Program-made: the position numbers and the translations under genes | In this document: piece after piece, positions 1 to 1,005 of the stretch | How the letters are laid out: each line of letters starts with the position of its first letter | Numbering within the stretch: the first letter of the stretch is position 1 | The notes under the pieces: generated by a model | What the model was told of the DNA's origin: nothing | Seen by the model: only the letters and a program-made list of their open reading frames with translations | The model's database searches: none | Sequence record: OR846573.1 | DNA from: a phage | DNA length: 1,005 bases | Strand: one strand, 5' to 3'

Positions 1-2
1 AT

Positions 3-58
3 TGTGACGTACACCGGACAACAACACGACGCATTGCAGATGTGCCAGCCCTGACACA
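3..58 (-). promoter_or_regulatory. Two TGT-N12-ACA dyads (3-20 and 41-58), candidate Ogr/delta-type late-activator sites of a promoter probably firing leftward off the window
   Basis: Seen in sequence: TGT at 3-5 with ACA at 18-20, and TGT at 41-43 with ACA at 56-58; centres are 38 bp apart. Established knowledge: P2/P4 late promoters carry TGT-N12-ACA centred near -55, and P4 promoters have a second delta site near -18. If transcription runs leftward, the centres (49.5 and 11.5) place the start about 6 bp left of position 1, with a -10-like CACAAT on the minus strand at 6..1. The dyad is self-complementary, so direction is not fixed by the sequence; a rightward start near 67 is the alternative. 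Confidence 0.35.
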
Positions 59-136
59 GGAGACTCATCCTCAGACCGGCAAGCCAGGAAAAGGTCGCAG
101 GAAAAACCGGCTTACTGTTTGTTTTTTTATATTTTA

Positions 137-241
137 CTGTTCACCTCTGTTCACCATAAGAAAAAAGATAAGTAATACAGTAAGTTAAAGGGTGAACAAT
201 CGCAGTAATGACTGTTCACCGTCTGTTCACCACTGTTCACC
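137..241. repeat. Iteron cluster: six copies of octamer TGTTCACC (five direct, one inverted), P4 type I iteron-like; candidate crr/origin-type cis replication element
   Basis: Seen in sequence: TGTTCACC at 138-145, 148-155, 213-220, 224-231 and 234-241 (all with a preceding C, i.e. CTGTTCACC), and inverted as GGTGAACA at 191-198. Spacing within clusters is 10-11 bp. Background is AT-rich and non-coding. The identification with P4 alpha-protein iterons is from memory, not from a search. Confidence 0.8.
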
Positions 242-261
242 CGTTGATGGGCTTTTTATGC

Positions 262-280
262 TGTTTATTACTGTTTATTT
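262..280 (+). repeat. Two tandem degenerate iteron-like repeats, CTGTTTATT x2
   Basis: Seen in sequence: CTGTTTATT at 262-270 and 272-280, 10 bp apart; they share CTGTT with the strong iterons but diverge in the 3' half. They may be decayed iterons or chance in AT-rich DNA. Confidence 0.3.
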
Positions 281-399
281 TTATTAATTCACTGAAATAA
301 ATAAGAAAAAACAATTTGCATTTCACTATAAAAAATTCCAGTTCCTTCAGAACCCTTTGAGACCCTTCCAGTCCGGATGGATAAAAAACACACAGCCAT

Positions 400-456
400 T
401 GTAAGGTTACCGGAACAAATTCCCCCTGTTGCGTCTGCTGAAAATATTCACAAAAT
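400..456 (+). promoter_or_regulatory. Activator-dependent late-type promoter for the AlpA/Vis-like gene: TGT-N12-ACA dyad (400-417), weak -35 TTGCGT (429-434), weak -10 CAAAAT (451-456)
   Basis: Seen in sequence: the dyad centre at 408.5 puts a predicted start near 463. The weak -35 and -10 hexamers (16-bp spacer) sit at the matching positions, and the ATG at 520 follows after a leader of about 57 nt. A partial second dyad (TGC 436-438 ... ACA 450-452) lies about 36 bp downstream of the first. Weak core hexamers are expected for an activator-dependent promoter. Confidence 0.4.
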
Positions 457-519
457 AAAGCGCTACCCGAAGCCGGACGGACTTATCCGGTGCTGTATGG
501 ACATTAACGAGGTAGCCCG

Positions 520-786
520 ATGCAAGCTGTTTTTTCTTCCCCGTCTCCCGCCCCTGTTACGCCACTGATGCCGCTGCCGGACATCACGCAGGAGCGTTTT
601 TTACGTCTGCCGGAAGTGATGCACCTGTGCGGCCTGTCACGCTCGACCATCTATGAACTCATCCGTAAGGGGGAATTTCCGCCGCAGGTGAGTCTTGGCG
701 GTAAAAATGTGGCCTGGCTGCACTCTGAAGTCACCGCATGGATGGCCGGGCGCATTGCCGGACGCAAACGGGGGTACGACGCATGA
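520..786 (+). CDS. alpA: AlpA/Vis-family (Phage_AlpA-type, MerR-like HTH) transcriptional regulator / excisionase-like DNA-binding protein, 88 aa; P4 Vis-like
   Basis: Complete ORF, ATG 520 to TGA 784-786, with GAGG Shine-Dalgarno at 509-512 (7-nt spacer). Residues about 25-75 (ERFLRLPEVMHLCGLSRSTIYELIRKGEFPPQVSLGGKNVAWLHSEVTAWMAGR) match the AlpA-family pattern by eye: LRLP..V, G.SRSTIY, G.FP, LG.. and W..SEV..W. Size and basic C-terminus fit the family. The symbol is family-level; in a true P4 genome the gene would be called vis. Confidence 0.88.
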   Translation: MQAVFSSPSPAPVTPLMPLPDITQERFLRLPEVMHLCGLSRSTIYELIRKGEFPPQVSLGGKNVAWLHSEVTAWMAGRIAGRKRGYDA

Positions 787-1005
787 TGATGCCCGCTCTG
801 CAAAAACTCCCTTTTTCTGGCTTGCCTTTTTCCGGCATTTGCGGATATAGTTTTTCCGCTGCCGCAAAATCGGCAGCCGGGCGTGAGAACCCGAGTATGT
901 TATCGGCGACATATGACGCGCCATGCGTCTTTTTTTGTGTCGCAATCAACGCCACAGAGCGCCAGATTATGGTGTGGCGTGTGGTTTGCCGTGCAGGTAT
1001 GATCC
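783..1005 (+). CDS. Possible 3'-truncated ORF of unknown function, start overlapping the upstream stop (ATGA); alternative internal start at 897
   Basis: Seen in sequence: three in-frame ATGs at 783-791; the first overlaps the TGA of the upstream gene. The frame stays open for 74 codons to the window edge (about 3 percent chance in random sequence), but two minus-strand frames are also open here, so stop-poor composition may explain it. The translation (MMMPALQKLPFSGLPFSGICGYSFSAAAKSAAGRENPSMLSATYDAPCVFFCVAINATERQIMVWRVVCRAGMI...) is Cys-rich and not recognisable to me. A hairpin plus T-run lies inside it (915-936). Confidence 0.25.
   Translation, partial: MMMPALQKLPFSGLPFSGICGYSFSAAAKSAAGRENPSMLSATYDAPCVFFCVAINATERQIMVWRVVCRAGMI
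822..851 (+). promoter_or_regulatory. Possible sigma70 promoter: -35 TTGCCT (822-827), 18-bp spacer, -10 TATAGT (846-851)
   Basis: Seen in sequence: 4/6 and 5/6 matches to the consensus hexamers with an acceptable spacer. Position immediately downstream of the regulator gene would fit an early promoter of a P4-like left operon, but this is by eye only. Confidence 0.25.
858..877. promoter_or_regulatory. Perfect 7-bp inverted repeat GCTGCCG-caaaat-CGGCAGC; candidate operator or 5' RNA stem-loop
   Basis: Seen in sequence: GCTGCCG (858-864) and its reverse complement CGGCAGC (871-877) around a 6-nt loop. It lies just downstream of the putative -10 at 846-851, i.e. at the predicted transcript start. 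No T-run follows on either strand, so it is not an intrinsic terminator. Confidence 0.3.
915..936 (+). terminator. Candidate weak intrinsic terminator or attenuator: GACGC-gccat-GCGTC hairpin followed by seven T
   Basis: Seen in sequence: 5-bp GC-rich stem (915-919 / 925-929), 5-nt loop, then TTTTTTT at 930-936. Strand-specific: the minus-strand transcript would have the A-run before the hairpin. The stem is short, so termination is likely partial or regulated. Confidence 0.3.

Follow-up and report, generated by a model that had tools for sequence, protein, structure and literature searches.

Introduction

P4-like satellites of Enterobacterales are elements of ~11 kb that reside at a tRNA gene and whose int and psu genes flank a variable defence locus, adjacent to cos (de Sousa and Rocha, 2021; Rousset et al., 2022). 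The psu-int interval is a known variable defence hotspot (Rousset et al., 2022). The immunity of such elements resembles that of the P1/P7 immI C4 system, which likewise has a processed antisense RNA pairing with boxes up- and downstream in its own transcript; in both, specificity rests on few loop nucleotides. The reported outcome in the P4 type is premature termination of the replication operon, as opposed to antirepressor control in P1/P7 (PMC4825925).

The consensus of the cox-box is TTAAA(G/C)NC(A/C) (PMC5009727; PMC3936717). Both the P2 Cox arrays and the direct repeats of Wphi Cox comprise at least three directional repeats, one helical turn apart. Two surveys of the P4 family make no mention of Cox or cox-boxes and do not address what determines which helper a P4-like satellite exploits, and a literature search found nothing joining P4-family satellites with Cox or cox-boxes.

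The present study characterised a window of 1,005 nucleotides, i.e., the whole stretch of DNA analysed (sequence record OR846573.1), together with its chromosomal flanks. The window was compared with P4, its sequence elements were tested against chance, the genes of the flanks were catalogued, RNA families were matched, and the covariation of seqA, seqB, and seqC was followed. Transcription start sites, protein-site pairings, and the termination mechanism follow what is established for P4 and are worded as predictions for this element.

Identity of the window

The window is 93.9% identical to phage P4 at the DNA level across 99% of its length (P4 8554-9550, reverse strand; records NC_001609 and X51522, region ori-P_LL-vis-P_LE). 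Chromosomes of E. coli O157:H7 gave 100% identical matches. Of the 5426 complete E. coli genomes, 1059 contained a match, and the same search returned none on plasmids. The window is almost certainly the central region, non-structural and regulatory, of a P4-type satellite integrated at tRNA-Leu (leuX) of E. coli O157:H7. With 94% identity to P4 homology is secure, and the functional state alone is realistically open to overturn. PGAP labels are limited to 'helix-turn-helix regulator' and 'Icd-like protein', leaving the ori, the promoters, and the RNAs unmarked.

An earlier note, made from the letters of the window, had described an order of activator sites, iterons, activator-dependent promoter, Vis/AlpA-like gene, and early or immunity region, and had likened it to the P4 control hub. 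Every one of these elements was found in that order, and the relationship to P4 goes beyond mere resemblance: the elements share the order and spacing of P4 ori-P_LL-vis-P_LE, and the six ori iterons, three TGT-N12-ACA boxes, P_LE, leader hairpins, and terminator are identical to those of P4 or nearly so. The features along the window are as follows.

3..20, minus strand: promoter-proximal TGT-N12-ACA box of P_sid, TGTGACGTACACCGGACA (pattern search; identical in P4)
41..58, minus strand: distal TGT-N12-ACA box of P_sid, TGTGCCAGCCCTGACACA (pattern search; identical in P4)
112..135, no strand: AT-rich stretch by the first iteron pair, GC ~0.27 to 0.37 (inside the P4 annotated rep_origin)
138..155, plus strand: ori type 1 iterons 1-2, TGTTCACC twice at 10-bp spacing (P4 repeats 9396-9413)
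191..198, minus strand: ori type 1 iteron 3, inverted (P4 9353-9360)
213..241, plus strand: ori type 1 iterons 4-6, TGTTCACC three times at 10-11 bp spacing (P4 9310-9338)
244..335, no strand: AT-rich origin region, GC 0.18 to 0.28 (GC content)
336..378, minus strand: variable repeat cassette, replacing the P4 'ori type 2 repeats' (P4 alignment, allele comparison)
400..417, plus strand: TGT-N12-ACA activator box of P_LL, TGTAAGGTTACCGGAACA (pattern search)
520..786, plus strand: vis (P4 ORF88), AlpA-family excisionase and regulator of P4 promoters (Pfam, P4 identity)
783..1005, plus strand: N-terminal 74 codons of a 196-codon ORF running off the window (PGAP 'Icd-like')
822..851, plus strand: P_LE, predicted constitutive early/immunity promoter, -35 TTGCCT, 18-nt spacer, -10 TATAGT (sigma-70 prediction)
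858..936, plus strand: P_LE leader 'SeqA RNA' (IsrK-type), with two hairpins, single-stranded seqA box, and terminator (Rfam)
899..906, plus strand: seqA immunity box, GTTATCGG (covariation with seqB and seqC)

The flanking satellite and its cargo

The flanks hold a complete P4-type satellite of 11.7 kb, running from attL in tRNA-Leu to attR in the order attL, int, psu, delta, sid, vis, epsilon, cnr, alpha, crr, attR. The earlier note had proposed searching the flanks for such genes, and its expectations were borne out: a P4-type integrase by tRNA-Leu(CAA), a repeat of the att core at each end, alpha, and psu/delta/sid were all found, with variable genes between int and psu. The integrase adjoins the tRNA-Leu(CAA) gene, at whose 3' end the attL core GAGTCCGGCCTTCGGCACCA matches the attP core of P4 exactly; the attR core differs from both by a 1-nt deletion. 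Int (L003 8925-10199) matched Phage_integrase (PF00589, 8.7e-18) together with arm-binding and central domains and is 91% identical to P4 Int. Psu (PF07455, 1.3e-88), Delta (Ogr_Delta, PF04606, 6.9e-22), and Sid are encoded side by side in a single operon that directly adjoins the window on its left, and all three are 99% identical to P4 (Sid 242/244, Delta 164/166). Alpha contains Pox_D5 (PF03288, 3.6e-16) and shares 768/776 residues with P4 (99%), while Epsilon is identical (95/95, 100%). All seven components of the definition of P4-like satellites are present in the P4 order ('Type A'), and no difference from these satellites of Enterobacterales was seen at the family level (de Sousa and Rocha, 2021; Rousset et al., 2022).

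Between int and psu, the gop-beta-cII genes of P4 are replaced by a C-R-M restriction system. PADLOC identified Control_protein (1.4e-69), REase_II (5.3e-177), and MTase_II (3.5e-105), and Pfam returned DNA_methylase (7e-65) and a weak match to RE_EcoO109I (1e-5). This cargo, located outside the window and composed of a C protein, a REase, and a C5-cytosine MTase, is an ordinary type II restriction-modification system with a control protein. The earlier note had placed any novelty in the neighbouring kilobases; for this element the prediction failed; the less expected features, a swapped putative helper-sensor cassette and a non-P4 immunity box, lie inside the window.

Sister copies at tRNA-Sec or ssrA have other integrases and other cargo, consisting of a helicase and a hypothetical protein, an AAA ATPase and HNH, or two hypothetical proteins.

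Coding sequences and late-promoter boxes

The ORF at 520-786 matched Phage_AlpA (PF05930) at 7.3e-21 (74.2 bits, cutoff 21), and 87 of its 88 amino acids are identical to P4 ORF88/Vis, annotated in P4 as 'excisionase and transcriptional regulator'. The 196-codon ORF starting at 783 is 87% identical to the same P4 frame and, in place of the 95-aa epsilon, is the one that matched Phage_ASH (PF10554, 3.5e-22); we regard it as P4 eta, whose 3' end would contain the nested 65-codon kil. The ORF spans the region of the RNAs. Since its start lies upstream of P_LE, it would be translatable from P_LL transcripts only. Three further small ORFs, one of 63 aa (377-568) and two on the minus strand of 102 and 74 aa, were treated as non-genes because they had no Pfam match and no P4 annotation.

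Late promoters of the Ogr/Delta (P2/P4) type carry a TGT-N12-ACA dyad centred near -55 and no -35 box. Three copies of TGT-N12-ACA occur in the window versus 0.36 expected by chance, a number reached in 2 of 200 shuffles; following established knowledge of P2/P4 late promoters, we take them to be putative Delta/Ogr sites. At P_LL, the TGT and ACA of the box at 400-417 are invariant in 81 of 81 related loci, and the N12 spacer has eight variants. No sigma-70 -35/-10 pair was found at P_sid or P_LL, where the dyads are present and conserved and the -55 geometry is predicted. The sid start codon is on the minus strand, 33 nt left of window position 1, and, were the distal box centred at ~-55, transcription of sid would begin a short way to the left of that position; the start of P_LL is predicted near 463, ~56 nt upstream of vis. 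By analogy with P4, P_sid would fire leftwards out of the window into sid-delta-psu when satellite Delta or helper Ogr is present, and P_LL, with its one TGT-N12-ACA box, would drive vis, eta/kil, and the entire replication operon. As for a second Delta box at P_LL near -18, inspection by eye gave only an imperfect TGC-N11-ACA or TGT-N12-AAA, and no claim is made for it.

The variable repeat cassette

The P4 'ori type 2 repeats' are three P2 Cox-boxes upstream of P_LL, and the 35-40 bp array that they form is swapped out in the window (343-378), where identity to P4 falls to 34/50 compared with 50/50 in the flanks. P4 and locus L006 have three cox-boxes each (9/9, 9/9, and 8/9 of the consensus). 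In the window, no P2 cox-box was found at 8/9 or better, and hence not the three or more boxes at 10-11 bp by which a P2 Cox-responsive P_LL is recognised, so that activation of P_LL by helper Cox is not simply transferable from P4/P2 to the window allele. Its cassette reads TTCCAGTTC / CTTCAGAAC / TTTGAGACC / TTCCAGTCC at 10-bp spacing, and in this it is like the P2 and Wphi arrays. Across 81 sampled loci, the cassette takes three discrete allelic forms; the sequence is conserved within each form, intermediates are absent, and the window type accounts for 19 of the loci.

From these comparisons, the array at 336-378 is proposed to be a docking array for the Cox protein of a helper phage: helper Cox would dock on 40 bp of 10-bp repeats and switch on the adjacent late promoter P_LL. 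The wider reading, to which we give somewhat less than an even chance, is that P4-type satellites possess an exchangeable helper-sensor cassette whose three alleles imitate the Cox arrays of different P2-like helpers and set which helper wakes the satellite. The allele of P4 would be of the P2 type, the window allele and the third allele would represent two types of the Wphi family, and the cassette, not the satellite proteins, would decide whose helper lytic switch can wake the satellite. Its recombination would also be independent of the seqA/B/C immunity cassette, which lies 500 bp from it; cassette class and immunity type are essentially independent (chi-square p = 0.15).

Rather unlikely, in our judgement, is the alternative in which the cassette is hypervariable, neutral spacer DNA or serves as the site of a satellite protein (Vis, alpha, or Cnr). 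The occurrence of three discrete conserved classes, with no intermediates, is not a pattern of neutral drift. As regards a satellite protein, identical Vis (WP_001149160.1) and Cnr (WP_000856729.1) accompany all three alleles, and the alpha of the O157 element is 99% identical to that of P4 despite their differing alleles; Delta alleles are scattered across cassette classes, and among Vis, Cnr, epsilon, and Delta no cognate protein for a cassette class was found. Epsilon, the other helper-directed factor, shows single substitutions only and no classes matching the cassette, which speaks for the alternative, as does the P4 record itself, which places the repeats in ori. The P4 allele nevertheless consists of three consensus P2 cox-boxes with 10-bp spacing, exactly at the reported Cox footprint, and aligns over ~35 nt with the P2 Pe-Pc operator zone (score 33, family-wise p 0.0025).

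For the other two alleles the comparison with helpers is less direct. When the cores of the window type and the third type were compared by BLAST with 50,697 phage records, the matches were chance ones only (E >= 0.3) and none fell in P2-like phages; this want of a close copy suits the alternative. Against it, both alleles reached their best scores in the regions upstream of cox in Wphi-family helpers, where the strand agreed and the scores exceeded every coding-region control (family-wise p 0.0075 for the window type and 0.022 for the third type). The window allele has 33 matches over 45 nt, with one 2-nt gap, to the equivalent zone of a Wphi-family helper, a similarity to known helper operators that is moderate and statistical and falls short of near-identity. 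Co-residence of satellite and helper, by IMG/VR genome ids, amounts to six pairs only (P4-type with P2, two; P4-type with Wphi, two; third-type with Chuche, two), a number too small to be decisive; the two P4-type satellites with Wphi-type helpers lie on the side of the alternative. So does the Wphi Cox 12-mer CCTAGAARGGAC, which shows no enrichment in the window (one match, with 3 mismatches, versus 0.92 expected) and was rejected as a stand-alone argument for the motif of the window allele. The Apl operators of phage 186 (~TGGCAA x7) were likewise tried and showed no likeness to any allele (scores 12-15, p 0.41-0.99).

Early promoter, leader RNA, and immunity type

P_LE has the same sequence in P4, where record X02534 annotates a '-10' feature at the matching place. 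Downstream of it, Rfam matches were obtained for isrK at 858-935 (71.2 bits, gathering score 50) and c4-a1b1 at 845-897 (50.8 bits, gathering score 46.7). Positions 915-936 form an intrinsic terminator, GACGCGCCATGCGTC followed by T7. A C4-type CI RNA (74.2 bits, above the gathering score) occupies the window-equivalent positions 1034-1121, starting 29 nt past the window end. The Rfam families C4, c4-a1b1, and isrK are common to this element, the P1/P7 immI C4 system, and Gifsy-1 IsrK, and the leader boxes complementary to a downstream antisense loop that mark C4/CI antisense-RNA immunity (Rfam CL00128) were found.

On sequence grounds, the seqA box is the target of the CI RNA loop CCGAUAAC (seqB), as seqA, seqB, and seqC change together and stay complementary. 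The seqA of P4 is TTCACAGG; the window has GTTATCGG, with matching changes in seqB and seqC, being an exact complement of the former and identical to the latter. This covariation with two elements that both lie outside the window is exact and extends over at least five seqA/seqB types, the two boxes being perfectly complementary in 64 of 68 loci. The O157 element is also separated from P4 by a 9-nt indel before the CI RNA. In the mechanism predicted from P4, P_LE would be constitutive and the CI RNA would be processed from the same P_LE transcript; this transcript would end early in a lysogen because the seqB loop of the CI RNA would pair with seqA, in the window, and with seqC downstream.

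Integrity of the element

It is improbable that the element is a fixed, decaying P4-homologous remnant, unable to excise, replicate, or be mobilised, whose hub is kept for the restriction-modification cargo. The 1-nt deletion in the attR core and the IS elements inside related copies are consistent with decay; the seven core genes are, however, all intact and 91-100% identical to P4, and the ori, crr, the boxes of both promoters, and the CI RNA with its matched seqA and seqC are likewise intact. The window allele has no P2 cox-boxes, which could be read as erosion, but the window-type cassette is a conserved discrete class (19/81 sampled loci) and not a degraded one. Sp13, the only P2-like prophage of O157 Sakai, lacks most morphogenetic genes (PMC2669165), so that a resident helper may be absent; the length of 11.7 kb is nonetheless a packageable P4 size.

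Replication origin

The iteron TGTTCACC occurs six times in the window versus 0.06 expected, a count reached in 0 of 200 shuffles, and the starts at 138, 148, 191 (minus strand), 213, 224, and 234 coincide with the annotated 'ori type 1 repeats' of P4. These iterons are presumably binding sites of the alpha primase-helicase, and the AT-rich region at 244..335 is likely the unwinding region. A second cluster of five iterons (crr) lies at L003 19965-20228, downstream of alpha and ~4.7 kb from the window; judged by sequence, both the type 1 cluster of a P4 replication origin and its second cluster in cis are therefore present. The six iterons and the flanking AT-rich DNA would form ori, bound by alpha together with crr. 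The earlier note was wrong to call the window iterons crr, which would make the window run P_sid - crr - P_LL, and this reading can be dismissed: the 8-bp type 1 repeat is common to crr and ori, so that the repeat sequence alone cannot separate them, but crr of P4 occupies 4291-4590, in the interval from attP to alpha, the alignment of the window falls on the annotated rep_origin with its six ori type 1 repeats, and the crr-type cluster of the O157 element sits beyond alpha.

Implications for P4-type satellites

The locus is known biology, the ordinary replication-origin and regulatory hub of a P4-type satellite, and the value of its identification is the correct annotation of a textbook locus. 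The two short cassettes that differ from P4 probably set the helper phage answered to and the immunity type. For the latter, the seqA, seqB, and seqC types provide a natural covariation proof of the pairing in P4 RNA immunity and predict that E. coli satellites, although near-identical, fall into at least five heteroimmune groups. For the former, if the sensor reading is true, the O157 element would be blind to P2 Cox and responsive to Wphi-family Cox, and, should the alleles match helper Cox classes, the compatibility of satellite and helper would be readable from ~40 bp of DNA.

Identity of the locus with satellite phage P4

The window is 100% identical to the chromosomes of Escherichia coli O157:H7 and relatives; it was matched in 1,059 of 5,426 complete E. 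coli genomes, chromosomally in every case. Nucleotides 8554-9550 of satellite phage P4 (reverse strand) align with it at 93.9% identity over 99% of its length, a span annotated in P4 as 'origin of DNA replication', with six 'ori type 1 repeats', three 'ori type 2 repeats', ORF88 ('excisionase and transcriptional regulator', equivalent to Vis) and the beginning of the former 'cI' ORF. Pairwise alignment gave near-identity at window positions 1-289 and 413-850, with divergence confined by per-50-nt identities to two pockets, 290-412 and 851-1005. Motif counts, Pfam, and promoter and terminator scans confirmed the elements listed in the earlier note, in the order it gave; Rfam families were counted only above the gathering score.

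Features of the window and its immediate right flank
3-20, 41-58, 400-417: three TGT-N12-ACA dyads (0.36 expected; three reached in 2 of 200 shuffles)
138, 148, 213, 224, 234 (plus strand), 191 (minus strand): six exact copies of the iteron TGTTCACC (0.06 expected by chance; six reached in 0 of 200 shuffles)
520-786: 88-codon ORF matched by Pfam Phage_AlpA (7e-21)
822-851: TTGCCT-18-TATAGT, the sole sigma-70-like promoter in the window
845-897: c4-a1b1, targets of C4 antisense RNA (Rfam)
858-935: isrK (Rfam)
915-936: intrinsic terminator
1034-1121 (window-equivalent): C4 antisense RNA (Rfam), 29 nt past the window end

That note had interpreted the stretch as a P4-like control hub (P_sid, crr, P_LL-vis, P_LE/immunity), a view borne out by P4 identity, flanks and gene content except for the label 'crr' given to the iterons: the aligned P4 iterons (9310-9413) are ori, while P4 crr occupies 4291-4590, in the interval from attP to the end of alpha. 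The crr-type cluster of the O157 element was located at 19965-20228 of L003, the 31-kb O157:H7 locus around the 100% match, approximately 4.7 kb right of the window.

Variation was followed in 81 loci: P4, the O157 locus, a further three on E. coli chromosomes, and 76 from viral contigs (Vis 98-100% identical to that of the window). The P_LL activator box (400-417) keeps its TGT and ACA in 81/81 loci and its 12-nt spacer occurs in eight variants, which lends comparative support to a putative reading of the half-sites alone.

A complete P4-like satellite and its cargo

The 31 kb of L003 were surveyed as the earlier note had proposed, and an integrase by a tRNA, att cores, alpha and psu/delta/sid were all present. 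The order is tRNA-Leu(CAA), confirmed by ARAGORN; integrase; genes for an HTH protein, a type II restriction endonuclease and a cytosine methyltransferase; psu, delta and sid; the window, containing vis and the first part of an 'Icd-like' ORF; epsilon, an orf151 homologue, DUF5375 (cnr) and the alpha primase-helicase; and a small ORF overlapping crr. The 20-nt P4 attP core has an exact copy at the tRNA 3' end (L003 8741-8760), and a second copy, the attR core (20455-20473), is one base shorter (GAGTCCGGCCTTCG-CACCA) than attL and the attP core of P4, a deletion that may impair excision of the O157 copy. Between these cores lies an element of approximately 11.7 kb. Residues identical to P4 number 242/244 in Sid, 164/166 in Delta, 768/776 in Alpha, 95/95 in Epsilon, 87/88 in Vis and 386/425 in Int, and integrase, Psu, Ogr_Delta and primase-helicase domains were confirmed by Pfam. 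By the seven-component definition of P4-like satellites (de Sousa & Rocha, PMC8628076), it is a complete 'Type A' element with the gene order of P4.

Cargo had been expected outside the window, correctly: whereas P4 carries gop-beta-cII between int and psu, the O157 element has a control protein (1.4e-69), a type II restriction endonuclease (5.3e-177) and a C5-cytosine methyltransferase (3.5e-105) there, as identified by PADLOC. This cargo is ordinary. It sits in the psu-int hotspot adjoining cos, for which type II restriction-modification systems are among the reported occupants (Rousset et al., 2022, PMC9122126). Sister elements with the same Vis protein reside at tRNA-Sec or ssrA and hold other genes in this slot.

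Some sister copies are broken by IS elements (L007, 6679-8981; L004, 8402-11017), with an IS21-family ISEc12 between sid and vis, within the ori/P_LL hub, and an IS66-family element between the orf151 homologue and cnr. Related Vis proteins were also encoded in assemblies labelled 'uncultured Clostridiales' (URND01000141.1; 99% identical) and Vagococcus sp. (NZ_JBQPOM010000030.1; 70%), which may not be true hosts but reflect contamination or mis-binned enterobacterial DNA. To the right of attR the satellite is adjoined by another island (L003 20673-31005). This carries a P4-type integrase in truncated form, a fragment of a transposase, an HNH protein with the annotation phosphorothioate-dependent restriction enzyme, type II Zorya (zorA2/B2/E), and DruH (PADLOC E = 0), after which comes a large DEAD/DEAH helicase; this last pair looks like Druantia type III. 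Satellite and island appear to form a tandem array at leuX.

Covarying boxes at the immunity end

In P4 immunity, CI RNA pairs with seqA and seqC, located up- and downstream of cI, leading to premature termination (PMC4825925). Alignment of five elements, including the sister loci L004, L005 and L006, showed that three 8-nt boxes vary in concert while the remaining RNA is invariant.

Immunity boxes in five P4-like elements (L003 seqB and seqC positions are window-equivalent)
O157 (window): seqA GTTATCGG (899-906); seqB CCGATAAC (CI RNA hairpin loop, ~1084-1091); seqC GTTATCGG (~1160-1167)
P4, L004, L005: seqA TTCACAGG; seqB CCTGTGAA; seqC TTCACAGG
L006: seqA TCTAACGG; seqB CCGTTAGA; seqC TCTAACGG

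At least five seqA/seqB/seqC types occur across the 81 loci, and seqA and seqB are perfectly complementary in 64 of the 68 from which both could be extracted. The four exceptions resemble recombinants or single mismatches: two combine seqA and seqB of different types and look like recombinants, and the other two carry a sixth seqB (TATGAC), only partly complementary to their own seqA. Since the type of the O157 element differs from that of P4, the prediction is that it is heteroimmune to this phage.

SeqC adjoins the GGAGG of a 65-codon ORF (MATTLTPSHPEF...) nested within a 196-codon frame starting at window position 783; from the P4 literature, we take these to be kil and eta, respectively. 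The longer ORF (L003 15783-16373), labelled 'Icd-like' by PGAP, spans P_LE, the leader and the CI RNA; Pfam Phage_ASH (PF10554) matches it. This family serves in the literature as a marker for 'epsilon', and may report a gene other than the 95-aa epsilon for which it is named.

Short stretches of DNA in the P_LE leader (835-944) are similar (76-95%) to regions that are named 'terminator' or lie upstream of antirepressors in unrelated phages (phiKO2 of Klebsiella, 118970_sal3 of Salmonella, and E. coli phages, Stx2a-converting and other), consistent with a wide spread of the IsrK/C4-type leader module.

A variable repeat array upstream of P_LL

Divergence from P4 is strongest over approximately 35-40 bp (343-378), at the 'ori type 2 repeats' of P4; the patch was counted as an array at 336-378 in the window, 9176-9205 in P4, 6546-6598 in L004 and L005, and likewise in L006. 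On the minus strand of the patch, the P4 version has TTAAAGTCA, TTAAAGCCA and TTAAAGCAA at 10-bp spacing, two matching the P2 cox-box consensus TTAAA(G/C)NC(A/C) perfectly and one at 8/9. Their reading as cox-boxes is supported by the literature: P2 Cox binds directional boxes 10-11 bp apart, its footprint upstream of P4 P_LL covers at least 70 nt, and it activates this promoter. Wphi Cox, by contrast, has another 12-nt direct repeat as its recognition sequence and fails to activate P4 (PMC5009727; PMC3936717). No P2 cox-box at 8/9 or better was found in the window allele, a 10-bp periodic array of different sequence (TTCCAGTTC, CTTCAGAAC, TTTGAGACC, TTCCAGTCC).

Among complete E. coli genomes, ~280 carry the window-type patch at ≥90% identity, ~340 are only ~80% alike and ~440 are P4-type. 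In the 81 loci, from satellites that are otherwise nearly identical, the patch sorts into three discrete classes, each conserved within itself and with none in between (35 P4-type, 27 third-type, 19 window-type). Identical Vis and Cnr proteins occur with all three, Epsilon and Delta alleles do not track them, and patch class and immunity type are almost unlinked (chi-square p = 0.15).

Local alignments were made between each allele and the DNA upstream of cox in P2-like phages. Against nine reference phages, the P4-type matched P2 (score 33, shuffle p 0.0002) over ~35 nt including the flanking GCAATTC, the third-type Salmonella phage SI7 (29, p 0.0002) and the window-type E. coli phage ev239 (22, p 0.005), against real-sequence background maxima of 22-25. 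In a panel of 116 distinct cox-upstream regions from viral contigs, the best partners were the P2 class for the P4-type (33), L292, whose Cox is 79% identical to that of Wphi, for the window-type (29), and L261 (Wphi-family, 86%) for the third-type (29), with coding-region controls reaching 21-22; family-wise p values, from the maximum over the entire panel per dinucleotide shuffle, were 0.0025, 0.0075 and 0.022, respectively. The alignment with L292 is 45 nt long, with 33 matches and a single 2-nt gap; it falls 82-39 nt upstream of the cox ATG and takes in the three boxes in register. In each of the three allele matches, the satellite minus strand is paired with the cox-direction strand of the helper.

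The Wphi 12-mer was not enriched in the window, 186 Apl operators did not match the patch alleles, BLAST of the allele cores against all phage records returned chance hits only, and the co-residence comparison yielded six satellite-helper pairs only, two of them mismatched. These negative results argue against over-reading the likeness, and the patch as an 'exchangeable helper-sensor cassette' is a tentative proposal that we consider somewhat doubtful. Cox and cox-boxes were not found mentioned in the P4-family surveys searched. P4 ~9170-9210 aligns over ~35 nt with P2 ~1951-1986, in the Pe-Pc operator zone, more extensively than shared 9-nt boxes would give, which suggests a helper as the source from which P4 copied its array. 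According to a survey of 2026, P2 and P4 fall short of the high sequence identity required for homologous recombination and defence genes are not exchanged between them.

Proposed working of the hub

The evidence presented here consists of homology, motifs, RNA families, covariation and gene context; the following steps are carried over from P4 and P2. Delta/Ogr would bind the TGT-N12-ACA boxes, so that P_sid fires leftwards and P_LL rightwards, alpha would bind iterons in ori and crr, and P_LL would be activated by helper Cox docking at the repeat array. Constitutive transcripts from P_LE would be shortened by pairing of CI with seqA and seqC, and P_LL transcripts would escape through translation of the long ORF from 783. 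Transcription is estimated to start near 463, immediately to the left of position 1, and around 858.

The locus belongs to known biology, to which the two specificity cassettes inside the window, as proposed here, add modest value.

What the first reader, a model, noticed from the sequence alone, without database searches (positions are those of the whole stretch)
3..58. Two TGT-N12-ACA dyads 38 bp apart at the left edge: delta/Ogr-type two-site promoter, probably divergent
TGT-N12-ACA is expected about 0.25 times per kb by chance, yet it occurs three times here, two of them 38 bp apart. As I recall, P4 delta binds its own late promoters (Psid, PLL) at two sites centred near -55 and -18, which is about this spacing. 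Read leftward, the geometry gives a start about 6 bp outside the window with a CACAAT -10 on the minus strand. That would make the iteron region sit between two divergent late-type promoters, as in P4.
Basis: partly seen in the sequence, partly recalled or inferred. Interest (0 to 1): 0.5.

Follow-up and report, generated by a model that had tools for sequence, protein, structure and literature searches.

The report
Known P4 satellite sid late promoter

Summary
TGT-N12-ACA occurs at 3-20, 41-58 and 400-417, against 0.36 expected; 2 of 200 shuffles reach 3.

The window is a P4-like prophage at tRNA-Leu in E. coli O157:H7, 93.9% identical to phage P4 9550..8554. In the printed upstream stretches, bases 1-60 are identical to the DNA upstream of P4 sid.

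On the minus strand, 33 bp left of the window, start sid (99% identical to P4 Sid), delta (99%, two Ogr/Delta zinc-finger modules) and psu.

In the register of the start sites and activator sites annotated in the P2 RefSeq record, the start falls 7 bp outside the window. CACAAT then lies at -12..-7 and the dyads are centred at -55.5 and -17.5.

The distal dyad is invariant in half-sites and position in 16 loci whose Sid is 57-66% identical. The proximal dyad is perfect only in the P4 lineage. Relatives carry TGT-N12-AGA and a one-finger delta.

The third dyad sits upstream of vis at the expected PLL position, and the ori iterons lie between the two promoters.

Verdict: this is P4 Psid, already known. 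Interest is low.

Delta binding at -18 rests on recollection of Julien & Calendar 1995, which is not held in the library.

The parts
41..58 (-). Distal activator (Ogr/Delta) site of the leftward sid promoter. It reads TGTGTCAGGGCTGGCACA in sid sense and is centred at -55.5 from the inferred start.
   Evidence: It is a perfect TGT-N12-ACA and is identical to P4. In 16 loci from other Enterobacterales whose Sid is only 57-66% identical, the site lies 85-91 bp (mostly 90-91) before the sid ATG and its half-sites TGTG.CA / T..CACA are invariant. It lies in the same register as the activator site annotated for P2 pO.
3..20 (-). Proximal dyad, TGTCCGGTGTACGTCACA in sid sense, centred at -17.5. It is the putative second Delta site and overlaps the -10 hexamer.
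   Evidence: It is a perfect TGT-N12-ACA. The left half (TTGTTGT) is invariant in all relatives. The right half is ACA only in the P4 lineage and AGA in the 16 divergent Sid-derived loci and in 53 distinct IMG/VR promoter sequences. Binding by Delta is recalled from the literature and was not tested here.
1..6 (-). -10 hexamer CACAAT of the sid promoter, at -12..-7. The inferred start (an A) lies 7 bp left of window base 1, at L002:8994.
   Evidence: Register with the annotated P2 start sites. Relatives carry CAGAAT at the same place. No sigma-70 -35/-10 consensus pair is found here, as expected for an activator-dependent promoter.
78..110 (-). Conserved block upstream of the distal site, about -84 to -116. 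It contains two TTTTCCTG motifs 13 bp apart. Its role is unknown.
   Evidence: The block is conserved in the divergent loci. It is an inverted copy of the PLE -35 region (arms 78-94 and 810-826, 94% complementary). The motif positions are conserved across loci.
138..241 (.). P4-type replication origin iterons (TGTTCACC, six copies), lying between the two divergent late promoters.
   Evidence: They correspond to the 'ori type 1 repeat' features of the P4 record X51522. Repeat family D2.
400..417 (+). Third TGT-N12-ACA dyad, at the expected position of the activator site of the rightward late promoter PLL upstream of vis (orf88). With CAAAAT (451-456) as the -10 and a start near 463, it is centred near -54.5.
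   Evidence: It lies 120 bp before the vis ATG throughout the P4 lineage. The core GAAAATATTCACAAAATA is conserved in most relatives shown, but the dyad itself is not perfect in them.
520..786 (+). vis / orf88, an AlpA-family DNA-binding protein and the first gene downstream of PLL.
   Evidence: Pfam Phage_AlpA, E = 7e-21. It is the homologue of P4 ORF88.

Best explanation
Window 1-58 is the upstream and core part of Psid, the late promoter of a P4-type phage satellite. It fires leftward, on the minus strand, from a start about 7 bp outside the window, and transcribes sid (capsid-size scaffold), delta (late activator) and psu.

The promoter has a usable -10 (CACAAT) but no -35. It is therefore silent until a small zinc-finger activator binds the TGT-N12-ACA dyad centred at -55 and recruits RNA polymerase. 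That activator is Ogr of a P2-type helper or the satellite's own Delta. Because delta lies in the operon, the circuit feeds back positively on itself.

In the P4 lineage a second perfect dyad centred at -18 lies between the -35 position and the -10 hexamer. It most likely serves as an extra Delta site.

Shown here: identity with P4 Psid, the gene context, the presence of the activator gene, the lack of a sigma-70 consensus, the -55 geometry relative to annotated P2 promoters, and deep conservation of the distal site.

Inferred: the exact start site, the protein binding, and the role of the -18 site.
For: The window is 100% identical to the E. coli O157:H7 chromosome and 93.9% identical to P4 9550..8554. 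In the printed upstream stretches, bases 1-60 are identical to P4.

On the minus strand, left of the window, lie sid, an ogr/Delta zinc-finger gene and psu. The sid ATG is 33 bp away. Delta is 164/166 and Sid 242/244 identical to P4. Delta has two Ogr_Delta stretches.

The P2 RefSeq record annotates activator sites centred 55-58 bp upstream of the pP, pO, pV and pF start sites. In the pO register the dyads here fall at -55.5 and -17.5 and CACAAT at -12..-7.

There is no sigma-70 consensus promoter at this end of the window. The only one found is PLE at 822-851.

The distal dyad is invariant in half-sites, with a variable spacer, and lies 85-91 bp before the sid ATG in 16 loci with 57-66% Sid identity.

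The 116-nt promoter region is present in 982 of 5426 complete E. coli genomes, in 827 of them at 99% identity or more.

Literature held in the library states that P2 late promoters share TGT-N12-ACA and depend on Ogr (PMC3931495). It also states that Ogr trans-activates P4 delta, psu and sid (PMC7552001).
Against: No transcript or binding data exist for this element, and none can be produced with these tools.

The primary papers on the Psid start site and on the -55/-18 footprints (Dale et al. 1986; Julien & Calendar 1995) are not held. That detail therefore rests on recollection.

The right half of the proximal dyad is not conserved. All divergent relatives have AGA, and it coincides with the -10 hexamer.

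The P2 record annotates only one activator site per late promoter (pP and pO share one), and P2's own sites are not perfect TGT-N12-ACA.
Confidence: 0.92

Rival explanations
1. It is a one-site promoter. Only the distal dyad (41-58) is an activator site. The proximal 'dyad' (3-20) is a coincidence of a conserved TTGTTGT element with the ACA inside the -10 hexamer CACAAT.
For: In 16 divergent Sid-derived loci and 53 distinct IMG/VR promoter sequences the right half is AGA, not ACA. The P2 record annotates a single activator site per late promoter, shared by pP and pO. With one mismatch allowed the pattern is not enriched.
Against: The left-half TGT sits exactly 12 bp from the -10 triplet and is invariant in all relatives. 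It lies at -26..-24, where a -35 hexamer cannot explain its conservation. The perfect form is fixed in 75 of 79 loci with the tandem Delta.
Confidence: 0.25
2. The two dyads serve a rightward (+ strand) promoter that points into the origin. By symmetry, 3-20 would be the -55 site and 41-58 the -18 site of a start near window 67.
For: The 38-bp spacing is symmetric, so the geometry alone fits either direction.
Against: The hexamer at -12..-7 for that start would be CACAGG (55-60), which lacks the final T. No gene follows: the region downstream is the replication origin, and the next gene starts at 520. In relatives the strongly conserved extended site is 41-58, at a fixed distance from the sid ATG, and the conserved -10-like hexamer is on the sid side.
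Confidence: 0.03
3. The dyads are sites for a different regulator (for example a CRP-like TGTGA-N6-TCACA site) or for the replication protein alpha, rather than for Ogr/Delta.
For: 41-58 reads TGTGC-N6-TGACA, which matches 8 of 10 CRP half-site positions (read). The sites lie inside the 'origin of DNA replication' feature of the P4 record.
Against: In relatives the same site reads TGTGGCA-N4-TGGCACA. The CRP right half is lost there, while the outer TGT/ACA triplets at N12 are kept. The repeats annotated as ori repeats in the P4 record are TGTTCACC iterons at 138-241, not these sites.
Confidence: 0.03
4. It is a chance occurrence without function.
For: 2 of 200 shuffles also give three matches.
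Against: The sequence is identical to a characterised promoter region of P4, and the distal site is deeply conserved in position and half-sites.
Confidence: 0.01

Closest known systems
Psid, the late promoter of the sid-delta-psu operon of satellite phage P4 (X51522 / NC_001609, just upstream of sid at 9583)
   Same: It is the same locus. In the printed upstream stretches, window 1-60 is identical to P4. The first difference is one base in the leader outside the window (TTTCTC versus TTTCTT). The downstream genes are the same at 99% protein identity. The divergent arrangement is the same, with ori and PLL/vis on the other side.
   Different: Only the host context differs. Here it is a prophage copy at tRNA-Leu in E. 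coli O157:H7 that carries a type II restriction-modification cargo between int and psu. The window as a whole is 93.9% identical to P4.
P2 late promoters pP, pO, pV and pF (Ogr-dependent)
   Same: The activator site is centred 55-58 bp upstream of the start. The left half of the pO site and the Psid distal site (TGTGTCAG) lie in the same register. The -35 is weak or absent.
   Different: The P2 sites are imperfect versions of the dyad: none matches TGT-N12-ACA exactly. Only one site per promoter is annotated, shared by pP and pO. There is no sequence homology outside the site.
PLL, the other Delta/Ogr-dependent late promoter of P4 (window 400-463)
   Same: It has a perfect TGT-N12-ACA about 55 bp upstream of a CA.AAT-type -10 (CAAAAT), points away from Psid, and belongs to the same element.
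   Different: No perfect second dyad is seen in the -18 register. The nearest one-mismatch match (427-444) is centred near -27.5. The dyad is less conserved among relatives than the Psid distal site.
Psid-type promoters of P4-like satellites with a one-finger Delta (Klebsiella, Raoultella, Enterobacter, Citrobacter and others; loci L006-L023)
   Same: They share the same distal site, the same spacing to sid, the same invariant TTGTTGT, and a CA.AAT -10.
   Different: Their proximal site reads TGT-N12-AGA, and their activator is 67-87 aa with one zinc-finger module instead of 166 aa with two.

Membership tests
Ogr/Delta-dependent late promoters of P2-type phages and P4-type satellites | A partial or perfect dyad TGT-N12-ACA centred about 55 bp upstream of the transcription start | tested here: met
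   The perfect dyad at 41-58 is centred at -55.5 when placed in the register of the annotated P2 pO site and start. The start itself is inferred, not mapped.
Ogr/Delta-dependent late promoters of P2-type phages and P4-type satellites | No recognisable -35 hexamer, with a -10-like hexamer present (positively controlled promoter) | tested here: met
   The sigma-70 consensus scan finds nothing at this end of the window. CACAAT lies at -12..-7, and the hexamer 17 bp upstream is TCGTGT, 2 of 6 matches.
Ogr/Delta-dependent late promoters of P2-type phages and P4-type satellites | A cognate Ogr/Delta-family C4 zinc-finger activator in the element or its helper | tested here: met
   A delta gene lies in the same operon. 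Pfam Ogr_Delta scores E = 7e-22 with 2 stretches, and the protein is 99% identical to P4 Delta.
Ogr/Delta-dependent late promoters of P2-type phages and P4-type satellites | Drives late (morphogenetic or helper-exploitation) genes | tested here: met
   sid, delta and psu follow on the minus strand, with the sid ATG 33 bp left of the window.
Ogr/Delta-dependent late promoters of P2-type phages and P4-type satellites | Transcription depends on the activator, and the activator footprints on the dyad | not testable with these tools
   This needs RACE or a reporter assay plus EMSA or a footprint. The published experiments on P4 itself are in papers not held in the library.
P4 Psid specifically | Orthologous position and sequence: immediately upstream of sid, divergent from ori and PLL/vis | tested here: met
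   In the printed upstream stretches, window 1-60 is identical to P4 upstream of sid. Synteny is psu-delta-sid | ori | vis-...-alpha.
Two-site (-55 and -18) architecture ascribed to the P4 late promoters | A second activator site centred near -18 | tested here: inconclusive
   A perfect dyad centred at -17.5 is present and is fixed in 75 of 79 tandem-Delta loci. Its right half overlaps the -10 hexamer and reads AGA in all one-finger-Delta relatives. Binding could not be tested.

The most novel reading that the evidence does not exclude
The perfect -18 dyad may be a derived feature of the P4 lineage that arose together with the tandem, two-finger Delta. Promoters with two perfect dyads go with the 166-aa Delta (44 of 45 assessable loci, and 75 of 79 in a second sample). 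All 86 assessable promoters with TGT-N12-AGA go with a one-finger Delta of 67-87 aa.

If the second finger module reads the -18 site, promoter and activator architecture co-evolved. That could make P4's own late promoters respond preferentially to its own Delta rather than to helper Ogr.

All tandem Deltas are 98-100% identical, so this is a single evolutionary event. Comparative data cannot test the idea.
Probability: 0.3. Interest if true: 0.35.

Novelty: already known. Interest (0 to 1): 0.1.

Why it matters
For the scan, this is a correct call on a textbook element. It shows that the TGT-N12-ACA dyad, combined with its geometry, identified a P4-type late promoter from sequence alone.

Biologically it adds nothing new about P4. 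The same 116-nt promoter sits in about 18% of complete E. coli genomes (982 of 5426).

Two by-products are new, and both are modest. First, only the -55 site is conserved across P4-like satellites, while the perfect -18 dyad is confined to the lineage with the two-finger Delta. Second, a conserved TTTTYCYG motif pair lies upstream of Psid and is mirrored at PLE, and no explanation accounts for it.

Tried and rejected
1. Primary papers. I tried to read the papers that map the Psid start and the -55/-18 footprints, plus the main reviews: PMID 7601839 / PMC177091, PMID 1987128, PMC178405, PMC372931, PMC4836473 and PMC213327. None is held. Full-text searches for Psid, PLL and Ogr found no paper giving these details. 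One of these searches returned only GNSS engineering papers.

2. Record annotation. The P4 GenBank and RefSeq records do not annotate Psid. The 1984 record X02534 marks a 'consensus -10' at window 50-56 on the minus strand. That position is inside the distal dyad and does not fit the conserved geometry, so I disregarded it.

3. Rightward reading of the two dyads. Rejected: the -10 is poor, there is no downstream gene, and the conservation is oriented towards sid.

4. CRP-like reading of 41-58. Rejected because the CRP right half is lost in relatives.

5. Independent lineages of tandem Delta, sought to test co-variation with the -18 dyad. None was found: all are 98-100% identical.

6. A second PLL site in the -18 register. 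No convincing match was found.

7. Clusters of the TTTTYCYG motif near att/int, which would have pointed to Vis. None was found.

Full report
OBSERVATION

The exact pattern TGT-N12-ACA occurs at 3-20, 41-58 and 400-417. Dinucleotide-preserving shuffles give 0.36 matches on average, and only 2 of 200 reach three. The first two copies start 38 bp apart. Window 1-6 reads CACAAT on the minus strand. With one mismatch allowed the pattern is not enriched (9 found, 5.3 expected), so only the perfect copies stand out.

WHAT THE WINDOW IS

The window is 100% identical to the chromosome of many E. coli O157:H7 strains, and 1059 of 5426 complete E. coli genomes hold a match. It is 93.9% identical over 996 bases to satellite phage P4, coordinates 9550..8554 on the P4 minus strand. 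The + strand of the window is therefore P4's leftward direction.

In strain FRIK944 the window lies in an element next to tRNA-Leu. The gene order is: integrase, a type II restriction-modification pair, psu, an ogr/Delta-like zinc-finger gene, a 244-aa 'hypothetical protein', then the window, then an AlpA-type regulator, an Icd-like protein, three small genes and a primase-helicase. This is the P4 gene order.

- The 244-aa protein is 242/244 identical to P4 Sid.
- The zinc-finger protein is 164/166 identical to P4 Delta and has two Ogr_Delta stretches.
- The sid ATG is 33 bp left of window base 1, on the minus strand.
- In the upstream-of-sid stretches printed for P4 and for the O157 element, window 1-60 is identical to P4. 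The first difference is one base in the leader outside the window.

The finding therefore lies on the homologue of P4's Psid promoter.

GEOMETRY

The P4 records do not annotate Psid. The P2 RefSeq record does annotate the start sites and 'activator binding sites' of the four Ogr-dependent late promoters. The site centres lie 55-58 bp upstream of the starts.

I placed the sid-sense sequence in the register of P2 pO, whose site begins with the same TGTGTCAG. This puts the start at L002:8994, an A located 7 bp left of window base 1 and 26 nt before the sid ATG. CACAAT then lies at -12..-7, and the two dyads are centred at -55.5 and -17.5.

No sigma-70 consensus promoter is found at this end of the window. 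The only one in the region is TTGCCT-18-TATAGT at 822-851. This fits a positively controlled promoter without a -35.

The start is inferred, not mapped.

COMPARATIVE TEST

I searched with Sid, aligned 21 homologues and scanned one genome per species. That gave 19 loci, 16 of which have a Sid only 57-66% identical and enough upstream sequence to analyse. The upstream regions align without difficulty.

- The distal site lies 85-91 bp (mostly 90-91) before the sid ATG in all of them. Its half-sites TGTG[CT]CA / T[GA][CG]CACA are invariant and its 4-bp centre is variable. This is the pattern expected of a protein-binding dyad.
- The proximal site behaves differently. Its left half, within an invariant TTGTTGT at -30..-24, is conserved everywhere.
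- Its right half is ACA only in P4, the O157 element and one near-identical contig. The 16 divergent loci read AGA, inside a conserved CAGAAT -10.

The invariant TTGTTGT lies too close to the -10 to be a -35 hexamer, so something else constrains it. This is compatible with a proximal activator contact but does not prove one.

A pattern scan of IMG/VR gave 120 more stretches. Together with the loci already held, there are 141 promoters and 59 distinct 80-nt sequences.

- Six near-identical sequences have the perfect proximal dyad.
- The other 53 have AGA.

ACTIVATOR ARCHITECTURE

The perfect two-dyad promoter goes with the 166-aa two-finger Delta in 44 of 45 assessable loci. The exception, L049, has a decayed sid followed by an 81-aa Delta. 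The AGA form goes with a 67-87-aa one-finger Delta in 86 of 86 assessable loci.

A scan with the Delta protein found 79 loci. All encode a Delta 98-100% identical to the query, and 75 of them have both perfect dyads 20 bp apart. The tandem Delta is thus one tight lineage, and the association is a single evolutionary event, suggestive but not testable by comparison.

A 2025 paper notes that shorter Delta homologues match residues 1-40 and 120-160 of P4 Delta (PMC11718236). This agrees with the length classes seen here.

MECHANISM

This part is established knowledge plus inference. Literature held in the library states two things:
- P2's four late promoters share TGT-N12-ACA and depend on the zinc-finger activator Ogr (PMC3931495).
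- Ogr trans-activates P4 delta, psu and sid, and Delta is an Ogr homologue (PMC7552001; PMC8628076).

From my own knowledge, not verified here:
- Ogr-type activators work through the C-terminal domain of the RNA polymerase alpha subunit.
- Julien & Calendar (1995) footprinted Delta at about -55 on all six P2 and P4 late promoters, and at an additional site near -18 on Psid and PLL.

The best reading follows. An activator bound at 41-58 recruits polymerase to a promoter that lacks a -35. Transcription runs leftward out of the window into sid-delta-psu, which gives positive feedback through delta. The 3-20 dyad is a second Delta site peculiar to the P4 lineage.

I put confidence that this is Psid, with 41-58 as its activator site, at about 0.92. 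I put confidence that 3-20 is a real second site at about 0.65-0.7.

RIVALS

- One-site promoter, with the proximal dyad a coincidence of TTGTTGT and the -10: about 0.25. It is supported by the AGA relatives and by the single annotated site per P2 promoter.
- Rightward promoter: about 0.03. The symmetric spacing allows it, but the -10 would be CACAGG, no gene follows, and conservation is tied to sid.
- CRP-like or alpha-protein site: about 0.03. The CRP right half is lost in relatives, and the annotated ori repeats are the TGTTCACC iterons at 138-241.
- Chance: about 0.01.

The six P4 'ori type 1' repeats map to window 138-241.

The third dyad (400-417) lies 120 bp before the vis ATG. With CAAAAT (451-456) as the -10 it is centred near -54.5 from a start near 463, which is the expected position of PLL.

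So the origin does sit between two divergent late-type promoters, because this is a P4-type element. Among relatives the PLL core is conserved in most loci shown, but the dyad is not perfect: it resembles TGT-N13-ACA.

VERDICT

The feature is the already known P4 Psid promoter, present nearly unchanged in 982 of 5426 complete E. coli genomes. Interest is low.

The only open points are the functional status of the -18 dyad outside the P4 lineage, and an unexplained conserved motif pair just upstream of the promoter.

Noticed in passing
window 78-110 (minus strand) and 810-858 (plus strand): The motif TTTTYCYG occurs twice upstream of the Psid distal site (window 85 and 98, minus strand, 13 bp apart). 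It occurs three times around PLE (812, 827 and 851, plus strand). Arms 78-94 and 810-826 are 94% complementary. The motif positions are kept in divergent P4-like loci. The 12.1-kb element holds 14 copies against 1.5 in shuffles. This is a candidate site for an unidentified regulator. There is no cluster near att/int.
   Followed up: partly
window 822-935: The only sigma-70 consensus promoter in the region is TTGCCT-18-TATAGT at 822-851, at the position expected for P4's early promoter PLE (my assignment). Directly downstream, 858-935 matches Rfam isrK (71 bits, above the gathering score) and 845-897 matches c4-a1b1, the targets of C4 antisense RNA. A terminator-like hairpin lies at 915-929. 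This fits the P4 immunity-RNA leader. Part of the stretch (897-944) is 91-95% identical to Stx2a-converting and Salmonella phages.
   Followed up: partly
L006-L023 and L025-L144, versus L002 and L145-L223: P4-like satellites split into two classes. One tight lineage has a 166-aa two-finger Delta and two perfect dyads in Psid. A much more diverse set has a 67-87-aa one-finger Delta and TGT-N12-AGA at the proximal position.
   Followed up: yes
L049 (IMGVR_UViG_2534681663_000021), minus strand, from about 7074: This is a natural chimera or decayed element. A P4-type two-dyad Psid is followed by a disrupted sid (only a 98-aa ORF), an 81-aa one-finger Delta and psu.
   Followed up: partly
L024 (P2 NC_001895) 3057-3087, 10239-10266, 17555-17583: None of P2's own annotated activator sites matches TGT-N12-ACA exactly. 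For example, the pO site reads TGTGTCAGTGATAAGCCA. A strict pattern search would therefore miss the helper's late promoters while finding the satellite's.
   Followed up: partly
window 400-463 and the homologous region of L006-L144: The PLL dyad is perfect and lies 120 bp before the vis ATG only in the P4 lineage. Most relatives have a shifted or imperfect version, although the core GAAAATATTCACAAAATA and the leader are strongly conserved. No convincing second site is seen in the -18 register.
   Followed up: partly
window 303-321 and 520-538: A 19-nt inverted repeat, 89% complementary (AAGAAAAAACAATTTGCAT / ATGCAAGCTGTTTTTTCTT). One arm covers the vis start codon. It may be regulatory pairing or chance.
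   Followed up: no
L002 4367-6774 and 15960-19005: The cargo between int and psu is a type II restriction endonuclease plus a cytosine methyltransferase. Beyond the element lie a phosphorothioate-dependent endonuclease and type II Zorya genes. The satellite thus sits in a defence-rich neighbourhood.
   Followed up: no
L004 (NC_001609) 1308-2042; L002 8234-8968: Annotation of sid is inconsistent. RefSeq P4 labels the sid product 'polarity suppression Psu-like'. The O157 record calls it 'hypothetical protein'. Other sources call it 'glycoprotein 3' or 'capsid size-determining scaffold Sid'. Sid has no Pfam family.
   Followed up: no

What the first reader, a model, noticed from the sequence alone, without database searches (positions are those of the whole stretch)
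137..241. Phased cluster of TGTTCACC octamers: P4-type iterons, probable cis replication element
A single octamer occurs six times in about 100 bp: five direct copies with 10-11 bp spacing and one inverted copy. The chance expectation for any given octamer in 1 kb on both strands is about 0.03. TGTTCACC is the sequence I know as the type I iteron of phage P4, bound by the alpha primase-helicase at ori1 and crr. The AT-rich setting and the position upstream of a Vis/AlpA-like gene fit a crr-like element of a P4-family satellite. This is the strongest non-coding signal in the window and is explained by no ORF.
Basis: partly seen in the sequence, partly recalled or inferred. Interest (0 to 1): 0.6.

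Follow-up and report, generated by a model that had tools for sequence, protein, structure and literature searches.

The report
Replication origin of P4-type satellite prophage
The six TGTTCACC repeats are the long-known replication origin (ori1) of a phage-P4-type satellite prophage sitting in the E. coli chromosome, so the signal is real and functional but ordinary and already annotated.

Summary
TGTTCACC occurs exactly six times, at 138, 148, 191 (inverted), 213, 224 and 234, and none of 200 shuffles reached six. The window is 93.9% identical to phage P4. The six octamers match one-for-one the six 'ori type 1 repeats' inside P4's annotated rep_origin.

The window is 100% identical to a P4-type prophage at tRNA-Leu in E. 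coli O157:H7 and related strains. That prophage encodes an alpha primase-helicase 99% identical to P4's, including the origin-binding domain solved as PDB 1ka8. It also carries a separate crr, 97% identical to P4's, about 4.7 kb away just past the alpha gene.

Across 62 distinct elements from many Enterobacterales genera the six-site geometry persists. Octamer columns are 89% identical to the window, against 48% for the flanks.

Verdict: already known, low interest.

Side observation: the neighbouring 'type 2 repeats' look like a swappable binding array for the helper phage's Cox/Apl protein. They are P2 cox-boxes in P4, 186 Apl-type boxes in other satellites, and a third, unassigned type here.

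The parts
138..145 (+). type I iteron 1 (TGTTCACC)
   Evidence: Exact match. Equals the P4 'ori type 1 repeat' at 9406-9413.
148..155 (+). type I iteron 2 (TGTTCACC)
   Evidence: Exact match. Equals the P4 repeat at 9396-9403.
156..190 (.). 35-bp AT-rich spacer (7/35 = 20% GC) between iterons 2 and 3; candidate site of initial strand opening
   Evidence: Read directly from the sequence and from the composition profile. Many of its columns are 80-99% conserved across 62 elements. It differs from P4 at only 2 positions.
191..198 (-). type I iteron 3 (inverted copy)
   Evidence: Exact match on the - strand. Equals the P4 repeat at 9353-9360.
213..220 (+). type I iteron 4
   Evidence: Exact match. 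Equals the P4 repeat at 9331-9338.
224..231 (+). type I iteron 5
   Evidence: Exact match. Equals the P4 repeat at 9320-9327.
234..241 (+). type I iteron 6
   Evidence: Exact match. Equals the P4 repeat at 9310-9317.
251..345 (.). second AT-rich tract (16-26% GC in 50-bp windows) flanking the iteron block, inside P4's annotated rep_origin
   Evidence: Composition profile and the extent of P4 rep_origin. It is less conserved than the iterons, so whether it takes part in unwinding is an inference.

Best explanation
Window 138-241 is the core of ori1, the vegetative and plasmid replication origin of a phage-P4-type satellite. Here the satellite is integrated as a prophage of about 11.7 kb at the leuX tRNA-Leu gene of E. 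coli.

Proposed mechanism:
1. The six TGTTCACC octamers (two direct, a 35-bp AT-rich spacer, one inverted, three direct, each set phased at about one helical turn) are bound by the C-terminal winged-helix origin-binding domain of the element's own alpha protein.
2. Alpha combines a zinc-ribbon/Toprim primase, an SF3 helicase and this DNA-binding domain in one polypeptide.
3. Alpha bound at ori1 acts together with alpha bound at a second iteron cluster, crr, which lies about 4.7 kb away just past the alpha gene.
4. AT-rich DNA is opened, alpha's helicase loads and its primase makes the primers.
5. Host Pol III, SSB and gyrase then carry out bidirectional theta replication without DnaA, DnaB, DnaC or DnaG.

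Shown here: sequence identity with the annotated P4 ori, presence of an intact cognate alpha, presence of crr, and strong purifying conservation of the sites and their geometry. Taken from the P4 literature or inferred, not tested here: binding, ori-crr cooperation, opening and host-factor independence.

In the integrated, immune state the origin is presumably silent because alpha is not expressed.
For: - The window is 93.9% identical to P4 X51522 8554-9550.
- The six octamers fall at the same offsets as P4's six 'ori type 1 repeat' features inside rep_origin. The 105-bp block differs from P4 at only 2 spacer bases.
- Window 100-300 aligns to P4 ori over 191 nt at 97.4%, but only through 8-13 nt words to crr.
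- The window is 100% identical in many E. coli chromosomes, and 1059 of 5426 complete genomes have a match.
- In NZ_CP018247 the gene order is int - defence genes - psu - delta - sid - [window: ori, vis] - ... - DUF5375 (position of P4 ORF106) - alpha.
- Alpha there is 777 aa and 99% identical to P4 alpha. It matches the Zn_Ribbon_Prim, Toprim, D5_N and Pox_D5 domains, and residues 671-770 match PDB 1ka8 at E = 1e-63.
- A crr homolog 97% identical to P4's lies directly after alpha.
- Only 12 exact octamers occur in the 25 kb examined: 6 in ori, 5 in crr and 1 elsewhere, against 0.66 expected.
- attL and a near-perfect attR bound the element, and P4 homology of 97.4% runs from psu to attR.
- In 62 distinct alpha-linked elements from many genera, including Enterobacter, Klebsiella, Pantoea, Serratia, Pectobacterium and Rahnella, with alpha identity down to 57%, the six-site geometry (0, +10, +53 inverted, +75, +86, +96, within 2 bp) is retained.
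- In that set, octamer columns are 89% identical to the window, against 65% for spacers and 48% for flanks, and TTCAC is nearly invariant.
Against: - No binding or replication experiment was or could be done here. The functional statements rest on P4 papers that are not held in the library and are cited from my own knowledge.
- The window's true source is not given. The context is inferred from 100%-identical database matches.
- The attR core carries a 1-nt deletion, and the left third of the element differs from P4 (int 83% identical; a restriction-modification cargo replaces cII/gop/beta). Whether this particular prophage can excise and replicate is therefore untested.
- Clusters at the crr position are detectable in only 36 of 61 diverged loci. 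The two-site architecture may not be universal in the wider family.
Confidence: 0.95

Rival explanations
1. It is the crr (cis replication region) of a P4-family satellite: the auxiliary iteron cluster that ori needs in cis.
For: crr contains the same octamer family (one search lists P4's crr repeats as TGTTCACC, TGTTCACA, TATTCACC and TCTTCACC). The same protein is expected to bind both sites.
Against: P4's crr is annotated at 4291-4590, next to attP and directly after the alpha gene. It consists of two 120-bp direct repeats. The window shows none of these features: it lies between sid and vis, has no 120-bp duplication, and shares only iteron-length words with crr. The element's real crr is found elsewhere, at L002 16965-17228.
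Confidence: 0.02
2. The repeats are arm-type binding sites for the tyrosine integrase, or sites for the Vis excisionase, and belong to the recombination machinery rather than to replication.
For: A tyrosine integrase and a Vis/AlpA protein are encoded in the element. Phased direct repeats are typical of arm-type and excisionase sites.
Against: P4's annotated attP arm repeats are T(T/C)GGGGGCA(T/C)A-type 12-mers, unrelated to TGTTCACC, and they cluster around the att core. The att cores of this prophage lie about 6.4 kb to the left and about 5.3 kb to the right of the iterons. The octamer tracks the alpha-type origin-binding region rather than the integrase. It recurs next to an alpha-like helicase/origin-binding protein in a differently organised satellite (L006).
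Confidence: 0.01
3. The sequence is a genuine P4-type ori by descent, but it is inert in this host: a relic in a cryptic, immobilised prophage.
For: The attR core has a 1-nt deletion and the left part of the element has been remodelled. A second, partial integrase and IS fragments lie just beyond the right end.
Against: All six octamers are perfect. Alpha is full length and 99% identical to P4's. crr, vis, sid, delta and psu are intact. Identical or near-identical copies are maintained in about 1000 E. coli genomes. This argues for selection or recent mobility rather than decay.
Confidence: 0.1
4. Besides acting as an origin, the alpha-bound iteron array works as a regulatory barrier or operator between the divergent late promoters Psid and PLL.
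For: The array sits between TGT-N12-ACA activator-type sites at 41-58 and 400-417, which flank it on the sid and vis sides.
Against: Nothing found here supports transcriptional control by alpha, and the iterons are more than 80 bp from either activator site. This reading is an add-on to the origin function, not an alternative to it.
Confidence: 0.08

Closest known systems
Phage P4 ori (ori1), GenBank X51522 / NC_001609, rep_origin 9086-9809 with six 'ori type 1 repeats'
   Same: Same octamer, same number of copies (6), same orientations and same spacings. The position between sid and vis is the same. The cognate alpha is 99% identical and the crr partner 97% identical.
   Different: Two base substitutions in the 35-bp AT-rich spacer. 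The adjacent 'type 2 repeat' block (346-375) has been replaced by unrelated 10-bp repeats. The element is chromosomally integrated and carries different cargo genes on its left side.
Phage P4 crr (cis replication region, 4291-4590)
   Same: Same iteron family, and presumably the same binding protein.
   Different: crr consists of two 120-bp direct repeats containing degenerate iterons in mixed orientation. It lies directly after alpha, next to attP. The window has none of these properties.
Iteron-type plasmid and phage origins (for example pSC101, R6K, P1/F Rep-iteron origins, lambda ori-O)
   Same: All have phased direct repeats bound by an element-encoded initiator, next to AT-rich DNA.
   Different: Here the initiator is itself the helicase and primase (Toprim + SF3 helicase + winged helix in one chain). 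According to the P4 literature (own knowledge) the system is independent of DnaA, DnaB, DnaC and DnaG, and it needs a second distant iteron cluster in cis.
Origins of Gram-negative PICI / capsid-encoding satellites (Pri-Rep plus ori downstream; Fillol-Salom et al. 2018, PMC6092414)
   Same: L006, a satellite encoding capsid and small-terminase genes, has ten TGTTCACC-type sites in 289 bp next to a primase. The helicase and C-terminal region of that primase are 48% identical to alpha residues 290-771.
   Different: The gene organisation differs, the primase N-terminus is unrelated, and the ori lies directly after the primase gene rather than between late promoters.

Membership tests
P4-type ori1 (alpha-dependent iteron origin) | Six TGTTCACC type I iterons arranged as two direct, an AT-rich spacer of about 35 bp, one inverted and three direct, each set phased at 10-11 bp | tested here: met
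   Positions coincide one-for-one with P4's annotated repeats.
P4-type ori1 (alpha-dependent iteron origin) | Location in the intergenic region between sid (leftward) and vis (rightward) | tested here: met
   The sid homolog ends 33 bp to the left of the window, and vis lies at 520-786.
P4-type ori1 (alpha-dependent iteron origin) | Cognate alpha primase-helicase with a C-terminal winged-helix origin-binding domain encoded in the same element | tested here: met
   This was met in the 100%-identical genomic context; alpha itself lies outside the 1005-bp window.
P4-type ori1 (alpha-dependent iteron origin) | A second iteron cluster (crr) in cis, directly after alpha | tested here: met
   (L002 16965-17228, 97% identical to P4 crr).
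P4-type ori1 (alpha-dependent iteron origin) | Alpha binds the iterons, and the fragment supports alpha-dependent replication | not testable with these tools
   This needs EMSA or footprinting and a plasmid complementation assay. It is reported for P4 itself (Ziegelin et al. 1993 EMBO J 12:3703; Tocchetti et al. 1999 J Virol 73:7308; own knowledge, papers not held).
P4 crr | Two 120-bp direct repeats, each with several iterons, placed between the 3' end of alpha and attP | tested here: not met
   The window has no 120-bp duplication, is in the wrong position, and shares only iteron-length similarity.
Integrase arm-type sites of P4 attP | TTGGGGGCAT-type 12-mers flanking the att core | tested here: not met
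   The sequence is different, and the att cores lie about 5-6 kb away.

The most novel reading that the evidence does not exclude
The iteron array itself is textbook. The neighbouring block, historically annotated as 'ori type 2 repeats' (window 346-375, within 338-385), may not be an origin element at all. It may instead be a swappable sensor for the helper phage's Cox/Apl excisionase-regulator, placed just upstream of PLL. P4 carries P2 cox-boxes there. Many other satellites carry phage-186 Apl-type TGGCAA boxes at the same place. This window carries a third type (CTSRAAGGGT at 10-bp phasing) whose cognate helper is unidentified. If correct, the block would be a readable helper-specificity code for P4-like satellites. 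The O157:H7-type element would then be predicted not to respond to P2 Cox.
Probability: 0.45. Interest if true: 0.45.

Novelty: already known. Interest (0 to 1): 0.12.

Why it matters
For the finding itself it matters little. The practical value is annotation: current RefSeq records leave this intergenic region unlabelled. The six-site geometry could serve as a compact, highly conserved marker for P4-type satellites across Enterobacterales. The side observation could matter more if confirmed, because it would let helper specificity of satellites be read from sequence.

Tried and rejected
- A full-text search for the octamer returned 2,174 papers, and the listed hits were unrelated to P4. Useless.
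- Searches for the primary P4 replication papers failed (look-ups). They are not held, so the mechanism is cited from my own knowledge.
- Three literature searches were rejected for terms that were too short.
- Two early scripts failed for trivial reasons, and one timed out.
- The attR search allowing up to 3 mismatches found nothing, because attR has a 1-nt deletion. BLAST then found it.
- Helper-sensor side lead, BLAST step: a BLAST of the window's variant repeats against phages found nothing meaningful.
It returned only sibling satellites plus two contigs, L093 and L122, whose ORF lists show no int-repressor-cox layout.
- Helper-sensor side lead, WPhi: a resemblance seen by eye between the window's boxes and WPhi's Pe-Pc repeats was not supported by the cluster test. 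That test also failed its positive control (P4 boxes against P2), so the result is inconclusive rather than negative.
- Readings rejected: crr, integrase arm sites, Vis sites, and a coding explanation (only 29-48 aa ORFs overlap).

Full report
1. OBSERVATION

TGTTCACC occurs six times in the window with no mismatches. Five copies are on the + strand (138-145, 148-155, 213-220, 224-231, 234-241) and one is on the - strand (191-198). Allowing one mismatch adds no further site. In 200 dinucleotide-preserving shuffles the mean count was 0.98 and the maximum 4, so the cluster is far beyond chance. Only 29-48 aa ORFs overlap the block.

2. IDENTITY

The window is 93.9% identical over 99% of its length to phage P4 (X51522 8554-9550, reverse strand).

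P4's feature table lists six 'ori type 1 repeat' features inside 'rep_origin 9086-9809'. In the oriented locus they fall at exactly window+500, site for site and strand for strand. The pairwise alignment shows the whole 105-bp block identical to P4 except for two bases in the AT-rich spacer.

P4's other iteron cluster, crr, is annotated at 4291-4590, between the alpha gene and attP, as two 120-bp direct repeats. Window 100-300 aligns to P4 ori over 191 nt at 97.4%. Against crr it shares only words of 8-13 nt. The element in the window is therefore ori (ori1), not crr.

3. CONTEXT

The window is 100% identical to chromosomes of many E. coli strains, mostly O157:H7. In total 1059 of 5426 complete genomes have a match, always chromosomal.

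In NZ_CP018247 the layout is as follows:
- tRNA-Leu, a tyrosine integrase and an HTH protein;
- a restriction endonuclease and a cytosine methyltransferase;
- psu, delta and sid on the opposite strand;
- the window, containing ori and vis;
- an Icd-like ORF, two small ORFs and a DUF5375 protein (the position of P4 ORF106);
- a 777-aa primase-helicase.

That primase-helicase is 99% identical to P4 alpha. It has Zn_Ribbon_Prim, Toprim, D5_N and Pox_D5 domains. Residues 671-770 match the solved P4 alpha C-terminal domain, PDB 1ka8, at E = 1e-63.

Directly after alpha lies a crr homolog 97% identical to P4's. In the 25 kb examined the exact octamer occurs 12 times: six in ori, five in crr and one elsewhere, against 0.66 expected.

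P4 homology of 97.4% runs from psu to an attR core that carries a 1-nt deletion. attL is the 3' end of the tRNA gene. The 88-aa ORF at 520-786 is 99% identical to P4 ORF88 (Vis) and matches Pfam Phage_AlpA.

4. EVOLUTIONARY CONSTRAINT

I retrieved 80 alpha-encoding loci from species-representative genomes. They span 57-100% alpha identity and many genera, including Enterobacter, Citrobacter, Klebsiella, Raoultella, Kluyvera, Pantoea, Erwinia, Edwardsiella, Serratia, Pectobacterium, Rahnella and Rosenbergiella.

- A geometry-aware scan found the same six-site arrangement (0, +10, +53 inverted, +75, +86, +96, within 2 bp) about 1.6-2.6 kb upstream of alpha in 61 of them. Adding the window gives 62 distinct sequences.
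- In the alignment of these 62 sequences, octamer columns are on average 89% identical to the window. Internal spacers are 65% identical and the +-60 bp flanks 48%.
- Positions 3-7 (TTCAC) are essentially invariant. Position 2 varies among G, A and C, and position 8 between C and T.
- Much of the 35-bp spacer (156-190, 20% GC) is also strongly conserved.
- More diverged E. coli elements, whose intergenic region is only 69-80% identical, keep the geometry exactly.
- Sites with the TTCAC core reach 5.4 per 100 bp in the ori core and 1.1 per 100 bp in the 400 bp after alpha. Elsewhere the density is about 0.23-0.28 per 100 bp.
- At least four such sites follow alpha in 36 of 61 loci.

5. MECHANISM

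From the anatomy, and from the P4 literature, the octamers are binding sites for alpha's C-terminal winged-helix domain. The literature is cited from my own knowledge because the papers are not held: Flensburg & Calendar 1987 J Mol Biol 195:439; Ziegelin et al. 1993 EMBO J 12:3703; Diaz-Orejas et al. 1994 Nucleic Acids Res 22:2065; Tocchetti et al. 1999 J Virol 73:7308; Yeo et al. 2002 Mol Microbiol 43:855.

According to those papers:
- ori1 and crr are both needed in cis;
- the minimal ori1 is about 123 bp, holding the six iterons and a 35-bp AT-rich region;
- removing an iteron or changing the spacing inactivates it;
- replication is bidirectional theta-type and needs alpha, SSB, Pol III and gyrase, but not DnaA, DnaB, DnaC or DnaG.

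What is shown here is identity with that origin, an intact partner protein, the partner site, and purifying selection on the sites and their phasing. Binding, opening and firing in this particular element are inferred. A held paper confirms alpha's architecture of primase, SF3 helicase and winged helix (PMC2777425). Another confirms that alpha is the essential P4 replication protein (PMC8628076).

6. RIVALS

- crr is excluded by position and alignment.
- Integrase arm sites are excluded. P4's arm repeats are TTGGGGGCAT-type 12-mers near the att core, and the att cores are 5-6 kb from the iterons.
- A 'dead relic' reading is possible but unlikely, given perfect iterons and intact alpha, crr, vis, sid, delta and psu.
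- An added regulatory role between Psid and PLL cannot be excluded, but nothing supports it.

7. NOVELTY

None for the finding. It is an annotated feature of a model phage and is present in about a fifth of complete E. coli genomes.

8. SIDE OBSERVATIONS

(a) P4's three 'ori type 2 repeats' read TTAAAGTCA / TTAAAGCCA / TTAAAGCAA. This matches the P2 cox-box consensus TTAAA(G/C)NC(A/C). P2 Cox binds such boxes, phased at 10-11 bp, upstream of P4 PLL and thereby activates the prophage. WPhi Cox does not activate P4 (PMC3936717, PMC5009727).

In the window this block (346-375) is replaced by different 10-bp-phased repeats. On the complementary strand they read CTGGAAGGGT CTCAAAGGGT TCTGAAGGAA. 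The DNA on both sides stays P4-like.

Across the 62 elements, many carry three or more direct repeats phased at 10-11 bp at about this position, and the repeat sequence differs from element to element.

A common class is TGGCAA(A/T)C:
- The same box type makes up phage 186's annotated Apl-binding arrays at pR-pL and at attP.
- 186-like viral contigs, with Apl 92% identical, carry two such arrays 1.68 kb apart.
- Scanning phage 186 with the boxes of satellite L005 puts the top cluster inside the annotated Apl site (2 of 60 shuffles reach it).

Vis is the same protein (same accession) in the window's element and in L008, which has P4-type boxes. The repeats are therefore unlikely to be Vis sites.

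I could not identify the helper that matches the window's box type. A resemblance to WPhi's Pe-Pc repeats did not pass the cluster test, and that test also failed its positive control. No held paper describes this pattern.

(b) A differently organised satellite, L006, with capsid and small-terminase genes, has ten TGTTCACC-type sites beside a primase. The helicase and C-terminal region of that primase are 48% identical to alpha, and its N-terminus is unrelated.

(c) TGT-N12-ACA sites, the Ogr/delta activator type (own knowledge), lie at 3-20, 41-58 and 400-417.

(d) Rfam places isrK at 858-935 and c4-a1b1 at 845-897. This corresponds to the P4 RNA-immunity region (own knowledge).

Noticed in passing
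window 338-385 (P4 'ori type 2 repeats' correspond to 346-375): P4 has three P2-type cox-boxes here (TTAAAGNCA). The window has unrelated 10-bp-phased repeats instead (complementary strand CTGGAAGGGT / CTCAAAGGGT / TCTGAAGGAA). Other satellites carry yet other repeats at this position, commonly TGGCAAAC boxes identical in type to phage 186 Apl sites. This suggests a swappable helper Cox/Apl sensor upstream of PLL. The cognate helper for the window's type was not found.
   Followed up: partly
L006 6923-7211 (NZ_CP024815, E. coli CREC-629): A satellite with major capsid, head decoration and small terminase genes has ten TGTTCACC-type sites in 289 bp next to a 605-aa primase. The helicase and C-terminal region of that primase are 48% identical to P4 alpha 290-771, but its N-terminus is unrelated. 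The alpha-type recognition module and its iteron are therefore shared between two satellite architectures, so cross-activation of origins is conceivable.
   Followed up: partly
window 3-20, 41-58 and 400-417: Three TGT-N12-ACA sites, the Ogr/delta late-activator motif (own knowledge), flank the origin on the sid side and the vis side. They place the iterons between the divergent late promoters Psid and PLL. Only 2 of 200 shuffles reach three sites.
   Followed up: partly
window 845-935: Rfam matches isrK (858-935, 71 bits) and c4-a1b1 (845-897, 51 bits), both above their gathering scores. This is the P4 RNA-immunity region (own knowledge). It overlaps an ORF that RefSeq annotates as 'Icd-like protein'. 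Short stretches (897-944) also match putative antirepressor genes of unrelated prophages.
   Followed up: no
L002 7367-9774 and 17453-17471: In the host prophage P4's cII/gop/beta region is replaced by an HTH protein, a type II restriction endonuclease and a cytosine methyltransferase. This is the known defence-cargo hotspot of P4-like satellites. The attR core has a 1-nt deletion relative to attL.
   Followed up: partly
L009-L011, L045 (genome-contig hits): Alpha genes 98-100% identical to E. coli P4 alpha sit on short contigs assigned to MAGs labelled Clostridiales, Ferruginibacter, Ruminococcus and 'bacterium'. These are almost certainly mis-binned Enterobacteriaceae contigs.
   Followed up: no

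Follow-up and report, generated by a model that had tools for sequence, protein, structure and literature searches.

The segment at positions 400–465 of the analysed window (the whole stretch of 1,005 nucleotides of the phage sequence record OR846573.1) is very probably the late promoter PLL of a P4-family satellite prophage which, judging from its sequence and its relatives, would be activated by delta or Ogr through a partial dyad and would receive a second input from a block located upstream. Such a feature is already known, as it is the described PLL of P4, and in this respect the finding is correct but ordinary. The orthology with PLL is argued from the position of the segment between the origin iterons and vis, its identity with P4, its distance to the early promoter PLE, the presence of a delta gene, and the geometry of the dyad; the sequence features, the P4 homology, the geometry and the delta gene in the same element are direct observations. 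The first-pass annotation had proposed an activator-dependent late promoter at this place, and this proposal was supported by the homology to the P4 PLL, the geometry and the delta gene, although it was incomplete, as the input of the helper Cox protein was missing from it. The coordinates of the features are collected in Table 1.

Table 1. Features of the 1,005-nucleotide window related to PLL, its divergent neighbour Psid and the downstream vis and PLE regions.
Feature	Position	Strand	Remarks
Second TGT-N12-ACA dyad on the Psid side	3–20	−	Centre about −17.5 of the inferred Psid start
TGT-N12-ACA dyad of the divergent late promoter Psid	41–58	−	Centre about −55 to −55.5 of the inferred Psid start
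Three units of about 10–11 bp: CTGGAAGGGTC, TCAAAGGGTTC, TGAAGGAACTGGA	337–378	−	In place of the P2 Cox boxes found in P4; candidate Wphi-type Cox operator
TGT-N12-ACA partial dyad TGTAAGGTTACCGGAACA	400–417, centre 408.5		Predicted delta/Ogr zinc-finger activator site of PLL; read from sequence
Weak −35-like hexamer TTGCGT	429–434	+	3/6 match to TTGACA; identical in P4
−10-like hexamer CAAAAT	451–456	+	4/6 match to TATAAT; identical in P4
Predicted PLL transcription start	460–465	+	7 nt past the −10 hexamer, like P4 Psid
Shine-Dalgarno GAGG of vis	509–512	+	Read from sequence; conserved in relatives
vis (orf88), AlpA-family excisionase and regulator, 88 aa	520–786	+	Predicted first gene of the PLL transcript
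Early promoter PLE, TTGCCT-18-TATAGT	822–851		Promoter scan
C4 antisense target a1/b1 (Rfam)	845–897
isrK (Rfam)	858–935		71 bits; match begins at model position 1
Terminator-like hairpin with downstream T run	915–939 (stem 915–929)

Alignment of the window with P4 revealed 93.9% identity over P4 positions 9550–8554, in reverse orientation, along a region that spans ori, PLL, vis (orf88), cI, and PLE. Mapping of the P4 annotation located on the window the Psid side of the sid–vis intergenic region, ori, ORF88 (vis), and the beginning of the immunity region. Identity was 100% with many E. coli O157:H7 chromosomes and with a complete P4-like satellite found at tRNA-Leu in this serotype; of the 5426 complete E. 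coli genomes, 1059 had a match to the window. The satellite that contains the window in strain FRIK944 is complete and adjoins tRNA-Leu, with the order integrase, restriction-modification pair, psu, delta, sid, vis, kil/cI region, epsilon, orf151, cnr, and alpha. The delta protein of the satellite matches that of P4 at 164 of 166 residues, and the element carries its gene outside the window, at a distance of ~1.3 kb. Also beyond the window, the genes of two enzymes, a type II restriction endonuclease and a cytosine methyltransferase, lie between int and psu in this element (at 4367–6774 of L167), and the int–psu interval of P4-like elements is a position described as a defence hotspot. Within the window, TGTTCACC was detected six times at 138–241 (plus strand, five; minus strand, one), against 0.06 expected by chance, and corresponds to the type 1 iterons of the P4 ori.

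The dyad, the hexamers TTGCGT and CAAAAT, and the gene beginning at 520 were all found where the first-pass annotation had positioned them, and all of them can be read directly from the sequence. Its further claim, that the dyad is centred 54–55 bp upstream of a predicted start near 463, agrees with our calculation, which gave −54.5 for a +1 at 463. The two hexamers are separated by a spacer of 16 bp and together match the sigma-70 consensus at 7/12 positions, a core promoter so poor that RNA polymerase would be expected to need help. A generic sigma-70 scan of the window with a threshold of 9/12 matches left PLL uncalled, which fits a weak, activator-dependent promoter.

By chance, the window should have about 0.36 TGT-N12-ACA dyads, and three were counted (Table 1), a number reached by 2 of 200 shuffles; the same search of the window found no second exact dyad near PLL. 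Since a single dyad is weak evidence alone, the weight of the PLL dyad rests on its position and its homology. The expected count, together with the weakness of the hexamers, is also what could be invoked in favour of a chance origin of the dyad and the hexamers, with vis being constitutive or expressed by read-through from upstream. However, all three dyads lie at the two P4 late promoters, the geometry at PLL equals that of Psid, and the site is kept at a fixed offset in the relatives, so that coincidence appears to us extremely improbable.

With respect to P4 itself, the alignment showed a single base difference along positions 418–520. The dyad of P4 at the same place is TGTAAGACAGCCTGAACA, which differs from that of the window in 5/12 spacer bases, with TGT and ACA unchanged. 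The P4 PLL (X51522, about 9087–9150) is likewise located between ori and vis, with identical −35 and −10 hexamers and leader, an unchanged offset of TGT and ACA, and a downstream gene and a distance to PLE as in the window. Apart from the bases of the dyad spacer, the difference between both promoters is found upstream, where P4 has a block of P2 Cox boxes and the window has another cassette.

A consensus of TGT-N12-ACA has been published for the promoters that depend on Ogr/delta (PMC3931495). As an internal control, we used Psid of P4, with the dyad TGTGTCAGGGCTGGCACA and the −10 hexamer CACAAT, at which the centre of the dyad is 48.5 bp away from the final base of the −10, versus 47.5 bp at PLL. 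Psid resembles PLL in its TGT-N12-ACA, its poor −35, its CA(C)AAT-type −10, and the distance from dyad to −10, which agrees within 1 bp. In contrast to PLL, it has an extra dyad at about −17.5, and its own dyad is exact also in distant relatives (TGT-N12-ACA in 31/32 diverged genomes), whereas at PLL exact dyads are confined to the P4-type class. The external control was the RefSeq record of P2, in which activator binding sites and starts are annotated for the Ogr-dependent promoters PP, PO, PV, and PF. The centres of these annotated sites fall at about −55 to −58 from the annotated starts, and the sites belong to a common consensus family with that of the window. The P2 sites are imperfect (TGT-N12-CCA at PO and PF, TGT-N11-ACA at PV, TGTTGTCTGGTAGTTCTACAAATGA), whereas the site at the window PLL is an exact match. 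Because of these imperfect P2 sites, the exact motif has to be taken as a guide and not as a rule, being neither necessary nor sufficient.

In motif, spacing, and distance to the −10, the dyad matches the delta/Ogr sites found at Psid and at the late promoters of P2, which also argues against the binding of another protein to it, such as Vis, in an autoregulatory manner, or a replication factor. This alternative could be considered because the rep_origin feature of P4 (9086–9809) covers the position homologous to the PLL dyad, and because Vis reportedly regulates PLL, as described by Polo and colleagues in 1996. Nevertheless, the iterons bound by alpha have a different sequence (TGTTCACC, at 138–241), and we consider a binder other than delta or Ogr very unlikely.

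The conservation of the predicted delta/Ogr site was analysed on 42 loci of Vis relatives from other Enterobacterales and about 120 IMG/VR contigs with a shared core promoter and leader. As CAAAAT was part of the pattern used to collect these relatives, no independent support can be drawn from its constancy. In the P4-type relatives (class A), 48 of 49 sites presented an exact PLL dyad at a constant offset, with most of the variation in the central spacer (TGTAAG[GA][CT][TA][GA]CC[GT]GAACA), and the −35 TTGCGT was nearly invariant, with TTGCAT in one of them. The P4-type relatives are highly similar overall, and for this reason the invariance of TGT and ACA has low statistical weight; the conservation of the half-sites in class A is consistent with a function of the dyad but not strong proof by itself. 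The sole exception in class A was the P4-type locus L098, a natural half-site mutant in which TAT replaces TGT (ATTATAAGACTGCCGGAACA).

Class B, formed by more distant P4-like satellites, comprised 58 IMG/VR sites, mostly from other genera. In these, the dyad position reads CTGTTGTGTGGTG....ACTACAAAATGAC, corresponding to TGT-N13-ACA or TGT-N11-ACA, a sequence that resembles the activator site of the P2 PV promoter. In the class B sites and in loci L006–L043, some 41 bp separate this position from the conserved −10 block that follows. Class B satellites retain the core promoter of PLL and its leader without an exact N12 dyad.

The only stretch at which the alignment of the window with P4 is strongly diverged lies at about 290–415. 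Here, P4 presents the ori type 2 repeats CTTTAAGTGG, which on the other strand are P2 Cox boxes, TTAAA(G/C)NC(A/C). The Cox protein of P2 binds the region upstream of the P4 PLL and activates this promoter, resulting in the derepression of the prophage (PMC3936717), and the note to the cox gene in the P2 record also has Cox activating the PLL of P4. The Cox protein of Wphi has been reported not to activate P4 and to recognise a different repeat (PMC5009727). Upstream of the window dyad, no TTAAA(G/C)NC(A/C) box was found, even with one mismatch allowed; the units present in the window resemble instead the operators of the Wphi-Cox family. Like the P2- and Wphi-type Cox operators and the Cox boxes of P4, the window cassette is an array of ~10–11-bp units, located on the strand opposite to PLL and in the position that the Cox boxes have in P4.

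Along the class A sites, the ~45-bp block between conserved flanks appeared in at least three discrete forms, that of P4 in 21 sites, that of the window in 10, and a third one in 18. These cassettes were compared with Cox operators by local alignment, with 1000 dinucleotide-preserving shuffles as the null and, for the Wphi-Cox family, a set of 48 distinct operators from 80 loci. The P4-form cassette (L001, 1838–1885) scored 31 against the P2 operator, with 0/1000 shuffles as high, and 19 against the Wphi-Cox-family operators, with 892/1000. For the window-form cassette, the scores were 12 against the P2 operator (965/1000 shuffles as high) and 29 against the Wphi-Cox family (7/1000), and for the third form, 14 (827/1000) and 29 (7/1000), respectively. 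The window cassette TCCATCCGGACTGGAAGGGTCTCAAAGGGTTCTGAAGGAACTGGA could be aligned end to end with the operator of a helper (L240), TCCAGCCG--CTAGAACGTTTTCAAACGGTTTTGAAAGGGCTGGA, and its identity with the best helper operator was only about 73%. In addition, a profile built from 20 helper operators had its sole match in the window at 337–378, on the minus strand, with an E-value of 2.5 for a database of 1.29 Mb, equivalent to about 0.002 when scaled to the window alone. In satellites of the window form and the third form, matches to this profile also accumulated at this place, and none was found in P4.

The signal of the cassette came only from the local alignment and the helper-operator profile. 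A BLAST search of the cassette against phage records returned nothing relevant, and none of the 40 sampled genomes with a Wphi-type cox was labelled as O157:H7. The satellite contigs and helper contigs that were sampled had no isolate genome identifier in common. When the 12-nt repeat of Wphi was used as a simple pattern on the cassette, it gave a single match, with 2 mismatches and no better than chance, and this approach was discarded. The comparisons described above support, but do not prove, that the block at 337–378 is a mimic of a helper-specific Cox operator. Moreover, it is quite possible, although a little short of an even call in our judgement, that the control of PLL is modular, in such a way that a constant delta/Ogr dyad would be combined with one of at least three upstream cassettes, each being a copy of the Cox operator found in a distinct class of P2-like helpers.

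The presence of this Cox-operator-like cassette raises the alternative that the promoter is real but mainly driven by a Cox-type protein of the helper acting on the 337–378 repeats, with little contribution from the dyad. Such a scheme would be in line with the activation of the P4 PLL by P2 Cox from upstream boxes and with the persistence of the core promoter in the class B relatives that do not have the exact N12 dyad. It is at odds, however, with the maintenance of the dyad half-sites in 48 of 49 P4-type relatives whatever the upstream cassette, and with the presence of a delta gene nearly identical to that of P4; besides, the delta/Ogr and Cox inputs are not exclusive in P4. We consider it improbable that Cox is the main driver, and we favour a delta/Ogr-activated PLL to which the upstream block would provide a second input.

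Regarding the region downstream of the promoter, the vis product matched PF05930 (Phage_AlpA, winged-helix) with an E-value of 7e-21 and 74 bits, versus a cut-off of 21, and it coincides with the Vis protein of P4 at 87 of 88 residues. A putative stem in the 5' leader of vis (462–516, pairing GCUACC with GGUAGC and overlapping the Shine-Dalgarno region) was dropped, as the fold of 460–530 was no better than those of shuffled sequences (z 0.36); both of its arms are invariant in the relatives, so there is no covariation. Further downstream, the combination of the isrK match, the C4 target, and the TTGCCT-18-TATAGT hexamers leads to the assignment of PLE, with a start near 858. The predicted PLL start at 463 is located 395 nt upstream of this PLE start, taken as the point at which the isrK match begins. 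In 1988, Deho and colleagues reportedly placed PLL about 400 nt upstream of PLE, a figure with which the distance in the window agrees.

The binding of delta or Ogr near −55, the recruitment of the polymerase, and a transcript from vis through the immunity region are established for P4 and P2. According to this, in the satellite described here, TGT-N12-ACA, centred ~55 bp upstream of the start, would be occupied by the delta of the element or by Ogr from an infecting helper of the P2 type, and this activator would recruit RNA polymerase. The transcript would begin near 463 and extend along vis, through the PLE and immunity region, and into the replication genes. The block at 337–378 would act as the second input, at the place where the helper Cox binds in P4 and wakes the prophage, and Vis would exert negative feedback. 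For the start site, the binding of the activator, the dependence on it, and the negative feedback by Vis, we infer from published work on P4 and P2.

In conclusion, the vis/alpA gene of a common E. coli prophage is, with a confident annotation, located behind the well-studied, helper-responsive promoter PLL and would not be constitutive. The polymorphism of the cassette is the one lead worth following, and it may be new; a search of the available literature found no report of a helper-specific modularity of cassettes at PLL. From its sequence, the cassette next to PLL hints at the existence of swappable helper-sensing modules. If this is true, the O157:H7 element would be woken by the class of helpers with a Cox of the Wphi family and not by P2, and the cassette would be a swappable determinant of the response to helpers, which would explain the helper specificity of P4-like satellites and make it predictable from their sequence.

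Follow-up and report, generated by a model that had tools for sequence, protein, structure and literature searches.

The immunity system of satellite phage P4 operates through RNA. Its early promoter, PLE, is constitutive; the CI RNA, an RNase P substrate, is cut out of the leader transcript, and the pairing of CI with the seqA and seqC sites brings about premature termination, which is the basis of immunity (Hershko-Shalev 2016; PMC10111431). The SeqA RNA of P4 is a structural homolog of IsrK (Hershko-Shalev 2016), a correspondence on which PMC10111431 agrees. The two are described differently, in that IsrK acts in trans as an activator of orf45-anrP translation on its own read-through transcript, which was shown for Salmonella prophage Gifsy-1 only (Hershko-Shalev 2016), whereas P4 seqA is described as a site bound by CI RNA (Hershko-Shalev 2016; PMC10111431). 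A related arrangement is the c4-a1b1 motif, the targets of the C4 RNA in P1 and P7, which consists of two covarying hairpins encompassing the a1 box, directly 5′ of b1 (Weinberg 2010). That the IsrK/C4 module is shared between satellites and possible helper or competitor phages was remarked by Barquist 2013. In the EHEC papers searched, IsrK was mentioned only in passing.

The window analyzed here, i.e., the whole stretch of 1,005 nt of phage DNA (record OR846573.1), proved to be closely related to P4. Specifically, positions 1–996 aligned with positions 8554–9550 (minus strand) of P4 record X51522 at 93.9% identity over 996 nt, a match that takes in the replication origin (ori), vis, PLE, and the immunity leader; near the site of interest, window position x corresponds to P4 position 9550 − x. 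Homology is accompanied by synteny in the region between vis and the CI RNA: both elements have the order ori repeats, vis, PLE, leader, and CI RNA, and the P4 feature tables show ori repeats, ORF88 (vis), and an old "cI/ash" ORF at the corresponding positions. A preliminary description of this DNA, made from its letters, had pointed to the P4 region between vis and the early promoter, and that comparison became the decisive lead. Many E. coli O157:H7 chromosomes contain the window at 100% identity, and it was present in 1,059 of 5,426 complete E. coli genomes. In strain 7784, it sits in a P4-type satellite prophage adjoining tRNA-Leu, which carries an integrase, a restriction-modification hotspot, psu, delta, and a sid-like gene on one strand and an AlpA-family gene (vis), an "Icd-like" CDS (eta-like), three small ORFs, and a primase-helicase gene (alpha) on the other. 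The hotspot between int and psu holds a type II restriction-modification pair (4749–6774 in the numbering of the surrounding locus, L001), and genes for a phosphorothioated-DNA restriction endonuclease and type II Zorya lie downstream of the element (L001 15960–19005); both fit the picture of P4-like elements and their neighborhoods as known defense hotspots. Within the window, the repeat unit (A/T)CTGTTCACC occurs in five direct copies and one inverted copy, at 136–155, 191–198 (− strand), and 211–241, with further repeats at about 346–375. These are the "ori type 1 repeats" of P4, which are followed by three 10-nt "type 2 repeats" in the P4 annotation; this is the P4 replication origin, which is already known.

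Two protein-coding genes frame the region of interest. The first, directly upstream, is vis (P4 ORF88; 520–786 on the + strand), found in the ORF list and matching the Pfam family Phage_AlpA (E 7.3e-21), which encodes an AlpA-family excisionase or regulator. Its stop codon overlaps the ATG (ATGA, 783–786) of an eta-like ORF of 196 aa on the same strand, which runs from 783 through the end of the window (1005) and on to window-equivalent position 1373 (PGAP CDS at L001 9783–10373) and matches Phage_ASH (Pfam; E 3.5e-22). The ORF matching Phage_ASH is the counterpart of P4 eta with its nested kil (PMC10111431). The promoter and hairpin described below both lie inside the eta reading frame, and transcripts that begin at the late promoter upstream carry the region as eta codons, which places a second constraint on its sequence. 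The NCBI annotation has at this region a single 196-aa CDS, "host cell division inhibitor Icd-like," that spans PLE, the IsrK-like RNA, the CI/C4 RNA, and seqC, and it has no RNA gene there (L001 to 10373). Because this CDS runs across all four, the Phage_ASH protein family model partly overlies conserved RNA genes.

The hexamers TTGCCT (822–827) and TATAGT (846–851) on the + strand are separated by an 18-nt spacer and followed by six bases (852–857) up to a palindrome. A consensus scan of the window returned this pair, matching at 9 of 12 positions, and no other promoter-like site; since shuffled windows yield 1.0 ± 1.0 such sites, the match taken alone is not significant. The comparison with relatives is more informative. 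Both hexamers are identical in P4, as is the entire segment 780–856, and the P4 record X02534 (1984) marks a "consensus −10 sequence" at the window equivalent of ~847–852. Furthermore, a −35/−10 pair ending 5–7 nt before the first hairpin was present in 115 of 141 relatives (from the family survey described below), compared with 6 of 141 control windows. The promoters of these relatives have spacers of 16–18 nt and mostly TTGACA or TTGACG as the −35 hexamer, with TTGCCT in nine unique relatives. The earlier proposal of a sigma70 promoter is supported by its position, identical to that of the P4 early promoter region, by the annotated −10 sequence, and by the promoters of the relatives; its remark that the palindrome starts on the seventh base after the −10 hexamer agrees with the sequence. 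By sequence correspondence, the two hexamers are assigned to the long-known, constitutive early promoter PLE of a P4-type satellite prophage. From promoter geometry, the PLE transcript is predicted to start at ~858; the PLE start in P4 and the coordinates of seqA in P4 numbering are predicted likewise. Since the distance between promoter and stem is fixed in 115 of 141 relatives, the first hairpin starts at or beside the predicted transcription start throughout the family. Among the 60 matches listed of 100%-identical O157:H7 genomes, EDL933 and Sakai, strains with published transcription start site maps, do not appear.

The palindrome consists of the arms GCTGCCG (858–864) and CGGCAGC (871–877) around CAAAAT (865–870) and is the only perfect 7 + 7 palindrome with a loop of 3–8 nt in the window. 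The preliminary description held it to be unlikely by chance at a specific position. The number expected to begin within any one 15-nt stretch is about 0.007, and a perfect 7 + 7 palindrome occurred somewhere in 31% of 2,000 dinucleotide shuffles (mean 0.45 per 1,005 nt). Read from the sequence alone, then, the combination of palindrome and promoter was accurately described but is only mildly unusual, and the support for it comes from comparison.

For this comparison, we scanned IMG/VR for the pattern GCAAAATC-N6/7-CGGG-N6-10-CCCG, in which the loop and the stem of the second hairpin are fixed while six of the seven pairs of the first hairpin are free. The 6-nt gap takes in the subclass to which the window itself belongs (hairpins without a spacer), which the 7-nt gap misses. 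The scan gave 233 matches, of which 159 had 7/7 pairs and nearly all others had five or fewer and are chance matches; true members and chance matches were told apart by this bimodal distribution of pairs and, as an independent criterion, by the presence of a T-run downstream. Members picked by a T-run 30–95 nt downstream, a choice that does not depend on the stem, had 7/7 pairs in 46 of 49 cases, compared with 7 of 61 matches lacking the T-run. The 31 distinct stems have 95.4% of their cells paired and show variation on both sides at every one of the six free pairs, giving a covariation score of 0.995 versus 0.243 in shuffles (0 of 500 shuffles reached the observed score), and pairing collapses when the partner columns are slid along. 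These results contradict the reading that the palindrome arose by chance or through eta coding and has no function of its own. That reading could draw on the frequency of palindromes in shuffled windows and on the location within the eta frame; nevertheless, compensatory changes preserve pairing against many sequence backgrounds that are unrelated, the promoter keeps a constant distance, and the survey reaches well beyond P4-type elements (of the 122 loci whose upstream flank extended to 900 nt, only 20 had the P4-type upstream motif), so that we consider it scarcely credible. The palindrome was also rejected as a terminator of vis, as no T-run follows it.

The same survey bears on whether the symmetry is used in DNA or in RNA. 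A repressor or immunity-factor operator had been offered as one interpretation, in which a dimeric protein bound at +1 to +20 would block initiation or promoter escape at PLE. A perfect inverted repeat just past a −10 hexamer is in a frequent operator position, the low chance expectation for a given 15-nt stretch speaks in its favor, and protein operators of the lambda and P2 type likewise are inverted repeats near a promoter. However, half-sites recognized by a protein would be conserved, and the 142 unique relatives carry 71 distinct arm pairs. In addition, 35 of these 71 contain G·U pairs on the + strand (at least one in 15 of the 31 distinct stems of the T-run-selected set), and G·U pairs of an RNA stem are A·C mismatches in a DNA palindrome; neither conserved half-sites nor symmetry at the DNA level was thus found. 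P4 immunity, moreover, is RNA-directed premature termination on transcripts of a constitutive PLE (Hershko-Shalev 2016; PMC10111431), the immunity factor being an RNA whose complementary boxes lie beside the palindrome, at 884–890 and 899–906, and both Rfam covariance models described below fit the palindrome as an RNA hairpin. The locus differs from lambda- and P2-type operators in all these respects, and we regard a DNA operator as very improbable. Since the arms vary freely and G·U pairs occur, the palindrome is best read as a + strand feature that is transcribed and folds into an RNA hairpin where the PLE transcript is predicted to begin. Of the preliminary interpretation as a whole, the promoter, the P4 lead, and the reading as a regulatory-RNA stem-loop held up, while the operator did not, given the variable arms and the G·U pairs.

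That the palindrome might be the first stem-loop of a regulatory RNA, as also suggested initially, is where the RNA family models lead. The Rfam model isrK (RF01394) matched 858–935 on the + strand with 71.2 bits (gathering score 50; E 4.8e-15; model positions 1–77 of 77), delimiting an IsrK-like/SeqA leader RNA of about 78 nt, and c4-a1b1 (RF03163) matched 845–897 with 50.8 bits (gathering score 46.7; model positions 1–53 of 53). Both place the palindrome as the first hairpin (P1 of c4-a1b1), and its stem covaries with G·U pairs in the survey above. This hairpin 1 (858–877, + strand; 7 bp, loop CAAAAU) is also recovered in the minimum-free-energy fold, and the fold of 858–937 is moderately better than those of shuffled sequences (z = −2.47). 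It is followed by hairpin 2 (878–893, + strand; stem CGGG/CCCG), taken from Rfam, with the loop box GUGAGAA at 884–890, the "a1" box and part of P4 seqA, and by a second seqA box, the b1-like GUUAUCGG (899–906, + strand), complementary to the CI RNA loop CCGAUAAC. The leader ends in an intrinsic-terminator-like hairpin, GACGCGCCATGCGTC followed by T7 (915–937, + strand), which was indicated by a terminator scan (915–929 plus T-run), Rfam, and the fold and forms the 3′ end of the IsrK-like RNA; the terminator stem and T-run are also present in P4, from which 915–937 differs only at loop base 925.

The locus thus resembles both families closely. It shares with IsrK of Gifsy-1 a full-length match above the gathering score, hairpin 1, hairpin 2, the terminator, and a promoter directly upstream. 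With c4-a1b1 it shares two adjacent hairpins, a CAAAAU-type loop in the first and the a1 box in the loop of the second, b1 just 3′ of hairpin 2, a score over threshold, and a location upstream of a predicted C4-type RNA with complementary boxes; the hairpins of the family covary, as seen for hairpin 1 in our survey and for both hairpins by Weinberg 2010. It differs from c4-a1b1 in that the family consensus box is UUGGCA and the box here is GUGAGAA, and in that the P1 operon controls icd and ant while the operon here is the P4 replication operon (kil/eta, epsilon, alpha). In nucleotide comparisons, the terminator part of the leader (about 897–944) showed 91–95% identity to lambdoid, Stx2a-converting, and Salmonella phages, in which the matches lie inside or beside antirepressor genes, and the whole leader showed ~77% identity to N15-like Klebsiella phages (phiKO2, NAR688). 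Because the leader has matches in those phages, the IsrK/C4 module is common to satellites and possible helper or competitor phages.

Downstream of the leader, the C4 antisense RNA model (RF01695) matched window-equivalent positions 1034–1121 with 74.2 bits, starting 176 nt after the start of hairpin 1 and ~100 nt downstream of the isrK match. An RNAduplex scan of this CI-like RNA against the operon returned long, loop-ridden duplexes that could not be interpreted, and local alignment to the reverse complement was used instead. It located the complementarity to the leader at 874–906, where GUGAGAA (884–890) pairs with UUCUCAC of the CI/C4 RNA and the box at 899–906 with the CI loop, and it located a second complementary site, seqC, just after CI (1126–1146 and 1158–1166), which overlaps a GGAGG-N-ATG start. 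This fits P4, in which seqC covers the kil ribosome-binding site. As in P4, complementary boxes therefore lie upstream (seqA) and downstream (seqC) of the predicted CI RNA encoded between them.

Three partners have changed together relative to P4, in the manner of a three-way compensatory change. P4 has TTCACAGG in seqA, CCTGTGAA in the CI loop, and TTCACAGG(AGG) in seqC, whereas this element has GTTATCGG, CCGATAAC, and GTTATCGG(AGG), respectively, at window positions 897–905, L001 10082–10087, and L001 10156–10167; none of these positions is in hairpin 1. The other box, GTGAGAA/TTCTCAC, is common to P4 and this element. Since one box differs in all three partners, the element may have an immunity specificity partly different from that of P4.

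These data also address whether the palindrome itself is the RNA target of CI, an "RNA operator" that would amount to seqA proper. It does lie inside an Rfam family named for the a1 and b1 targets of C4 antisense RNA, and it abuts the complementary boxes. The complementarity at 874–906, however, includes just the last four bases of its stem, and the changes relative to P4 that go along with those in the CI loop fall at 897–905, outside hairpin 1. In 130 loci of the family, an exact complement of at least 7 nt to the hairpin-2 loop was found downstream (median +159 nt) in 124 of 130 cognate comparisons versus 89 of 650 non-cognate ones, and a complement to the region just 3′ of hairpin 2 in 98 of 130 versus 216 of 650. 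In contrast, downstream complements to hairpin 1 gave no signal, either for the loop (9 of 130 cognate versus 68 of 650 non-cognate) or for the arms (11–21 of 130 versus 59–97 of 650), and ATTTTG occurred 95–520 nt downstream in only 18 of 130 relatives. Hairpin 1 was accordingly ruled out as an antisense target, with no cognate-specific partner for its loop or arms in the 130 relatives. Because the complementarity falls in the hairpin-2 loop and at 899–906, we consider the palindrome very unlikely to be the CI target.

Hairpin 1 itself is nearly the same in P4, with an identical loop and six of seven identical stem pairs. The two elements differ around the stem at 857–858 only (CGCC in the P4 record, CCGC here, at 856–859), and the P4 stem is, on account of this difference, one of 6 bp. 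P4 records have ...TTTTTCGCCTGCCG where this element has ...TTTTTCCGCTGCCG, and the P4 version weakens the stem base. A 60-nt probe carrying the P4 version had no match at 60/60 in the 1,564 E. coli genomes that carry the region, with a best match of 58/60. The sequence of the 1980s could have GC and CG inverted here, or the laboratory strain of P4 could carry a change of its own.

A further observation concerns the surroundings of the −35 hexamer. The 12-nt motif GCCRGRAAAAGG occurs in three exact copies, at 83–94 (+), between the −10 sequence of Psid and the start of the PLL transcript, and, in the opposite orientation, at 810–821 (−) and 825–836 (−), flanking the PLE −35 hexamer. Allowing up to one mismatch, we found five matches in the 19-kb locus, versus 0.5 expected, and the 17-nt inverted pair 78–94/810–826, with 16 of 17 positions matching, was reproduced by none of 300 shuffles. 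Of 20 P4-type IMG/VR loci, 19 retain both the copy adjoining the −35 hexamer and a distant one at −762 to −785. From this arrangement, the repeats may be a putative protein site linking the late and early promoters, and Vis would be our guess for the protein. The copies at 810–836 also encode Eta, so their conservation could reflect coding.

The best explanation of the feature as a whole, to which we assign a probability of about 0.87, is that it comprises the PLE promoter of a P4-type satellite and the first hairpin of a seqA/IsrK/c4-a1b1 leader RNA. The identity with P4, the membership in the RNA families, the conservation of the hairpin at the RNA level, its distance to the promoter, and the complementarity between boxes and CI support this directly. 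In the proposed mechanism, the PLE transcript would start with hairpin 1 at its very 5′ end and continue through hairpin 2, the short box, and the intrinsic terminator along an RNA of ~78 nt. Transcripts that read through the terminator would carry the C4-type CI immunity RNA ~100 nt further on, from which CI would be excised; it would then pair with the hairpin-2 loop and the box at 899–906 (seqA), as well as with the second copy just downstream, seqC, which overlaps the kil ribosome-binding site. As in P4, such pairing would lead to premature termination and keep the replication genes off.

What hairpin 1 contributes to this switch is a separate question. Because it is predicted to start at +1, is GC-rich, and has no pairing partner in the locus, we favor a protective or scaffolding role, and we would put at about even odds that it serves as a structural 5′ cap against 5′-end-dependent decay and as a scaffold presenting the hairpin-2 loop to CI. 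It is also conceivable, though unlikely, that the CAAAAU loop adds a sequence-specific contact with a factor, as a specific site for Hfq or for a termination or antitermination factor (boxB-like) that is needed for the termination switch. The isrK and c4-a1b1 consensus sequences, which the survey pattern does not constrain, both have the CAAAAU loop despite stems that differ from that of the window; Rfam names IsrK an Hfq-binding RNA; the 130 loci offered no RNA partner for the loop; and the whole system works via transcription termination (Hershko-Shalev 2016; PMC10111431). On the other hand, the factor is hypothetical, a stable 5′ hairpin suffices to explain selection for pairing, and the Rfam seeds carry other A-rich loops as well, e.g., GUCAAUCC and AACAACUU. 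The presence of CAAAAU in all 142 relatives follows from the search pattern, which fixed the loop, so loop conservation cannot be read from the survey.

The feature is real and functional and already known, being the P4 early promoter and first leader hairpin; in this respect, the analysis adds no new biology but re-identifies, from raw sequence in an O157:H7 prophage, the early promoter of the P4 immunity circuit together with its leader RNA. The module is common, with a 60-nt probe matching 1,564 of 5,426 complete E. coli genomes, and users of current annotation cannot see the RNA switch, as they are shown an "Icd-like" CDS and no RNA genes. What the survey brings out is a first hairpin whose structure is conserved but which is not the antisense target. 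P4-type satellites and the other phage contigs with this module appear to keep it where the transcript is predicted to begin, and the Rfam family includes P1. Should hairpin 1 be dedicated to recognition by Hfq, an RNase, a termination or antitermination factor, or the like, of host or phage origin, which we consider unlikely, it would be an undescribed third component of the C4/CI RNA immunity switch and not a passive cap.

Follow-up and report, generated by a model that had tools for sequence, protein, structure and literature searches.

The best-described relative of the element considered here is the immunity leader of the satellite phage P4, whose components are arranged in the order PLE - seqA - t1 - cI - seqC - kil/eta. 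Within this leader, t1 is said to be a typical Rho-independent terminator located between PLE and cI. Efficient termination at t1 reportedly requires both the CI RNA and seqA, also in vitro, and deletion of t1 is said to raise the level of CI RNA. The kil gene (65 aa) reportedly forms the end of a longer open reading frame (ORF), eta, of 197-199 aa with three candidate starts. This longer frame is said to begin upstream of PLE and to be translated only from PLL transcripts, which reportedly read through.

A second relative is IsrK, encoded by the Gifsy-1 prophage of Salmonella, an Hfq-binding sRNA of ~77 nt that ends at a Rho-independent terminator and from which a subset of transcripts read through to produce a long mRNA (PMC4825925). 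The seqA RNA of P4 is described as a structural homologue of IsrK, the CI RNA arises by processing of the primary transcript and, through pairing with seqA and seqC, brings about termination, and a C4-like RNA, STnc1160, has been suggested to modulate termination at the IsrK terminator (PMC4825925). IsrK has likewise been equated with seqA, and C4 with CI, in a TraDIS study in which IsrK-like elements of P4-like prophages were found to be required in S. Typhi (PMC3632133). An Rfam-based annotation also lists isrK (2 copies) and C4 in Escherichia coli O157:H7 EDL933 (PMC5331693).

A third group comprises the immI region of P1/P7 and the corresponding regions of N15/phiKO2, with the order a1b1 - c4 - a2b2 - icd - ant. 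In common with the P4-type arrangement, these phages employ a C4-type antisense RNA processed from its own transcript, targets that flank the C4 RNA, and a downstream target that overlaps the ribosome-binding site (RBS) of an Icd-like ORF. The genes controlled downstream differ, being antirepressors in P1, N15 and phiKO2 and epsilon and the alpha primase-helicase in P4-type elements.

The DNA analysed here (referred to as the window) is a stretch of 1,005 nucleotides from the phage sequence record OR846573.1. A hairpin followed by a run of seven T residues, at 915-936 on its + strand, very probably constitutes a Rho-independent terminator of a P4-type immunity leader at the t1 position, and also the 3′ end of an IsrK-like RNA of ~78 nt. 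The hairpin is a homologue of P4 t1 and part of the group of C4 antisense immunity systems found in P1/P7, N15/phiKO2 and P4.

Many E. coli O157:H7 chromosomes contain the window with 100% identity, and among 5426 complete E. coli genomes it is found in 1059. Satellite phage P4 is 95% identical to this region with the gene order kept. The window takes in ori and PLL, vis (P4 ORF88; 520-786), the start of eta (from 783) and the PLE promoter (-10 box at 846-851), and the P4 records place the ori repeats, vis and the -10 box at the aligned positions. The same -10 hexamer is labelled ‘consensus -10 sequence’ in P4 record X02534 (L002 1037-1042; offset 191), and the promoter sequence is identical in P4. 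At 130-245, repeated CTGTTCACC / GGTGAACAG units correspond to the type-1 repeats of P4 ori. Unlike P4 itself, the element here is a chromosomal prophage of E. coli O157:H7. In strain FRIK944 the window lies inside a P4-type satellite prophage adjoining a tRNA-Leu gene, the first part of which encodes, in order, an integrase, an HTH protein, a type II restriction endonuclease, a cytosine methyltransferase, psu, delta and a 244-aa ORF that occupies the position of sid. The other strand carries an AlpA-type regulator, an ‘Icd-like’ CDS, the derepression (epsilon) protein, a 151-aa ORF, a DUF5375 protein and the primase-helicase. The restriction endonuclease and methyltransferase are a further difference from P4 and sit between int and psu, which is the P4 cargo hotspot; just outside the element are a phosphorothioated-DNA restriction endonuclease and a type II Zorya gene, zorE (regions noted for these observations, L001 3367-5774 and 14960-17005). 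Coordinates preceded by L001 refer to the 17-kb locus, which extends beyond the window and in which window position 783 is 8783.

The features of the window that are used below, all on the + strand, are as follows.

520-786, + strand: vis (P4 ORF88), an AlpA-family excisionase/regulator (Pfam Phage_AlpA, 74 bits; P4 annotation ‘excisionase and transcriptional regulator’).
783-1005, + strand: N-terminal part of the eta ORF, with three tandem ATGs (783-791), continuing to L001 9373 (196 aa; RefSeq CDS WP_000980224.1).
822-851, + strand: PLE-type sigma-70 promoter from the promoter scan, with -35 TTGCCT (822-827), an 18-nt spacer and -10 TATAGT (846-851).
858-877, + strand: leader hairpin 1, GCUGCCG-CAAAAU-CGGCAGC, the first helix of Rfam isrK and c4-a1b1.
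878-893, + strand: leader hairpin 2, CGGG-CGUGAGAA-CCCG, from the Rfam isrK and c4-a1b1 alignments.
883-889, + strand: site b1, GUGAGAA, in the loop of hairpin 2, complementary to UUCUCAC of the CI/C4 RNA (L001 9093-9099).
899-906, + strand: site a1, the core of P4 ‘seqA’, GUUAUCGG, single-stranded and complementary to the CI RNA loop CCGAUAAC (L001 9078-9085).
906-943, + strand: outer helix, GCGACA (906-911) with UGUCGC (938-943), in the minimum free energy (MFE) fold of 855-945.
915-929, + strand: terminator stem-loop, GACGC(G)-(C)CA(U)-(U)GCGUC, from the terminator scan, RNAfold, the last helix of the isrK model and changes on both sides at 6/6 pairs.
930-936, + strand: U7 tract of the intrinsic terminator and predicted 3′ end of the leader, ~78-79 nt from 858 (sequence, scan and isrK match).

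On the + strand the terminator sequence reads GACGCG-CCA-TGCGTC (915-929), followed by T7 (930-936) and GTGTCGC. The terminator scan picks out this site on its own, with a loop of 3 and 6 pairs, of which 4 are G-C and one is G-T, whilst RNAfold favours five base pairs around a 5-nt loop, with an energy of -7.4 kcal/mol (z = -3.2; matched by 0 of 200 shuffles). The P4 hairpin and T7 are the same except at position 924, where T in the window is C in P4, so that the stem that closes with G-U here closes with G-C there and becomes a perfect 6-bp helix of -8.6 kcal/mol. Transcription likely starts at or near 858, ~7 nt past the -10 box. An earlier sequence-only reading of this DNA had delimited a hairpin and T7 at 915-936 exactly as they are described here, in the 5-bp, 5-nt form that RNAfold prefers. 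Its description of a weak stem in the form of an intrinsic terminator agrees with the calculated energy and with the G+C stem of 5-6 bp and U7 found by the scan; it had also placed the hairpin inside an open frame, which proves to be the annotated CDS running from 783 to L001 9373, and about 75 nt from the predicted start, the measured distance from the likely start to the end of the hairpin being 78-79 nt. Several other candidates were discarded. A ‘terminator-like’ site on the minus strand (220-191) consists of two ori repeats in inverted orientation and is not a terminator, a bidirectional terminator at 915-936 was rejected because the minus strand past the hairpin reads ATATGT, without a T-run, and minus-strand ORFs at 637-945 and 731-955 found no support.

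The position of a terminator inside an annotated CDS requires some comment. RefSeq describes the 196-aa product as ‘Icd-like’, but the Icd-like domain covers only residues 143-190, which coincide with a nested 65-aa ORF starting at L001 9176. This ORF matches the Icd-like model NF033153 with 76 bits and is assigned, by position and size, as P4 kil. Residues 22-143 of the CDS match Pfam Phage_ASH, a stretch in which conservation is largely at the RNA level, and eta would be three codons longer in P4 (a 9-column alignment gap). The RefSeq annotation is therefore corrected here, since a promoter, leader RNA, terminator and antisense RNA gene all lie within the 196-aa CDS. With its three tandem ATGs, 196-aa ORF and nested 65-aa kil, the window agrees with the eta/kil layout reported for P4. 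The terminator and the ORF do not conflict, given that eta is said to be translated only from the upstream PLL.

The same arrangement bears on whether the hairpin could instead be the terminator of vis, ending a PLL-vis transcript 129 nt past the vis stop codon. No other terminator-like site on the + strand stands closer behind vis, but a promoter and a conserved structured leader intervene between the two, and relatives with entirely different upstream genes keep the unit of leader, terminator and C4. Furthermore, the eta ORF starts within the end of vis, overlapping its stop codon, and continues through the hairpin; translation of PLL transcripts would thus be expected to cross it, and these transcripts reportedly read through. 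A vis terminator is thus regarded as highly improbable.

Assignment of the hairpin to an immunity leader is based on matches to three Rfam families. The isrK family (RF01394) matches 858-935 over model positions 1-77 of 77 with 71.2 bits against a cut-off of 50 (E 5e-15), and the last helix and UUUUUU tail of the model align to 914-935, that is, to the hairpin and T-run. The c4-a1b1 family (RF03163) matches 845-897 with 50.8 bits against a cut-off of 46.7. The C4 antisense RNA family (RF01695) matches outside the window, at L001 9034-9121, ~100 nt past the T-run, with 74.2 bits against 45. In P4, isrK (60.8 bits) and C4 both match at the corresponding positions. In phiKO2, the depositors annotated a ‘putative terminator’ on the homologous hairpin, which lies between the isrK and C4 matches and is followed by icd and antA/antB. 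The isrK alignment, the P4 matches and the phiKO2 trio together identify the hairpin as the terminator of an IsrK-like leader.

The locus nevertheless stands in different relations to the described systems. Its score exceeds the isrK gathering threshold over the full model and it has the 3′ Rho-independent terminator of the family, and it shares with Gifsy-1 IsrK two 5′ hairpins (the first with a CAAAAU loop), a spacer and a total length of ~77 nt; some Gifsy-1 transcripts read through into the C4-like STnc1160 RNA and downstream genes, and the corresponding elements are found here. However, the Gifsy-1-type context of a lambdoid prophage, with antQ upstream and orf45-anrP-isrJ downstream, is absent, its place being taken by vis upstream and eta/kil, epsilon and alpha downstream. 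Gifsy-1 IsrK also differs in its demonstrated role, which is trans-activation of translation and not immunity. The leader is consequently a structural member of isrK and not a Gifsy-1 orthologue, as its context is that of a P4 satellite. It also has the defining parts of a C4 system (clan CL00128), namely a two-hairpin a1/b1 motif with a same-strand C4 RNA downstream and a second target copy that overlaps the RBS of an icd-like gene, kil. As in the description of t1, the hairpin lies between the PLE -10 box and the CI RNA, has a Rho-independent structure and is preceded by a CI-complementary seqA target. On account of its position and of the reported properties of t1, we take 915-936 to be, very probably, P4 terminator t1.

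Hfq-binding 3′ ends usually take the form of a hairpin with a U7 tail, and the short RNA would carry both of the CI-complementary sites. Instead of marking an attenuator, the hairpin might mainly serve to produce a stable, trans-acting, Hfq-bound RNA of ~78 nt, which would titrate CI RNA via a1/b1 or, in the manner of Gifsy-1 IsrK, expose an RBS farther downstream by pairing with the read-through RNA. The match to the IsrK family points the same way, as the Salmonella member acts in trans on its own read-through mRNA (PMC4825925), and so does the requirement for IsrK-like sequences in S. Typhi noted above (PMC3632133). Against this, the locus belongs to a P4 satellite in which kil, epsilon and alpha follow, unlike the orf45-anrP and antQ surroundings of Gifsy-1. 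We consider a mainly trans-acting product possible but doubtful; it is in any case compatible with, and not exclusive of, attenuation at the same hairpin.

The sequences by which CI RNA would recognize the leader can be identified directly. The 8-mer GTTATCGG occurs at exactly three places in the 17-kb locus: as a1 (899-906), as its complement in the CI loop, and as a2. The a2 (‘seqC’) copy, at L001 9158-9165, overlaps GGAGG, the Shine-Dalgarno sequence of kil, which stands 8 nt ahead of the kil ATG at L001 9176. In the CI/C4 RNA the complement of a1 occupies a 12-nt loop, and the complement of b1 lies just past that hairpin. In P4 the 8-mer at the three equivalent places is TTCACAGG (L003 1090-1097, 1278-1285, 1357-1364). 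Such a three-way compensatory swap provides direct evidence, from sequence, for genuine RNA-RNA contacts. Because the 8-mer has been exchanged at seqA, the CI loop and seqC while the rest of the region is 95% identical, the prophage is probably heteroimmune to P4, with its specificity predicted to reside in GTTATCGG versus TTCACAGG. The complementarity design of seqA, seqB and seqC is otherwise that of P4.

A comparison across genomes was made by scanning the pattern GCAAAATC-N5-CCGGG-N6-10-CCCG in one genome per species (596 Gb), which returned 120 loci. The pattern is too loose, over half of these loci being chance hits, and those in which stem 1 is unpaired served as a negative control. A terminator-like site was found within 110 nt downstream at 40/56 loci with hairpin 1 paired, compared with 1/64 of those with it unpaired. 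The true hits come from Erwinia, Kluyvera, Brenneria, Kosakonia, Phytobacter, Enterobacter, Aeromonas, Pseudomonas, Xanthomonas, Salinicola and others. A covariance model (CM) constructed from 28 true hits gave 40 full-length matches, in whose alignment all six terminator pairs are changed on both sides and 76-86% of cells are paired; this CM-guided alignment is fitted to the model structure and leans towards it. It replaced a MAFFT alignment in which some terminators were mis-registered (71-75% of cells paired). One terminator pair is G-C in 17 sequences and C-G in 13, and another is A-U in 18, C-G in 11 and G-C in 4. No shuffle reached the covariation score of the terminator, and sliding of the 3′ partners as a control reduced pairing from 86% to 35-45%. 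All 40 aligned full-length relatives have a T-run of at least 5 at the equivalent place. Hairpin 1, a helix partly used for selection, has 98.6% of cells paired and changes on both sides at 5/7 pairs in the same 40 relatives.

These data bear on whether the hairpin and T-run might have arisen by chance in coding sequence and have no function. As a bare pattern they are not exceptional, since the scan finds 2 terminator-like sites in the window compared with 1.3 +/- 1.3 in shuffles, and the stem is short. What raises the hairpin above chance is the full-length isrK match, its conservation in P4 and phiKO2 and the compensatory changes in diverse genomes; together with the difference between paired and control loci, these comparative data already contradict a chance origin, which is scarcely credible.

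The terminator is common in the family and not universal, as about six relatives have no obvious one: no obvious hairpin and T-run was seen within 110 nt at L027, L039, L048, L050, L079 and L101, despite the presence of hairpins 1 and 2, and several of these loci still have a C4-like RNA downstream. Whole-leader RNAduplex predictions against the downstream RNA were over-extended, hence only the recurring a and b segments were used, and the a-site was re-derived by an ungapped exact search. The b-site complementarity recurs in the duplexes of relatives, and 31 relatives possess an exact, locus-specific 7-9-mer just upstream of the terminator that is complementary to the downstream C4-like RNA, so that the juxtaposition of a-site and terminator is a family trait; in the window the terminator stem begins nine bases past a1. 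An exact a-site match of at least 7 nt was absent in eight loci by the same ungapped search. Second, weaker copies of the leader motif are found at L026 2186-2279, L036 2757-2865 and L085 7396-7482, some with an altered loop 1 (CCAAUUC, CCAAAAUG), and may represent tandem or neighbouring elements or additional target sites.

The outer helix encloses the terminator and its U-tract and can therefore form only in read-through RNA. Its inner pairs covary among the relatives, one pair being G-C in 18 and A-U in 12, with 66% of cells paired overall, and counterparts of different sequence occur in Brenneria (CGGUAUA/UAUACCG) and Aeromonas (GCGCAC/GUGCGC). Two further roles can be envisaged, both rather unlikely in our estimation: the ~78-nt leader may be a stable Hfq-binding trans RNA, acting either on the read-through transcript, as in Gifsy-1, or as a CI sponge setting the threshold of immunity, and, separately, the outer helix 906-911/938-943 may be a read-through-specific structure with its own role, such as processing or the hiding of a1.

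Returning to the t1 attenuator as the preferred explanation, the structure, position, family match, complementarities with their compensatory swap, and conservation with covariation are shown by the data described above; for termination itself, its dependence on CI, the processing of CI and the effect of ribosomes, we infer or adopt from the literature the following course of events. Constitutive transcription from PLE would begin near 858, and the nascent RNA would fold into two hairpins presenting b1 (883-889) and the adjacent a1 (899-906). A fraction of polymerases would stop at the G+C stem and U7, releasing the short RNA, whilst the remainder would read through into the CI (C4-type) RNA ~100 nt downstream, which would then be cut out of the transcript. 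CI RNA would pair with two targets, b1/a1 in newly made leaders and the b2/a2 copy that covers the kil ribosome-binding site. This pairing would raise termination at t1, resulting in negative autoregulation of CI, and would switch off translation of kil as well as the downstream replication genes, thereby establishing immunity. Transcripts from PLL, in contrast, would be translated through eta, and ribosomes crossing 915-936 would block formation of the hairpin there.

How CI pairing might promote termination was addressed in silico. In one model, an upstream hairpin competes with the terminator, and binding of CI at a1 releases the latter. Blocking of a1 in the window changed the predicted probability of the terminator from 0.87 to 0.84, and the same fold test in P4 from 0.89 to 0.97. 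This anti-terminator model was rejected for the window, where blocking had no effect in silico and the competing-hairpin mechanism is not supported; it does not work in the fold predictions for P4 either. Relatives of the Pseudomonas/Xanthomonas type differ, as they possess an X-X′-X leader, e.g. GGCGC-ACAG-GCGCC...GGCGC-U7, in which a-site blocking raises the predicted terminator probability from 0.06-0.58 to at least 0.93. Leaders of this kind occur at L007, L016, L021, L026, L060, L071, L078, L093 and L123 (Pseudomonas, Xanthomonas, Chromohalobacter, Dyella and others) and also at L033, L038 and L043; over all of them the change is from 0.01-0.58 to at least 0.88. In these leaders the upstream hairpin shares one arm with the terminator, and the C4-complementary site overlaps or abuts its 5′ arm. 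In the fold predictions, the X-X′-X arrangement looks like an antisense-RNA-triggered terminator switch that is absent from the P4-type leader.

The sequence-only reading had drawn an analogy to P4 immunity and had suggested a promoter-proximal point of attenuation or, alternatively, the end of a plus-strand RNA of 70-80 nt. The locus is more than analogous, being part of a P4-type prophage 95% identical to P4 in which the hairpin lies between the PLE -10 box and the CI/C4 RNA, and both suggestions appear essentially right in view of the end-to-end isrK match at 858-935 and the homology to P4. Covariation across homologous elements, which it had put forward as a check, is positive, with changes on both sides at every stem pair, and the stem is kept in P4, phiKO2 and diverse relatives. 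The feature is already known, given that it has been described in phage P4 and that Rfam isrK already covers the 3′ end of IsrK-like RNAs, and carries little weight as a discovery, the element being a textbook part of P4 immunity; its value is that of a sanity check, in which an RNA-controlled attenuator was correctly recognized from raw sequence. Of wider relevance, the module of leader, terminator and C4 RNA is widespread in Gammaproteobacteria with locus-specific recognition sequences, which has some bearing on the prediction of heteroimmunity among P4-like satellites.
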